Positions 1 to 64,000 are shown, numbered from the stretch's first letter. The stretch is 64,000 nucleotides of DNA from Pseudomonadota bacterium (GCA_043809315.1 JAZDDX010000016.1:96001-160000), one strand, 5' to 3'. Numbers and translations: made by a program. The notes: generated from the letters alone by a model not told the origin.

Positions 1-128
1 GCGACCCGCCCCTTCGGATCTTTCGTCAGGATGGCGTCCAGAACGGCATCGGAGATCTGATCGCAGACCTTGTCCGGATGCCCTTCGGCGACCGACTCGG
101 ACGTGAACGAATATTTTCCTTTTCCCAT
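1..128 (-). CDS. metK: S-adenosylmethionine synthetase, N-terminal part (runs off the window edge)
   Basis: Manual translation [34 protein letters not shown] contains the MetK GHPDK signature; RBS AAGGAG upstream; not in the ORF track. Confidence 0.95.
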
Positions 129-208
129 CGAATTCTCCTTGGAACGGTTTCGGTTCTGCTTCTTGGGTCTCAAAGGTCGAAAGCTCTACCACCCCCCCTT
201 TTCGGGCG

Positions 209-1966
209 TCAAGCCCAAAGGCCGGGGAGGTGCTTCCGGTAGCAGGCGGTCAGATAGGCCCGGATCTCCTCGGTGTCGTCCATCCGGCAGACGTCGTTCA
301 CCCATTTCTTCGCGTCCGCCATCGTCGTCTCGCGGATGATCTGTTTCACCTTCGGGATGGACGCCGCGTTGACCGAGAGAAAGTTGAACTCCATCCCGAC
401 CAGGAGCGGGATGAAGAACGGCTCGCTCGCCATCTCGCCGCAGACCCCGACCTCGATCGCCGACTTGTGCCCCAGATCGGCCACCCGCCGGAGCAACTGA
501 ATGAACGCCCCGTGAAGCGGCGTGTACAGATCGGCCACCAGCTCGTTCCCGCGATCAACCGCCATCGTGTACTGGATCAGGTCATTCGTCCCGATCGAGA
601 GGAAGTCGACCTCCGCCGCGAACTGGTTCGCGCTGAGCGCTGCCGACGGGATCTCGATCATCGTCCCGGTCCGGATCTCCCGATCAAACGGGATCTTCTG
701 AGCTTCGAGTTCCCCTTTGAGATCCCGGAGGATCTGATTCGCCTTCCGGACCTCCTCGACGGTCGAAACCATCGGATAGAGAATCGCGGCCTTGCCAAAG
801 GCGCTGGCGCGGAGGATGGCGCGAAGCTGGGTCCGGAGAACCTCCTCGGCTTGAAGCAGGAAACGGATCCCGCGAAGCCCGAGAGCCGGGTTCCGGTCCG
901 AACGGAACCCCGTCGGGGGACCGACCAGCGAGTCCCCGGCAACGTCGAGAACCCGGATGACGGTCTCCCGGGGCTTTAATGCCGAGACGATCTCCTTGTA
1001 ACTCTCGAACTGTTCCTCCTCCGTCACCGGAAGGGTCTTTCCGAGGAATGCGTATTCGGTCCGCAGGAGTCCCACCCCTTCGGCTCCGTTTTCGAGAACC
1101 GCCTCCACCTCTTCCGCAAGATCGATGTTCGCCAGCAGGTGGACCTCGTACAGATCTTTCGTCTCCGCCTTGTGGTGGCGGTTCTTGAGAAGCTCTTTCC
1201 GGGCGGAGAGGTACTGCTTCTGCTTCGCTTCGTACGCGGTCCACACCTCCGGCTCGGGCCGGACGATCACGACCCCGTCAGTGCCATCGACGATGATCCG
1301 TTCGCCGTTCTGCACCTCGAACGAGACCATCCCGCTTCCGACCACCATCGGAATCCCGAAGGAGCGGGCGATGATCGAAATATGGGAAGTCCTCCCTCCC
1401 CCGTCCATCGTGACACCGGAAAGACTCTCCCGGTTGATCTTCAGGAGATCGGCCGGGGATATTTCGTGGGCCACCAGAACGGTTTTCCGGTGGATCGAGA
1501 CAAAACCCTGCTCCTTCGTACCGACCAAAAGACGGAGGAGGCGCTCTTCCGCGTATTCGATGTCGCTCCGCCGGTCGCGGAAATATTCGTCGTCGATCCG
1601 GTCGAACAGCTTCTTGAACTGCTCGATCGATTTTTGCACCGCCCACTCGGCATTGATCCCCTCCGCTTGGATCATCTCCCGCGTATCGTCGGTCAGACTC
1701 CGATCCTCGAGCATCAAAATCTGCGCATCGATCAGGTAGACATGATCCTCTCCCTGTTCGTCGCTCACTTTCTTCCGGAGCTGCTTCAGCTGATCGCGGG
1801 CGCTTTGGAGAGCCGAATTGAACCGCGCGATTTCGAACGCCACCTCGTCGCGGTCGACCGACCGCCGAGCGATCACGACCTTCCCGCGATCGAGTTGGTG
1901 CGCGTACCCCAGCGCCACACCGGGGGAAGCTGCCAATCCGCGGAAGGTGAGGCTCTTCCCCTTCAT
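209..1966 (-). CDS. ptsI: PTS enzyme I (phosphoenolpyruvate-protein phosphotransferase)
   Basis: GLAASPGVALG start, GGRTSH phospho-His, GVGLLRTE, NPALGLRGIR, DFLSIGTNDLIQY, VCGEMA; start placed at MKGKSL (ATGA overlap with ptsH). Confidence 0.95.
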   Translation of the reverse strand: MKGKSLTFRGLAASPGVALGYAHQLDRGKVVIARRSVDRDEVAFEIARFNSALQSARDQLKQLRKKVSDEQGEDHVYLIDAQILMLEDRSLTDDTREMIQAEGINAEWAVQKSIEQFKKLFDRIDDEYFRDRRSDIEYAEERLLRLLVGTKEQGFVSIHRKTVLVAHEISPADLLKINRESLSGVTMDGGGRTSHISIIARSFGIPMVVGSGMVSFEVQNGERIIVDGTDGVVIVRPEPEVWTAYEAKQKQYLSARKELLKNRHHKAETKDLYEVHLLANIDLAEEVEAVLENGAEGVGLLRTEYAFLGKTLPVTEEEQFESYKEIVSALKPRETVIRVLDVAGDSLVGPPTGFRSDRNPALGLRGIRFLLQAEEVLRTQLRAILRASAFGKAAILYPMVSTVEEVRKANQILRDLKGELEAQKIPFDREIRTGTMIEIPSAALSANQFAAEVDFLSIGTNDLIQYTMAVDRGNELVADLYTPLHGAFIQLLRRVADLGHKSAIEVGVCGEMASEPFFIPLLVGMEFNFLSVNAASIPKVKQIIRETTMADAKKWVNDVCRMDDTEEIRAYLTACYRKHLPGLWA

Positions 1967-2247
1967 GTCGCTTCCTCGCGGAAACCGCTGGAGATCAGTT
2001 GCACAATCGCCGCCGCGGCCGCTTCCTGATCGACCCCCGCAGCTTCGATCCGGATCAGGGTCCCTTTTCTCGCCCCCAGCGCGAGCAATCCCATGATGCT
2101 CTTCGCGTTGGCGGAAAGACCGTCCGCCGACAGAATGATTTCGGAGGAAAAACTCCCGGCCATTTTGACCAGGGCGGTCGCCGAACGGGTGTGCAAGCCG
2201 AGATCGTTCACGATCACGGCTTCGGCGTAGTGAGGTTTTCCGCTCAT
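1963..2247 (-). CDS. ptsH: Phosphocarrier protein HPr
   Basis: GLHTRSA (His15 motif) and NAKSIMGLL (Ser46 motif); 94 aa. Confidence 0.93.
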   Translation of the reverse strand: MSGKPHYAEAVIVNDLGLHTRSATALVKMAGSFSSEIILSADGLSANAKSIMGLLALGARKGTLIRIEAAGVDQEAAAAAIVQLISSGFREEAT

Positions 2248-2636
2248 CCAAGGCCCCGCTGAATATGGTCCCGCCCGTATTTCTCGAGTAACGCCGCCAG
2301 CTCCGGGAGCGGATGCTCGGCGGCGATCTGGACCGCTTTCATCACCAGCGGCAAGTTGATCCCGCCGATCACCTCGACGTTCCGTTCCCTGCGGAGCGAA
2401 CACGCGACATTGAACGGGGTTCCCCCCGGAATTTCGGTCAAGATCAGGACCCCCCCCCCTTGATCGATCGCATCCACCGCCTTCCGGACTTTGGCGGACG
2501 CCTCCTCCCAATGATCCTCCCGCCGGATCGCCAGCGACTTGAACGTCGCCGGTTTCCCGAGGAGTTCCGTGATCAGCGTCGAAACGCTCGTTGCAAGCCC
2601 ACCCGTCGAGACCAGAAGGATTCCGACCGGTTTCAT
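2244..2636 (-). CDS. PTS EIIA component, mannose/fructose family, lacking the phospho-His
   Basis: GILLVSTGGLA...GVLILTEIPGGTPFN...GGINLPLV matches the EIIA-Man pattern; usual position between rapZ and ptsH. Confidence 0.85.
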   Translation of the reverse strand: MKPVGILLVSTGGLATSVSTLITELLGKPATFKSLAIRREDHWEEASAKVRKAVDAIDQGGGVLILTEIPGGTPFNVACSLRRERNVEVIGGINLPLVMKAVQIAAEHPLPELAALLEKYGRDHIQRGLG

Positions 2637-3490
2637 CCCCGCTCCAGATCCCGATGAATGATTCGGGGGGAGTATCCGAGCCCCTTTAACTCCTTCGCGA
2701 GCTGCGTCGCCATCACCACCGACCGATGGCGCCCCCCGGTGCAACCGACCGCCACGTGCAGATAGCTCTTCCCTTCCCGTTCATAGCGGGGAATCACGAA
2801 CTCCAGCATCCGCTTCATCTCCCCGACCATCTCGCCCGCATCGGGCTGGGAAAGAACGAAATCGATCACGTCGGGATCGGTGCCGCTCTTGGTCTTGAGA
2901 TCGGCCTTGAAAAACGGGTTCGCGAGGAACCGGACATCGAAGACGAGGTCGGACTGCGTCGGTAACCCGTGTTTGTATCCAAAGGATGTCAACGTGATCG
3001 TCATCGTCTTTTCGGTCGGAGCAGCGCCATATCGCTCGGTCAGAGTCCGTCGAAGATCGGCCGACGAAAACTCGCTCGTATCGAGAACGGCGTCGGCACT
3101 CTTCCGGACGACAGCAAGCAACTTCCGCTCCTCGGCGATCCCGTCCGTCGGCGATCCCGAAGGAGAGAGCGGATGCCGGTGGCGGGTCTCGCTGAAACGA
3201 CGGACCAGAACCTCGTCCGACGCCTCCAGGAAAAGCAACTCGACGTGGAATCCATCTTTGACCGCCTTCTTGAAGATCTGCGGAAGATCCCCGATGTTGC
3301 GACGGTCCCGCGCGTCGATCACGAGCGCCAGCTTTGTGATTTCGCTGCCGAACTGCCCCGTCAACGCGAGAAGTTGAGGCAGGATCGAGACGGGAAGGTT
3401 GTCGATGCAGTAGTACCCGAGATCCTCGAGCGTCTTGACCGCGGAGGATTTCCCGGAACCGGAATACCCGGAGATTACGAGGGCCCGCAA
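2633..3490 (-). CDS. rapZ: RNase adapter / P-loop protein RapZ (YvcJ family)
   Basis: SGYSGSGKS, YCIDNLP, RRFSETRHRHP, SFGYKHG, DVRFLANP, GCTGGRHRSV; TTG start with GGAG RBS. Confidence 0.95.
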   Translation of the reverse strand: MRALVISGYSGSGKSSAVKTLEDLGYYCIDNLPVSILPQLLALTGQFGSEITKLALVIDARDRRNIGDLPQIFKKAVKDGFHVELLFLEASDEVLVRRFSETRHRHPLSPSGSPTDGIAEERKLLAVVRKSADAVLDTSEFSSADLRRTLTERYGAAPTEKTMTITLTSFGYKHGLPTQSDLVFDVRFLANPFFKADLKTKSGTDPDVIDFVLSQPDAGEMVGEMKRMLEFVIPRYEREGKSYLHVAVGCTGGRHRSVVMATQLAKELKGLGYSPRIIHRDLERG

Positions 3491-3996
3491 AGTTTCTCCC
3501 GGTGTTTCCGCTCGAACTCGAGGGCCGAATCTTTTCCGCCCCAGCGCAGGATCTGATTCCGCGCCGCAACCTCGACGATCGTGGTCAGGTTTCTCCCCTT
3601 CCAAGACGGAACCCGGATATGCGGAACATCCCTCCCTTGGATCTGCTTCTCACGGATTTCGATCCCGAGCCGATCGATGTTGTTCTTCACCTCCAGGGGA
3701 ACCAGTTCGAGGATCATGTCGACCTTCTTGAAGTCGCGAACCGCCGCCGCCCCGTACAGATCCTGGACGTTTAAAATCCCCAGCCCCCGCACTTCAATAA
3801 AGTAACGCGAGATCTCCGGCGCGAACCCGATCAGGTCCCCCGCCGCGTCTTTCCGAATGACGACCAGATCATCCGCCACCAGACGATGATTCCGCGCGAT
3901 CAGGTCAAGCGCACACTCGCTCTTCCCCACCCCGCTCGGTCCCATAATGAGCACGCCGACACCGTAGACGTCCATCAGGACGCCGTGAACGGACAC
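3475..3996 (-). CDS. hprK: HPr kinase/phosphorylase, short form (catalytic domain only)
   Basis: HGVLMDVYGVGVLIMGPSGVGKSECAL, LVADD, IEVRGLGI, GRNLTTIVEVAARN; probable GTG start just after the ptsN stop. Confidence 0.88.
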   Translation of the reverse strand: MSVHGVLMDVYGVGVLIMGPSGVGKSECALDLIARNHRLVADDLVVIRKDAAGDLIGFAPEISRYFIEVRGLGILNVQDLYGAAAVRDFKKVDMILELVPLEVKNNIDRLGIEIREKQIQGRDVPHIRVPSWKGRNLTTIVEVAARNQILRWGGKDSALEFERKHREKLCGPS

Positions 3997-4003
3997 GGTC
4001 CCT

Positions 4004-4465
4004 TTAGTACTGGGCGTCTTTCTCGGCGATCGCTTCATAAACCCGTCGGCCAGATTCCGCAGTAAAGAGATGTTCGCGAAAGGTGGTGTCGTGGAGAAAC
4101 TTCGAGATGCGGGCCAAAACTTTGAGGTGGACCTCGTTCGCTCCGACCGGACCGATGATGAGAAAGATTAGGTGAACCGGCTTTCCGTCGATCGCATCGA
4201 ACGAGATGCCGGTCTTGCTGCGGCCGAAGACGGCGATCTGTTGGATGGCTTTCGGGTGTTTGGCGTGTGGGATCGCGATCCCGCTCCCGATCCCGGTCGA
4301 ACTCAACCGCTCCCGCTCCATTACGAGCGAAAAAAGATCCTCCTCGCCGAGATCCGGGTAGATTTTCGAAATCCCCGCGATCATCTCCCGCAGGGCCTCT
4401 TCCTTGGTCCCGGCGTTGAGGTCGGGGAAGATCAGCGGCTCCCGCATGATCTCCTTGAGCTTCAC
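4004..4465 (-). CDS. ptsN: PTS EIIA(Ntr)-type protein
   Basis: RERLSSTGIGSGIAIPHAK motif; downstream of rpoN-hpf. Confidence 0.92.
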   Translation of the reverse strand: MKLKEIMREPLIFPDLNAGTKEEALREMIAGISKIYPDLGEEDLFSLVMERERLSSTGIGSGIAIPHAKHPKAIQQIAVFGRSKTGISFDAIDGKPVHLIFLIIGPVGANEVHLKVLARISKFLHDTTFREHLFTAESGRRVYEAIAEKDAQY

Positions 4466-4491
4466 GGCTGAGTAATTACACGAAATGCGGA

Positions 4492-4532
4492 TGGGACACC
4501 ATGAGAATGGTGTCCCAGAACCCTATGGTGTC
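4492..4532. repeat. Perfect 11-bp inverted repeat with an extra half-site copy
   Basis: TGGGACACCAT-GAGA-ATGGTGTCCCA (4492-4517) followed by another ATGGTGTC at 4525-4532, between hpf and ptsN. Confidence 0.7.
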
Positions 4533-4848
4533 ACCCACCTACTTCAGTGCGGATACCGTTCCGGGGCTTGATGATCTTGTCGTGGTGCCGCTTGAGTACC
4601 TTCTCCACCTTGTCGGCCGCCCCTGTGATCGACTTGTACATGTCCTCGCTGGAAACCTTGCCGGTGGCCCGGACCCCTTTCGCGGTGAAAACGACCTCGG
4701 CGATTTGCATGTATTTTTCCACGGTCAGGATGACGTGAGCTTCTTTGGCCGATTCAAAGTACCGGTCGAGCCGTTCCAGATGCTCGTTGACGAAGTCTTT
4801 GAGGGCCGAGCTGCTGTCCATGTGCCGAAACGTGATCGTGGTCTTCAT
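4531..4848 (-). CDS. hpf: Ribosome hibernation factor HPF/RaiA
   Basis: ITFRHMDSSSALKDFV...SEDMYKSI...; directly downstream of rpoN. Confidence 0.9.
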   Translation of the reverse strand: MKTTITFRHMDSSSALKDFVNEHLERLDRYFESAKEAHVILTVEKYMQIAEVVFTAKGVRATGKVSSEDMYKSITGAADKVEKVLKRHHDKIIKPRNGIRTEVGG

Positions 4849-4862
4849 GCGCTGCCTCCCGA

Positions 4863-6308
4863 TTAAAAGAGTCGCTTCCGTTTGGAAGACGACAGGATTC
4901 CAAGCATTTCGCGGTATTTCGCGACGGTCCGTCGCGCGATATCGATGTTGTTCTGTCGAAGTAGTTCCACCACCTCCTGGTCGCTGTATGGCTTCCGGCC
5001 ATCCTCCCCCGTGATGATCTCCCGGATCCGCTCCTTGACCGCTTCCGACGCCACGTCCGCCCCCTCGACCCTCCGGATGCTCGAGTTGAAAAAGAATTTC
5101 AACTCAAAGATCCCCTGCGGGGTATGGACGTATTTGTTCGACGTGACCCGGCTGACTGTCGACTCGTGCATCCCGATGTCCTCAGCGACGTCCCGCAAGA
5201 CCATGGGATGGAGATACGTGATCCCACGGTCGAGAAAGTCCTTCTGCATCTTCACGATCGACTCGGTCACTTTGTAGATCGTCCTCTGCCGCTGATGGAT
5301 CGAACGAATCAGCCAGACCGCGGAGCGGAGCCGGTCGTTGATGTACTCCTTCGTAAGTCCCGTCGATTTGTTTCCACGCAGAACGCTTTGGTAGAGGTTC
5401 GAGATCCGGAGTTTCGGGAGTCCGTCCTCGTTCTGAACGATCATGTACTCGTCTTTGACCTTATAGACGTAAATGTCGGGGGTGATGTACTGGGCGCTCT
5501 CATCGTAGAACTGGCGCCCCGGTTTCGGTTCCAGCGCGGAGACCGCTTTGACTGCAACGATCACGGTCTCCATATCCGAATCGGTCGCTTTGGCGATCGC
5601 CGGATAGTTCTTCCGTTCCAGATCGCTCAAATGATCTTGGATGATCCTTCGCACGAGAGAGTCATTGGGGAGCTGCTTCGTCTGGATCAGGAGACATTCC
5701 CGCAGGTCGCGGGCGCCGACGCCGATCGGGTCGAGTTCCTGGATCCGCGCCAGAACATGCTCCACCTCGTCTTCGGTACAACGAAGCTTAGAGGCCAGCT
5801 CCTCCGCCGTCGCCCGGAGATACCCGTCCTCATCGAGGTTCCCGAGGATCACCTCGGCGACTTTCTGTTCCCGTTCGTCGAAGCGGGAGAGCTTGACCTG
5901 CCAGAGGAGGTGTTCGGTCAGCGTGTCGGAACGGGTGAGAGATGATTCGAAGCTCGGAAGGTCCGGGTCAACGTCACGGTAGGTGTTGTCCCCGACCGCG
6001 CGGTACGGCTGGCTGTTGAGGTAGTTCTCCCAATTGATGTCGTCCGTCCCCTCCCCTTTGGCCGGATTCACCTCCTGAGTCTTCTCCTCTTTCGCCTTGG
6101 CCTTCTTCTGCTCGTCTTCCTCCTCCTTCTCGACCTCCTCGCTTCCATCCAGCCCTTCCTCGAGAACCGGGTTCTCGAGCATCTCCGTCATGCAGTGCTC
6201 GGCCAATTCGAGACGATTCAGTTGCAGCAGCTTGATCGCTTGCTGCAACTGCGGCGTCATTACGAGTTGTTGGCTTAGGCGGAGACTCTGTTTGAGTTCA
6301 AGAGCCAT
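4863..6308 (-). CDS. rpoN: RNA polymerase sigma-54 factor
   Basis: MALELKQSLRLSQQLVMTPQLQQAIKLLQL start, HESTVSR helix-turn-helix, RpoN box ARRTVAKYRE. Confidence 0.97.
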   Translation of the reverse strand: MALELKQSLRLSQQLVMTPQLQQAIKLLQLNRLELAEHCMTEMLENPVLEEGLDGSEEVEKEEEDEQKKAKAKEEKTQEVNPAKGEGTDDINWENYLNSQPYRAVGDNTYRDVDPDLPSFESSLTRSDTLTEHLLWQVKLSRFDEREQKVAEVILGNLDEDGYLRATAEELASKLRCTEDEVEHVLARIQELDPIGVGARDLRECLLIQTKQLPNDSLVRRIIQDHLSDLERKNYPAIAKATDSDMETVIVAVKAVSALEPKPGRQFYDESAQYITPDIYVYKVKDEYMIVQNEDGLPKLRISNLYQSVLRGNKSTGLTKEYINDRLRSAVWLIRSIHQRQRTIYKVTESIVKMQKDFLDRGITYLHPMVLRDVAEDIGMHESTVSRVTSNKYVHTPQGIFELKFFFNSSIRRVEGADVASEAVKERIREIITGEDGRKPYSDQEVVELLRQNNIDIARRTVAKYREMLGILSSSKRKRLF

Positions 6309-6352
6309 CGAGGGAGAGGACAAGAATACCATCCCCACTCTGGCCCTGTCTA

Positions 6353-6369
6353 TGCATGCGGCGTACCGA
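6353..6369 (-). promoter_or_regulatory. Candidate sigma54 -24/-12 site upstream of rpoN
   Basis: Minus strand TCGGTACGCCGCATGCA = GG-N10-GC, about 45 nt upstream of the rpoN ATG, next to an AT-rich IHF-like stretch (6374-6400). Confidence 0.55.
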
Positions 6370-6425
6370 GCGCGAATTACTCTTTAATTTCAACGCGCTA
6401 CGTTGGCACGGATCTGGAATACAAA

Positions 6426-7442
6426 TCACGCAAGGGCGGAACGCAACGATCTCAAACCATTCGCCAACGTCCGGGTCGAGTCTTCGACGGCGCTCGGTTC
6501 GTACCCGCAATGGGCCATGCAATCGACACATTTCGGGTTCCCACTCGCCCGGTCGTATTTCGTCCAATCGGTCTTCTCCAGAAGCTCTTTGAACGTCGGA
6601 AGATGACCGTCGGCGAACAGATAACAGGGCTGTTGCCATCCGAAGATCGAATAGTTCGGATTTCCCCACGGCGTGCATTCGTACTCGATCTTCCCTTGCA
6701 GAAAATCCAGATAGAACGGCGAGTGGTTCATCTTCCAGCGGCTCTTCCGCTCGCGGCCGATTTCGAAAATCCGCTGGAAAAGCCCGGTCGTTTTTGCCCG
6801 TTTCAAGAAGTGGTCCTGATCCGGGGCTTTCTCGTACGAAAAACCTGGGGCGACCGTCATCCCGTCGACGTTGAGAGAGGTGACGGTATCGAAGAAATCG
6901 GCGATCTCGGTCGACTCCTCACCGTCGAAGATCGTCGTGTTCGTCGTCACGCGGAATCCCTTGCCCTTGGCTAGCTTGATGGCAGCGACCGCTTTTTCGA
7001 AAACTCCTTCGCGACAGACCAGTTCGTCGTGTCGTTTTTTGAGTCCGTCGAGATGGACGTTGAACGTGAGGTATACCGACGGCGTGAATCTCGGGAGGTT
7101 CCTCTCGAGAAGGATCGCGTTGGTGCAGAGGTAGACGAACTTTTTCCGAAAAACCAGCCCGTTCACGATCTCGGCGATCTGCGGATGGATCAGAGGCTCC
7201 CCCCCGGCGACGGAAACGACCGGGGCACCGCATTCTTCCGCCGCTCGGAAACATTCCTCCGGCGAGAGCGTCTTCTTCAGAATCTCTTCGGGGAATTGGA
7301 TCTTCCCGCACCCGACGCACTCCAGGTTGCAGCGATAGAGAGGCTCCAGCATCAGGACGAGCGGAAACTGTTTTCGCCCCAGAAGCTTCTGCTTCATGAC
7401 GTAGCCGCCGACGCGCGCGACCTGTTTGAGCGGGACACCCAT
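6426..7442 (-). CDS. hpnH: Adenosyl-hopene transferase HpnH (hopanoid radical SAM)
   Basis: FPLVLMLEPLYRCNLECVGCGKI, CTPWGNPN, WQQPCYL, NPKCVDCMAHCGYE motifs typical of HpnH. Confidence 0.92.
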   Translation of the reverse strand: MGVPLKQVARVGGYVMKQKLLGRKQFPLVLMLEPLYRCNLECVGCGKIQFPEEILKKTLSPEECFRAAEECGAPVVSVAGGEPLIHPQIAEIVNGLVFRKKFVYLCTNAILLERNLPRFTPSVYLTFNVHLDGLKKRHDELVCREGVFEKAVAAIKLAKGKGFRVTTNTTIFDGEESTEIADFFDTVTSLNVDGMTVAPGFSYEKAPDQDHFLKRAKTTGLFQRIFEIGRERKSRWKMNHSPFYLDFLQGKIEYECTPWGNPNYSIFGWQQPCYLFADGHLPTFKELLEKTDWTKYDRASGNPKCVDCMAHCGYEPSAVEDSTRTLANGLRSLRSALA

Positions 7443-7527
7443 GGGGCGCCTTCGTAGCACGGGGGGGCTGGAATCTCAATGGGTTAGCTTCTTCTTGGCC
7501 GGCATTCTTTTTGCTATTTACTCCCCC

Positions 7528-8208
7528 ATGAGGCGTTTTCTGTTCCTTTTGCTCCTGGCGCTCCCCCTCCCTCTGCAGGCCCAGTTCTTGGCCGTAGAGG
7601 TTTCTGGCCCGCCGCTCAAATACACGAAAGGGGAGATCCGCCGTCTCGTGGCCCAAGCGGTTCGGGAGATCGAGCCAGAGATGCCCTGGGAACTGGCGGA
7701 TACTCAGGAGTGGTCCGACTATATGAACTTTTCGCACTTCGTGCCGCTTTCATGTGACGGGGAAGATGCGAAGCTCGACTTCGCCTGGGTTGCCGACGAA
7801 AATCCGCGCCGCGCTCTCCCCATGGGGGAGGTGATCGAAACCGGGAAGTTCCGTTTTTGGTGGCAGTATTGCAACTACTACGCCGACAATCCGGGCTTCA
7901 GCTGTTTGGATGAGATCCACGCCACCGTCTTCCACGAGGCGATCCATTACCGGCAGAAGAAGCGGTTGGGACTGAATGCGATCCAGCTTTGGGGGAGTTG
8001 TAGCCACTACCAGTGCCGGGAGGTGGAGGCGTATCTGACCGAGATCCGCGCGGGGACGATCCCGGAGGAAGCTCTTCCGTACGGCGCTCCGAGACTGAAG
8101 TTCTACGTCAGTGGGTGCGAGAATTCTTATTTCAAGGTCGGATTCAAGAAGCAGTTAACCGCTCTGAAAGAGATCCTCCGATCCCTCCCGCCCATACCGA
8201 CCGAATAA
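7528..8208 (+). CDS. Exported hypothetical protein with HExxH zincin-like motif
   Basis: Signal peptide MRRFLFLLLLALPLPLQA; TVFHEAIH followed by EVEAY; several Cys. Confidence 0.65.
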   Translation: MRRFLFLLLLALPLPLQAQFLAVEVSGPPLKYTKGEIRRLVAQAVREIEPEMPWELADTQEWSDYMNFSHFVPLSCDGEDAKLDFAWVADENPRRALPMGEVIETGKFRFWWQYCNYYADNPGFSCLDEIHATVFHEAIHYRQKKRLGLNAIQLWGSCSHYQCREVEAYLTEIRAGTIPEEALPYGAPRLKFYVSGCENSYFKVGFKKQLTALKEILRSLPPIPTE

Positions 8209-8244
8209 CACTCCTTAGGCATATCAGCGGGTTGCCGGCTGGCA

Positions 8245-8281
8245 TTGACTAAAAAATCTTTTTCATGAAAAATCATTGATT
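8245..8281 (+). promoter_or_regulatory. TA-operon promoter/operator
   Basis: TTGACT -35-like box, palindromes TTTTTCATGAAAAA (8259-8272) and AATCA-T-TGATT (8271-8281) directly before the antitoxin. Confidence 0.55.
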
Positions 8282-8494
8282 ATGAAGACGACGTCTCTCT
8301 CCACGGTGATCGGAGCCCCGGTCAAAAGCGCGGTGGTCGAATTCTGCCGCCGGAAGGGACTGAAGTTGCGACATTTCATCGAGGAGGCCCTTCTGGAGCG
8401 GTTGGAAGACGAACTTGATTTAGAGACTTTTCGGGCACGGAAGAACGAGGAGACGGTCTCGTTCGAAGAGGTCCTCCGAAGCCGAAAGAAGTAG
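8282..8494 (+). CDS. Putative type II antitoxin
   Basis: Small ORF upstream of RelE, with acidic C-terminus EEALLERLEDELD...ETVSFEEV typical of RelB-like partners. Confidence 0.75.
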   Translation: MKTTSLSTVIGAPVKSAVVEFCRRKGLKLRHFIEEALLERLEDELDLETFRARKNEETVSFEEVLRSRKK

Positions 8495-8506
8495 CCTCTC
8501 CCCGCC

Positions 8507-10364
<1,858 letters not shown>

Positions 10365-10391
10365 TCACCCCTCCTGGCTGATTTTGGGCAG

Positions 10392-10415
10392 AAAAAAAGG
10401 GGCAGAAGCCCCTTT
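10392..10415 (-). terminator. Intrinsic terminator after rpsI
   Basis: Minus strand AAAGGGGC-TTCT-GCCCCTTTTTTT. Confidence 0.8.
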
Positions 10416-10442
10416 CTTCCCGAAACAATTCGGAAGTTTCGT

Positions 10443-10841
10443 TTAGCGCTTCGAGTACTGGAAACGCTTTCTGGCTCCCGGCTGTCCATACTTCTTGCGT
10501 TCTTTTTTCCTCGCGTCTCTCGTCAAAAGCCCGGCCGCCTTCAGTTTCCCGCGGCATTCCGGATCGGCCTTGCAGAGCGCGCGGGCCACGCCGTGGCGGA
10601 CCGCATCGGCCTGCCCGTTGATCCCGCCGCCGGCCACCCGGGCGAACACATCGTATTTTCCCGTCGTCCCGGACGCCTCGAACGCCGTCGCGACGACCGC
10701 CTGCAAATTCCGGGTCGGGAAGTACTCCTCGACCGCTCTCTCGTTGATCGACATCGTGCCGGTCCCCGGGTTCATGTAGATCCGGGCGACGGCGGTTTTC
10801 CGTTTTCCTGTCGAAGTGAATTTATAAAAAGCTTTTGGCAT
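10443..10841 (-). CDS. rpsI: 30S ribosomal protein S9
   Basis: TGKRKTAVAR, GGGINGQADA, ERKKYGQPGARKRFQYSKR. Confidence 0.98.
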   Translation of the reverse strand: MPKAFYKFTSTGKRKTAVARIYMNPGTGTMSINERAVEEYFPTRNLQAVVATAFEASGTTGKYDVFARVAGGGINGQADAVRHGVARALCKADPECRGKLKAAGLLTRDARKKERKKYGQPGARKRFQYSKR

Positions 10842-10846
10842 TTCGT

Positions 10847-11287
10847 TTACGCGCTCACGTTCATCGGTTTGGGCTGCTGCGCCTCATGCGGGTGGGACGG
10901 GCCCCGGTAGACCTTCAGTTTCCCGATCACATCCCGGCCGAGTGGCCCTTTGGGGAGCATTCCCCAGACCGCCAGGCGAAACATCTCTTCCACATCGGTG
11001 TCGATCATCTGTTTTGCCGTCTTGGTCACGACGCCGCCGCGGTATCCGGTGTGATGACGGTACAGTTTCTTGTTCAGCTTGTCTCCCGTCAGGGCGACTT
11101 TCTCCGCGTTGACGACAATCACGAAATCACCGCCATCGACATGGGGGGTGAACGTCGGTTTGTCTTTCCCGCGCAGCACGATCGCGATCTGGGAGCACAG
11201 CCGGCCCAGAACCTGGCCGGTAGCGTCCACAACGCGCCAATTTCGTTGCGCTTCTTCCTTCTTTTGCATGTACGTCTTCGTCGGCAT
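10847..11287 (-). CDS. rplM: 50S ribosomal protein L13
   Basis: [45 protein letters not shown]. Confidence 0.98.
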
Positions 11288-11324
11288 TTGATCCTCGAAA
11301 AAACGGGCTCTTCTAATAGGTTAG

Positions 11325-12563
11325 CTACCCTATGTCAAGCACCGTCTTGCCGCACTTGATCACGCTCTTGGGGAGGCTCGCACCATAGTGATACGGGATC
11401 TCTTCAGGGGTCTCTGCATCCCAGATCGCAAGATCGGCCAACATCCCGGGACGGATCGCCCCGCGGTCGGTCAAGCCGAGCGCCTGGGCAGCATTTACAG
11501 TCACCCCCCTCCAAATCTCGTCGATCGTCATCTTCATTTCGGAAGCCGCAAACGACATCATGAGCGGAAGATTCTCGGAATACGACGTCCCCGGATTGCA
11601 ATCGGTCGAAAGGGCCACCTTCACTCCGGCATCGAGCAGCTTCCGTGCCGGCGGGTAGTTGTTCTTTCCGAGTGAAAAGACCGCGCCGGGAAGCAATACA
11701 GCCACCGTCCCGCTCTTCGCGAGTGCCCGGATCCCTTTCGTGCTCACGTTCTCGAGATGATCGGCCGAAAGAGCCTCGAACTCTGCCGCCAGCTCCGCCC
11801 CGCCCCCCGCGGAAAGTTGGTCGGCATGGAGTTTCACCTGGAGCCCGAGCTTCTTCGCAGCCTTGAAGATCGTCCGGGTCTCCTCGACCGTGAACGCCCC
11901 TTTGTCACAGAAGACATCGCAGATCCCCGAGAGCTTCTGCATCGAAACCTGCGGCAACATCTCTTCACAAACCAGCTTCACGTAAGCATCCCGCCGCTTC
12001 CGGTACTCCCGCGGAACGGCATGTGCCCCCAGGAACGTCGGGATGACGTCGATCGTGTGCCGGATCTCCTGGATCAGGCAAAGCATCCGCATCTCCCCCA
12101 ACGCCGAAAGACCGTACCCGCTCTTCACCTCGATCGTCGTCACGCCGAACTTCAGGAATCGATCCAGACGGCGGCGCGTCTCGTCCAGCACCTGACCGTC
12201 AGCCGCCTCGTCGGTCGCCTCCGTCGTCCGCTGGATCCCGCCCCCCCGCTTCGCGATTTCCTCGTATGACTCGCCGGATAGGCGCGCGAAGAACTCGTCG
12301 GCGCGCTGGCCCGCGAACAGGGCGTGTGTGTGACAGTCGATCAATCCCGGGGTGAGAAGCTTCCCCCCCGCATCGACCTCTGTCCCCTCGGAATGCTGCG
12401 ACCGGTGTTTCTTTCGGTGCCCGACCCAGAGGATCTCCCGCCCGGCGATCGCCACGACGGCGTCGGAGACGATCCCCATCGCCCCCCCCCCTTTCTTGGG
12501 GTCGAACGTGAGGCAGTTCCCGATGTTCGTGATGAGAAGAGTCGGCTGTTTCGGATCGGTCAT
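11325..12563 (-). CDS. hutI: Imidazolonepropionase
   Basis: [45 protein letters not shown]. Confidence 0.95.
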
Positions 12564-14203
12564 CGCGCGAGATCCACATTCTTCGTTTTCGCCGTCGACA
12601 ACGCCTCTTCGTACCCGGCGTCGGCGTGACGGATGACCCCGAGAGCGGGGTCGGTCGTCAGAACCCGCTCAAGACGTTTCGCCATCGACGGAGTTCCGTC
12701 CGCCACCGCGACCATACCCGCATGGATCGAGTATCCGATCCCGACCCCGCCCCCGTGATGGACCGAAACCCACGAAGCACCGCTCGCAACGTTCGCCATT
12801 GCATTCAGGATCGGCCAGTCGGCGATCGCATCACTCCCGTCCTTCATCCCTTCCGTCTCCCGGTTGGGCGAAGCGACCGAACCGCAGTCGAGGTGATCTC
12901 GGCCAATCACGATCGGTGCCGCAACCTCTTTCTTCGCCACCAGTTCGTTGAAGCAAGCTCCCGCCTTGGCCCGATCGCCGTACCCGAGCCAGCAGATCCG
13001 GGCCGGAAGCCCCTGGAACTTCACCCGTTCCGTCGCAAGGCGGATCCAGCGGGCCAACCCCTCGTCCTCCGGGAAGAGATCCAGAATCGCACGGTCGGTT
13101 CGCGCGAGATCGGCCGGATCCCCCGAGAGAACCGCCCAGCGAAACGGCCCCTTCCCCTCGCAGAAGAGCGGGCGGATATAGGCCGGGACAAAGCCGGGGA
13201 AGTCGAACGCGTTTTCGACGCCGGCGATCTGCGCCTGCGCACGGATGTTGTTCCCGTAATCGAAAACGTGCGAACCCTTTTTCTTCATCTCCAGCATCGC
13301 CCGGACCTGGACCGCCATCGATTCCTGGGCACGACGCACATATTCTTTCGGACTCTTCCGACGAAGTTCCGCCGCTTCCGCAAGCGTCAGTTTCTGCGGG
13401 ATATATCCGTCGAGAGGGTCGTGGGCCGACGTTTGATCGGTCACGAGGTCGGGGGTGATCCCGCGTCGAACCAGCTCCGCGTACAGATCGGCGGCATTCG
13501 CTTCCACCGCGATCGAAAGAGGGCGTTTCTCCTTCCGGGCTTTCTCCGCACGAGCAAGAGCATCCTCGAGGGAGTCGGCTCGCTCGTCGAGGTAGCCCGT
13601 CTTGAGCCTTCGTTCGATCCGAATCGGATCGATCTCGACGCCGAGAAAGACGCCGCCGTTCATCGTGACGGCGAGAGGCTGGGCTCCCCCCATCCCTCCC
13701 AGTCCTCCGGAGAGGATAAGTTTCCCCGAAAGATCGGAACGAAAATGTTTTTTGGCCGCAGCGGCAAACGTCTCGTACGTCCCCTGGAGGATCCCTTGTG
13801 TCCCGATGTAGATCCAGCTCCCCGCCGTCATCTGGCCGTACATCGTGAGTCCCATCGCCTCGAGCTTCCAGAACTCCTCCCAGGTCGCCCATTTCGGAAC
13901 GAGCATCGAGTTCGAGATCAGAACGCGAGGAGACTCCGGCGTCGTCCGGACGATCCCGACGGCGCGCCCCGATTGGACCAGAAGGGTCTCGTCGTTTTCG
14001 AGCCTTCGGAGAGCGGCGACGATCCGATCGAAATCAGGCCAGCTCCGAGCAGCCTTCCCGGTCCCGCCGTAGACGATCAACTCCTCCGGCTTCTCCGCCA
14101 CCTCGGGATCGAGGTTGTTTTGGAGCATCCGAAGCGCCGCCTCTTGGTGCCACCCCTTGCAGCTCAGTGACGTACCTCGGGGTGCTCGAACTGTACGTGC
14201 CAT
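12560..14203 (-). CDS. hutU: Urocanate hydratase
   Basis: [50 protein letters not shown]. Confidence 0.98.
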
Positions 14204-14216
14204 CTCCGTTTCCTTT

Positions 14217-14651
14217 CTACGAACCGTTGCACGAGAGCGAACCGATAAAGTCGGTCACCGCTCCGCCCCTTCCGGTTCCGATCGCGACGACGGTCCCCGC
14301 CGCCGGGAGCTTCACCCCTTTCGATCCGAGGTCGAAGCTTAAGGACCCTGAAACCGTCCCGTTCGCCGGGATCGTGAGAGATCCGAACTGCGCCTCCAGT
14401 TGGATCGAATCGAGCGCGAAATCGGTTTTCGCCCCATCCGCTCCGGTGAAGAAGACCTCCAGCGACACGAGAGACATGGAGTGCCCCGAGATCTCCGCGA
14501 TCGTCGCCGTACTGGTGCAGATACCCGACGCGACCGTCGCGGGGTTCGGGGAGAACGTGACCGACGAGATCCCCGAAGCCGAAGTTCCTTTTCCACAGGA
14601 GGCTGCGCCGGAAGCGGCAAGAAGAATCCAAATGGCGCCACGGCCTCGCAT
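14217..14651 (-). CDS. Hypothetical lipoprotein, beta-rich
   Basis: Basic N-terminus, hydrophobic core and lipobox-like AASC; fills the gap between hutU and HU. Confidence 0.6.
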
Positions 14652-14739
14652 GCAAACGGCCTTATACCATTACGCTTGACACCTCCAAAGCGTGCCTCCT
14701 AACATGCGCCCCGGCTTCAGCACTGGGGCGAATCAGGAA

Positions 14740-15021
14740 ATGACGAAAGCGGAGTTCATTGAGCGGGTATTCAGGGACAATCGTCCGCGGAGGATTCCAC
14801 GTGTGGCGATCGCCGAGATGGTGGAAGCCGCGTTCGAACTGATCGCCAAGGGGGTCAAGCGGGACGGGAAGTTCACTTATCCGGGATTCGGGGCCTTCCT
14901 GCTTAGGAAGCGGAACGCCCGGGCCGGGCGGAACCCGAAGACCGGTGAACCTCTCACGATTCCGGCCAACCAGACCGCTTCGTTCCGTGCGGCTCCGAAA
15001 TTGAGACAGTCCCTTCGTTGA
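14740..15021 (+). CDS. HU/IHF-family DNA-binding protein
   Basis: MTKAEF...FTYPGFGAF...RAGRNPKTGE...FRAAPKL; sigma70-like TTGACA...TAACAT at 14676-14705. Confidence 0.92.
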   Translation: MTKAEFIERVFRDNRPRRIPRVAIAEMVEAAFELIAKGVKRDGKFTYPGFGAFLLRKRNARAGRNPKTGEPLTIPANQTASFRAAPKLRQSLR

Positions 15022-15058
15022 GCCGCTTCTCCCGGTGTGCTAGCCTCACCGGGACCCG

Positions 15059-16723
15059 ATGATCGAGCTTTCCCTCTTCAAAATGGACGAGGAAGTCATG
15101 AAGTACTTCCTCAACAAAGAGACCACCACGATCGGGCGCGCCAGCACCAACGACATCTGCCTGCCCGACCCCGCGATCTCCCGGACCCACTTCGTGATCC
15201 TGCGCGCGGAAGAACGGTACGTCGCCACCGACCAGTCGACGAACGGGACGTTCGTGAACGAACAACGGATCTCCAGCCACGAACTCAAGATCAACGACGT
15301 GATCCGCGTTGGGACCTGGACGATCCGGTTCGGATCGGCCAAGTCCGAGGAGGCGGAAGCTACCGACGTGGGGTTCCGCGATCCGACCCGCGTCCTCTCC
15401 TACCGCCCGGACCGGAGCGAGTTGGTCTGCGAGCGGGGGATGATCGAACTCCAGACCACCCCCAAGAAGACGATCGCGATCACGAGATCGATGACGACGA
15501 TCGGAAAAGCGAAATCGAACCACATCGTCCTCGGCGATGACTTCGCTTCGAACTACCATTGCCGGATCGACAACCGGAAGGGGACCTATTTCCTGAAAGA
15601 TCTCCAGAGCACGAACGGAACCAAATTGAACGGACAGAAGATCATCGAAGCCGCGCTGGCGTTCAATTCGGTGATCGAGATCGGGCGAACGCGCCTCCGC
15701 TTCTTCTCCGCCGAAGAGGTCCAAACACTGGAACCGGCCCGGGAGGCTGATTTCGAAGGGATGCATTCCGATCATCCGAGAATGCGCGAGATCTTCGCCC
15801 TGATCCGGCGGATCGCCCCGTCGGACGCCACGGCTTTGATCCAGGGGGAGTCCGGAACCGGGAAAGAACTTGTAGCGCGGGCGATCCACAACGCAAGCGG
15901 CCGAGACAAGAGAAAGTTCGTCGCCATCAACTGCAGCGCCATCTCGAAAGATCTGATCGAGAGCGAGCTGTTCGGGCACGAGAAGGGGGCGTTCACCTCG
16001 GCCCACCAGCAACGCCACGGGGTCTTCGAACAGGCGAACGGCGGTACCCTCCTACTGGACGAGATCGGCGAGATGCCGCTCGATCTCCAGCCGAAACTGC
16101 TGCGCACACTCGAAACCGGAGAGATCAAGCGGGTCGGCGGCACGACGCTGATCCATGTCGATGTCCGGATCGTGGCCGCAACCAACAAAGACCTCTCCGC
16201 GGAGGTCCGGAAGGGGCGGTTCCGGGAGGATCTCTTCTTCCGCCTGTTCGTGGTACCGATCCAGGTGCCGCCGCTTCGCGAGCGGCCACGGGACATCCCT
16301 CTCCTGGTCGAGTCATTCCTCGAACAGGAGTTGGCGAAGCAAAAAGGGAAGCAGGTCCGGAAGATCGACCCGCAGGCGATGGATCTCCTGATGGATTACA
16401 CCTGGCCGGGGAACGTGCGCGAACTCAAGAACGTGATCAGCCGCGCGGTCCTCGACTGCCGCACCGAAACGATCGGTGCGGGGGACCTGCAGTTCGCCCC
16501 GGCGGGAACGCGGGAACGGACCGCGTACGAATACGACGGCACGCAGAACGAGCCTCAGACCTTCACGAAGACGCTCCGGGACGTCGAGAAGGATCGGATT
16601 CTCCAGGAACTCGAACGACAGAACTGGAACAAAAAAGCGACCGCCCGGACCTTAGGGATCGCGAAGTCGACCCTACACGAGAAGCTCAAGCGCTACGGGA
16701 TCACGGACAAAGAAGAAGACTAG
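15059..16723 (+). CDS. Sigma54-dependent activator with two FHA domains (FHA-FHA-AAA+-HTH)
   Basis: Two FHA patterns (IGR...ISRTH...DQSTNGT and IGK...ASNYH...DLQSTNGT), GESGTGKE, ELFGHEKGAFTSA, WPGNVRELKN, Fis-type HTH. Confidence 0.93.
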   Translation: MIELSLFKMDEEVMKYFLNKETTTIGRASTNDICLPDPAISRTHFVILRAEERYVATDQSTNGTFVNEQRISSHELKINDVIRVGTWTIRFGSAKSEEAEATDVGFRDPTRVLSYRPDRSELVCERGMIELQTTPKKTIAITRSMTTIGKAKSNHIVLGDDFASNYHCRIDNRKGTYFLKDLQSTNGTKLNGQKIIEAALAFNSVIEIGRTRLRFFSAEEVQTLEPAREADFEGMHSDHPRMREIFALIRRIAPSDATALIQGESGTGKELVARAIHNASGRDKRKFVAINCSAISKDLIESELFGHEKGAFTSAHQQRHGVFEQANGGTLLLDEIGEMPLDLQPKLLRTLETGEIKRVGGTTLIHVDVRIVAATNKDLSAEVRKGRFREDLFFRLFVVPIQVPPLRERPRDIPLLVESFLEQELAKQKGKQVRKIDPQAMDLLMDYTWPGNVRELKNVISRAVLDCRTETIGAGDLQFAPAGTRERTAYEYDGTQNEPQTFTKTLRDVEKDRILQELERQNWNKKATARTLGIAKSTLHEKLKRYGITDKEED

Positions 16724-16728
16724 CTTCG

Positions 16729-17013
16729 CTATTTGTTCAACGATTGTTTGAGCGCCGCCGAGGGACGGAACAGGACACTCTTCGACGCCGCGAAGACGGT
16801 CTCCTGACCGGTCTGCGGGTTCCGCCCTTTCCGCTCTTTTCTCTTGCGGACGAGGAACGTGCCGAATCCGGGATAGGAGAAACGTCGGCCACGGCGGATC
16901 GCCAGCGCGAGGTTGTCGAACATGCTTTCCACCAGGTCGGAGGCGGCGGCCTTCGAAAGATTCCTGCGTTTGCAGCTCACCACCAGTTTCTCGACCAAAT
17001 CCTGTTTCGTCAT
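16729..17013 (-). CDS. HU/IHF-family DNA-binding protein
   Basis: MTKQDL...FSYPGFGTF...RKGRNPQTGQ...FRPSAALK. Confidence 0.92.
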   Translation of the reverse strand: MTKQDLVEKLVVSCKRRNLSKAAASDLVESMFDNLALAIRRGRRFSYPGFGTFLVRKRKERKGRNPQTGQETVFAASKSVLFRPSAALKQSLNK

Positions 17014-17094
17014 GACCCTCGCGCCGTATATCGGAGGGTCGCCGGGGGTGTCAAGGCGTTGGACCGGGACTCGGCCTGGTGTATGATACCGGCG

Positions 17095-17613
17095 ATGCGA
17101 ATCGACCGCCGCTCCATCGCCCTGGTTCTTTCCCTTTCCCTCCTCCCCGCCTGCGCCTCCAAGAACTTCCGCGAACCGGAAGCGAGCGGAGATACGGAAA
17201 CCTCCGTCGCCCGTACGTTCCAGCGCAGCTACACCGACGTCTGGAACGCCGCCATCGGCGCCTTGGGGGAGAAGAAATACGCGATCGCCACCTCGAAGCG
17301 TGAAGGGGGCGTTCTCATCACCGACTGGATTTCCGGGAAATCAGACCGACTCTTCTCCGGGTATGGCGACACGCGGATTCCCTATTCGGTCCGCTTCCGG
17401 ATGACGCTCAAACTGACCCCGACCCGGGACGGCGTCCGCGTCGCGGTCCGGAACGAGGAGCAGTACCTTTCGGACGTGATTACGGCGGGAACCGACTTCA
17501 CCGGATCGCTCTACCAGTGGATCGGCACACAGAGTTCGGGCGCGAAGGAGAGTTCGCTCCTCGCGAGCCTGGCGGAATCGATTTCAGCGTCCAGCCCGAG
17601 GGAAAAGAAATAA
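17095..17613 (+). CDS. Lipoprotein, possibly with a BamC-like domain
   Basis: Lipobox LPAC; YTDVWNAAIGAL...GGVLITDW pattern resembles BamC-like domains. Confidence 0.65.
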   Translation: MRIDRRSIALVLSLSLLPACASKNFREPEASGDTETSVARTFQRSYTDVWNAAIGALGEKKYAIATSKREGGVLITDWISGKSDRLFSGYGDTRIPYSVRFRMTLKLTPTRDGVRVAVRNEEQYLSDVITAGTDFTGSLYQWIGTQSSGAKESSLLASLAESISASSPREKK

Positions 17614-19097
17614 CGGCCCCGGCGACGGAAAACCCGCGGTTCGGGAAGTACTCGCTCCTCGCGAAGCTCGGCTCCGGCGGGATGGCTGAAGTCTTCAAGG
17701 CCTCCCTCATCAACAAGCCCGACTACATCATCGCGATCAAACGGATTCTCCCCCAGTTCTCCCGGCACCGGGAGCTGGTGAACATGCTGGTGGCGGAAGC
17801 GGGGCTCACGACCGGCCTCGCTCACCCCAACATCGTCCCGATTCTCGATTTCGGAGCGGTCGGCGACATCTACTTCATCGCCATGGAGTACATCCACGGC
17901 AAGGACTTGAAGTCGATCATCATCCGCCTCAAAACGAGAAAGGCGGAGTTCCCGATCCCGCTCGCGATCCACGTGATGACCCAAGTCCTGCGGGGCCTCG
18001 ATTACGCCCATCACAAGTGCGACAAGTACGGAAAGGCGCTGCAACTCGTTCACCGCGACATCTCGCCGCAAAACGTGATGATCTCGTTCACCGGAACGAT
18101 CAAGATCCTCGACTTCGGGATCGCGAAGGCGGGCACCCGCTCCCGTGACACCGAGAGCGGGATCCTGAAGGGGAAGTTCTCCTACATGTCCCCCGAGCAG
18201 GCGTACGGGGAGAACGTCGACCCGCGCACCGACGTCTTCGCGGCCGGGATCGTCCTCTGGGAGCTCCTGACCCTCAAGTACTGCTTCGACGGGGAAACCG
18301 ATCTCGATTTACTCCGGAACGTGCGGGCCGCGCGCGTACGCAATCCATCCTCGGTCAACAAGAAGGTGCCGCCCGAGCTTTCGGAGATCGTCTTGAAGGC
18401 GCTCGAGCGGAAGCCGAGAAAACGGTATTCCAGCGCCGGCGAATTCGCCGACGCTCTCGAGACCTATCAGAAGGATCGCTTCGGAGTTCTGACCGAGGCC
18501 GACACCGCGGCCTTTCTTCGGAGCCTGTACGACGTATCCCTTCATGAGGTCGAGACCCCCGCAGTCGCTTACCGCGTTCCCGATCCTCCTTCGGGAGAGC
18601 AGGCGATCTCGGCCTCCTTCCGGGCCCCATGGGTCCGTAGGGCCCCGGAGTGGCTCGCACAGATCCCGAAATCGGTTTTCGTCATTCTGGCCGTCATCTT
18701 GTTGTTCCGGATCGTTTCGCCGGGGAAGATCTTTCTCCGGTACGACCGGACCGTGGTGAACATGGCCGCCCGCTTCCACGCCTGGCGCCGATCGAACACC
18801 GCCGCCCCTCCCGAAGCCCCCCCCTCGTCGGGGGCTTCCGGTAGCCAGCCTTTCTACACGGTCCAGATCGCCCCCGGCGCCCAGCGGATCCTGGACGACC
18901 TCCCGTTCGAAACGTTCGAACGGCTGCGGGATTTCATCACCGACCTCTCGGCCGACCCGAGGCCGCGCGGAGTACGGGCGATTCCGGAACGCCCCTCCTC
19001 GTTCGGCGTACCGATTTCAGGATTCCGGATTGTTTATCAGATGAACGATCTTCCGCGGACCATCACGGTCGAGCAGGTTCAAAAAACGGCCCCGTGA
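17610..19097 (+). CDS. Hanks-type Ser/Thr kinase with hydrophobic segment and C-terminal RelE-like domain
   Basis: LGSGGMAEVFKA, AIKR, HRDISPQN, DFGIAK, YMSPEQ; start uncertain (in-frame ATA at 17610 overlapping the upstream TAA, or GTG at 17517). Confidence 0.9.
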   Translation: MTAPATENPRFGKYSLLAKLGSGGMAEVFKASLINKPDYIIAIKRILPQFSRHRELVNMLVAEAGLTTGLAHPNIVPILDFGAVGDIYFIAMEYIHGKDLKSIIIRLKTRKAEFPIPLAIHVMTQVLRGLDYAHHKCDKYGKALQLVHRDISPQNVMISFTGTIKILDFGIAKAGTRSRDTESGILKGKFSYMSPEQAYGENVDPRTDVFAAGIVLWELLTLKYCFDGETDLDLLRNVRAARVRNPSSVNKKVPPELSEIVLKALERKPRKRYSSAGEFADALETYQKDRFGVLTEADTAAFLRSLYDVSLHEVETPAVAYRVPDPPSGEQAISASFRAPWVRRAPEWLAQIPKSVFVILAVILLFRIVSPGKIFLRYDRTVVNMAARFHAWRRSNTAAPPEAPPSSGASGSQPFYTVQIAPGAQRILDDLPFETFERLRDFITDLSADPRPRGVRAIPERPSSFGVPISGFRIVYQMNDLPRTITVEQVQKTAP

Positions 19098-19100
19098 AGA

Positions 19101-19952
19101 TCAGTGGAGGGGGTGCGCCTCTCCCCATTTCGACCAGTGCTCGACACATTTCTCGCTCTGCGCGTCCGGACCGGCGAGAGCCGCGTCCGGTGAGAGCTTG
19201 GTGAGCGCACCGCAAGCGCGGAGTCGTATTTCGAGTTCACTTTCACGAAGAACGGCCAACAACGCGGAAACCGCCTTCTTGTCGCCGATCGAGCCAAGCG
19301 CATCGACGATCCGGCCGCGGATCCAGAGGCTCCGCCCCCGGTAGAAGTTTCGAGGGGCACCGAGCTCTTTGACGAGATCCGGGATCGAATCCCCGTCTTT
19401 CAACGCTTCGAGGGAATCAACTGCCTTGCATCGGACGACCATCGCCCGGTCGGAAAGAGCCGGCCGGAGCAGTGCGGCCACCGAGGAGTCCCCCCGCGAC
19501 GTCAGCGCCTGAATCGCCGCCATTCGGATCAGGAATAGAGAGTCGGTCATCCCTTTCTCGAGTGCTTCCCGCGCCGTTTTGGTCCCGAGGCGGCCGAGCG
19601 CGATCCCGACGATCCATCTCGCCTGCCAGGAAGCGGAGGCGTCCTGGAACAGGGAGACGAGCGGGGGGACGGCGGGGGTCCCAAGATCGACGATCTCGGA
19701 CAGCTGTTCCGGGTAGTCACTTCCGGACGGAACGGTGGCGAGGATCGCGCGGATCTTTCCCGCGAGGTCGACTGCCGGAGCCGGTTTTTCCGTGCGCTCC
19801 GGTTCCGCGGTACTCGGAACCGCCGTCGGCGTCCCGGCATCGATCATCGTCTCGGGATCGCCGAAGCGGAGCGGCGCCTCTTCGACCGCGAGCGCCGAAA
19901 AAGAAACGAGGAGGGCCACTTGAAAAACCGCTCTCTTCCCTCTAAGGTCCAT
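19101..19952 (-). CDS. Exported HEAT-repeat protein
   Basis: Repeated units ARWIVGIALGRLG, IRMAAIQAL, VRCKAVDSL, IRLRACGAL; hydrophobic N-terminus; start uncertain (19952 or GTG 19919). Confidence 0.75.
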   Translation of the reverse strand: MDLRGKRAVFQVALLVSFSALAVEEAPLRFGDPETMIDAGTPTAVPSTAEPERTEKPAPAVDLAGKIRAILATVPSGSDYPEQLSEIVDLGTPAVPPLVSLFQDASASWQARWIVGIALGRLGTKTAREALEKGMTDSLFLIRMAAIQALTSRGDSSVAALLRPALSDRAMVVRCKAVDSLEALKDGDSIPDLVKELGAPRNFYRGRSLWIRGRIVDALGSIGDKKAVSALLAVLRESELEIRLRACGALTKLSPDAALAGPDAQSEKCVEHWSKWGEAHPLH

Positions 19953-19956
19953 CGCC

Positions 19957-20901
19957 ATGATCAAGCTCCTTCTGGCACGGCCGCGCGGGTTCTGCGCCGG
20001 CGTCGTGCGCGCCATCGACACCGTCGAGCTGGCGCTCAAACATTTCGGGACGCCATTGTACGTCCGGAAGGAGATCGTGCACAACCAGGCTGTGGTGCAG
20101 GAGTTTCGCAAACGGGGGGTGCAGTTCATCGACGAGCTGAACGAGGCTCCCAAGGGGAGCCGCGTGATCTTCAGCGCCCACGGGGTATCTCCCGCGGTCC
20201 GGGAGGAGGCGGAGCTGCGCAACCTGAACGTCATCGACGCCACCTGCCCTCTCGTGACCAAAGTCCATGCGGAGGTTCATCGCTTCCGCAAGAACGGGTA
20301 CTCCATCATCCTGGTCGGACACGAGGAGCACGAAGAGGTCCAAGGAACGATGGGGGAAGCCCCCGAGGCGATTCGAGTGGTCGGTTCCGTCGAGGATGTC
20401 GAAAAGGTGACGGTTCCCAATCCGTCGAGAGTGGTCGCACTGACACAGACCACGCTCTCGGTCGACGAGACCCGCGACATCATCGACGCCCTCCGGAAGA
20501 AGTTCCCGAAGCTCGAATGTCCGGCCAAAGAGGATATCTGTTATGCGACCCAGAACCGGCAGGACGCAGTCAAGATCCTGGTCGGGAAAGGGATCGATCT
20601 TCTCCTCGTCGTCGGATCGAAAAACAGCTCGAACTCGAAGCGACTCTGCGAGGTGGCGCGCGCCTTGGGGGTCGAAGCGCACCTGATCGACCGTGCGTCC
20701 GAGATCGAAAAGAAGTGGCTCGCCGGAAAAACGAAACTGGGTTTGACGGCGGGGGCCTCGGCCCCGGAATACCTGGTTGCCGATGTCGTTCGATACCTGG
20801 AATCGGCCGGCGCGGTGACGGAAGAGCTGGATCTGGTCGAGGAGCACGTGAGCTTCGCGCTTCCGGTCGAGATGAGCGAGATGCTCAACATCCCGCGATA
20901 G
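19957..20901 (+). CDS. ispH: 4-hydroxy-3-methylbut-2-enyl diphosphate reductase
   Basis: PRGFCAGVVRA, EIVHN, FSAHG, DATCPLV, DICYATQNRQ, NSSNS, TAGASAP. Confidence 0.97.
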   Translation: MIKLLLARPRGFCAGVVRAIDTVELALKHFGTPLYVRKEIVHNQAVVQEFRKRGVQFIDELNEAPKGSRVIFSAHGVSPAVREEAELRNLNVIDATCPLVTKVHAEVHRFRKNGYSIILVGHEEHEEVQGTMGEAPEAIRVVGSVEDVEKVTVPNPSRVVALTQTTLSVDETRDIIDALRKKFPKLECPAKEDICYATQNRQDAVKILVGKGIDLLLVVGSKNSSNSKRLCEVARALGVEAHLIDRASEIEKKWLAGKTKLGLTAGASAPEYLVADVVRYLESAGAVTEELDLVEEHVSFALPVEMSEMLNIPR

Positions 20902-20916
20902 ATTTCGAAACAGCAC

Positions 20917-20951
20917 AAAAGAAAAGAGGCCTCTTCAAGAAGGCCCCTTTT
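20917..20951. terminator. Bidirectional intrinsic terminator
   Basis: AAAAGAAAAGAGGCC-TCTTCAAGAA-GGCCCCTTTT; the longer U-tract is on the minus strand. Confidence 0.8.
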
Positions 20952-21081
20952 CTCTCAGCTTCTGCCTAGCAATAATCTTTAGCTTCAGCCCAGGACTGCC
21001 CTTCCCCCCGGAGGCAGTTTCTGCTGGGGGCTCCTGAAAGTCTCTCTCCCGTCCAAGAGCCCCCTGCTTCCCCGTTATGCG
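20917..21081 (-). ncRNA. Candidate sigma54-dependent small RNA (~165 nt, three stem-loops)
   Basis: Lies between a -24/-12 promoter (21092-21108) and a terminator; 13-bp stem SL1 (21026-21064), SL2 (20995-21018); no ATG-initiated ORF. Confidence 0.6.
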
Positions 21082-21091
21082 CGATTTAAAC

Positions 21092-21108
21092 AGCAGGGTT
21101 CGTGCCAA
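21092..21108 (-). promoter_or_regulatory. Sigma54 -24/-12 promoter
   Basis: TTGGCACGAACCCTGCT, near consensus TGGCACG-N4-TTGC. Confidence 0.8.
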
Positions 21109-21134
21109 ATATTGCGAAAATCAGATCCGAATCA

Positions 21135-21235
21135 TATCAAGCACTTTCGACGCAGGTTCCCAAACCCTGGTGATCTTTAGACACCAAAATAGGAAAAAAC
21201 TGGAGTCAAAATGGCTTGTTCGAGGTCAAAATGAC
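21135..21235. promoter_or_regulatory. IHF-like site plus tandem enhancer-like repeats
   Basis: TATCAAGCACTTT (21135-21147) vs WATCAANNNNTTR; GTCAAAATG at 21205 and 21225, the second inside palindrome GGTCA-AAA-TGACC. Confidence 0.55.
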
Positions 21236-21291
21236 CCCACTTTTCGGAGGACACAATCCGCATTTCTCCCTACTGGACAGGAGGACCCAGA

Positions 21292-21990
21292 ATGTTACAT
21301 TGCGTCATCGTGCCCCACAAAGCCATTCGTCTCGCGGCCATCTTCGGATGCATCTTGCTTTTGACGACCTCTTCCTTCGCCCAACGAAAGGGGAAGAAGT
21401 CGTCGGACAAGCCTTTGGAATTTTCCTCCTGCGATCTCGTCGTCGATCGGTCGGTATACGCGGAATGGGGAGTCAATGCGGTTCATGGCGGCGCCTTCTA
21501 CAGCGACACGAAACTTCTCAGTTACGCCAAAGTGGACAAACCGGGTGGAGAATTTCAGATCGTGCCCCGCATGCCGACCTTGGAAGAAGTTGAGATCGGC
21601 ACCATCGTTCTCGGCTCCACATCCCCTCTGGCTTCTAGGAACCCGAAGCAGGGTTGCTGGACAAAGGTCACCGGGAAAGCTCCGCTCAACATCTCGGACA
21701 TTTCGGTTGTCCACCTTCAATACGCTTTGCCGAAGGTCCCCGCTCTTCTCGAGCTCTACACGACCCCCAAACAACTCTTCTTCGTCGAGCACGGAGGAAC
21801 GTTTTCGTTCGAGTCGGCAGAGAACCTTCAATCCACGAGAGATCGGCTGTTCGGTCCGAAGGAATTGTTGGAGCTTAAGAAGACAGACCAGGTGTCCGCC
21901 GCGCCCGCCCGCCTCTGGGCCTTGTATACCGAGATCGGGAACTATTACGTCAGCGCCTCGGGCAACGGATTCGTTCTTGTGAAAGACTGA
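21292..21990 (+). CDS. Exported protein with degenerate (inactive) Hint-like domain
   Basis: Signal peptide ending SSFA; aligns by eye with the downstream Hint protein (AFYSDTKL, IGTIVLGST, GCWTKVT, TEIGNYYV...VLVKD); alternative GTG start 21310. Confidence 0.75.
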   Translation: MLHCVIVPHKAIRLAAIFGCILLLTTSSFAQRKGKKSSDKPLEFSSCDLVVDRSVYAEWGVNAVHGGAFYSDTKLLSYAKVDKPGGEFQIVPRMPTLEEVEIGTIVLGSTSPLASRNPKQGCWTKVTGKAPLNISDISVVHLQYALPKVPALLELYTTPKQLFFVEHGGTFSFESAENLQSTRDRLFGPKELLELKKTDQVSAAPARLWALYTEIGNYYVSASGNGFVLVKD

Positions 21991-22124
21991 TTGCTTCGAC
22001 CGTCGGGCCCTTGATCCGGCCGAGCGAACCGCGATCGTCGCCAGCGTCCGCGCGGCAACGGGCCTCCCCTCTATTGGTTAAAAGCTGGACAACCGGACCG
22101 AGAATACTACGATGCGTCATATCT

Positions 22125-22994
22125 ATGACGTCCAAACGACGCTGTCTCGTCCTCTTCGCCCTTTTCTTCCTTTCCTCGGTTCCGACCGTCTCGGCCGAAT
22201 CGTGGAAAGCGGTGACCCAAAAGATCCAACACGCGGGGATCCAGGCAATTGAGGAGCAGTACGCGTCGATGCCGCCGTTCTACAAGTACTTCGATTACCC
22301 CGTCTGTAAGGAGATCCTCGACCGCCGCGCCGCCGAGGATGCCGACCGCCGTGCCTACGGCGCCGAGTACGGCCTGAAGCCGCTCAAGAGGATCTCGGGA
22401 GGAAAAGCGGAAGAGGAGTTCGAGATCCACCATCGGGTCAAGAAGGAGTGCTCTCCGGCGGGCGACGTTCCTTGTTTCGCGAGCAACACGAAAATCGTGA
22501 AGCTCGACCGCACGCCGACCGGTGACCGCGTGATCGAAACCGAGATCGCCGCGCTTCGAAAAGGGGACTACGTCCTCGGTTCCACCGCCGATCAAGCTCG
22601 CGAGGAGCGGTACCAGGTCCGCGCCTGCTGGACGCAGGTCACCGAAGCGCCGTACGAAGGGGAAATGAAGGAGGGGGATTCGTACTTGACGATCATGTAT
22701 CGAAGAGAGGGAGAACTCCTGGCCGACAAACAGACGTTGGACGTCACGACCCACCATCGCGTGCGGGCCACCTATTGGGGGGGACGGATGCTCTGGATCG
22801 ACGCCATCCGCTTGGTCCGCGGCTACCGCATCTACGGAGCCGACGGGACGTTCGTTCTCGAGGCCAAGCCGAAATTACACAAGGTCGGGGGAGAGAAACA
22901 GACCGTCACGAACCTCCAGACCGAAACCGGGAACTACTTCATCGGGCCGAAGGGGAGCGCCATCCTCGCCCACAATGAAGGAGTCTGCACGTAG
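22125..22994 (+). CDS. Exported Hint (intein-like/BIL/PT-HINT type) domain protein
   Basis: Signal peptide ending VSA; Hint from CFASNTKI (22473), IAALRKGDYVL, TTHH block B, NLQTETGNYFI...LAHN (22976), tail EGVCT. Confidence 0.85.
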   Translation: MTSKRRCLVLFALFFLSSVPTVSAESWKAVTQKIQHAGIQAIEEQYASMPPFYKYFDYPVCKEILDRRAAEDADRRAYGAEYGLKPLKRISGGKAEEEFEIHHRVKKECSPAGDVPCFASNTKIVKLDRTPTGDRVIETEIAALRKGDYVLGSTADQAREERYQVRACWTQVTEAPYEGEMKEGDSYLTIMYRREGELLADKQTLDVTTHHRVRATYWGGRMLWIDAIRLVRGYRIYGADGTFVLEAKPKLHKVGGEKQTVTNLQTETGNYFIGPKGSAILAHNEGVCT

Positions 22995-22996
22995 CT

Positions 22997-24151
22997 TTAC
23001 AGTCCTCTGAACGCCGCACCGAGATCGGCCACGAGATCCTCGTGGTGTTCGATCCCGACCGACAGGCGGATAAAGCCGTCGGTAATCCCGAGCTTCGTTC
23101 GCACATCGGCCGGCAGGCTCGCGTGCGTCATGATCGCCGGGTGCTCGATCAGGGACTCCACGCCACCCAAACTCTCCGCGAGCGTGAAGACTTGGAGCGC
23201 CGACAGGAAACGCTTCGTTTCGGCCAGCGACGCCTTGAGATAGACGCTCACCATCCCGCCGAAGTCGCGCATCTGTTTCTTCGCGAGCGCGTGCTGCGGA
23301 TGGGACGGATCGCCGGGATAGATCACGCGATCCACTTTCGGCTGCTTTTGCAGGAACTCCACCACCTTCTTGGCGTTCGCGCAGTGCCGGTCCATCCGGA
23401 CCGCGAGCGTCTTTAAGCCCCGCAACGTCAGCCACGAATCGATCGGTCCCGGCGTCGCCCCGATCGATTTCTGCAGGAACTTCACCTGGTCGAACAGCTC
23501 TTTCGTTTTGAGGATCACCGCCCCGCCGACCACGTCCGAGTGCCCGCCGATATACTTCGTCGTCGAGTGCACGACGACGTCGGCGCCGAGCGCCAGCGGG
23601 TTCTGCAAGTACGGCGTCGCGAACGTGTTGTCGACCACCGTCAGGATCTTTCGTTTCGAAGCCTTCGCCGCGATCGCCTCGATGTCGATCAGCTTGAGTA
23701 ACGGGTTCGTCGGCGTCTCGATCCAGACCATTTTCGTAGCCGGTGTCATCGCCTCGTCCAGGGCGGACGGGTCCGTGAGGTCGACGAACGTGAACGAAAA
23801 ACCGCGCGACGCGAGAACCTGCGAAAACAGACGATACGTTCCGCCATAAACATCGTCGCAACAGACGACATGGCTCCCCTCGGGCAGAACGTGCGCCAAC
23901 GTCGCCATCCCACCGAGACCGGAGGAGAAGGCCAGGCCGTACTCCGACCCCTCCAGCGAAGCGAGACAATCCTCCAAGGCCTTGCGCGTCGGGTTGTCGG
24001 CACGGGAGTAGTCGTACCCCTTATGTACCCCGGGCTCGGGCTGCGCGTACGTGCTGGTCTGGTAGATCGGCGTGATCACGGCGCCGGTCGCCGGGTCGGG
24101 CGCCTGCCCGACATGGATCGCCTTCGTCTCAAAGCGGGATTTCTCGTTCAT
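22997..24151 (-). CDS. Cystathionine gamma-lyase/synthase family PLP enzyme
   Basis: YSRADNPT, DDVYGGT, ETPTNP, VHSTTKYIGGHSD, AESLGGVESL; coupled to the CBS gene (reverse transsulfuration). Confidence 0.93.
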   Translation of the reverse strand: MNEKSRFETKAIHVGQAPDPATGAVITPIYQTSTYAQPEPGVHKGYDYSRADNPTRKALEDCLASLEGSEYGLAFSSGLGGMATLAHVLPEGSHVVCCDDVYGGTYRLFSQVLASRGFSFTFVDLTDPSALDEAMTPATKMVWIETPTNPLLKLIDIEAIAAKASKRKILTVVDNTFATPYLQNPLALGADVVVHSTTKYIGGHSDVVGGAVILKTKELFDQVKFLQKSIGATPGPIDSWLTLRGLKTLAVRMDRHCANAKKVVEFLQKQPKVDRVIYPGDPSHPQHALAKKQMRDFGGMVSVYLKASLAETKRFLSALQVFTLAESLGGVESLIEHPAIMTHASLPADVRTKLGITDGFIRLSVGIEHHEDLVADLGAAFRGL

Positions 24152-25137
24152 TTCCCCTCCACCTCAAAGCCGTTCGTCCGCATCCATTCGTCGTTGTACA
24201 TCTTCGAGAGGTATTTGGACCCGCCGTCGGGCAAGAGAATCAGGAACGTCTTCGGTTCTTTCAAGGTTTTCGCGAACTTGAGCGCCCCCGCCACGGCGCC
24301 GCCACAGGAACCGCCGGCAAAGATCCCCTCCTCCTTCGTAAGTCTCCGCCCGTAGGTGAAACACTCCTGATCGGTCACCTGGACCATCTCGTCGATGATC
24401 TTGAAATCGAGGCATTTGGGCAGGAAGTCCTCACCGAACCCCTCGACCTTGTAGCTGGTCAGGAGTTTCGGCGCTTTCCCGGTTTTGAAATACTCGTAGA
24501 AGATCGAACCGACCGGATCGATGCCGAGCGTCTTGAGCTTCGGGTTCTTTTCCTTCAGGAATTTCGAGATCCCGCTGATCGTCCCGCCGGTCCCGGCCGC
24601 GATGACCAGCCAATCGAACTCGGAGCCCATCTGCTCCCAGATCTCCGGCCCGGTCGAAAGATAGTGCGCCTTCGGGTTGGACGGGTTGTCGTACTGGTTG
24701 ATGTGGAACGAGTTCGGAGTCTCCTTCTCCAGGCGTTTCGCCACGGAATAATAGCTGCGGGGATCGTCCGGTTCGACCGCCGTCGGCGTCGAGATCACCT
24801 TCGCCCCGAACGCCTCGAGCGCCCGCACCTTCTCATCGGAGATCTTGTCCGGCATGACGAAGATGCACGTAAAACCCCGCACCGCAGCCACCATGGCGAG
24901 CCCCATTCCGGTGTTCCCGGACGTCGTCTCGATGATCGTCCCGCCGGGTTTGAGTTTCCCGGAAGCAACCGCATCGTCCACCAACTGGATCCCGATCCGG
25001 TCTTTCACCGACCCACCCGGGTTCATGAACTCGAGCTTGACGTAGAACTTATGCGGAAGATCTTTTCCGATCGAGTTCAAACGCACGATCGGCGTCCTCC
25101 CGACACATTCGAGGATATTCCCGTAGACGTTTTTCAT
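24148..25137 (-). CDS. Cystathionine beta-synthase / cysteine synthase family
   Basis: KLEFMNPGGSVKDR, TTSGNTG, NQYDNPSN, GTGGT, YKVEGFGEDF. Confidence 0.92.
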   Translation of the reverse strand: MKNVYGNILECVGRTPIVRLNSIGKDLPHKFYVKLEFMNPGGSVKDRIGIQLVDDAVASGKLKPGGTIIETTSGNTGMGLAMVAAVRGFTCIFVMPDKISDEKVRALEAFGAKVISTPTAVEPDDPRSYYSVAKRLEKETPNSFHINQYDNPSNPKAHYLSTGPEIWEQMGSEFDWLVIAAGTGGTISGISKFLKEKNPKLKTLGIDPVGSIFYEYFKTGKAPKLLTSYKVEGFGEDFLPKCLDFKIIDEMVQVTDQECFTYGRRLTKEEGIFAGGSCGGAVAGALKFAKTLKEPKTFLILLPDGGSKYLSKMYNDEWMRTNGFEVEGK

Positions 25138-26732
25138 GGCGCGAGGCTTATATCCGAAAACGGATGGAGGTCCCAGAGATTGGGGGTGTATCCGGTGACT
25201 GCGGGGGAGATGAGAATCGGAATCGTCGCATAGAAGAGCGGAACGATTCCACCGTCCCGAAGGATCGTCGACTCGGCCCTGCGGATGAACCCGCGCGCCG
25301 TATTCCATTCGACCGATTGTTCGACTTCTTTGAGCAATTGGTCGAACTCCCGACTGGAAAAGCCGCCCGCGGTACTGCGCCCGGTCCGGAACGCTTCCAG
25401 AAAGCCGAACGGCCGGTCGGGGGTCACCGCCAAGTCGTCCAGCGCCATCGTGTACTCCCCGGCGGAAACGAGTCGCACGAATTCGTCCGGGGATTTCTGC
25501 GTGACAACGATCCCCTCGATCCCTAAATTCCGTTTGAGCATCGTCTCGACCGTGAGAGCGATCTTCCGCTTCTGCTCGCTCTCAGGATGAATGAGTGTCA
25601 GAAGCGGGAACGGCTTGCACGCACCCTCCGTCTTTTTCTTCCCGCAGTACCCGAGGTCACGGATCATCTTCTGCGCCGAAAGCACGCTCAAGAGATAGCC
25701 GCGCGGCGGCTCGTACCCGCGGATTCCGGAAGGGATAAGGGAGAAGGCGGGGGATTCCCCCGAAAGGCCAATGGAGCTCAAGAGAAGCGGCCGATCGATC
25801 GCCATCGCCATCGCTTGCCTTAAGCCCACCTGGGAGAGCGGGGCCTTCGCGGCGTTGAGGCGCAAGAAGACGGTCCGCAGGTCCGGTTCGTAGAGAAGGT
25901 CGCTCCGCCCTGCCAGTCGCGGAACCTTGTTCGACGGGACACCGAAATCCCTAAGCCCAAACTGATCGACCGATCCGTTCGTGTACAGCTCCACACCGGA
26001 GGAGCCGTTCTCCACCCACGTGACGCGGACTTCGTCGATCCGGATCGAGGCGGCCAGGCGGTGGTGCGGATTCTTCGCGAGAACCATCCCGCGCTCGTCC
26101 ATCGACACCGGCACGAACGGGCCGTTCCCGACCCAGTTCTCCGGTTTCGCCCAACCGTTCTTGTTCCGCTCGATCGCCCGCCGGTCGACCGGGCCGGTTC
26201 CCGGCTCGGAGAAAAGATCGAGGAAGAGAGAGGACGGGCGCTTGAGCTCCAAAACAAGCGTCGTTTCGTCCTTCGCGTCGATCCCGACCTGGGAGGGAGC
26301 CAGCAGCATCCCCTCCCGCATCTCCTCCCCCCCTTTGACGAGGGTCAAACGATCGCTCAGCCAACCGTGCTGGCTCGGCTGCAGGAGGCGACGGAGGGAG
26401 TAGGCGTAATCCTCGGCGGTCACCTTCTTTCCGTTCGACCAGAAGAGATCGTTCCGAAGGTAGAACGTGATCTTGTGGCCGTCCGGAGAGAACGTGGTCC
26501 TCTCGGCCGCAGCCGGCTCCAGAGTTCCGTTCTCCGGATTCCGCTTGAGCAACGGCTCAACGAGGCTCGAAGCGATGGCCAGCTCCGATGTGGAATCGGC
26601 AGTCGCCGGGTCGAGGGTGTCGATCGGACCGGCCAGAGCGATCCGGAAGACCCGCTTCGGCGGCTCGCCGTTCGCAACGGAAGCAAGGCAAAGAAAGGCC
26701 GCTAGGAGGCCAGATAGTTCTGAGCGAGCGAT
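25134..26732 (-). CDS. ABC transporter substrate-binding protein, OppA/family 5
   Basis: TLDPA, TFYLRNDLFWSNGKKVTAEDY, VGNGPF, LRQAMAMAIDR; no canonical in-frame start near the signal peptide (ATC at 26732 tentative). Confidence 0.85.
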   Translation of the reverse strand: MARSELSGLLAAFLCLASVANGEPPKRVFRIALAGPIDTLDPATADSTSELAIASSLVEPLLKRNPENGTLEPAAAERTTFSPDGHKITFYLRNDLFWSNGKKVTAEDYAYSLRRLLQPSQHGWLSDRLTLVKGGEEMREGMLLAPSQVGIDAKDETTLVLELKRPSSLFLDLFSEPGTGPVDRRAIERNKNGWAKPENWVGNGPFVPVSMDERGMVLAKNPHHRLAASIRIDEVRVTWVENGSSGVELYTNGSVDQFGLRDFGVPSNKVPRLAGRSDLLYEPDLRTVFLRLNAAKAPLSQVGLRQAMAMAIDRPLLLSSIGLSGESPAFSLIPSGIRGYEPPRGYLLSVLSAQKMIRDLGYCGKKKTEGACKPFPLLTLIHPESEQKRKIALTVETMLKRNLGIEGIVVTQKSPDEFVRLVSAGEYTMALDDLAVTPDRPFGFLEAFRTGRSTAGGFSSREFDQLLKEVEQSVEWNTARGFIRRAESTILRDGGIVPLFYATIPILISPAVTGYTPNLWDLHPFSDISLAP

Positions 26733-27088
26733 TCGACCGCCTTTCTCGCCCGCAGGACCCTCGGTGCGTCCTGTTCGAGGATCGCGAGCAGGTATTCGTA
26801 ATGCTGATCCGAGATCTTGTTGAACTGCGCCTCGGGGGTCTCGGACGTCAATACCAACGCGTGCCAGTAGACTTCCTGATCGATCGAGATCTCCTGCCCC
26901 GGCAGCTCCAACGCCGCACGGTAGAGGAACTCGATCCCCTCGAACGGGCAGGGTTGGACCACCAGCTTCACGTGGGACGCTTCCCCCAGCCGCTCGATCT
27001 CGCGGCGCTTCCGTTCCAGGTCTCCCGATTGGATGAAGAGAACGATGCTGTATCGGTTGGTCGTATCCGCGAATGCGTCGAAGTTCAC
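26702..27088 (-). CDS. Hypothetical protein
   Basis: 128-aa ORF with GTGA overlap to the upstream peptidase; protein-like composition. Confidence 0.65.
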   Translation of the reverse strand: MNFDAFADTTNRYSIVLFIQSGDLERKRREIERLGEASHVKLVVQPCPFEGIEFLYRAALELPGQEISIDQEVYWHALVLTSETPEAQFNKISDQHYEYLLAILEQDAPRVLRARKAVESLAQNYLAS

Positions 27089-29700
27089 GATCTCCCCCGC
27101 ACGATCCCCGAAGCATACTGCTCCGGATTGAGGATGTCGCGCGCCGTTTGACAGACGCTGTCGGCTGTCACGCTCTCGATCCGACTTTCGTATTCCGCGA
27201 TCCCTTCCGGTCCCCTCCCCGCGATGATGTGATGGAGGTAAGCATACGCCACCGGCAAATTCCCCTGGAGCGACATGGCGTGGCTGCCGATGCAGTACGC
27301 CTTGGCGGCCTTCAGCTCGTCCTCCGGCACCCGTCGCTCGCGAACGTTCATCAGCTCCGACAGGAGCCGCGCCCGCGCCTCGTTCTCCTTCTCGCGGGAG
27401 GTGGCGATGTAGGTGAAGAATGCCCCGCCTCGAAGGAGTGAGATGTTGAACGCCGTCGCCGTGTAGACCAACGGGGCCTCCTCTCGCAGTGCCCGGAAGA
27501 AGCGCCCTCCCATTCCGGCCAGGACGTTCCGGAGCACCTCGAGAGCGAAATACCGGTCGTCGCGAATCGGGACGCCGGCGAACCCGAGTGCTACGCCGGT
27601 CTGTTGCCGTTCCCTCTCTTCCACCGCCTCGCGGACTCCACGGGCCGGCACCACCGGATAGAGCTGCGCCTTCGGCTCGTCGTCCCGATCCCCCGAAACG
27701 CCGAACTTTTCCCGAACAACCGAGACCGCTCGATTCCGATCAATGTCCCCCGCGACCGTCACCACCATCTTCCGCCACTGGAACGCCTCGGAATACCAGT
27801 CGGTCAAGTCGGATCGGGTGATCCGGCCGATCGACTCCTCGGTCCCGTTCCGAGGGAGGCCGTACGGGTGGAGGCCGAACATCGAGCGATAAAACAGTTC
27901 GATCGGGTACCGGAACATGTCGTCCCGGCTCCGGCGGACCGCGGCCGTGATGGTCTGCCGTTCCTTCTCGACCTCGGTATCGGGGAACGCGGGACGAGTG
28001 ACGACGTCGCTTAGGAGGTCGAGTCCTTTGTCGAAGTCGCGGGAGAGGAGGCTCATCGAATAGCCGAACAGGTCGGCCGTCGACTCGACCGCAATCGAGC
28101 TTCCGAGCGATTCCATCTCGAAGGCAATTTCGTCGGCCGAACGATGTTCCGTCCCTTTGAGCGTCGAGCGGAGCATGAACTGCGTGACGCCGCAGTTCCC
28201 CTCCGTCTCGTCCAGACGCCCTCCCGGGAAGTAAACCGCGGCGGAGACGAGCGGAAGCGCCGGATTGTGGAGATGAAGAAGCGTGGCCCCCCCGAGATCG
28301 ATCGTCTCGAGGCTCTGCGTGAGCGGCCGGGTGTCGAACGAAGAGAAGACGAACGGAGGAACGGCCGGGATCTCCGGAGCGGGGGCGGCTGTCTCTTTCT
28401 CCCATCGCCTCCCGACCCTCTTTTCGAGACTCTCCAGACGCGCCTCGATCGGCGCCCCCTCCCCGAGGCGGTTCGGGACGTACTCGATCAGGCTCATGTT
28501 CGGGAAGGTGAAATACTTCTCGAGAACCCGGAGAATGTCGGACGAGGTCACGCTCCGCATCCGGTTCACGTATTCGAGAACCTGCTCGTACCCGCCGAGA
28601 TCCTCGAAGAAGGCGAGGCCGTACGCCTGCCCCATCACGTCCTCTTTCTCGGAGAAGAAGTTCACCTCGACGACGCTCCGGATCTTCGCGATTTCCTCCG
28701 CCGTCGGGGGATCTTTCCGGATCCGGTCCAACTCGACCCAGATCTCCTCCTCGCAGAGTGGGAGGTTCTCCGGTTTCAGATCGGCCTCGATCGCCAGGAA
28801 CCCGACATCGCGCGATGTGTAGAGCGAAACACCGACCGCGTCGACGATCCCCTTCTCCTCTTTGATGGAACGGTAGAGACGGGAACTCCGTCCCCGTCCG
28901 AGAAGGATCGAGAGAGCGATCGTCGCGTAGTAGTCCGGATGATTCGTCGGAGGGACGTGAAACCCCATCTTGAGAAGGGGCTGGACGATATCCCCGTTCA
29001 GACGGACCATCTTAGGAGCGGCCTGCAAAGGCTCCTCCGGGGAACGGTTCCGTTCGACCTCACGGGCCGGCATCTCCCCGTACCGCCGTTCGATCTCGGG
29101 GAAAAGCGCACCGGGTTCGAAATCCCCCGCCACGACGAGGATGATGTTCCCGGGGGCGTAGTACCGTTCGTAGTACCCGACGACGTCGTCCCGCGTGAGC
29201 TTTCGGATGTTCTCCTCTTTCCCCATCCGCCAGCGCCGGATCCTGTGTTTCTCGAACGCCAGCTCCAGGAGCTTTTCCCAGGCGAACGGGTTCGGGCTGT
29301 CGTACTTCCGCTTCAGCTCCTCGATGACGACCTCTTTCTCCTTGTCGAGTTCGCCGGCATCGAACAACGGATGCATGAGAGCGTCGGCCTGGATGTCGAT
29401 CGCAGGGACGAGGTTCTTGGAGGGAAGAACCGTATAGTAATAGGTGTGGTCGTAGATCGTGGCGGCGTTCAGATACCCGCCGAGGAGCTTCGTCTGGCGT
29501 GCGATCTCGCTCCCCGCGCGCGTCGGCGTCCCCTTGAAGAACATATGCTCGATCACGTGGGAGATCCCGACGTTCTCGTCCGGCTCGTCGAAGTACCCCG
29601 CCCGGACCCAGGTCAGGGCGCAGGCGAGAGGGAGCCGGTGGTCGGGACACAGCAGGACCGTCAATCCGTTCGAAAGCTTTCTTCGCTCGACCCCTTTCAA
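27085..29700 (-). CDS. M16 family zinc peptidase (two-module, PqqL/pitrilysin-like)
   Basis: GISHVIEHMFFKGT (HxxEH), LNAAT, EKEVVIEE; degenerate second module. Confidence 0.93.
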   Translation of the reverse strand: MKGVERRKLSNGLTVLLCPDHRLPLACALTWVRAGYFDEPDENVGISHVIEHMFFKGTPTRAGSEIARQTKLLGGYLNAATIYDHTYYYTVLPSKNLVPAIDIQADALMHPLFDAGELDKEKEVVIEELKRKYDSPNPFAWEKLLELAFEKHRIRRWRMGKEENIRKLTRDDVVGYYERYYAPGNIILVVAGDFEPGALFPEIERRYGEMPAREVERNRSPEEPLQAAPKMVRLNGDIVQPLLKMGFHVPPTNHPDYYATIALSILLGRGRSSRLYRSIKEEKGIVDAVGVSLYTSRDVGFLAIEADLKPENLPLCEEEIWVELDRIRKDPPTAEEIAKIRSVVEVNFFSEKEDVMGQAYGLAFFEDLGGYEQVLEYVNRMRSVTSSDILRVLEKYFTFPNMSLIEYVPNRLGEGAPIEARLESLEKRVGRRWEKETAAPAPEIPAVPPFVFSSFDTRPLTQSLETIDLGGATLLHLHNPALPLVSAAVYFPGGRLDETEGNCGVTQFMLRSTLKGTEHRSADEIAFEMESLGSSIAVESTADLFGYSMSLLSRDFDKGLDLLSDVVTRPAFPDTEVEKERQTITAAVRRSRDDMFRYPIELFYRSMFGLHPYGLPRNGTEESIGRITRSDLTDWYSEAFQWRKMVVTVAGDIDRNRAVSVVREKFGVSGDRDDEPKAQLYPVVPARGVREAVEERERQQTGVALGFAGVPIRDDRYFALEVLRNVLAGMGGRFFRALREEAPLVYTATAFNISLLRGGAFFTYIATSREKENEARARLLSELMNVRERRVPEDELKAAKAYCIGSHAMSLQGNLPVAYAYLHHIIAGRGPEGIAEYESRIESVTADSVCQTARDILNPEQYASGIVRGRS

Positions 29701-29707
29701 ACGGATG

Positions 29708-30583
29708 TCATCCTATCTTGTCTTTCGACGAAGAGAAGCCGAAATCGCGGAGATGCTCGCTCCACTCGTCTTCCGTCGCACGAACGCGAGGGTCGGACCA
29801 TCGAAAAATCAGAAGAGTGATCGGCAGGAGGTAGAGAAAGATCCCGGCGATCAGGAGCCCGCGTTCCCCGATCCAGCCGGTCATGAAAAGGTTGAACGCG
29901 AGAACGCCGAAGTAGAGTCCCAAACCGTAGAGTCCTTGGAACGGGAGGATTCGGATTCCGGAATCGCGAAACCCCGCTCCCAACCAGTTCCCTTCGATCC
30001 GTTGGTAGATCCAGGTTGCGACGAAGCCGACCAACCCCCAGCCGAGAGCGTTCGAAAGAGGGACGCCGAAGTAGGCCCCCGGTTTGTCATAGAAATAGAT
30101 CCTCCCCAGGAACCACCGATCTCCGCGCAGTGCCACGGGGTCGATCACGAAGTCGATCAGCATCATGAAGAGCGCGGTCAGAACGAGCGTCTTCCAACTC
30201 CTTCGGATCGCGAACGTGTCGGCGATCTGAACGTCGCGGCGGCTGACCTTGAGCGGGGAGAGAAAAAACAGAGCGGTCGAAAACGAAGCGAAGAGAAGGA
30301 ACGTGAACGAGAGGGAATCCATGAACGGGACATTCGAGAGGAACAGCTCCTCTCCCCGCGTGCTCTCGGTGTAATGATAGAGGCCGTACGGAAATCCGGT
30401 CCGGGTCGAACAGATCTCCGACAGGAAGGCGACGACCCAAGTACCGAACATGAATACGAGCGTCCGGCGGAGTCCAATCGAAACGATGGCGGCGAAAAGA
30501 AACGCTCCCATGAAGACGAAGACGTACGGCCGCAAGGCGACCGTCTTGAGGAAAAGGACGGGGATTTCCATCTCGGTCTTCAT
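29708..30583 (-). CDS. CruF/DUF422-type carotenoid-biosynthesis family membrane protein
   Basis: SEICSTRTGFPYGLYHY, DFVIDPVA, YFGVPLSNALGW. Confidence 0.75.
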   Translation of the reverse strand: MKTEMEIPVLFLKTVALRPYVFVFMGAFLFAAIVSIGLRRTLVFMFGTWVVAFLSEICSTRTGFPYGLYHYTESTRGEELFLSNVPFMDSLSFTFLLFASFSTALFFLSPLKVSRRDVQIADTFAIRRSWKTLVLTALFMMLIDFVIDPVALRGDRWFLGRIYFYDKPGAYFGVPLSNALGWGLVGFVATWIYQRIEGNWLGAGFRDSGIRILPFQGLYGLGLYFGVLAFNLFMTGWIGERGLLIAGIFLYLLPITLLIFRWSDPRVRATEDEWSEHLRDFGFSSSKDKIG

Positions 30584-30621
30584 GTTAGACACCTTCGTCG
30601 GAATCCGCTACATCGCCGGAC

Positions 30622-30837
30622 ATGCAAGGGCTTCACCAGGCGTTGGGGGTCAAGGACGTCATCTACGCCCTGACGCTGGAGATCGTCTTCCTCGGGGCCT
30701 GCGCGGTTTTCATCGGCCTGGGATGGTCCGAACTCAAGAAAGGGAAGGACCGGACCCGATGCTGGTTCCTGATCGGCATGGGAGGTATGTTGGCCCTCGT
30801 CAGTCTCTATGTTACCCGACTTCTGATTCGAGGTTGA
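30622..30837 (+). CDS. Small two-TM membrane protein
   Basis: Two hydrophobic stretches; ends 4 nt before xseB. Confidence 0.55.
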   Translation: MQGLHQALGVKDVIYALTLEIVFLGACAVFIGLGWSELKKGKDRTRCWFLIGMGGMLALVSLYVTRLLIRG

Positions 30838-30841
30838 CTCC

Positions 30842-31069
30842 ATGGCACGCGCGAAAACCGACATGAAGTTCGAAACCGCGATGAAAGAGCTCGGGGAGAT
30901 CGTTGCGAAGCTCGAATCCCCCGAACTCCCTCTCGAGGAGTCGATCTCTCTTTTCGAACAAGGAACCGTCCTTTCCAAGATCTGCGCCCGGAAGCTCTCG
31001 GAAGCGGAGAAAAAGATCGAGCAGCTCCTCAAGGAGCTCTCGAAGGAGACCTCTGATGCCGACGCTTGA
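30842..31069 (+). CDS. xseB: Exodeoxyribonuclease VII small subunit
   Basis: FETAMKELGEIVAKLESPELPLEESISLFEQG; precedes ispA. Confidence 0.93.
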   Translation: MARAKTDMKFETAMKELGEIVAKLESPELPLEESISLFEQGTVLSKICARKLSEAEKKIEQLLKELSKETSDADA

Positions 31070-31938
31070 GGATCTCGATCGTTTCCGCGTGACGGTCGAA
31101 AAGGCTCTCGAAGATTATTTCGCCAAGAGCCTCCCCGCCCCGCGTCTGTCCGAATCAATGAAATACAGCCTGAATGCCGGGGGGAAACGGATCCGCCCGG
31201 CCCTGGTATTTGCCGCCTGCACGGCCGCCGGAGGAAAGACCGAGGATGCCGTACCGGCCGCCTGCGCGCTCGAAATGATTCACACCTATTCCCTCATTCA
31301 CGACGATCTCCCGGCGATGGACGACGACGACCTGAGGAGAGGGAAGCCGACGAACCACAAGATTTTCGGCGACGCCCTCGCGATCCTGGCCGGAGACGGG
31401 CTCCTCACCGAAGCGTTCTCCTGCCTTTCCGACCCGAACTGGAAGATCCCCGCCGATCGGAAGATCGAGATCGTCCGGATCATCGCCGACGGTGCGGGCG
31501 CGAACGGCATGGTAGCGGGTCAGGTGCTCGACCTCGAAGCCGAGGGGAAGGGCTGCGACGAACGGACGATCGAGAAGATCCACAAGCACAAGACCGGGAA
31601 ACTCCTGATCGCGTCGGTCCTAGCCGGCGGCAAGGCGGGGGGGGGCCGCCGGGGAGAGGTTCGAGCAACTGCGGAAATATGCCGAGGCGATCGGCCTCGC
31701 GTTTCAGATCGCGGACGACATCCTCGATCTGACGGCGACGACCGAACAGCTCGGAAAAGATTCGAAGAGCGATCTGAAGAAAGGAAAAGCGACCTACCCT
31801 TCCCTCCTCGGGCTCGAAGCTTCGAAAGCGCGCGCAAAAGGGCTTCTGGACGAAGCTCTTCGCGCGATCGCTCCGTTCGGGCCCAAAGGGGAGATGCTCT
31901 CCTTCATTGCCCGGTACATCGTCGAACGGCGGGCGTGA
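31056..31938 (+). pseudogene. ispA: Farnesyl/geranylgeranyl diphosphate synthase, frameshifted in a G9 run as written
   Basis: GGKRIRP, SLIHDDLPAMDDDDLRRG in the first frame; GLAFQIADDILD and KATYPSLLG continue in another frame after GGGGGGGGG (31637-31645). Confidence 0.88.
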
Positions 31939-32675
31939 CCAAGAAACGTCTGGACCAACTCGTTCTCGAGGCGGGGCTCGCCGACACCCGATCCAAAGCC
32001 CGCGCTCTGATTCTCGCGGGAGAAATCCTGGTAGATGGCATTGCTGCCACAAAAGCCGGCATGCTCATTTCCGGGGACACACGACTGAACCTCAATCACC
32101 CAGGCCCCAGATACGTCAGCCGCGGCGGGATTAAACTGGCCGGCGCGCTCGATCATTTCGGAATCGACCCGACCGGCTGGACCTGCCTTGACGTCGGCGC
32201 CTCGACCGGCGGATTCAGCGACTGCTTGCTCCAACGTGGAGCAGCCAAGATCTTCGCCATCGATGTCGGCAGAGGGCAGCTCGACCCGAAGATCCGGAAT
32301 GATCCCCGCGTTTCCTGGAAAGAGTCGTTCCATGCGAACGATCTGACGCCGGCGACGTTCCCCTCCCCCGTTGATCTCGCGGTGGTCGACGTGTCGTTCA
32401 TCTCGCTCGAAAAAGTGCTTCCGTTCGTCCTCCCGTGCATCAAGGCCGGTGGATTTCTCCTGGCGCTCATCAAACCGCAGTTCGAAGCTTCCCCGAAAGA
32501 GGTCGGCAAAGGGGGGGTGATCCGGGATGAGAAGAAGCGGCAGGAGATCGTCGAACGGGTCACGAACTACGCACGAGAGACTCTCCATCTTCAAAAAGTT
32601 CAAACGGTCGATTCATCTCTTCCGGGACCGAAGGGAAACCGGGAGGTTTTCGTTCTCGGAAGACTGGCCGAATAA
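31935..32675 (+). CDS. tlyA: TlyA family rRNA 2'-O-methyltransferase
   Basis: KRLDQLV S4-like domain, YVSRGGIKL, LDVGASTGGF, DVSFISL, LIKPQFE, GPKGNRE; GTGA overlap with ispA. Confidence 0.93.
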   Translation: MTKKRLDQLVLEAGLADTRSKARALILAGEILVDGIAATKAGMLISGDTRLNLNHPGPRYVSRGGIKLAGALDHFGIDPTGWTCLDVGASTGGFSDCLLQRGAAKIFAIDVGRGQLDPKIRNDPRVSWKESFHANDLTPATFPSPVDLAVVDVSFISLEKVLPFVLPCIKAGGFLLALIKPQFEASPKEVGKGGVIRDEKKRQEIVERVTNYARETLHLQKVQTVDSSLPGPKGNREVFVLGRLAE

Positions 32676-32746
32676 CGGCGTAAATCAGCATAGTTGCCGA
32701 AAATCGGCTCAGAAGTTGACGCCAAACTCCATGTAGACTATAATAA

Positions 32747-32790
32747 TTTCAATCACTTAGCAGACTTGCGATCTTGGCACGGAAGTTGGG
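32747..32790 (+). promoter_or_regulatory. IHF-like site plus sigma54-like promoter (variant -12)
   Basis: TTTCAATCACTTA (32747-32759) then TTGGCACGGAAGTTGGG (32774-32790): perfect -24 box, -12 TTGG instead of TTGC. Confidence 0.6.
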
Positions 32791-32832
32791 ATAGATGGGC
32801 GTGTGCAAATGTCATCTCGGAAGGAGAATGTC

Positions 32833-34056
32833 ATGTTTCGGAAGCCTCTCGCCGTCACTTTGACCCTTTGGCTCGGTCTGGCCTTCACGCTTGGAGCCTG
32901 CGCAAAGCAGACGCCGACCACGACAGTGCCCCCCGCAAATAACACCGATATCAACAAAGCCAAAGAGCTGGCCTGTGCCCAAACGGGAGATACCTGGGAC
33001 GCCATTCTTCAGATCTGTAAAAACAAGGCAAGCACCCTCCCCCCTATTCCGACACAGAACCCCGCATCCTGCGCGGCTACGAATACCTGCGGCACCCCGA
33101 CCCCCCCTCCAGGCCAGGATCTTCACTGGACGATTTACAACCCTTGGACGTGGGTTGCCGGCGCAGTAGGCGCGTACGGGCTCTGGTTTCTGGTCCGCGG
33201 CGCGTTTCTCCACGGAGGGTGGAGCGCCGATCCGTTCCGGTTCGATTCCGATCAGTCCACCACGGCAGGCAGCGGCATTCAATCGACACAGAACTTTGTC
33301 ACGTTCAGCGACTATGAGGCAGGTTCCGGGGTGTTCCTGACAAAACCGATCGACGGAATGACCAATCAGGGCAAGTTCTACATGGCGGCGCATGTTCGAT
33401 CGAAAGATGCGATCGTAATCGGGACCCAGACCATGGGGAAAGAATCCTCGGTCTGTCTGAACGGTAAGTTCACTACGGGATCGGTCACGAGCGGGGTCAA
33501 TAAAGTACCCTTCCAGTACCAGATCGCTCAACCCAACTTGGGGCAGGAACGGATCTTCACCAACATTACGGATGTAACGGCTCTCTGCAAAGGGTTTGAG
33601 GGGGCATGGATCACCTGGCAAGAGTCAACGGGTAAATACTATATGCTCGCGGTGAACCCGATCGCTTTGGGGTTCAAACCAACCACCGAGACCAACTGGG
33701 CGGACCCCTATGTTGCAGACGGGATGTTCGCGTTCAGCGACCTGACTGCGGCAAGCGCAAGCTTCGCGTTGGAGAACGTGACCGACCCCACTCAAAGAAC
33801 AGCCTCTTTCACGATCTCGAACGGAACTGAGGTGCCCAACCTCGCGACAGTTGTTTCCGACTATGTTTCGGTGTCTAACGCGTTGATGGGACTTTTCTTG
33901 TCGGTCAACATGGCCTCTGTCGGCGGCAATACTGACCCGCCCACCAGGTACTTAAATGCATTAAAGGTCAAGAAAGTGTTCAAGATGGCCGGCGCGACCG
34001 TACCTGAGCTTACTACCGGACCGGCCGCGGCCGTGGCAACGGACTGGTCGAACTAG
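32833..34056 (+). CDS. Orphan lipoprotein (407 aa)
   Basis: AAGGAG RBS, lipobox LGAC, Pro/Thr/Cys-rich linker, internal Trp/Gly hydrophobic segment; more A/T-ending codons than neighbours. Confidence 0.8.
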   Translation: MFRKPLAVTLTLWLGLAFTLGACAKQTPTTTVPPANNTDINKAKELACAQTGDTWDAILQICKNKASTLPPIPTQNPASCAATNTCGTPTPPPGQDLHWTIYNPWTWVAGAVGAYGLWFLVRGAFLHGGWSADPFRFDSDQSTTAGSGIQSTQNFVTFSDYEAGSGVFLTKPIDGMTNQGKFYMAAHVRSKDAIVIGTQTMGKESSVCLNGKFTTGSVTSGVNKVPFQYQIAQPNLGQERIFTNITDVTALCKGFEGAWITWQESTGKYYMLAVNPIALGFKPTTETNWADPYVADGMFAFSDLTAASASFALENVTDPTQRTASFTISNGTEVPNLATVVSDYVSVSNALMGLFLSVNMASVGGNTDPPTRYLNALKVKKVFKMAGATVPELTTGPAAAVATDWSN

Positions 34057-34095
34057 AGATCCTTCGTCGTCAGGCCGTACGTCTCGCTCCGGTTC

Positions 34096-35334
34096 TTATC
34101 CCCGAAGATCCCACGGGATCGCGTAATCACGCTCTGAAATCTGCTCGATCTCTTCGACGGGGGCCACGATCAGCCCCTTCGCGATCCGCGCGCCCGGGAA
34201 CGCCTCTCGAAACGACTGGATCCCGCGCGCGTCCCTCTTCGTCAGGTTCCGCTTTCCCTTCACTTCAATCGGATAGAGCGTTCCGTCCCGTTCCAGGACA
34301 AGATCCACTTCCGCCCCCCCGTGGGACCGCCAGTGATACAGGTGCGGCGGAGTCCTCATCACCCCGCAGAGCTTCCGGACCTCGCCAAACACGGCGCTCT
34401 CGAACACCGAACCCCAGGCCGGATGACTCTCCAGCGCCAGGGGGGATGAAATCGCGAGCGCATGACAGACCAGTCCGGTGTCCGCGAAGTGTCCCTTCGG
34501 GGTGCCGCTCACTCGCTTGATGCTGTTCCGAGAATAAGCGGGCAGCTCGAACCATTGAAACGTTGCCGTAAGAATCGCGAGCCACCGTTGAGCCGTCTGC
34601 GGCGTCACCCCGATCTCGCGCCCCAACTCGCTGTAATTGATCTCTTGCGCCGTCAGCGCCGCGACAAGGCGGACAAAACGAAGAAATAGACCGAGATTCG
34701 AGATGTCCGCCATCTGCCGCACATCCCGTTCGATGTAGGTTCTTTCGTACCCCTTCCAGAAATCGGGAACCGACCCCACGGACGAAAGATGCGCCTCCGG
34801 AAGCCAGCCTTTCCAGAGCTGCGCATACAGCTTCACACCGTGACGCCGGAACTCCTTCCGCCGCCGGAGAAACCGTTCTGGGTTCGAAAGCCACCGATCG
34901 AGCCACGACGTCCCGACCCCTGCCGAACCGATCTCCCCGAGCGAGAAACCTTCCAGATCGATGAAACCCACCCGCCCGGCGAGACTTTCAGCCAGCGCTT
35001 TCATGACATTCCACTGCTGTGAGCCGGTCAGGAAGTACTGCCCTCTGCGACCCTTTCGATCCACTCTGCGCTTCAGCGCGGCGACCAGTTGCGGAATGTA
35101 CTGGATCTCATCCAGGATCAGAGGAGTCCCATGGCTCTCCAGAAACAGTTCCGGATCCTCTCGGGCTCGCCCGACATCGATCAACGGATCGAATACGACC
35201 TGCTCGGCGCGGTCCCCAAAGGTCTTCGCGAGAAGCGTGCTCTTTCCCACTTGCCGGGCTCCGGTAACGGCAACGACGGGAAAAGAGCGGGATAGTCGCA
35301 CGAGGCGGGCTGCGATCGTTCGCGGGATGTACAT
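34096..35334 (-). CDS. AAA_14-type ATPase with DUF4143 / PD-(D/E)xK-like C-terminus
   Basis: TGARQVGKS, ILDEIQ, FLTGS, TYIERDV, EVDLVLE...PIEVK. Confidence 0.9.
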   Translation of the reverse strand: MYIPRTIAARLVRLSRSFPVVAVTGARQVGKSTLLAKTFGDRAEQVVFDPLIDVGRAREDPELFLESHGTPLILDEIQYIPQLVAALKRRVDRKGRRGQYFLTGSQQWNVMKALAESLAGRVGFIDLEGFSLGEIGSAGVGTSWLDRWLSNPERFLRRRKEFRRHGVKLYAQLWKGWLPEAHLSSVGSVPDFWKGYERTYIERDVRQMADISNLGLFLRFVRLVAALTAQEINYSELGREIGVTPQTAQRWLAILTATFQWFELPAYSRNSIKRVSGTPKGHFADTGLVCHALAISSPLALESHPAWGSVFESAVFGEVRKLCGVMRTPPHLYHWRSHGGAEVDLVLERDGTLYPIEVKGKRNLTKRDARGIQSFREAFPGARIAKGLIVAPVEEIEQISERDYAIPWDLRG

Positions 35335-35339
35335 ACCTC

Positions 35340-35368
35340 GATTTTTAATGATCTAATCATCAAAAATC
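35340..35368. promoter_or_regulatory. Operator-like inverted repeat upstream of the ATPase
   Basis: GATTTTTAATGAT-CTA-ATCATCAAAAATC (13-bp arms, one mismatch). Confidence 0.6.
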
Positions 35369-35389
35369 AAGGTAAAAAATTCCTTGACT

Positions 35390-36754
35390 TTACAGATCCT
35401 TCGTCGTCAGGCCGTACTTCTTGAGCAACCGCTGCACCGATTTGCGGTCGATGCCGGCCTGCTTGGCGGCCTTTGAGATGTTCATGTTGTTGCGGCGTAA
35501 TACTTCAACGAGATAGTCCTTCTCGAACCCCTCGATCCATTTCTCTTTCGCCTCCTTGAATGGCAGCGCGCCGTCCATCGACGGGTGGGCCTGCGTCACG
35601 ATCGAGCGCTCCTGGATGTAATCGGGAAGGTTGATCACGTCGATTTCCTGCCCCTCGCAGAAGCTGAACGCCCGGTCGATCGCGTTCTTGAGTTCCCGCA
35701 CGTTCCCCGGCCACTGGTACTCCTGCAAGAGCCTCGACGCGTCCGGCGAAATCCCGGTGATGTGCTTCGCCGCATCGGCCGTCTTCTGCGCCATCTCGAA
35801 GAAGTGGTTCACCAAGAGCGGGATGTCGTCCAACCGCTTCCTAAGGGCCGGAACATAGAGCTGCACCACCGAAACACGGAAGAAGAGATCCTCGCGGAAC
35901 CTCCCCTTCTTCACCTCATCTTTGAGATTCCGGTTCGTCGCCGCCACTACGCGCACGTCGACTTTGCGCGGCCGGTCCGCCCCGACCCGCTTCACTTCCC
36001 CGGTCTCCAGAGCCCGAAGCAGCTTCGGCTGAAGGTCGAGGGAAAGCTCGCCGATCTCGTCCAGGAAGATCGTCCCGTTGTCCGCCAGCTCGAACGCCCC
36101 CTGCCGCGTCGTCGTCGCACCGGTGAACGACCCCCGTTCGTGCCCGAACAGCTCGCTCTCGATCAGGTTCTCCGCCACCGCTCCGCAATCAAAGACTATG
36201 AACGGGTTCCGCGCCCGCTTCGAGTGCTGGTGGAGCGCCTTCGCTACCAATTCTTTGCCGGTCCCCGTTTCGCCGACCACCACCACCGTCACGTTCGTCG
36301 GCGCGATCTTCTCGAGAACGCCGAATATCTTCCGCATCTCGAGCGACCGCCCGATCAGATCCCCGAACCGCGTTTTTTTCGACGGGTAGATCTCGAGCTG
36401 CTCATCCTGCGGGATGAACTTGATCCGGGTTTTGCCGATCTTGATGATCGAGTTGGCGCTCAAAAACGCCTCTTTGACCTTGAGACCTCCCACGAATGTC
36501 CCGTTCGTGGAGCCGAGGTCGCGGATCAGGTACCCCTCTTTCGTCTTCACGATCTCCGCGTGGTTCCGGGAGACCGTCTCGTCCTTGATCTGGAGGTCGC
36601 ACCCTTCCGACGTCCCGATCGAGATCGTCCCCTTGTCGACCGTGAATTCCCGGGCTCCGCCGTCCCCCTCGACGATCGAGATCTTGCTCTTCGGCAGAAG
36701 CAGGGTGGTCGGTTGTTCGCTGGCGTGGATGACTTTCGTTTCGGCTCGGGTCAC
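35390..36754 (-). CDS. Sigma54-dependent activator with one FHA domain
   Basis: VSRNH...DLGSTNGT FHA, GETGTGKE, ELFGHERGSFTGA, WPGNVRELKN, HTH; start uncertain (36754 or 36793). Confidence 0.93.
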   Translation of the reverse strand: MTRAETKVIHASEQPTTLLLPKSKISIVEGDGGAREFTVDKGTISIGTSEGCDLQIKDETVSRNHAEIVKTKEGYLIRDLGSTNGTFVGGLKVKEAFLSANSIIKIGKTRIKFIPQDEQLEIYPSKKTRFGDLIGRSLEMRKIFGVLEKIAPTNVTVVVVGETGTGKELVAKALHQHSKRARNPFIVFDCGAVAENLIESELFGHERGSFTGATTTRQGAFELADNGTIFLDEIGELSLDLQPKLLRALETGEVKRVGADRPRKVDVRVVAATNRNLKDEVKKGRFREDLFFRVSVVQLYVPALRKRLDDIPLLVNHFFEMAQKTADAAKHITGISPDASRLLQEYQWPGNVRELKNAIDRAFSFCEGQEIDVINLPDYIQERSIVTQAHPSMDGALPFKEAKEKWIEGFEKDYLVEVLRRNNMNISKAAKQAGIDRKSVQRLLKKYGLTTKDL

Positions 36755-36821
36755 AGTTTGACCATGATACCGGGACTCCCCGGCACCGATCAACCGTTTT
36801 CTGCGGAATTCCTGTCGCAGT

Positions 36822-37181
36822 TTAAGGGGGAGTCCACAGAGCGTGAAAACGCTCCGCCATCAGGGAAAGAAGGATGTCGTCGCGGAGTGACTTCGCGACC
36901 CCCTCCATCCGCTCGAAGCGGATCCCGAACCCCGATTTCCCGCCATGGAAAAAATTATCCCGCATCCGGACGACGCGACCCACGACCGGGGCCGAAACGG
37001 TCCCGTTCGAGAGGGTGAACTGAAACGGCGTGCCGATCGGCAAGACATTCTGACTTTCAATGTAGGCGCCGTAACGGGAGAGGTCGGTGATGAAACCGAA
37101 GTTCATCCCTTCCTTATCGACCGTCACGATCCCGAGGTGTGAGGGGAAGCGTCGCGCCGAACGACGCTCACGGATCTCCAT
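36822..37181 (-). CDS. Stand-alone PilZ domain protein
   Basis: ERRSARRFP (RxxxR) and DLSRYG (DxSxxG); GGAGG RBS. Confidence 0.85.
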   Translation of the reverse strand: MEIRERRSARRFPSHLGIVTVDKEGMNFGFITDLSRYGAYIESQNVLPIGTPFQFTLSNGTVSAPVVGRVVRMRDNFFHGGKSGFGIRFERMEGVAKSLRDDILLSLMAERFHALWTPP

Positions 37182-37230
37182 TCGTCCTCCCGCCACCACA
37201 CCTGCTCCTTACCACAGGTGACGGGTAGCG

Positions 37231-38523
37231 TCATCCGGAATTCTTGCTTGACACCGCCGGTTTGAAAACGTCCCACGTCTTCAGGTATTCCACCGCCCGC
37301 CGCAACTGGATGTCGCTGTCGACGGCGGTCTCTCCCCGCTTTGCCTGCAGTTTCTTCGTGTCCGGCTTCTTCGCGACCGCCGGCGCCTCGATATGCCCCT
37401 TGAGATCCCGTTCACGGAGGGTTCCGGTGTCGGCCATGGGGGGTGGGACCTCGGAGACCTCGATGTCGGGGGTGATCCCCTGCGCCTGGATCGAGCGGCC
37501 GTTCGGCGTGTAATAGCGCGCGATCGTCACCTTGAGCGCGCTCCCGTCCTCGAGATCGATGATCGTCTGCACCGATCCCTTGCCGAACGTCTGATCTCCC
37601 AGGATCACGGAGCGTTTGTGATCCTGCAGCGCCCCGGCTACGATCTCGGAGGCCGATGCGCTCCCCACGTTGACCAACGTGATCATCGGAACCGGCTTCC
37701 AGGTCCCCTCCTTGTGCGCCATCTTCACCTCCTGGAACGCCCCTTTCCTTCCCATCGTCGAGACGATCACGCCGGACTCGAGGAAAACGTCCGCCACGCG
37801 GATCGCCTGCTCGAGAAGCCCCCCCGGATTGTTCCGGAGATCGAGGATGATCCCCTTGAGTTCCTTCTTCCCCGTTTCTTTCTCGATCCTTTCCAGATGC
37901 CTGGTCAGCTCCCGGTCGGTCTTTTCCTGGAAACTCTTGATCCGGAGGTACCCGTACCCCGGCTCCAGAAGCTCGGAGGAGACTGACTTGATCCCGATCT
38001 TCTCCCGCGTGAGCGTCACCTCGTATGCCTCGGTCGCATCCTTATGCTGGAGCTGGATCGTCACCTTGGAGCCTTGCGGTCCTTTCAGTTTCTTGACCGC
38101 TTCCAGAAGGAACATCCCTTTGGTCGGCGTCCCGTTGATCTTCAAGATCGTGTCCCCCGCCTTGATCCCGGCACGGTCGGCCGGAGAATCCTCGATCGGC
38201 GCCACGATGGTGAGCGCCTCGTTCTTCACCGACAGCTCGATCCCGACCCCTTCGAACTCCCCCGACGTGTCCTCCTTGAGCTCCCGGTAGAGGTTCGGGG
38301 GCATGTACATCGTGTGCGGATCGAGGGAGGAGACCATCCCCCGGATCCCGTTGTCGATCAGCTCTTCGTCGCTGACGTCTTCGATGTAGTTCGTATCGAT
38401 GTAACTTAACACCTTCGCGAAGACCTCGAGCTTCCGGTAGACCTTCGCATCGGCGGCCCGGGCGAGCCCCGGAGCCGCAAGCGTCAAGACCGCGATCCCG
38501 ATCCAGAATCGTTTCGATTTCAT
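37231..38523 (-). CDS. ctpA: Carboxyl-terminal processing protease (S41A, PDZ)
   Basis: LDPHT, DLRNNPGGLL, SASASEIVAGALQD, TFGKGSVQ, ARYYTPNGRSIQ. Confidence 0.93.
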   Translation of the reverse strand: MKSKRFWIGIAVLTLAAPGLARAADAKVYRKLEVFAKVLSYIDTNYIEDVSDEELIDNGIRGMVSSLDPHTMYMPPNLYRELKEDTSGEFEGVGIELSVKNEALTIVAPIEDSPADRAGIKAGDTILKINGTPTKGMFLLEAVKKLKGPQGSKVTIQLQHKDATEAYEVTLTREKIGIKSVSSELLEPGYGYLRIKSFQEKTDRELTRHLERIEKETGKKELKGIILDLRNNPGGLLEQAIRVADVFLESGVIVSTMGRKGAFQEVKMAHKEGTWKPVPMITLVNVGSASASEIVAGALQDHKRSVILGDQTFGKGSVQTIIDLEDGSALKVTIARYYTPNGRSIQAQGITPDIEVSEVPPPMADTGTLRERDLKGHIEAPAVAKKPDTKKLQAKRGETAVDSDIQLRRAVEYLKTWDVFKPAVSSKNSG

Positions 38524-38539
38524 CGTTCCTCTCCCTTTC

Positions 38540-39679
38540 TCACGAACTTCCCCTTCCGAACCACGGCCACGGGTCTTCGGAGATCCCTTTTTTGCGAAGC
38601 TCGAAGTAAAGATACGACCCCTTCAGCGACCCGGTGTCCCCGACCTGGCCGACCGTCTCCCCCGCCGCCACCTTCTCCCCGACCCCCTTCTCGGTCGTCG
38701 AGAGGTGGGCGTACAGCGTGAAGTACCCGCCTCCGTGATCGAGGATCAGAACCTTACCATACCCGACGAACCACCCGGCGTAGACCACCTTCCCGTCGAA
38801 TACCGCCCGGACCTCCGACCCCTCCCGCGCGCGGAGATCGATCCCTTTGTTGTACATCCGGATCTTGAGTCTCCCGTCGGTGTACGGCCCGTACGACCGT
38901 TCCAGCACACCACGGACCGGCAGCGAAAGCCTACCGCGCATCCGGGCGAAGAGAGAATCCCCCTCGCTTTCACCCCCGCGCAGCGCCTCGATCAGTTTCT
39001 GCAAATCCCTCGACGCCTGCGTGAGCTCCCGCACGCTCTGCTCGTAGTACTCGCGTTGCGTCCGGACCAGCGAGAGGAGCTTGCTGCGCGCCTCCCTCTC
39101 CCGACTCAAGTCTCTCCGTCCCGCATCCAGGTCGGCGAGAACCTTCAGATGTTTCTTCTGGCTTAAGGTGAGCGACGCGCGCCGGCCGAGAAGTTCCTCC
39201 GCCTTCCGCTGGTACTCCTGGATCGCGATACGGTCGGAATCGATCCAGTGCCGCACGAGCCACCATCGCTCCCGAAACTCGTTCGGGGAGCGGGACGAAA
39301 GGACCACGCGGACCAGAGAGGGTTTCTTTCGCACGTACATGCTCCGCAGGCGGTGGCGGAGCTGGGATTTTCCCGACTCGATCGATTGTTCCAACTTGGC
39401 GATCGCGCTCTCGGTCGTCCCGATCCTCTCCGCCGTCTCCCGTCTCTCTTTCTCCAGGCGGACGATCTGGTCGTTCAGCCGCTCGATCCGGGAGGAGAAG
39501 ATCCCCAATTCGGTGTGAAGCGATCGTTCGCGGACGGAAAGGGTCTTGAGCTGCCCGCGTTGCTCCCCGATTTTCTGTTGATACGTTCGGAGGTTCTTCT
39601 GCTTCTCGTCGAGCACCCGATCGGCCTGGACCGGCAAAGCCCAGAGAAAGAGCATCGCCGCGACCCACCCCCGTTTCAT
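38540..39679 (-). CDS. envC: Murein hydrolase activator EnvC (coiled coil + degenerate M23)
   Basis: Long coiled coil, NKGIDL, TLYAHL, LYFELR; downstream of ftsEX. Confidence 0.88.
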   Translation of the reverse strand: MKRGWVAAMLFLWALPVQADRVLDEKQKNLRTYQQKIGEQRGQLKTLSVRERSLHTELGIFSSRIERLNDQIVRLEKERRETAERIGTTESAIAKLEQSIESGKSQLRHRLRSMYVRKKPSLVRVVLSSRSPNEFRERWWLVRHWIDSDRIAIQEYQRKAEELLGRRASLTLSQKKHLKVLADLDAGRRDLSREREARSKLLSLVRTQREYYEQSVRELTQASRDLQKLIEALRGGESEGDSLFARMRGRLSLPVRGVLERSYGPYTDGRLKIRMYNKGIDLRAREGSEVRAVFDGKVVYAGWFVGYGKVLILDHGGGYFTLYAHLSTTEKGVGEKVAAGETVGQVGDTGSLKGSYLYFELRKKGISEDPWPWFGRGSS

Positions 39680-40581
39680 GACCGGAGAAATTTCCCCACG
39701 GCGAGCGCGCTCCCGACGAAACCTAAGAGAACTCCCGCCAGAATCGCGACTCCTTGCGCCGACAGCGAAAGAAAACGGAAATCGACCGGAAGCAGCCCAT
39801 CGAAATGCATCGTCGCGTACTGCTTCCCGTATTCGAACCCGAGACGGACGGCGGCGGTGGCGAGAAGCGCCCCCATCCCCCCTTGGAACATCCCCTCGAT
39901 CAGAAATGGGGCGCGGATCGTCCGATCGGTCGCCCCAACGAGGCTTAGAATCTCGATCTCATCCCGCTTCGCATGAACCAGGATCCGGATCGTGTTGAAC
40001 ACGACGAAAACGGCCGCCGACCCAAGCGCCAAAGCGACGATGACGAAAAGGGTGTCGACGAAACCCAGAAGTCGGATCCATTGGACGAGCCATTCCCCCC
40101 CTTCTTCGACACCGTCGACCTGCGGGAGGGCCGACACGCGGCCGGTGAACTCCCGGAGCGCCTGGGTGTCCCGGAATCGCGGATCGATCTCGATTCGGAG
40201 CGAGGCCGGAAAGGGATTCTCGCCCAACGTCGAGACCGCCGACGCGAGATCCGGGTTCGCCTCGAGAAACCGTTTCCGCGCCTCGGACGAAGAGCGGAAG
40301 TCGCAGGCTCGCACGAACGATGCCCGGCAGGCGGTCCTCTCCATCTCCTCCCGTCCCACCGCTTCCCCCCCGTCCTTCAGATACACCGTCATCTCCGTCT
40401 GCCCTCGCGTCCCGAGGAAAAGGCCGCGGACGTTCCAGAACAGGAGAAACCCTCCCTCGAAGACCAGGAAGACGGTGGCGATCGTCGAGATCGTGAGCAG
40501 ATGCAGCTTCCAGCCGCTCCGAAGGTTCCGCAGGGCCGTGGAGATCGCGTATCCGGTCACGCGGGCCGAACGGGGGATCAA
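39676..40581 (-). CDS. ftsX: Cell division permease FtsX
   Basis: ENPFPASL, NTIRILV...EIEILSLVGAT...PFLIEG. Confidence 0.9.
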   Translation of the reverse strand: MIPRSARVTGYAISTALRNLRSGWKLHLLTISTIATVFLVFEGGFLLFWNVRGLFLGTRGQTEMTVYLKDGGEAVGREEMERTACRASFVRACDFRSSSEARKRFLEANPDLASAVSTLGENPFPASLRIEIDPRFRDTQALREFTGRVSALPQVDGVEEGGEWLVQWIRLLGFVDTLFVIVALALGSAAVFVVFNTIRILVHAKRDEIEILSLVGATDRTIRAPFLIEGMFQGGMGALLATAAVRLGFEYGKQYATMHFDGLLPVDFRFLSLSAQGVAILAGVLLGFVGSALAVGKFLRS

Positions 40582-41228
40582 ACGACCCTCCCTTCCTTGA
40601 GAGCGATTTCTTGCTTCGCCATGTGCGCCACGAGGCGTCGGTCGTGGGTGGCGAGAACAATCGTCGTGCCGCGGAGGTTGATGTCGCGGAGAAGTTCGAG
40701 GATCTCGAGCGTGAGATCGGGGTCGAGGTTCCCGGTCGGTTCGTCGGCCAGCAGGATCTTCGGGTCGTTCACGAGGGCCCGCGCGATCGCGACTCGTTGT
40801 TGTTCGCCGCCCGAAAGACGAAGCGGAAGTGAATCGGCTCTCTTCTCAAGACCGACCAGCCGGAGCATCATCGACACCCGCCGATCGATCTGTGCCGCCG
40901 GCTTCCCCAAAACCTGGAGACTCACTGCCACGTTTTGAGAGACGGTGCGCCACGGGATCAGCTTAAAATCCTGGAAGACGACGCCGATCGAACGGCGGAG
41001 ACGGGCGATCGGGTTCCGGCGCAGCCGGGAGATATTCCGGCCGTCGACCAGGATCTGCCCCTCGGAGGCGCGCTCGGCTGCGAAAATCAGCCTGAGCAAG
41101 GTCGTTTTCCCGGCACCGCTCGGCCCGGTCAAACAGACAAAATCCCCTTTTTCGATCCGGATGTTGATGTCGGAGAGAGCGGCGGCGTCGCGCTGGTACC
41201 ACTTATAGACGTGGAACATCTGGATCAT
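40578..41228 (-). CDS. ftsE: Cell division ATP-binding protein FtsE
   Basis: GPSGAGKTT, GVVFQDFKL, LSGGEQQRVAIARA, ADEPTGNLD. Confidence 0.95.
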   Translation of the reverse strand: MIQMFHVYKWYQRDAAALSDINIRIEKGDFVCLTGPSGAGKTTLLRLIFAAERASEGQILVDGRNISRLRRNPIARLRRSIGVVFQDFKLIPWRTVSQNVAVSLQVLGKPAAQIDRRVSMMLRLVGLEKRADSLPLRLSGGEQQRVAIARALVNDPKILLADEPTGNLDPDLTLEILELLRDINLRGTTIVLATHDRRLVAHMAKQEIALKEGRVV

Positions 41229-41710
41229 GACGGCTCCGGCTCCTCCGTTGCAAGGAACTCGAGGATCATTTCATCGAGCGTCTTCTCCGTGGCCCCGGTC
41301 GTATCGAGCGTCCGGGCCGGCGCCCCGGGCTTCCGGTACGGCCGGTCCGCCACTTTGGGAGGGGGCACGACCGCGCGGGGCTCCGCGGCTTTCGGCTTCG
41401 GCGGGAGGAGCGCATCCGGCGGGACGATCGAAACGGTCGGCTGATTCAGGCGTTTCTGCACCCCGGGCAGGCGGCCGTGGACGAGATCCTTCATCATCTC
41501 TTTGTGCTGCTCCTGCATGATCGCGAGGACGATCTCCCGCAAAGAAGGTTTGATAATAAACTTCTGATAGTTCGACCTGCGCGCGGCGAGAACGTTCCCC
41601 CCGGCAAAGACGTGCGTCACGACCACCGGGTTGTCGACCCCGCCGTCCTCGGTCTGGATGTGGAATACGACCCCTTCGTGGCGAAGGTTGTGGTTGTACC
41701 CCGGGAGCAC
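41225..41710 (-). CDS. Hypothetical protein upstream of ftsE
   Basis: GYNHNLRHEGVVFHIQTED...MQEQHKEM...KTLDEMILEFL; ATGA coupling to ftsE. Confidence 0.75.
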   Translation of the reverse strand: MLPGYNHNLRHEGVVFHIQTEDGGVDNPVVVTHVFAGGNVLAARRSNYQKFIIKPSLREIVLAIMQEQHKEMMKDLVHGRLPGVQKRLNQPTVSIVPPDALLPPKPKAAEPRAVVPPPKVADRPYRKPGAPARTLDTTGATEKTLDEMILEFLATEEPEPS

Positions 41711-41725
41711 GCGGTCATCGTAACA

Positions 41726-41914
41726 TTCATTGCGGAGAAAGGGGACGGATCCGGCGTAGTTACTCGCAGCCGCTTGAACCGATGTGACCCGCGATCGTGT
41801 GCGAGCAAAGTCCCGCGTGGTGCGAAAGGGCGGACTTGAACCCCCACGACCTTGCGGCCACTAGACCCTGAATCTAGCGTCCAGCACCATTTCATTGCGG
41901 AGGACGGGGACCGA
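41726..41914. repeat. 24-bp imperfect direct repeat pair flanking a tRNA fragment
   Basis: TTCATTGCGGAGAAAGGGGACGGA (41726-41749) vs TTCATTGCGGAGGACGGGGACCGA (41891-41914), 21/24 identical. Confidence 0.75.
41818..41880 (-). pseudogene. tRNA-Leu(CAG) 3' fragment
   Basis: CTAGA-TTCAGGG-TCTAG anticodon arm, variable arm, GGTTCAAGTCC, CTTTCGCACCA; 5' acceptor strand and D-arm absent. Confidence 0.8.
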
Positions 41915-41925
41915 AGCGAACAAAA

Positions 41926-42231
41926 CTACTTATGGAATGAGCCTCGAACGGAAAGTTTGAGAACCGCGACGTCGGTTTCAACTGAGGTAAGACGCTGTTC
42001 GAAATTTTCGTACCCTCCGACGGGAGGGGTGAGCTGCTCCAGGACAAGCCCAATCTGACTTCGAAGCTCCTCATGAAGAACTCCCATGTACCGTTTGGCA
42101 TCCTCGTACCGCTGCTCGATCTTCTGTTCGAGCTTATTCTCAAGTCTCGCAAGCGAGTCATTAAGTATACGGGTGGTCACCGGAGCTTCGTCGGAACATG
42201 GAAAAGTCATCGTTCGAGTTTCGTCTACCAT
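41926..42231 (-). CDS. Hypothetical coiled-coil protein (101 aa)
   Basis: AAGGAG RBS; helical LARLENKLEQKIEQRYE...FEQRLTSVETDVAVLK; preceded by a sigma54 site. Confidence 0.7.
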   Translation of the reverse strand: MVDETRTMTFPCSDEAPVTTRILNDSLARLENKLEQKIEQRYEDAKRYMGVLHEELRSQIGLVLEQLTPPVGGYENFEQRLTSVETDVAVLKLSVRGSFHK

Positions 42232-42256
42232 TTGTTTTCTCCTTGAGGCAAGCGGA

Positions 42257-42273
42257 AGCAGAAAATGTGCCAA
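42257..42273 (-). promoter_or_regulatory. Sigma54 -24/-12 promoter
   Basis: TTGGCACATTTTCTGCT, about 25 nt upstream of the ATG at 42231. Confidence 0.75.
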
Positions 42274-42346
42274 GCCAAGCGCCTTTTCAATCGACTTGAG
42301 ACCTTCTCCGAGACCGAAAATCGGATGCCGGTTCGGAAATCGACCG

Positions 42347-42904
42347 TCAGGGATGGGGGATCGGAAACAGGCGGCGGATATCGACATGCCCCCAGAGCGT
42401 CTCGCGGTCGGCCCCGTCGATCAGGATCTTGAGGGCAGTCACTCCGGGGATGTTCCGTCCGACCGACACGAGAAGCGCTTCAATCGCCAGGGTCTCCATC
42501 TCCACGCCGACCGGTCCGGCGTCGATCTCATCCGCCGAAAAATCGAGGAAGAGATCCCCCCGTTCGTCGAAAAAGACGGCCCGCGGGTGAAGATCGGCGG
42601 GCAGTGCGGGAACCGCAGATTCCCCCGGAGATCGCCCGAGCGCTGCAAGAATCGTCCCGACCCATTCCACAGACCGGGCGCGTCGGTCCGGCAAGCTGAG
42701 GGAATAATCGACGAGCCCTTTCAGATCGCGCCGAGGGTACGACAGAATTACGGACACCTCTGCCAAAGGGGACGGAAGGACGGAAACCGGTGACGGTGCG
42801 GGTCTCGAGACGGCGCCCCATCTCTCCTGGCGCCATTTCCAGGCCGTAACGACCGTCGCAATGACAGCGGCCAAACAAAAAACCTTCAAGAGACCTTTTG
42901 ACAC
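42347..42904 (-). CDS. GerMN domain membrane-anchored protein
   Basis: N-terminal TM; LFLDFS...ETLAIEAL...LKILIDGADRETLWGHVD. Confidence 0.8.
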   Translation of the reverse strand: MSKGLLKVFCLAAVIATVVTAWKWRQERWGAVSRPAPSPVSVLPSPLAEVSVILSYPRRDLKGLVDYSLSLPDRRARSVEWVGTILAALGRSPGESAVPALPADLHPRAVFFDERGDLFLDFSADEIDAGPVGVEMETLAIEALLVSVGRNIPGVTALKILIDGADRETLWGHVDIRRLFPIPHP

Positions 42905-42943
42905 GGGTCCCCCGTTTGGTACCGTCTCGACGCTTTTCCTCCC

Positions 42944-43630
42944 ATGAAACTCAACATCTTCAGACTCATCGTCGAGGCCGGGATCGTCGTCAAGTTTGTC
43001 CTCCTTCTCTTGGGGGCATTCTCCGTGATCTCGTGGGGAATCATTTTCCTCAAGGTCCGGACGCTCCGGCGCGCGAGGGACAATTCCGAGCGGTTCCTGG
43101 AGTTCTTCTGGTCGCAGCGGAACATGGAGAACGCATTCAAGAAGGCGGAGGAGTTCGACATCTGCCCGGTGGCGGCGGTCTTCCGGCGCGGCTACGCAGA
43201 GCTCACGAAGGTGAGGGAGGCGGCTCAGAAGTCGGGCGAAGGAACGAAGGAGGATATCCCGGGGATTCTCGACAACGTCGAGCGTGCGTTACGCCGGAGC
43301 GCTACGACACAGCTCACCTCCCTGGAGCGGCGGGTTCCCTTCCTCGCCACGACCGGAAGCTCGGCGCCGTTCATCGGCCTCTTCGGGACGGTCTGGGGGA
43401 TCATGGGCGCCTTTTTGAACATCGGGGCCAGCGGGGCGACGAACCTCGCCGTCGTGGCCCCCGGTATCTCCGAGGCTCTCATTGCAACCGCCGTCGGCCT
43501 CTTCGCCGCCATCCCCGCGGTCATCGGCTACAACTATTGCGTGAGCCAGATCCGCGTCGTCCAGCGCGAGATGGAGAACTTCTCGAACGATTTCTTGAAC
43601 GTCATCAAACGCCAGCTCGGAACGAGTTAG
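42944..43630 (+). CDS. tolQ: TolQ
   Basis: FLATTGSSAPFIGLFGTVWGIM, VVAPGISEALIATAVGLFAAIPAVIGYN. Confidence 0.93.
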   Translation: MKLNIFRLIVEAGIVVKFVLLLLGAFSVISWGIIFLKVRTLRRARDNSERFLEFFWSQRNMENAFKKAEEFDICPVAAVFRRGYAELTKVREAAQKSGEGTKEDIPGILDNVERALRRSATTQLTSLERRVPFLATTGSSAPFIGLFGTVWGIMGAFLNIGASGATNLAVVAPGISEALIATAVGLFAAIPAVIGYNYCVSQIRVVQREMENFSNDFLNVIKRQLGTS

Positions 43631-43636
43631 ATCGGA

Positions 43637-44062
43637 ATGGCGTTCACTCCCCAGGCCTCCGACAGCGGGATGATGTCCGAGATCAACGTCACCCCGTTCG
43701 TCGACGTGATGCTCGTTCTTCTCGTAATCTTCATGGTGACGGCGCCGCTCATCCAAAAGGAGGTCGATATCGATCTCCCGGAAACCCGGGCCGTTCAAAC
43801 GGTCTCGGTCAAAGAAACGGATGTGGTCCTCACGATCAACAAACAGCGCCAGGTCTTTCTCGCGAAGACGCCGATCGGCGTCTCGGATCTGACGCCGAAA
43901 CTCCGTGAGATATTCCGGACGAAGGTGCGGAAGGAGATCTTCCTTCGCGCCGACAAAGGGATTCCCTACGGCTTCGTGATCAAGGTGATGGCGTTGGTGA
44001 AAAACGCCGGCATCGACCGGATGGGGATGATCACGGAGAGCGAAACGGAGCCTTCTTCGTAG
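43637..44062 (+). CDS. tolR: TolR
   Basis: SEINVTPFVDVMLVLLVIFMVTAP, LRADKGIPYG. Confidence 0.93.
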   Translation: MAFTPQASDSGMMSEINVTPFVDVMLVLLVIFMVTAPLIQKEVDIDLPETRAVQTVSVKETDVVLTINKQRQVFLAKTPIGVSDLTPKLREIFRTKVRKEIFLRADKGIPYGFVIKVMALVKNAGIDRMGMITESETEPSS

Positions 44063-44074
44063 TAGAATCCAACC

Positions 44075-44827
44075 GTGGTCGACGTCGAACAGCTCCAGTT
44101 CCGTCGGATGTTGGCGGCTTCGACCGCCTTCCACACGGTGATCCTCGGAACGGTTCTGGTCACGACGTCGTATTCTCCCCGCCATTATGTAGATGTCGGA
44201 TCGAAGGGGCCGATCAATGTCATGTGGGCCTCGACTGTCCACCTTCCGGCCGAAACCGCCCCCAACAAACTCCCCGGACCGGCCGTCGCCCTTCCGTCGG
44301 AAGTCCTTCCGGCTCCGCCACAGCCAAAGTACGTGATGCCGGAGGATCTCCAGAAGATGGATCGGTCCAAGATCGAGGAGGCGCGGCGAAAAGCGATGAC
44401 AGAGGCCGTGGCCTCGGTGCGGCGGACGATCGACGACCGCCCGATTCCGAGGGCGGACAACTACCCGTCGAAGTGGACGCGAAATGCGGAGGAGGGACTT
44501 CCAAGCGGCCCCGGGGGGCTCGCAGGAGTTCTGGGAGGGAGTCCGGTTTTCACCGAATACAAAGATCGGATCCGGCAGATCATCATCCGGAACTGGATCT
44601 GGATCCAGCAACGGGGAGCCATGAAGACCGAGGTGATCTTCACGATCGATGAGCAGGGGAATATTTCCAATCTGTCGGTCTCGAAAAGCTCGGGAGACCC
44701 GTCGTTCGACGCCTCGGCATTGCGGGCGGTCCGAAAATCGTCCCCCCTCCCGGCCCCTCCCGACGAAATTGCCCAAAGTCTGATAAAAGAGGGATTGGGT
44801 TTGATCTTCGACCCGAACCAGAAATGA
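44075..44827 (+). CDS. tolA: TolA/TonB-like protein
   Basis: TM with SxxxH (STAFH), Pro-rich linker, C-terminal KSSGDPSFDASALRAV. Confidence 0.8.
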   Translation: MVDVEQLQFRRMLAASTAFHTVILGTVLVTTSYSPRHYVDVGSKGPINVMWASTVHLPAETAPNKLPGPAVALPSEVLPAPPQPKYVMPEDLQKMDRSKIEEARRKAMTEAVASVRRTIDDRPIPRADNYPSKWTRNAEEGLPSGPGGLAGVLGGSPVFTEYKDRIRQIIIRNWIWIQQRGAMKTEVIFTIDEQGNISNLSVSKSSGDPSFDASALRAVRKSSPLPAPPDEIAQSLIKEGLGLIFDPNQK

Positions 44828-46140
44828 AAAAAGCTCTTTGGATCCTGATCTTCCTGTCGGTTCTTGCGCCGGAGTTCGCGCAGGCGCGTGTCTACATCGA
44901 CATCAATCAGGTTTCAACTGATTCGTTTCCGATCGCGGTGGTCCCGCCCTATCGCGTTCGCGGAGACGAGGACCGGGCGCTCCTGAACGATGACTTCGCG
45001 AAGACCGTACGGAACGATCTCGAGCTGATGGGGGTCTTCCGGCGGATCGAGCCGAAGGCGTTCATCGAGAGCCCGACGAAACAGGGGCTGACCCCGGCCG
45101 AAATCGATTTCGCCAGTTGGGCGCTTCTCGACGCCCTGGCCCTTGTGAAAGGGTGGTATCGGGTCGACGGGAAGAAACTCACGATCGAAGCTCACCTGTA
45201 CGACGTCCTCTCGAAGACGGAGCTAGTGGCGAAAAGATACGACTCGACCGTCGACCGGGCGGTCGCGATCGGCCACCGGTTCGCGAACGAAATCATGCAG
45301 ATCTTGACCGGCGAATCGGGGCTCTTCGACACTAAGATCGCCTTCGTCTGCCAGCCGAAAGGGCCGAAGGAGCTCTGCGTGACCGATTTCGACGGATCGA
45401 ACGTGCGACAACTCACGCGCTACGGATCGATCGTCCTTTCCCCCGCGTGGGAGCTCGACGGGAAAACGATCTTTTTCACGTCGTTCGCGGGAGCGAAGGT
45501 GCCGCAGCTCTTCCGGGTCGGCTCGGACGGTTCGGGCGTGCCGAGCAAGCTCGCCTCGCTCCCGGGACTTACGATCGGGCTCTCGATCGATCCGACCGAG
45601 CCTCTCCTCGCCACCACGCTCACGAAAGACGGGAACCCGGAAATCTATCTCCTGACCCTGGCCGGAACGTTGAAGCAACGTCTCACCACGAACAACGACA
45701 TCGACGTGAGCGCTTCGTTCTCTCCGGACGGAAAACACCTGACGTTCGTCTCGAACCGCGACGGATCCCCGCAGGTCTACAAGATGGACCGGAACGGGGA
45801 GAACGTGCAGCGACTGACGTTCAAGGGGGCCAACAACACGGCGCCGGCCTGGTCCCCCCGCGGGGACAAGATCGCTTTCGCGGGGCTCGACACCGACGGG
45901 GAGTTCGACATCTTCACGATGAACATCGACGGCTCCGGTATGATGAGGCTCACGTACGACACGAGGGACAATCAGGAGCCGAAGTGGGCTCCGGGGGGTC
46001 AGTTGATCACCTTCGCCTCGAAACGGACCGGCCATTACCAAATCTGGTCGATGCGCCCCGACGGGACGAAACAAATGCAATTGACTCGCGAGCCGTGGGA
46101 TCACACGATGCCGGTTTGGGGGCCGAGAACCGTCAAGTGA
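44824..46140 (+). CDS. tolB: Tol-Pal beta-propeller protein TolB
   Basis: FDTKIAFV, PD40-like repeats (SPAW, SFSPDG, PAWSPRG, PKWAPGG). Confidence 0.92.
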   Translation: MKKALWILIFLSVLAPEFAQARVYIDINQVSTDSFPIAVVPPYRVRGDEDRALLNDDFAKTVRNDLELMGVFRRIEPKAFIESPTKQGLTPAEIDFASWALLDALALVKGWYRVDGKKLTIEAHLYDVLSKTELVAKRYDSTVDRAVAIGHRFANEIMQILTGESGLFDTKIAFVCQPKGPKELCVTDFDGSNVRQLTRYGSIVLSPAWELDGKTIFFTSFAGAKVPQLFRVGSDGSGVPSKLASLPGLTIGLSIDPTEPLLATTLTKDGNPEIYLLTLAGTLKQRLTTNNDIDVSASFSPDGKHLTFVSNRDGSPQVYKMDRNGENVQRLTFKGANNTAPAWSPRGDKIAFAGLDTDGEFDIFTMNIDGSGMMRLTYDTRDNQEPKWAPGGQLITFASKRTGHYQIWSMRPDGTKQMQLTREPWDHTMPVWGPRTVK

Positions 46141-47084
46141 CCTACAAACGACGCCGGATCGCTTCCATCGACCTGGGAAGCAACTCATTTCTCCTTCTGG
46201 CCGCGGAACGGGGGGAGGACGGTCTTTTCACCGTTCTGGCCGACGAAAGCGAAACGCCGAGAATCAGCGAGGGGCTCCGGGCGACCCGGACAATCTCCCC
46301 GGAAGCGGTCCAGCGGGCCGTCGCAGCGCTCACGAAGCTTTCGACCCGGGCCAAGGAGATCGGCGCCACGGAGATCTTCGCCACCGCCACCGCCGCGGTT
46401 CGCGAAGCGTCGAACCGGGACGACGTGATCCGTGTTTTCTCGGAGGCGGCCGGCGTGCCGCTCGAGGTGCTCCCTCCCGCGGAGGAGGCCCGCCTCTCCT
46501 ATCTTTCGGTCACGATGGAGCTGCCGCACAACGAGCGGACGATGGTGGTCGACATCGGCGGCGGTTCGACCGAGATCACCTGGGGAATCGGCCACCGCTT
46601 CGACGGCGCGAGAAGCTTGAACCTCGGGACGGTGAAACTCCTTGAAAAACACCTCACGATGGAGTGCCCCACCGCCATCGAACTCGACGCCGCCCGGGAT
46701 GAAATCGACGCCGCCCTGGCGCGGATCACCCCGCTCGGCACCCTCGATCATTATTATGGAACCGCGGGGAGTTTCACGCACCTTGCCTCCCTCGAACTCG
46801 GGTTGGAGCGGTACTCATCGCAAGGTGTCGCCGGACATATCCTGACGCGGGAACGTGTGGAGGAGTGGGTGAACAAGATCGCGTCGACCCCGTTCGAAGG
46901 GCGAAAGTTACTTCCGGGGGCCGATCCGCGACGGATCGATGTCCTCCTCTCCGGGACGCTGATTGTCGAGAGATTGTTCGAAAAATTCAAGAACCGGTCA
47001 TTCCAGGTCTTCGATCGCGGGGTCCGGTTCGGAAAGGCGTACGACGTCCTTCGGGGGTTCGCCCCCCCGATTCACTTCGCCTGA
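46137..47084 (+). CDS. ppx: Ppx/GppA family phosphatase
   Basis: IASIDLGSNS, ATAAVREASN, EEARLSY, VVDIGGGSTE; GTGA overlap with tolB. Confidence 0.88.
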   Translation: MTYKRRRIASIDLGSNSFLLLAAERGEDGLFTVLADESETPRISEGLRATRTISPEAVQRAVAALTKLSTRAKEIGATEIFATATAAVREASNRDDVIRVFSEAAGVPLEVLPPAEEARLSYLSVTMELPHNERTMVVDIGGGSTEITWGIGHRFDGARSLNLGTVKLLEKHLTMECPTAIELDAARDEIDAALARITPLGTLDHYYGTAGSFTHLASLELGLERYSSQGVAGHILTRERVEEWVNKIASTPFEGRKLLPGADPRRIDVLLSGTLIVERLFEKFKNRSFQVFDRGVRFGKAYDVLRGFAPPIHFA

Positions 47085-47107
47085 GCCGTCGACTTTTCAG
47101 GTAAACT

Positions 47108-48100
47108 ATGGCATTAGGCCCCCCCATGTCTCTGGAGACAGTACCGCGCGGTTATTTCTGGCTGAAAACGAAGCTGGCGGCCAAGTATTACCGGAACCTC
47201 CTCCTTCACCGGCCGGTCTCCATCAATCTGGAGGTCACGAAGCGGTGCAACGCCCGTTGCGACTTCTGCGACTACTGGAAGACGAAGAAGGAAGAGGTGA
47301 TCGACGACTACGGCCCGATCGTCAAGAAGATTGATCCGATGATGGTCACGATCACGGGGGGGGAGCCGTTGCTCCGCCTCGATCTTCCCGACGTCCTTCG
47401 GAAGATCAAGAAGGCGGTGCCGGTCAGTTACATGGCGATGATTACCAACGCCTCGCTGCTGACGCCGGAAAAGGCGAAGGAACCGCACGAGGCGGGGCTC
47501 GACCAGATCTCGATCTCCCTCGATTTTCTGGACGAACGGCATGACAAGAGCCGCGGCCTCCCGTTCCTCTGGAAACATATTTCGACGATCGTTCCCCAAC
47601 TTCCTGCGATCGGGTTCGACGCCGTGAACCTGAACTGGATCGTCATGGAACAGAACTTCGATCAGACGTTGGCTCTGGCGGAGAAGGCCCGCGAGTGGGG
47701 GGTCACGGCCACCTATACCGCGTATTGCGACCTGAAATCGATGAACGACGGGCATTTCCTCTCGGAGAAGAACCTCGAGAAGTTCCCGTCGGTGATCAAA
47801 GAAATCTTCCACTTTAAACGCAACTTCAAAACGATCCGCTCCTCCGACTTCTTCCTGGAACGAATGCCGGGGTATTACCGACACGATCGGATCGACGGAT
47901 GCCCGGCAGGTCTACGGTGGATTCAGATCACGCCGGAAGGGTGGTTCAAACCCTGTTCGGAACTCCCCCCGGTCGTCCATTGGACGGAGTATGATCACCG
48001 GAAGAGTTTTGAGCCGCAGGAATGCACTCTTTGCTGGTACAGCTGCCGGGGCGAAGCGCAAACGCCGATCGGCCCCAAACGAATCCGCGAGTTCTTGTAG
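47108..48100 (+). CDS. Radical SAM protein with Cys-containing (SPASM/twitch-like) C-terminus
   Basis: CNARCDFC, ITGGEP, CPAG...PC...CTLCWYSC; alternative start 47126. Confidence 0.85.
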   Translation: MALGPPMSLETVPRGYFWLKTKLAAKYYRNLLLHRPVSINLEVTKRCNARCDFCDYWKTKKEEVIDDYGPIVKKIDPMMVTITGGEPLLRLDLPDVLRKIKKAVPVSYMAMITNASLLTPEKAKEPHEAGLDQISISLDFLDERHDKSRGLPFLWKHISTIVPQLPAIGFDAVNLNWIVMEQNFDQTLALAEKAREWGVTATYTAYCDLKSMNDGHFLSEKNLEKFPSVIKEIFHFKRNFKTIRSSDFFLERMPGYYRHDRIDGCPAGLRWIQITPEGWFKPCSELPPVVHWTEYDHRKSFEPQECTLCWYSCRGEAQTPIGPKRIREFL

Positions 48101-48102
48101 CG

Positions 48103-49740
48103 ATGTCACTCCGGACGATCCTCCTTGTCCTGACAGGATCCGTCTGTGCCTGCGCGAACCATTGCCCAAACACCGGGTTCACGTTGATCTGCGCCCAGGG
48201 AGGTTCGGGAATCGCCAAGATCGACACGTCGGCCTCCGAGCGAAAGTTCCTGCTCATCCCGTTTTCGGCACCGTCTCAGGAATCGGACAGCGCCCTCCCC
48301 TACGATCTCCAGATCGACACGACTTCGAAGACGGCGGCCGTTTCCTCCCCGCGACTCACGGTTTCGCCTCCTTCGACTCTCTCGGAAAAGATCGTGGCAC
48401 GAATTCAAGCCGAGAGCCGCCGCCGAGCGGTCGATCAAATTTCCATCGAAAAAGCCGTCCGCAGTTTCCGTTCGGATCCAGCCCCGTTCCGGCGGCTCCT
48501 CTCCCCCCGCGCCGCCTCGACGGCCCCACGCGACGTTACCACGACAATCTCGATCTTCTCGCCGTTCGACGGCGAGGAGGGAACGAAGCTGACCGGGAAC
48601 CTTCGGGTCAAGTCGGCGCACACGGCGATCTATGTCGACTCCCGCGTCGACCTCACGGTGGCGGACGCCGACGTCAAAGCGATGATGCAGGGGTTCGACA
48701 ACATCACACTCCCCCGTCTCCACGTCCTGTTCGGGGCTGAGTCCGACGTCGACGGGAACGGAGTCGTGAACGTCTTCCTCGCGGCGCCTGAGAAGGTCGG
48801 CTCGAACGTGATCGGCTTTTTCCGTCCCACCGATCTTCTTCCGGACGGAACCGTTTCGGGAGTGCGAAGCAACGTGATGGAAATCGTCTACGTCCGGACC
48901 CCGGGGGCCGGCTTCGATTTCTCGCTGGCGCAAGCCACGCTGGCGCACGAGATATTTCACCTGATCAACTTCGCTCAGAAAAGCTTGCCGCTGTTCCGGG
49001 CGAGTGTGGGGACCCTCGCCTTCACCGAGGCGATCTTCTTGAACGAAGGACAGGCGCACCTGGCGGAGGATCTGACCGGCTGGGGGGTCGGCACTCCCGA
49101 TTTGATCAAGATCTATCTCAAGTGCATCGGGCTGACTTCTCTCGCGGGGGGAGGAACGACGACGTCGGATGATGCGACCTGCCGGATCGCCGCGGCGGGA
49201 AGCGACAGCATCCCGAGGCGGGGGGCCGCGATGCTCCTTCTTCTTTACATGTTCCAGCAGTTGGGCGGTGCCACGTTCAGCACCACCACGGTGGACGACA
49301 TCCAGGGGGATGGGATCAAATTCCTTAAAAAGCTCAGTAGCACGACGTCGATCGGGCTGGCCAACCTCGAGGAGTCGAGCAACCGGACGTTCTTCTTCTG
49401 GTACGCCGACTTCGCCGGGGTTCTGGCTCTCGACAACACGAACGGATCGACCGATCCCCGGTATCACCTCGTCTCGCCGGAACTCGATCCGTTCACGAAC
49501 TTCTACCGATACATCCGCCTCCGTTCCTCGCGCGTCGTGGACGGAAACACGGTGACTTGGGAAGGCCCTCTCCCGTCGCACGAGATCACCGCCGGCGCCG
49601 ACACGAAACTCAGCGATTCTCTCTTCGTCACCGGCTTGCAGGCGACGGTCTTGACCGTCCCGGCGAACCTCCAGGCACAGATCACCGCGAGCGCGAATTC
49701 CCATCTGGCCCTCGGCCTCGCGATCGTTCCGATGCCGTAA
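48103..49740 (+). CDS. Exported zinc metallopeptidase-like protein (M30/hyicolysin-like)
   Basis: FGAESDVDGNG, IGFF, TLAHEIFHLINF, FLNEGQAHLAE; lipoprotein-like Cys-rich N-terminus. Confidence 0.7.
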   Translation: MSLRTILLVLTGSVCACANHCPNTGFTLICAQGGSGIAKIDTSASERKFLLIPFSAPSQESDSALPYDLQIDTTSKTAAVSSPRLTVSPPSTLSEKIVARIQAESRRRAVDQISIEKAVRSFRSDPAPFRRLLSPRAASTAPRDVTTTISIFSPFDGEEGTKLTGNLRVKSAHTAIYVDSRVDLTVADADVKAMMQGFDNITLPRLHVLFGAESDVDGNGVVNVFLAAPEKVGSNVIGFFRPTDLLPDGTVSGVRSNVMEIVYVRTPGAGFDFSLAQATLAHEIFHLINFAQKSLPLFRASVGTLAFTEAIFLNEGQAHLAEDLTGWGVGTPDLIKIYLKCIGLTSLAGGGTTTSDDATCRIAAAGSDSIPRRGAAMLLLLYMFQQLGGATFSTTTVDDIQGDGIKFLKKLSSTTSIGLANLEESSNRTFFFWYADFAGVLALDNTNGSTDPRYHLVSPELDPFTNFYRYIRLRSSRVVDGNTVTWEGPLPSHEITAGADTKLSDSLFVTGLQATVLTVPANLQAQITASANSHLALGLAIVPMP

Positions 49741-49812
49741 CCTGGGTTGTCAGCGGAAGGTTCCGCTGGAAGCTCCCCCGTTGCTATGTGTCTGTATTTA
49801 CAAAACAAATAC

Positions 49813-49829
49813 TTGGCCCACCCCTTGCG
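49813..49829 (+). promoter_or_regulatory. Sigma54 -24/-12 promoter
   Basis: TTGGCCCACCCCTTGCG (GG-N10-GC) preceded by an AT-rich tract; about 40 nt before the ATG at 49869. Confidence 0.7.
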
Positions 49830-49868
49830 TACTCAGATGTCCGTATGCGGGGAAAGGAAGGCCAAACG

Positions 49869-50678
49869 ATGAATACAACGAAGATGGCGTTTTCTTTGAT
49901 CGCGATTCTGTCACTCGCTGCGTGCGCCGAACTCAAGAAAGCGGAGGAAGATCTGAACCGTCTCGCGAATTCGGGGATGGTGCCGATCGCGAAGACGGAT
50001 CAGGATTCGACGACGGACGCCACAGGATCGACAGGTTCATCTCAAGGGGGCGGCGGGGATTCATCCAGTAACACCGGATCGAATCTCGTGGGAGCCGATG
50101 AAACGTTCGTCGTGACGATCGGCAAGGACGACAACAAAATCGCGGCCGAGAGCGACAACATGATCGTGACCGGGGACGACAACATGATCGTGATTGGAAC
50201 AGATGGCAGTTTCGCGGCGGAAGGCGGTTTCGTGCCGGGAGGCGACAACCTAGTCGTGATCTCGACTGATGTTCCCATCTCTCCTAACCACGCTGTCTGT
50301 CATGAGTTTGCTGAACACGCAAAAGCATCCTTGTACCGACTGGCGAACGGTAGAGAGATGGTCATAATCTCCGTAGACAAGAGTGTTCTCACGAAGATTG
50401 ATGGTTTCGGTTACTTATTGCGACGAAACGGTCTTCCAGTTGGATCTGACTGCGCCGCGTACCAGGGTGCAAACAACTGTAGTGAACTGTTCTACGGACT
50501 GAACCCGGATCGAGAAACGGCGATAAGATCTATTGCCCCAGCGTTTGAAACCAGCCTGAGTTTCGAGAACCGCCTCACGCGTCAGCCCGGCGATATACTG
50601 GAGATCACACCCCGCTACAAACTCGGAACGGACTGCAACCCTGGGCCTGACCCTGGCGATGTTTCCACGCAGTCGTAG
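49869..50678 (+). CDS. Orphan lipoprotein
   Basis: Lipobox LAAC, Ser/Gly/Thr linker, DN(M/L)(I/V)V repeats, Cys-containing C-terminal domain. Confidence 0.75.
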   Translation: MNTTKMAFSLIAILSLAACAELKKAEEDLNRLANSGMVPIAKTDQDSTTDATGSTGSSQGGGGDSSSNTGSNLVGADETFVVTIGKDDNKIAAESDNMIVTGDDNMIVIGTDGSFAAEGGFVPGGDNLVVISTDVPISPNHAVCHEFAEHAKASLYRLANGREMVIISVDKSVLTKIDGFGYLLRRNGLPVGSDCAAYQGANNCSELFYGLNPDRETAIRSIAPAFETSLSFENRLTRQPGDILEITPRYKLGTDCNPGPDPGDVSTQS

Positions 50679-50746
50679 GGCAGAACAGATCCGATGCCGT
50701 AACCCTGCGTACCACGCGCCCCACCTGAGCAGATCTTCGCCCCAAA

Positions 50747-50840
50747 TTGACACGTATGCGTCAAAACCACGCTTCTAACTATCTAACATTACTTGATAAA
50801 TTCAACAGAAACGCGGTGCGTCGGTGGTACGCGCCTTGCG
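50747..50840 (+). promoter_or_regulatory. Enhancer-like palindrome, AT-rich tract and sigma54 promoter
   Basis: TTGACACGTATGCGTCAA (50747-50764); GTGGTACGCGCCTTGCG (50824-50840). Confidence 0.75.
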
Positions 50841-50865
50841 AAGATAGATAAGCAAGGAGTTACAA

Positions 50866-51030
50866 ATGAACGAAACGCCGAAACGAACCTCGTTCCTAAA
50901 AGAGATCGAACTCGCCCTTTTCGACTGCCGCCATCAGATCCGCCAAGCGGTTCGGCAATACGAGAGAGATGTCGAGTCGGCTCTTCGCGATCTCCGGACC
51001 GAATTGAGTCAGACTAGGAACGCCGCGTAA
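50866..51030 (+). CDS. Small 54-aa helical protein (absent from the ORF track)
   Basis: AAGGAG RBS; MNETPKRTSFLKEIELALFDCRHQIRQAVRQYERDVESALRDLRTELSQTRNAA; directly behind a sigma54 promoter. Confidence 0.65.
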   Translation: MNETPKRTSFLKEIELALFDCRHQIRQAVRQYERDVESALRDLRTELSQTRNAA

Positions 51031-51799
51031 TCGCTTCTTTCGCACGGTTCCACAGATCGTCCAGTTCGCGATCGCTCAAACCCTTCAACTCGATCCCGTT
51101 CTTTCGCGCCTCTTCCTCCATCCAACGGAACCTCGTTTCGAACTTCCCTGTCGACAGCCGCAAGCTCGACTCCGCGTCGACCCCCAGGTGACGAGCCAGA
51201 CTCGTCAGGGCAAAGAGAAGATCTCCGAACTCTTCCTCCACACGTTTCGGATCCCCCTCCACTTCCGATAACTCGTCCAACTCCTCGTTGATCTTCGCGC
51301 GGACCTCTTCCGCCTTCTTCCAATCGAACCCGACGCTCGCCGCCTTCTCCCCGACCCGGGAAGCCCGGAGCAGCGCCGGCAGAGTCCCCGGGATCCCATC
51401 GAGCAGATGCTCCCTCCCCTCCTTCTCCTTGATCTTTGACCATTTCTTCAAAACCTGATCCGCGGTCGAGGCCTCATCCCCCTCGTCTTTCCGGAAGACG
51501 TGCGGGTGCCGCCGAACCAGCTTGTCGTGAATCGCCCCGATCACCCCGTCGATGTCGAACGTCCCCACTTCCGACGCCATCTGCGCGTGAAAGACGACCT
51601 GGAGAAGGAGGTCCCCCAGCTCGTCCCGAAGTCCGGGCCAGTCTTTCCGATCGATCGCGTCGACCACCTCGTACGCCTCCTCGATCGCGTACGGCCGGAT
51701 CGACTCGTGCGTCTGCTCCCGGTCCCAGGGGCATCCCCCGTCGCCGCGCAGCTTTTCCATCAGACCGACCAAGGCCCGAAACGGGTCAACCTTCCCCAC
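51014..51799 (-). CDS. mazG: Nucleoside triphosphate pyrophosphohydrolase MazG
   Basis: GCPWDREQT, EEAYEV, DELGDLLLQVVFH, RRHPHVF, EEEFGDLLF. Confidence 0.95.
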   Translation of the reverse strand: MGKVDPFRALVGLMEKLRGDGGCPWDREQTHESIRPYAIEEAYEVVDAIDRKDWPGLRDELGDLLLQVVFHAQMASEVGTFDIDGVIGAIHDKLVRRHPHVFRKDEGDEASTADQVLKKWSKIKEKEGREHLLDGIPGTLPALLRASRVGEKAASVGFDWKKAEEVRAKINEELDELSEVEGDPKRVEEEFGDLLFALTSLARHLGVDAESSLRLSTGKFETRFRWMEEEARKNGIELKGLSDRELDDLWNRAKEAITRRS

Positions 51800-52526
51800 G
51801 AAACACCTCCTCCCGGAACTTCTGGCTCTTCGGCTCGCGCCCGAGCGTCGCACATACGAACGAGTTCAAGACCTGCCGCAATTGCGTCGCCGCCGGGGGC
51901 GGCAACGGATCCCCCGCCTGCGCGGCTTTGATCCAGGCGGCCTCGACGAAGCGCCCTTCGCCGCTCCGCGGGCATCTCGAACAGATCACGCCACCGCGGA
52001 CAAACGAGAAAAAGACCTGTCCCGTGACCGATTCCGAGCCGCATTCCAAGCAACGGTCCCAATGAGGAGCGAACCCCAGGAACGACAGGAGTTCCAACTC
52101 GAACCGAAGATCGGCGGCGACCGAAATCGGTTGCGTCGCCAGACGTCCGAGCGCCTCTTTCCACCACGCGTACGTCTCCGGATGCGGGTCCCCCTCCCCA
52201 AGCAGGTTCCACAGGCAGTCGGCGAGGTATCCAGCCGCCGCCAGCCGGCGGAGATCGCCGCGGAGGCCGTGGTACCCTTCGACGAGAGAGACACGCTCGA
52301 GCCTCCAGAGCGCCCCTTGCGGATCCCGTGGGGGTCGGAGATCGATCGCAAGACAATGAAACAGGTCGAGCGTCCCGCCGAACCGTTTGCGGCTCACGCG
52401 CGCCTTCATCGCAAACGCCGAAATCTTCCCCATATCGGGGGTTAAGAATCCGACGATCCGGTCGCTCTCCCCGTAATCGATGATCCGAAGAACGATCCCC
52501 TCCGTTTCCCGCGAAGGGGCGTTCAT
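51786..52526 (-). CDS. recO: DNA repair protein RecO
   Basis: GIVLRIIDYGESDRIV, SRKRFGG, CLECG...CSRC zinc finger. Confidence 0.92.
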   Translation of the reverse strand: MNAPSRETEGIVLRIIDYGESDRIVGFLTPDMGKISAFAMKARVSRKRFGGTLDLFHCLAIDLRPPRDPQGALWRLERVSLVEGYHGLRGDLRRLAAAGYLADCLWNLLGEGDPHPETYAWWKEALGRLATQPISVAADLRFELELLSFLGFAPHWDRCLECGSESVTGQVFFSFVRGGVICSRCPRSGEGRFVEAAWIKAAQAGDPLPPPAATQLRQVLNSFVCATLGREPKSQKFREEVFRGEG

Positions 52527-53422
52527 CGGAACAGCCTTCGGCGCCTCTTCTCGTCGAATCCGAATACCTGGAGAGGTGGAGCCGACGTCGAAACAACGAG
52601 CCGCTCTCCCAGGTGGAACGGGAACTGACTGTGAGCGCCGTCGACGTAGACTCGGCCGTTCCTCATCTTGGAATAGAGGACGAGCTCCTCGTCGGCTTTC
52701 AGGATTCCGCGAGCCTTCCCGAGAAAGGAACCGTTCCGGGGATACGGCTCCCGGACGACGAACTGGAATCCGCGGCTCCGGATCGGCATCACCTTCCCGC
52801 CTGCGGAGGCCAGTGCGGCGGTCGTCCCGGCCGGTGGCGCGATCCAGACACCGGAGCATTTGAACTCGAACCGGTCGTTGCACCGCTCGAAAATCAGTTT
52901 CGATGTCGCGGCCGGATTCGCATGCGCGATCAAGGCGTCGTTGAGGACCGGGAACGGGATCTTCTGTCGTCCGATTCGGATGGCGAGCCGGGCCAGATCG
53001 ATCGGCTTCGCTCTCCCCAGCTCGATCGCGTCGAGCATCTCCTCGAAGCGGTCGGGGATCGTCCCACAAAGAAGACCGACACTGTCATTTGGGCTGGAGT
53101 TCAACCCGAGGATCGGACACCCGGTGAGCGAGTGGGCGGCGTCCAGAAACGTGCCGTCCCCCCCAACGGTGAGGACGAGGTCGACCCCCCGTTGCCGGAA
53201 TGGGCGTGCTCGGTAAACGAACTCCGCCGAGATCCCTCGGCGCTTCAAAACCTCACGAACCAGGGCGAGGGCTTCGTAGTGACTCCGGTGGCTCGGAACG
53301 AACCGGCGTGTGACCGGGTGGCCCGACCGGAGCATGGACATAACCCGCGGGCTCTTTCGCTCCTTCGTGTAAAGCTCCAGCGCGCTCTTCTTGTAGACCA
53401 CTACGACCTTCCGGAGCTTCAC
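52523..53422 (-). CDS. nadK: NAD(+) kinase family protein
   Basis: TVGGDGTFL, VLND, SGVWIAPPAGTTA...SAGG. Confidence 0.85.
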   Translation of the reverse strand: MKLRKVVVVYKKSALELYTKERKSPRVMSMLRSGHPVTRRFVPSHRSHYEALALVREVLKRRGISAEFVYRARPFRQRGVDLVLTVGGDGTFLDAAHSLTGCPILGLNSSPNDSVGLLCGTIPDRFEEMLDAIELGRAKPIDLARLAIRIGRQKIPFPVLNDALIAHANPAATSKLIFERCNDRFEFKCSGVWIAPPAGTTAALASAGGKVMPIRSRGFQFVVREPYPRNGSFLGKARGILKADEELVLYSKMRNGRVYVDGAHSQFPFHLGERLVVSTSAPPLQVFGFDEKRRRRLFR

Positions 53423-55053
53423 GACGCATCCCCCCTCGCGATCGGCATCCGCCACCCGGATCCGAACGCTTTCGGGGAAAGGCGTAAGCCCGGCGCGGCC
53501 TGGCGGCGTTTGAACTCGTTCCGGTCGACCATCGAGATCACGCGCTCGACGACTTCACGCGGGTATCCCGCCTTCACGATCCGGTCGATCCCGGCTCTCT
53601 CCTCGACGTACATCTTCAAGATCGGGTCGAGCTGTCCGTACGGCGGGAGGGAATCCTCGTCCTTCTGATCGGGCCGGAGTTCCGCGGAGGGGGGCCGGTC
53701 GAAGACCCGCTTCGGTACCGCCTTCCATTTGTCGTTCAGGTATCTCGCGACGGTGTAAACCCCTTCCTTCGGAAGATCGGAGATGACGGCAAGCCCTCCG
53801 GCCATGTCGCCATACTGCGTGCAGTACCCGACCGCCAGCTCCGACTTGTTCCCGGTGCTCAAGACGAGCGCCCCGAATTTGTTCGAAAGCGCCATCAGGA
53901 GATTCCCCCGGATCCGGGCCTGGATGTTTTCCTCCGTCGCATCCGGCTCTTTTCCGGCGAACAGATCGGCCAGGGAGCGGTCGTACTCTTTCATCAACGG
54001 CTCGATCGGAAGGGTCAGGAACCCGATTCCGAGTTTTGCGGCCAGTGCGGCGGCGTCGGTCTGACTGGCCTCGCTCGTGAACGGCGACGGCATCGACACC
54101 CCCGTCACCTTCCCGGCCCCGAGCGCCTCGACCGCGAGAAGGGCGACCAGGGAAGAGTCGATCCCTCCGGAAAGTCCGATCAAGGCTCGGTCGAACCCGC
54201 ATTTATGCGTGTAGTCCCGGATCCCCATCGTCAGAGCCCGGGCCACCCACTCGGGGGACTTCTCCGGCCAAGGATGGAGGTCTCCACTCCCGTTCCCGAA
54301 ATCGACGACCGCCAGATCTTCTTCGAACACCTTGCAGCGGGCGAGTACCTTTCCGTGCGGGTCCAGGGCGACGCTCCCGCCGTCGAAAAGAATCTCGTCG
54401 TTCCCGCCGACCAGGTTCACGATCACGAACGGAATCCTGAGATCGGAGACCACCCGGTCGAACAGCCGTTTCCGGATCTTTTCCTTCCCGTCGTGATACG
54501 GCGAAGAGGAGAGATTGACGATCAGCTTCGCCCCCTTTTCTTTCAGCTCCCGCGCGGGGAACCGCTCGTACAGCTTCCTTCCTAAGAACTCTTCGTAGTT
54601 CCAGATATCCTCGCAGATGGTGATCCCGACCGGCATTCCTCCGATCGTGACGAGATCGCTCCGGTCGGCGGAATCGAAATAGCGGGCTTCCTCGAAGATG
54701 TCGTACGTCGGAAGGAGGCTCTTGTGCTGGACGAACCGCACCTTGCCTCCCGAAACATACGCGGCGGCGTTGTACTTTCCTTTTCCGGTCTTTCCACCGG
54801 CATCGACGAAGCCGACGATGAAGTCCTGCTTCGGATGGTCGGCAGCCAACCGGTCGAGCGCCTCCCGGCTTCGGGGGAGGAACCCCTCGATTTCGAGGAG
54901 GTCCTTGGGGGGGTATCCGACCAGCGCCAACTCCGGGAAGACGGTCAGATCGGCACCACGGGAGGCCGCTTCTTTCAAAAACCGGGCGATCCGGCGGCAG
55001 TTCGCATCGACCGCCCCCATCGAAGTATTGATCTGGGCCAGAGCCAGACGCAT
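53419..55053 (-). CDS. nadE: Glutamine-dependent NAD+ synthetase
   Basis: Nitrilase domain (FPEL, ICEDIW) plus GLSGGIDS, ENIQARIRG, TGNKSE, PPSAELRPDQKD. Confidence 0.96.
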   Translation of the reverse strand: MRLALAQINTSMGAVDANCRRIARFLKEAASRGADLTVFPELALVGYPPKDLLEIEGFLPRSREALDRLAADHPKQDFIVGFVDAGGKTGKGKYNAAAYVSGGKVRFVQHKSLLPTYDIFEEARYFDSADRSDLVTIGGMPVGITICEDIWNYEEFLGRKLYERFPARELKEKGAKLIVNLSSSPYHDGKEKIRKRLFDRVVSDLRIPFVIVNLVGGNDEILFDGGSVALDPHGKVLARCKVFEEDLAVVDFGNGSGDLHPWPEKSPEWVARALTMGIRDYTHKCGFDRALIGLSGGIDSSLVALLAVEALGAGKVTGVSMPSPFTSEASQTDAAALAAKLGIGFLTLPIEPLMKEYDRSLADLFAGKEPDATEENIQARIRGNLLMALSNKFGALVLSTGNKSELAVGYCTQYGDMAGGLAVISDLPKEGVYTVARYLNDKWKAVPKRVFDRPPSAELRPDQKDEDSLPPYGQLDPILKMYVEERAGIDRIVKAGYPREVVERVISMVDRNEFKRRQAAPGLRLSPKAFGSGWRMPIARGDAS

Positions 55054-55120
55054 CGGGGCGCATGGTACCACGTCCGCGCCGCAAGACACGTTTCGAACCG
55101 GATGGTAGGCTGCGCGCATC

Positions 55121-55846
55121 GTGGCTTTCCGGATTCGACGTATAATTCCCGTTCTCGCCCTCCTGATCTCCGTGGGAAGGGTCGCCGCCGACGACGGGAG
55201 AACCCCATTCACGGTCGTTTTGGATCCGGGGCATGGCGGTACCGACGCCGGCGTCCGTCGGGATCCGCTCACGGAAAAAGGGCTAACTCTCGATATCGCC
55301 CGACGGGTCGAAACGATCCTGAAAGGACGACCGGAGATCCGTGTTCTTCTGACTCGCACGGATGACACGCGGGTGTCGTCCGACGATCGCAAAAAACTGG
55401 GGAATGCAAACCCCGCAGGGATCTACATCTCACTCCACTTCGCCTCGGCTTCCGACCCCGCGCTGCGGGGCCCGCGAGTCTATGTCCTCCCTCCGCCCAC
55501 CGTGAGCGGTACGCGGTCCGCTCTTCCCAAAGCCGACCAGGCACACGCCTGGAGTTTGAGCGAAAGCTGGAAGTTGGCGAAGACGTTGAGCCGGACGCTC
55601 GCCCCCCAGGAAGCGGACGGACTCGCAAGAATCGCCCCTCTCCCGCTGGTCCCGCTCCTCGGGGTGACGGTCCCTTGTACGCTCGTCGAGATCGATTATT
55701 TGACGGCGGCCGATTCCAGCCGGTGGAGCGATCCGGTCTCGGTCGAGGCAACGGCACAACAGATCGCCTCCGCGATCACCTTGTATCAGCAGCCGGTTCC
55801 TTCGCTTGACCCGGCACCGCCGGCAGGGAACAATCCGCCGCCATGA
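55121..55846 (+). CDS. N-acetylmuramoyl-L-alanine amidase (Amidase_3)
   Basis: Signal peptide; VVLDPGHGG, EKGLTL, LTRTDD, ISLH, LVE. Confidence 0.88.
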   Translation: MAFRIRRIIPVLALLISVGRVAADDGRTPFTVVLDPGHGGTDAGVRRDPLTEKGLTLDIARRVETILKGRPEIRVLLTRTDDTRVSSDDRKKLGNANPAGIYISLHFASASDPALRGPRVYVLPPPTVSGTRSALPKADQAHAWSLSESWKLAKTLSRTLAPQEADGLARIAPLPLVPLLGVTVPCTLVEIDYLTAADSSRWSDPVSVEATAQQIASAITLYQQPVPSLDPAPPAGNNPPP

Positions 55847-56568
55847 GAACTTCGAACCGGGACGACTTGGGGCTGCGACGGATCACGTTGGAGCCGAACT
55901 TCATCAAACATGCTGAAGGCTCCTGTCTACTCAAGATGGGGGAGACCTGGGTGATCACCACCGCCTCCGTCGAGGAAAAGGTCCCCCCGTGGCTGGAAAG
56001 AAAGGGGAGCGGCTGGGTGACGGCCGAATACGCGATGCTCCCCCGCGCGACGAACTCGCGGACACGGCGGGAAGGGGCCGCCGGCAAGCAAACGGGTCGG
56101 ACGCAGGAGATCCAGCGGCTGATCGGGCGAGCCCTCCGCGCTGCGGTGGACTTGAAGGCGCTCGGCGAGCGGACGATCACGATCGATTGCGACGTGATCC
56201 AGGCGGACGGGGGAACACGGATCGCCTCGATCAACGGCGGCTTCGTGTCGCTGGCGCTGGCGATCGCGTGGCTTCAGAAAAAAGAAAAGATCGCGACCAG
56301 CCCGATCAAATCGGCGGTGGCCGGTATTTCTCTCGGGCTCAAGAAGGGGAATTTTCTGGTCGATCCCGACTACAACGAGGACTCGACCTGCGACGTCGAC
56401 CTGAACGTCGTGATGCTGGAGAAGGGGAAGATCGTGGAGCTGCAGGGGACCGCCGAAGGGGCGACCTTCACGGCCGAAGAGTCGAATCAGATGGTCCGGC
56501 AGGCCTCCCACGCGATCGAGCGGATCTTCGACGCCCAGTATTCCGCGCTCGGTGTCGCGCGTGCCTGA
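55843..56568 (+). CDS. rph: Ribonuclease PH
   Basis: GWVTAEYAMLPRAT, GRTQEIQRLIGRALR, DCDVIQADGGTR. Confidence 0.96.
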   Translation: MRTSNRDDLGLRRITLEPNFIKHAEGSCLLKMGETWVITTASVEEKVPPWLERKGSGWVTAEYAMLPRATNSRTRREGAAGKQTGRTQEIQRLIGRALRAAVDLKALGERTITIDCDVIQADGGTRIASINGGFVSLALAIAWLQKKEKIATSPIKSAVAGISLGLKKGNFLVDPDYNEDSTCDVDLNVVMLEKGKIVELQGTAEGATFTAEESNQMVRQASHAIERIFDAQYSALGVARA

Positions 56569-57142
56569 GCTGCTGATCGCGACGCAAAACCGCGGGAAGG
56601 TCAAAGAGATCAGCGCGTTCTTCGCGTCGGTTCGACCCGACCTTACTTGTCTCGCTCTCGCTGACCTCGATCCTTCCTGGAATGTGATCGAAAACGGAGC
56701 GACGTTTCTCGAAAACGCCCGGAAAAAGGGGATCGAAACGGCGAAGAGGTTCGGCAAGATCACGCTCGCGGACGACACGGGGCTTCTGGTGGATCGCTTG
56801 GACGGGCGCCCCGGGGTCTATTCGTCGCGGTATGCGAATTCGGATGCGGAAAAAGTTGAAAGACTTCTCGGAGAATTACGCGGGATTCCGAAGGAAAAGA
56901 GAACCGCGCGGTTCGAGTGCGTGATGGTTCTCGCGCAACCGGACGGCAAGACCGCCGTCGAGACGGGGACGGTGGAAGGAACGATCCTTGAGTCGCCGCG
57001 GGGAACCGATGGGTTCGGGTTCGATCCGGTCTTCTGGATCCCAGAGCTTCAAAAAACGCTGGCGGAGATCTCGACCGACGAGAAAAACCGAATCAGTCAC
57101 CGGGCCAAAGCTCTTCGGAAGATCGCGCGGCATCTGGTATAA
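56561..57142 (+). CDS. rdgB: Non-canonical purine NTP pyrophosphatase
   Basis: ATQNRGKVKE, ADDTGL, PGVYSSRY, GFGFDPVF, KNRISHR. Confidence 0.94.
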   Translation: MPELLIATQNRGKVKEISAFFASVRPDLTCLALADLDPSWNVIENGATFLENARKKGIETAKRFGKITLADDTGLLVDRLDGRPGVYSSRYANSDAEKVERLLGELRGIPKEKRTARFECVMVLAQPDGKTAVETGTVEGTILESPRGTDGFGFDPVFWIPELQKTLAEISTDEKNRISHRAKALRKIARHLV

Positions 57143-57157
57143 GAGAGGCGATCGTGT

Positions 57158-57234
57158 CGGGGCGTAGCTCAGCCTGGTAGAGCACCTGCTTTGGGAGCAG
57201 GGGGTCGCCGGTTCAAATCCAGTCGCCCCGACCA
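57158..57234 (+). tRNA. tRNA-Pro(TGG)
   Basis: CGGGGCG acceptor stem, CCTGC-TTTGGGA-GCAGG anticodon arm, GGTTCAAATCC, encoded CCA. Confidence 0.95.
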
Positions 57235-57257
57235 ACTTTAAGCTCGTCGATAGATCC

Positions 57258-58937
57258 GTGAAGAGAGCCGGACTCATCCTCGTCCTCCTGTTTCTCTGGA
57301 TCGCCCACTTGACCCCGGTGGTCGATCCCGATCTCTGGTGGCATATCGCCGTCGGCAAGGAGATCCTCGCAAACCACGCCATCCCGACGACCGATCTCTA
57401 TTCCCACACATTCCCGGGCGCGTCCTGCGTCTACCCCGACTGGTTGGGGGGTGTTTTCTGGGCCACGATCGATTCCTGGGGAGGGATCCCCTTGCTCGTC
57501 ATCGCTACCGCCACGCTCCTCATTCTGACCTACGTCTTGAGTTGGAGCGCCGTCGATCGCGAGCGCTCCCCGTTTCTCGAGTCGGCCGTGGTTTTCCTTT
57601 CCCTCTTCTTCTGCCTCAAAACCTACGCTCTGGCCCGACCGCAGCTCCTCGGCTTTTTCTTTTTCGGATTGATCTCCTGGTGCGCGGCTCGAGCGCGAAG
57701 CGCAAATCATCGCTGGATCTACGTCATCCCGCTCGTCCAGATTCTCTGGATCAACACTCACCGGAGCGCCCTCCTCGCTCCTCTCTTCATGGCGACCGTT
57801 CTGTTCTTCTCAGATCCGAAAGATCGAAAGGTATTCCTCCGAGGAACGATCCTGACCGTCCTCGCGACCTTCCTCCATCCCCAGGCGCTCTTCCTTTGGA
57901 GTTCGACGCTGGGGCTTTTCGGCTCGGCTGAGATGCGGACCCACGTCATCGAATGGCAGGGGTCGGGCCCGTGGGGTCTGATCCGATCGTTCTTTCCGCT
58001 CTGGATCTCGATCGTTCTCCTGTTCCTCTTCCGGACGCCCCGGCGCGGAGAGACCTGGTTCGCCCTCGCACTCTCCATCGCCGGAATCCGCTATCCGCGC
58101 CTCCTCCCGTTCGCATCGCTCCTTCTGGTGCCGGCCGGATTCGCCTGGATCCGGAACTTTTCTTCGCTTCGAACGAAGGTCCCTGCCGCCGTCTATTCGC
58201 TGGTTCTCTCCGCGGTGATCGTTCTCTCGTGGTTCGCGCCGGGTTGGGCGAGCCCGATCCGCTCCGACCGACCGGGGTTCAAGATCTCTTCCACCTTCCC
58301 CCGTGCCGCGGCCGATCTTTTGCGTCGCGAGTTCCCCCAGGCGCGGCTCTTCAACCTTCTCGAAGACGGCGGATATCTCATGTACCACCTCGGCCGCGAT
58401 GCGCGTCTCTTCATCGACGGACGGACCGGGATTCTCTATCCGTTCTCGCTCGTGGAGGAGGGGGCGAACGCCCTTTCCTCCCGGCAGGCTCTCCTCGCTG
58501 TACTAGAGCGCCGCAAAGTCGAGGTGGCGATCCTTCCGGTCGCGCCGGGCGATCGTTTCGACTCCCTTCTCGCGGGAGATCCGCGGTGGCCGGTCGTCCT
58601 TCTGGGGGATCATCGCGTCGTACACCTCCGCGCGGATCTTCTCCCGAAACATCCCGGTCTCCGACCGTTGACCGGGGTCGACCTTGCCGATCCGTTCCGG
58701 TCGATCGCGGCGATGAAAACAAACGCGCCGGGTTGGAGTCAGCTGCGAGAGACGCTCGATCAGTACCGTTCTCTCGATTCTTCGAGCTTCAAAGCGACCG
58801 TCCTGCGGGCGTTCGTCGCGCATCGGGAGGGGGATCGTTCCTCGGAAGCCGACCTCCTTCGGCGCGCGTTGGTCTTGAACCCACAGTATGACTTCGCGAA
58901 GCGAGAACTCACCGCTTTGGAGAACCGGCGACCTTGA
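57258..58937 (+). CDS. Multi-TM GT-C-like membrane protein with TPR-like C-terminus
   Basis: DPDLWWHIAVG loop after TM1, RPQL, LWINTH, LFIDGR, RRALVLNP. Confidence 0.72.
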   Translation: MKRAGLILVLLFLWIAHLTPVVDPDLWWHIAVGKEILANHAIPTTDLYSHTFPGASCVYPDWLGGVFWATIDSWGGIPLLVIATATLLILTYVLSWSAVDRERSPFLESAVVFLSLFFCLKTYALARPQLLGFFFFGLISWCAARARSANHRWIYVIPLVQILWINTHRSALLAPLFMATVLFFSDPKDRKVFLRGTILTVLATFLHPQALFLWSSTLGLFGSAEMRTHVIEWQGSGPWGLIRSFFPLWISIVLLFLFRTPRRGETWFALALSIAGIRYPRLLPFASLLLVPAGFAWIRNFSSLRTKVPAAVYSLVLSAVIVLSWFAPGWASPIRSDRPGFKISSTFPRAAADLLRREFPQARLFNLLEDGGYLMYHLGRDARLFIDGRTGILYPFSLVEEGANALSSRQALLAVLERRKVEVAILPVAPGDRFDSLLAGDPRWPVVLLGDHRVVHLRADLLPKHPGLRPLTGVDLADPFRSIAAMKTNAPGWSQLRETLDQYRSLDSSSFKATVLRAFVAHREGDRSSEADLLRRALVLNPQYDFAKRELTALENRRP

Positions 58938-60967
58938 CGGCGCGAACCGTCCGATCCCTGTCGTTCCTCCTCCTTCCGGTGGTCCTATTCTTTCCGTATC
59001 TCACCGGGTCGAAACTCCTCGGGGGACCGGACTTCGAGCAGACCTATCTCCCCTGGCAACTGTTCCTGATCCGACAGCTCCGCGAGGGGAACTTCCCCGC
59101 CTGGAATCCGTTCGCGATGTTCGGTCTCCCGGTCTGGGGACAGGTCGAAAATTCCTTTCTCTATCCTCCGCGCTGGATCCTCTTCTTCTCCCCCGAACGG
59201 ACGATCGCCTGGTTCCTGCTGTTCCATTTCGTCGTGGCCCACTGGGGAAGTTTCCGCCTCGGGCGCAAACTCGGCCTCGGCTCTCTCCCCTCGTGGCTTC
59301 TCGGAGTCGTCTACACATGGAACGGATGGACTGCCTCGCATCTTCTGGCCAACCACTGCTTCATTCTCGCCACCGTCGCCTGGTTCCCGCACCTCCTGAC
59401 CGATCTGTTGTCGCTTCCGGAAAACCCCCGCTTCGGCCGTTCGCTCCTCCTCCTGTTCGGCGAGCTCTCTTTCTTGACCGGAGCTGGATCGCCGCAGATG
59501 GCGTACTACTCGCTTTTCGCGGTTTCGATCGCCGTCGCCTCGTTGCAGCCGACGTTGTTTATCAACCGTCGTTTTTGGATCGGTCTCGGGTTGGCGCTCG
59601 GGGGAGCCGCTTTCGTCGCCCTTCCTCATCTCTGGGCCACGCACGAACTTCACACACTTTCCCACCGTTCGGGGATCTGGCCGGTCGAGAAAGTCTCCTG
59701 GTTTGCCTTCAGCTTTCGTCGGATCGGCGAGATCTTCTTCGGCCCCCCTCCCGGGTGGCTCCAGAGAACGGAGGACAGCTCCCTTTATGAAACCGGTTCG
59801 TATGCGGGGGCCGCCGCGGTTCTATTCGCCGCGTGGGGCCTCGCACGTCGTTTCCGGAGATCGGGCCCTCTTCTGATCGCGTTCGTTCTCTTTGCGGCTC
59901 TCGCCTCCGCTCAGCCGCCGTTCCTTCTGGATTGGTTCCGGAACCTCCCCTCCGCCGCCCTCTTCCGGGCACCGGCACGATTCCTGGCGCCTGCGATGCT
60001 CTTTCTAGCGCTCTTAACTGCAATCGGGATCGATGACGTGAGAGGGTGGTTGCGAACGAAGCTGGGCGACCGCCCGGCCCGGATCGTCGACGGGGCGCTG
60101 TTCGTGGCGATCGTTCTTCCGCTCTTCCTCCATATGCGACTTTACGTTCCGCAAGCCACCGATCGATTCCGGGAGATCCGCGAACAGATCGCCTTGTTCG
60201 CACGAGTCGAGACGGGGGATCGATCCCCGCGCCTCCTCCTCGGAGACGGCCCGATCGTCCCGAACGCGTTCTGGGAGAACGAGGTCGAGATGACGTCGGG
60301 GCGGTCGAATCTTTTCCTCGGCCGGTACCTCGGGTACCTCACCCCCCGCCTCTCCGCAAACGTAGAGGATATCCTTTCCGTGGCGATCCGCCCGCCGGCG
60401 ACGCCCGCCGGTTTCATCGACGCGATGGCCGCTCCGTTCGAACTTTCAACGCACCTGCCGAAACCGGTCGCCGCGAATCGGATCGGTCCGTACTTTGTCG
60501 TTCGAAATCCGCGCGCCGTTCCGAAAGTCCGATGGTTCGCAACGGGTACCGCCGTCGTGGATGAGAGAGAGGCACGCGAAATGCTGGCAACCGGCCACAA
60601 TCCGGCCCGCGAACTTTGGTACGAAGGCCCGCCGTTCCCGGGAACGCGAACCGGTTCCGCGGGGCGCTGCGAATCCGAGCGTTTTTCGACCGATCGCTGG
60701 CGACTCCGCTGTTCTTCGTCCGGGCCTGGGTTCGTACAGATCGCACAATCGTATTATCCGGGTTGGCGTGCGCGCGTGAACGGCGTCGATGCTCCGATTC
60801 ACCCGGCCCAGCTTCTGTTTCAGACCGTTTCGATCCCGGCTGGGAAAAGTGAGATCGATCTCACGTTCGTGCCGACCGGGCTCCGTCCGCAACTCATCCT
60901 CGTCCTCGAAACCTGTTCCCTCTTCCTAACGCTGGCGCTCTTCTTGTTGCCTCGACGGAACGGGTGA
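58934..60967 (+). CDS. YfhO-like (GT-C) membrane glycosyltransferase
   Basis: PAWNPFAMFGLP, LYPP, FRAPARF, QSYYPGWRARVNG, IPAGKSEIDLTF. Confidence 0.8.
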   Translation: MTARTVRSLSFLLLPVVLFFPYLTGSKLLGGPDFEQTYLPWQLFLIRQLREGNFPAWNPFAMFGLPVWGQVENSFLYPPRWILFFSPERTIAWFLLFHFVVAHWGSFRLGRKLGLGSLPSWLLGVVYTWNGWTASHLLANHCFILATVAWFPHLLTDLLSLPENPRFGRSLLLLFGELSFLTGAGSPQMAYYSLFAVSIAVASLQPTLFINRRFWIGLGLALGGAAFVALPHLWATHELHTLSHRSGIWPVEKVSWFAFSFRRIGEIFFGPPPGWLQRTEDSSLYETGSYAGAAAVLFAAWGLARRFRRSGPLLIAFVLFAALASAQPPFLLDWFRNLPSAALFRAPARFLAPAMLFLALLTAIGIDDVRGWLRTKLGDRPARIVDGALFVAIVLPLFLHMRLYVPQATDRFREIREQIALFARVETGDRSPRLLLGDGPIVPNAFWENEVEMTSGRSNLFLGRYLGYLTPRLSANVEDILSVAIRPPATPAGFIDAMAAPFELSTHLPKPVAANRIGPYFVVRNPRAVPKVRWFATGTAVVDEREAREMLATGHNPARELWYEGPPFPGTRTGSAGRCESERFSTDRWRLRCSSSGPGFVQIAQSYYPGWRARVNGVDAPIHPAQLLFQTVSIPAGKSEIDLTFVPTGLRPQLILVLETCSLFLTLALFLLPRRNG

Positions 60968-61413
60968 GATCTAATCTCCGCGTGCCGCACGAGCCGTCGA
61001 CCTGGAAACCGACCGTTGCGATCTGGCTCTTCGCTTTTCTCCTCCTCCTCTTGACCAGCGGGCGGATGCCGATCTGGGGGGATGCCCAGCTGACTTCGTA
61101 TGCCGCACAAGGGTTGATCGCACACGGGACTCCGGACGTTCCCCCTCAAGCCCGAATCGACGTCCTTGCGGGAACGGATGGCCGGTTCTACACCAAATAC
61201 TCCTGGGTCCCGATCCTTCTGTCGGTCCCCCCCGCAGCCGTTCTTCCCTCCCTCGGCTCCGTCGAAACCCCGGCCTTGCGCCTTCTCTTCGTGAACTCCT
61301 GGATCGACGGATCGATCGAATCGGTCCTGGCGTCGTTTCTGTTGGCGGTAACCACGGTGTTGGCCGCAGGGTGGCTGATACGCATGATCCGACGGAGCCC
61401 GCACCGCTCATGA
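60964..61413 (+). CDS. Short membrane protein resembling the N-terminus of a GT-C enzyme (possibly truncated)
   Basis: TM-GD loop-DGRFYTKY-TM; coupled to both neighbours by 4-nt overlaps. Confidence 0.55.
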   Translation: MRSNLRVPHEPSTWKPTVAIWLFAFLLLLLTSGRMPIWGDAQLTSYAAQGLIAHGTPDVPPQARIDVLAGTDGRFYTKYSWVPILLSVPPAAVLPSLGSVETPALRLLFVNSWIDGSIESVLASFLLAVTTVLAAGWLIRMIRRSPHRS

Positions 61414-62126
61414 AGAGATCGATCGTCGTCATTCCGACCTACAACGAAGCAGAGAACATCCCGGTGCTCGTCACCACGATCTGTTCGCTCGGACCCGGAT
61501 ACGAGGTTCTGGTGGTCGACGATTCCTCCCCCGACGGGACCGCCGCTTGCGTGGAAAAACTCCGCCGCGACCGTCCGGAGCTGGCCTCGCGGATTTCGCT
61601 ACGGGTGCGACCGGGGAAAGGAGGGCTCGGGTCTGCCTATCGCGAAGGACTCACCGAAGCGTTGACCCGAAATCCCGACGCCGTCTTCCAGATGGACGCC
61701 GATTTTTCCCACGACCCGCAGGATCTTCCTCGCCTTCTCGAACGGCTCGAGGAGGCCGATCTCGTTCTCGGATCCCGCTACATACCGGGGGGAGGGACCG
61801 TTGGGTGGCCGTGGAAACGGGAACTCTTGAGCCGGGTCGCGAACCTGTACGCCAGATTCCTCCTTTGGGTGCCGGTGCACGATCTGACGGGGGGGTTCAA
61901 GTGTTTCCGGAAAGAGGCGCTTCGCGCCGCCGACCTCTCGCACCTCACGTCCGAGGGGTACACGTTCCAGATCGAAACGACCGCCCGCCTCCTGCGTAAA
62001 GGGTATCGCGTTGCCGAGGTCCCGATCCTCTTCCGCGAACGGACGCGGGGAAAAAGTAAGATTTCGTCGTGGAGGGTGATCCTCCAGACGGTCTGGCTCG
62101 TCCTACGGCTTCGTTTCAGCCAATAG
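61410..62126 (+). CDS. Polyprenol monophosphomannose synthase-like GT2
   Basis: VIPTYNEAENI, VVDDSSPDGT, QMDADFSHDP, GSRY, DLTGGFKCFR, GYTFQIE. Confidence 0.92.
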   Translation: MKRSIVVIPTYNEAENIPVLVTTICSLGPGYEVLVVDDSSPDGTAACVEKLRRDRPELASRISLRVRPGKGGLGSAYREGLTEALTRNPDAVFQMDADFSHDPQDLPRLLERLEEADLVLGSRYIPGGGTVGWPWKRELLSRVANLYARFLLWVPVHDLTGGFKCFRKEALRAADLSHLTSEGYTFQIETTARLLRKGYRVAEVPILFRERTRGKSKISSWRVILQTVWLVLRLRFSQ

Positions 62127-63503
62127 CGTTTCGTTCGCGGAGACCAGGTAAACATCCTCGATCTTTACGGCACGCGCTTGCGGCCATAGCCGGATCAAAG
62201 TCGAAGCATCCTCGGCATTCTTGACCACAAACATTTGCGGCACGGATCCCGCCGCCTCCACGTGGATCGACGTCCGGGAATGGTCGAAGCGGACATGGAC
62301 AAACCGATCCGGCCGGTCCGATGCCACTGCCAAATGCATGCCCCGGAGCGGATCGAGATCGACGCCGACGGGATTCTTCCGGATCATCCGATTCCAGGTC
62401 GGCGAGGAACGAAGCTTCGTACCGGCCCGCAACATCTCCTCATCAAGTTTCGAAGCGTGATTCGGGAGAAGCGCGACCTGATACCCGATCGAAACCGCTA
62501 AAAGCGCCCCGATCCAGCCGGAACCGACCCAACGACGTTCCCAGATCAAACCCAGGAACGATCCGGCGACACCGAGAAGAAAAAGACCCGATACCGAGAA
62601 AGAACGAAGAGGAAAGACGGTTGGGATCCGACCCCAGATGATCGCCGTCTCCAACGCCAGGGCACCCACCCCTGCGACCGCAAGCGCGTGAAGATTCCGC
62701 GGAAGCCGTCTCCACGTCGCCGCAAGCACCGCCAAACCAAGGAGGGGAATCGCGAAGACATGCAGAAATTCGATCGCAAGTTCGGCGAACGGTTGATTGG
62801 CCCCATAGAACGTCCGTGAATCGTCCGCCTGGAAGCGAATGGCAAAGAACGGATCCCCCCAGGTGAACATCATCAACGACATCCAAAGAATCGGGAACGC
62901 CCAGGACGCGACGACGGGAAAGAGCGACTCCAGCCTTCTCTCCCGTCCGATCACGTATAGGCCGAAACCTGCGGCGACCGGCCAGGCGAACCAGCGGTCC
63001 ATCGACATCAGGAGGAGAAGAAGGACCGACATCCAAAGCTGAATACGCGAAGAAGTGCGGATCCATGCGAGAAATGCCAGGACGAATGCCAAGACAAGAA
63101 CGTTGAAAAACGGCTCGCTCAGCATCGAGACCCCGAACCAGACGTAAAGAGGGGACGAGGCGATCAGCAACGCGGAACAGAGCGACGCACGCGGCGATCC
63201 GGTCATCGTTTCCGTGAGCCTCGCACCGAGAAAAACCGTCGCTCCCGCGCAAAGGGCGTTTAGGAGGTGGATCGCCACCAGTCCCTTTCCGGTCAGATAT
63301 CCGGGGAGGCCGAAGAGGATGCTGTGGAGAGGCAGCCAATAGATCACCTGGTACAGATTCGGCCGGTGCCACCAGGTCATGGCGAAAAAGGCGCGGCTGA
63401 TGCAGTCGGTGCAAACAGCCACGACTCCCAACTCATAGGCGGCAAATGAAGTCATCGCCGACAGAATCGCGACGACGATCGTCCAACGACGAAAACCGTT
63501 CAT
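62103..63503 (-). CDS. Multi-TM GT-C/PMT-like membrane protein
   Basis: D in the first loop (TDCISR), WLPLH, MLSEPFF, many TM segments. Confidence 0.68.
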   Translation of the reverse strand: MNGFRRWTIVVAILSAMTSFAAYELGVVAVCTDCISRAFFAMTWWHRPNLYQVIYWLPLHSILFGLPGYLTGKGLVAIHLLNALCAGATVFLGARLTETMTGSPRASLCSALLIASSPLYVWFGVSMLSEPFFNVLVLAFVLAFLAWIRTSSRIQLWMSVLLLLLMSMDRWFAWPVAAGFGLYVIGRERRLESLFPVVASWAFPILWMSLMMFTWGDPFFAIRFQADDSRTFYGANQPFAELAIEFLHVFAIPLLGLAVLAATWRRLPRNLHALAVAGVGALALETAIIWGRIPTVFPLRSFSVSGLFLLGVAGSFLGLIWERRWVGSGWIGALLAVSIGYQVALLPNHASKLDEEMLRAGTKLRSSPTWNRMIRKNPVGVDLDPLRGMHLAVASDRPDRFVHVRFDHSRTSIHVEAAGSVPQMFVVKNAEDASTLIRLWPQARAVKIEDVYLVSANETLLAETKP

Positions 63504-64000
63504 AGCCGGGGATTCTTCATCCCGGACGGGGACGGAGTCGGGCTACCTGTTGCAGCTTCCGTCGGAGAAGGCGTCGGGGTCGCGGCCTGGATCGCCGCCA
63601 GACGGTCCCCGACCGCGGTCATGATCTTCGGAAGGAACTTTTTCGCCCCCCAGGCGACGAGCCATCGGGGAAGACCCATCCCGATATCGACCGTGACCCG
63701 CATCCGGATCGCGCTCTTCTCCTCCTCCGCCACGACTTCGAGGGTCCCGACGTTCTTCTTGATGTTCCCGTCGAGCATCTCCCAGGAGACGCGATGGGCG
63801 TCGACGTCCCGCGTGAGCGACAGGATGTTCCAGATGTTCGGGAGAGGCCACGGGATGTTGAGAAGGATATAGACCCGCTCCTTTTGATCCGAGGTCCCCA
63901 GCGACTCGCTCGCAAGCACCCGGGGAACGAACTTCGGATAGTCCGAAATCGCGTTGATCAGCCGCCAGGTATTCTCGACGTCGGCCGGAAAGTGCGCCTC
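63500..64000 (-). CDS. SRPBCC/START-fold protein (5' end outside the window)
   Basis: FPADVENTWRLINAISDYPKFVPRV, PWPL, WEMLDGNIKKNVG, LPRWLV. Confidence 0.75.
   Translation of the reverse strand, partial: EAHFPADVENTWRLINAISDYPKFVPRVLASESLGTSDQKERVYILLNIPWPLPNIWNILSLTRDVDAHRVSWEMLDGNIKKNVGTLEVVAEEEKSAIRMRVTVDIGMGLPRWLVAWGAKKFLPKIMTAVGDRLAAIQAATPTPSPTEAATGSPTPSPSGMKNPRL

Follow-up and report, generated by a model that had tools for sequence, protein, structure and literature searches.

A predicted sigma-54-dependent, independently terminated non-coding RNA gene that converges on ispH in an uncultured bacterial lineage

The spacer of 390 nt bounded by ispH and an ORF of 232 amino acids holds a minus-strand gene whose predicted product is a non-coding RNA of about 165 nt, in the window analysed here, by which we mean the whole stretch of 64,000 nucleotides from a Pseudomonadota genome. 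The sequence data support a real gene whose RNA is predicted to be transcribed from a sigma-54- and enhancer-dependent promoter and to be independently terminated: the locus has its own promoter and its own terminator, contains no conserved ORF and is conserved in sequence and structure, the features of a stand-alone small RNA gene. We put the probability at roughly 60% that this enhancer-activated, stand-alone gene produces a trans-acting riboregulator that works independently of Hfq. The central claim of the original prediction, a sigma-54-driven non-coding RNA with an enhancer, is sustained, as promoter, enhancer, IHF-like site, hairpin and terminator are conserved and G-U pairs in the hairpin are specific to one strand.

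Both flanking genes lie on the plus strand, so the RNA gene is antisense-oriented to both (Table 1), and the nearest gene call on its own strand is 6.9 kb off. The enhancer repeats, IHF-like site, promoter, two stem-loops, direct repeat and terminator that had been read from the minus strand beforehand are all in place. The predicted RNA folds at -80.1 kcal/mol with a z-score of -3.4, and none of 200 shuffled sequences was equally stable. In the terminator scan, 18 pairs are followed by the U-tract, and the element scored on both strands.

Table 1. Features of the RNA locus and of the surrounding genes, in coordinates of the window.
Feature	Position	Strand	Basis or remark
rpoN	4872..5348	-	sigma-54 DNA-binding domain match, 212.5 bits
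IHF/HU-family gene, upstream of activator gene	14692..15021	+	NCBIfam IHF alpha 66.7 bits, cut-off 111
FHA-FHA-sigma-54 AAA+-HTH_8 enhancer-binding protein, candidate activator	15059..16723	+	Pfam; putative link to the RNA
Second IHF/HU-family gene, convergent with activator gene	16729..17013	-	IHF alpha 77.8 bits, below cut-off
Ser/Thr protein kinase	17517..19097	+	between activator gene and ispH in G000, G001, G002, G003, G004 and G005
ispH	19957-20901	+	LYTB match, E = 1.1e-96
Intrinsic terminator, back-to-back with ispH	20916..20957	-	fold and independent terminator scan
Predicted non-coding RNA, ~165 nt	20917..21081	-	5' end from promoter spacing, 3' end from U-tract
Purine-rich linker with 12/15 direct repeat	20955..20993	-	copies at 20979-20993 and 20955-20969
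SL2, ACUGCC/GGCAGU stem, G-rich loop	20995..21018	-	fold
SL1, 13-bp GC-clamped stem, purine loop CGGGAGAGAGACU (core GAGAGA)	21026..21064	-	fold and alignment
5' motif GGGGAAGC, single-stranded, invariant	21066..21073	-	identical in 4/4 genera
Sigma-54 promoter TGGCACGAACCCTGCT	21092..21107	-	GG at 21105-21106, GC at 21093-21094
IHF-like site AAAGTGCTTGATA (plus strand TATCAAGCACTTT)	21135..21147	-	at about -60, in AT-rich spacer
Two upstream activator sites GTCAAAATG	21205-21213 and 21225-21233 (plus-strand letters)	-	20 bp apart
232-aa ORF	21292-21990	+	good ribosome-binding site, signal-peptide-like N-terminus; no Pfam match

A blastn search with the locus against 40 relatives returned nothing, and the homologues came through synteny only. 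Collecting the sequences downstream of ispH, a check that the original prediction had proposed, brought four clear homologues and one further locus to light. ispH was located in 14 of the 15 genomes of the order, and in five of these 14 loci a sigma-54 promoter lies antisense to the gene and just downstream of it: in G000 (the genome studied), G002, G004 and G001, which represent four genera of one family, and in G005, which belongs to a sister family. All five loci have the same layout of enhancer, IHF-like site, promoter, no conserved ORF and a terminator converging on ispH. In the four members of the family, GGGGAAGC lies 19-22 nt past the -12 element and is followed by the SL1 hairpin, whose stem is clamped by GGGG(G)CU...AGCCCC(C) and whose loop is of the GAGAGA type; 33 of the 98 columns in their alignment are invariant. 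Each of the five RNAs terminates, on its own strand, at a GC-rich hairpin with a U-tract. G005 keeps enhancer, IHF-like site, promoter and terminator around an RNA of about 95 nt that has a different sequence and no SL1, and whose sole resemblance to the others is a GAGAGA-rich single-stranded sequence, so that either the RNA evolves fast or that of G005 is a different gene. No such RNA was found in G003, a member of the same family, or in families f3 and f4, where a metB-like or other gene abuts ispH.

The RNA gene is single-copy in its genome, and its family resemblance is sharply delimited. A covariance model of the promoter and 5' module (R1) scores the four genera at 78.5-92.8 bits and everything else in 17 genomes of the phylum at no more than 18.3 bits. 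Stretches that fit a pattern of promoter plus GGGGAAGCNGGG were discarded as homologues because their R1 scores were too low, with at most 24.2 bits for 53 metagenome stretches and at most 20.1 bits for 27 genome stretches, the latter from a genome-contig scan that did not return the relatives' own records. Weak R1 matches in other genomes of the order, judged from the alignments of 8 of 15 matches, were likewise set aside, being mostly sigma-54 promoters followed by a GGGGAA that resembles a ribosome-binding site. When the 15 genomes of the order were scanned for a combined enhancer and promoter pattern, the G002, G004 and G001 loci were found again and none was found in G003; the nine other matches (three in the controls) were rejected, most of them lying ahead of protein genes or resembling chance hits. 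At closer range, a contig of 439 nt from run X3 with about 90% identity spans 20717-21178 and has no listed change in promoter or SL1. Within the RNA it differs by three substitutions and two one-base indels, against 12 substitutions with third-codon-position spacing over the final 185 nt of ispH and eight in 21108-21140, all of them lower bounds, as 9 of the 32 differences, probably near the contig ends, are not itemised.

The promoter TGGCACGAACCCTGCT meets the -24 GG/-12 GC consensus TGGCAC-N5-TTGCW with one departure, a C for the T before GC. The same departure occurs in 14 others among the 39 matches to TGGCA[CT]N5[CT]TGC[AT] in the 2.42-Mb genome, for which about nine matches would be expected by an estimate from base composition. 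By a crude gene call that covers 83% of the genome and leaves 17% intergenic, 34 of the 39 matches are intergenic. We read the sequence behind 20 matches with no called start nearby, a set outside of which the studied locus falls, its own coding status being judged by the separate comparison of five genera: at least 17 precede an ATG or GTG ORF within about 75 nt, mostly lipoprotein- or pilin-like as read by eye, and two are unclear. TGGCAC and TGC of the promoter are invariant across the alignment of the four genera. The genome, which is 96% complete (96.13%), carries rpoN and 13 Sigma54_activat matches, each of at least 232 bits. The sigma-54 reading of the promoter thus holds on consensus fit, on the presence of rpoN and activator genes, and on conservation across genera.

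Upstream, the GTCAAAATG repeats, which read CATTTTGAC on the minus strand, lie at about -125 to -150 from the predicted start, and the distal copy sits within the palindrome GGTCATTTTGACC. Nowhere else in the whole genome do two GTCAAAA sites fall within 60 bp of each other. The 7-mer alone would give about one such close pair by chance, and the 9-mer GTCAAAAYG, with 28 sites genome-wide, about 0.02. Related sites, with a consensus GTGTCAAAACGC drawn by eye, occur at -101 to -138 in G002, G004, G001 and G005, so that each of the five genera has enhancer-type sites, which occur in both orientations and in some cases as long palindromes. On the plus strand, AAAGTGCTTGATA is a WATCAANNNNTTR-type IHF site with one mismatch. 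Sites resembling YAA-N4-TTGAW lie at -56 to -67 in G002, G001 and G005 and at about -60 to -65 in G000, and G004 has a poorer match only at this position. The spacer from -126 to -26 has 53-65% A+T, compared with about 40% for the G000 genome. Upstream activator sites with an intervening IHF-like site fit the usual 80-150 bp layout of sigma-54 enhancers, and the tandem repeats and IHF-like site that had been proposed as an enhancer thus have counterparts in other genera.

Within the RNA, the alignment of the four genera gives pairing in 96% of 51 SL1 cells, with two pairs changed on both sides (56-79, U-A/C-G; 60-78, G-C/A-U), three changed on one side and seven G-U cells; a shift of the partners by one column lowers the pairing to 72-75%. 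In shuffle controls the covariation score was matched in 10 of 500 cases and the number of pairs changed on both sides in 92 of 500, and the covariation is thin because there are only four clear homologues. SL2 is present in three of the four genera and absent in G004, with z-scores of only -0.45 to -1.7, which are not significant alone. Its equivalent in G002 and G001 is CCUGAC/GUCAGG, in which two pairs differ on both sides, a compensation read by eye only because MAFFT could not align SL2 in register. An alternative 5' hairpin, GGAAGC/GCUUCC, was dropped because it is mismatched in G000, although G001 and G002 pair perfectly. Of the three stem-loops originally proposed, SL1 and the terminator are therefore firm, whereas SL2 is weak. 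The two copies of the 15-nt direct repeat agree at 12 of 15 positions, and the idea that they form a duplicated seed did not survive the comparison, the repeat being conserved in no relative.

How might such a gene work? With an enhancer-binding protein bound to the two GTCAAAAYG-type sites about 125-150 bp upstream, and with the AT-rich spacer bent at about -60 by an IHF/HU-type protein, the ATPase of the activator would open the TGGCAC-N5-CTGCT promoter for sigma-54 RNA polymerase. Transcription would then run from near 21081 to the terminator near 20917, back-to-back with ispH, both ends being predicted from sequence. The product would present a conserved 5' module, with GGGGAAGC single-stranded and a hairpin displaying the GAGAGA-type loop, ahead of a variable, purine-rich remainder that contains G-rich loops. 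The most likely mode of action, which we propose with modest confidence and by analogy with the small RNA Pxr, is that of a riboregulator whose SL1 loop and 5' purine motifs may recognise pyrimidine-rich stretches of target mRNAs by base pairing, without the help of Hfq.

Searches for such targets gave no signal, neither by duplex energy nor by seed complements; the original prediction had offered base pairing as one of two possible modes of action. In duplex scans of 1891 predicted translation-start regions, the real RNA segments had the same energy distribution as reversed controls, and complements of GGGGAAGC and of GAGAGA near start codons are not enriched (14 against 12.8 expected, and 74 against 88). 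The SL1 loop has two isolated complements of 10-11 nt, inside a coding sequence or a small RHH-like ORF, which is no more than chance would give, and pairing with the start regions of neighbouring cluster genes showed nothing conserved by eye. RapZ, an sRNA adapter in enterobacteria to which the original prediction had pointed, is indeed encoded in the window, but nothing ties it to the RNA, and pairing with glmS is not conserved. GlmZ-like targeting of glmS was rejected: complements of 5-6 nt (UUCCCC, CUCUC) are found in the G000 glmS leader only, and in G002, G003, G004 and G005 glmS directly follows its upstream gene, apparently glmU by sequence reading, after a short purine-rich spacer, which cannot pair with a purine-rich RNA.

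The same results leave room for a different reading, in which the RNA is real but serves as a protein decoy, its purine motifs (GGGGAA, GAGAGA, GAAG and G-runs) titrating an RNA-binding protein as CsrB and RsmZ do CsrA. The failure to find a pairing signal speaks for it, as do the purine content of 57-61% in the RNAs of all five genera, the GGA- or GAGA-containing motifs that recur at the 5' end and in both the SL1 loop and the G-rich loops, and a body that evolves fast while keeping its composition, as sponge RNAs do. We nevertheless consider it unlikely. CsrA (PF02599) had no match at E≤0.01 in the 96.13%-complete genome, Hfq and ProQ genes were not found in it either, no other candidate binding protein emerged, and purine richness alone is weak evidence. 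GGA occurs within GGGGAAGC in all four genera and in the SL1 loop of only two (G000 and G002), with the other GGAs in unaligned regions, and a CsrC-like Rfam match reaches 12.5 bits, where the gathering score is 279; the specific proposal of a GGA-type CsrA sponge is thus not upheld. The locus raises the question of how a purine-rich small RNA works where no Hfq, CsrA or ProQ gene is found.

Its position suggests another possibility, namely that the locus controls ispH in cis, with convergent sigma-54 transcription or read-through antisense RNA lowering ispH expression and the RNA product being secondary. ispH is the only constant neighbour in the five genera, always convergent and sharing the terminator region, while the gene upstream of the RNA varies between metB-like, SBP_bac_5 and two inserted ORFs. 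However, the strong terminator with its U-tract on the RNA strand stands between promoter and ispH in five of five genera, selection seems to act on the RNA itself, to judge by the conserved 5' motif and the compensatory changes in SL1, and G003 and families f3 and f4 keep ispH without the promoter. Control in cis as the main function thus appears rather improbable to us.

The conservation evidence also bears on the strand. If the plus strand were the functional one, carrying either a 6C-like RNA with C-rich loops or simply the ispH terminator joined to a 5' leader of the 232-aa ORF, the sigma-54 match would have to be a coincidence. In favour of this reading, 6C on the plus strand is the best sub-threshold Rfam match (28.3 bits at E = 0.11), that strand carries both flanking genes and the terminator scores there too, but the 6C score is far under the gathering score of 47 and none of the other 14 genomes of the order has the 232-aa gene, whereas minus-strand promoter and enhancer are conserved in five genera. 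Moreover, the seven G-U cells of SL1 would become A-C mismatches on the plus strand, and the promoter strand gives the more stable fold in all four genera, by 3.3-9 kcal/mol for SL1 and by 10-24 kcal/mol for the whole RNA, which makes a plus-strand element very improbable. Finally, a small protein is hardly credible, since the 23-codon TTG frame of G000 starts inside SL1 with its start buried in the 13-bp stem and without a spaced ribosome-binding site, the 57-codon TTG frame that overlaps the locus (20935-21108) begins inside the promoter, upstream of the predicted start, and has no Pfam match, and the RNAs of the five genera have no ORF in common, with start codons, frames, lengths, positions and peptides all different.

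Taking the reading as an enhancer-activated riboregulator further, which of the activators could drive it? The RNA gene closes a conserved neighbourhood in the order IHF/HU-like gene, FHA-FHA activator, IHF/HU-like gene, Ser/Thr kinase, HEAT-repeat gene, ispH and RNA gene, of which the second IHF/HU-family gene has homologous positions in G002 and G004. The double-FHA activator gene is the activator gene nearest to the RNA gene, at 4.4 kb, and lies within about 5 kb of ispH wherever both are on one contig; at least 14 of the 17 genomes of the phylum encode a full-length counterpart of its product, while the best match is partial in G008 and G014 and cut by a contig end in G011. The conserved proximity to ispH makes the double-FHA protein the most plausible activator, and the kinase is a possible input to its FHA domains. 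This fits a signalling logic of FHA activators and Ser/Thr kinases that is known from myxobacteria. The protein is also encoded in G003 and in families f3 and f4, where no such RNA was found, so it is not dedicated to the RNA and may not be its activator, and within 1.5 kb of its gene in G000 there is no GTCAAAA site. We therefore propose the link tentatively, with the odds leaning against it.

With the double-FHA activator as trigger, the RNA would be placed downstream of phospho-threonine signalling. A still more speculative version, which we regard as doubtful, makes the RNA a dedicated output of a eukaryote-like signalling chain. In it, a Ser/Thr kinase would supply the phospho-threonine read by the double-FHA activator, the activator, helped by the two IHF-like proteins encoded on either side of it, would act on the sigma-54 promoter, and the promoter would yield a riboregulator. 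In this lineage, where no Hfq, CsrA or ProQ was found, the exposed purine motifs of the RNA (GGGGAAGC, the GAGAGA loop and G-runs) would act on an undescribed kind of partner, either an RNA-binding protein or a pyrimidine-tract element. If true, protein phosphorylation would be linked to post-transcriptional control beside the isoprenoid gene ispH.

We would like to place the RNA into the context of known sigma-54-dependent small RNAs, which, to our knowledge, come from only a few studied bacteria: Qrr, GlmY/Z, Pxr, NrsZ and four Desulfovibrio ncRNAs. In Rfam 15 the locus matches no family at the gathering threshold and has nine sub-threshold matches at E≤10; there are none in the relatives' loci. 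A narrow full-text search of the literature found no description of this RNA. The Qrr RNAs of Vibrionaceae, controlled by LuxO and sigma-54, are short, activator-dependent and trans-acting and have their own terminators; they need Hfq and are usually present in several copies, unlike the RNA described here, whose gene is single-copy and without an Rfam match, in a genome where no Hfq was found. The sigma-54 promoter of GlmY and GlmZ of Enterobacterales is accompanied by upstream activator sites and by sites for IHF. They share with our RNA a three-hairpin architecture with terminator, and rapZ lies beside rpoN in the genome studied, but neither GlmY nor GlmZ is matched in Rfam at E≤10 and the complementarity to glmS is not conserved.

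Two further parallels are the ncRNAs of Desulfovibrio and Pxr. In Desulfovibrio vulgaris Hildenborough, four sigma-54-dependent ncRNAs are described in the regulons of DVU0653, DVU0679, DVU1419 and DVU2359, and for some enhancer-binding proteins an ncRNA is the only target listed in that account, which reports such RNAs as typical of free-living 'delta' lineages (PMC4641369). Transcription of an ncRNA through sigma-54 and an enhancer-binding protein, as described there, is what we predict here. In contrast, going by description and not by sequence, most of the Desulfovibrio ncRNAs are immediate neighbours of their activator genes, whose products are described as response or single-component regulators, not as double-FHA proteins (PMC4641369).

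Pxr, of Myxococcus xanthus and the Cystobacterineae, is described as having a sigma-54 promoter beside the activator gene nla19 and three stem-loops (PMC5568312), and the loop of its SL1 as essential in a host that lacks Hfq (PMC5684412). Judged by these two accounts, Pxr resembles our RNA: both are stand-alone small RNAs with a predicted sigma-54 promoter, an enhancer site and a multi-stem-loop fold, in hosts without Hfq and in lineages rich in FHA-type activators and Ser/Thr kinases (PMC5568312, PMC5684412). A conserved first stem-loop and a variable 3' part are likewise common to both, with a critical function of the loop known for Pxr (PMC5684412). The two differ in length, 108 nt for Pxr against about 165 nt here (PMC5568312, PMC5684412), and in context: Pxr is placed directly downstream of the response-regulator gene nla19 and next to an NADH dehydrogenase gene (PMC5568312), whereas our RNA is convergent with ispH and has no activator gene closer than 4.4 kb. 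No similarity in sequence or model appeared among the Rfam matches at E≤10, a comparison limited by the fact that Rfam 15 may not hold a Pxr model.

The RNA is, in our view, a new family within a known kind of regulator, that of Pxr and the Desulfovibrio sigma-54 ncRNAs, and is solid as a gene prediction. It brings no new principle, and adds a well-delimited, conserved example of a sigma-54-dependent small RNA from an uncultured candidate lineage represented by 17 species genomes in our collection. Its control region is unusually complete and conserved, with enhancer repeats, IHF-like site and promoter, and since promoter, enhancer and candidate activator can all be reconstituted in E. coli, the locus lends itself to clean experimental tests.

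The RNA gene, a predicted sigma-54-driven non-coding RNA convergent with ispH, has a counterpart in public sequencing run X3, where one DNA contig (record 18) is about 90% identical to window 20717-21178 and includes both the 3' end of ispH and the RNA gene, so the locus is kept in a related population. At the ispH stop/terminator junction, this contig has deletions of 19 bases and 6 bases. On the other side, the enhancer sites are separated from the metB-like gene by two ORFs that have no Pfam match. Since the metB-like gene directly adjoins the enhancer in two other genera of the family (G002 and G001), the ORF pair looks like an insertion specific to the genome under study; for the ORF nearer the enhancer, no homologue was found in the 14 other genomes of the order.

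The double-FHA sigma-54 activator gene is flanked by IHF/HU-family genes, an arrangement also found in G002 and in G004, another genus of the family. In two genomes of a different family of the order (G009 and G007, family f4), a conserved sigma-54-like TGGCATCTAAAATGCC precedes the convergent IHF/HU-family gene, which suggests that this nucleoid-protein gene is itself sigma-54-controlled there.

Positions of the genes, ORFs and promoters discussed (C15 to C39 belong to the genome under study)
Feature	Location	Strand	Remark
rapZ	window 3026-3481	-	next to rpoN
rpoN	window 4872-5348	-	
IHF/HU-family gene	window 14692-15021	+	one side of activator gene
IHF/HU-family gene	window 16729-17013	-	other side of activator gene
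ORF	window 21292-21990	+	no Pfam match
ORF	window 22011-22994	+	no Pfam match
metB-like gene	window 22997-24151	-	
Sigma-54-like TGGCATCTAAAATGCC	L136 near 3468; L137 near 1156	-; +	G009 and G007
Promoter, lipoprotein-like paralogue	C15:5826; C15:8028; C39:1143		
Promoter, small paralogous ORF	C20:94755; C34:1170	+; -	sigma-54-type
Promoter, 21-codon ORF (MMNERQKKMMGDAGYALSPLM), longer gene	C38:33608	+	strong ribosome-binding site

The proximity of rapZ to rpoN resembles the proteobacterial rpoN operon, and no RNA partner of RapZ is apparent in this lineage. Perfect complements of the loop of SL1, the first hairpin of the RNA, occur within an aldehyde-dehydrogenase-like coding region (11 nt, C15:24328, +) and across codons 4-7 of a 70-aa ORF (10 nt, window 8293, +), both within the chance expectation for the genome. 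The 70-aa ORF appears ribbon-helix-helix-like.

Elsewhere in the genome, most sigma-54 promoters stand before ORFs of secreted or lipoprotein type. Three lipoprotein-like paralogues (N-termini MKRFPAI.../MKQLPAV...) each begin 10-15 nt downstream of such a promoter, two of the three promoters being identical to each other. Two further paralogous small ORFs, whose sequence is reminiscent of HicA-type toxins, each have a leader palindrome containing GTGTACAC. The 21-codon ORF, which stands behind a sigma-54 promoter and a strong ribosome-binding site and ahead of a longer gene, may represent either a small protein or a leader peptide.
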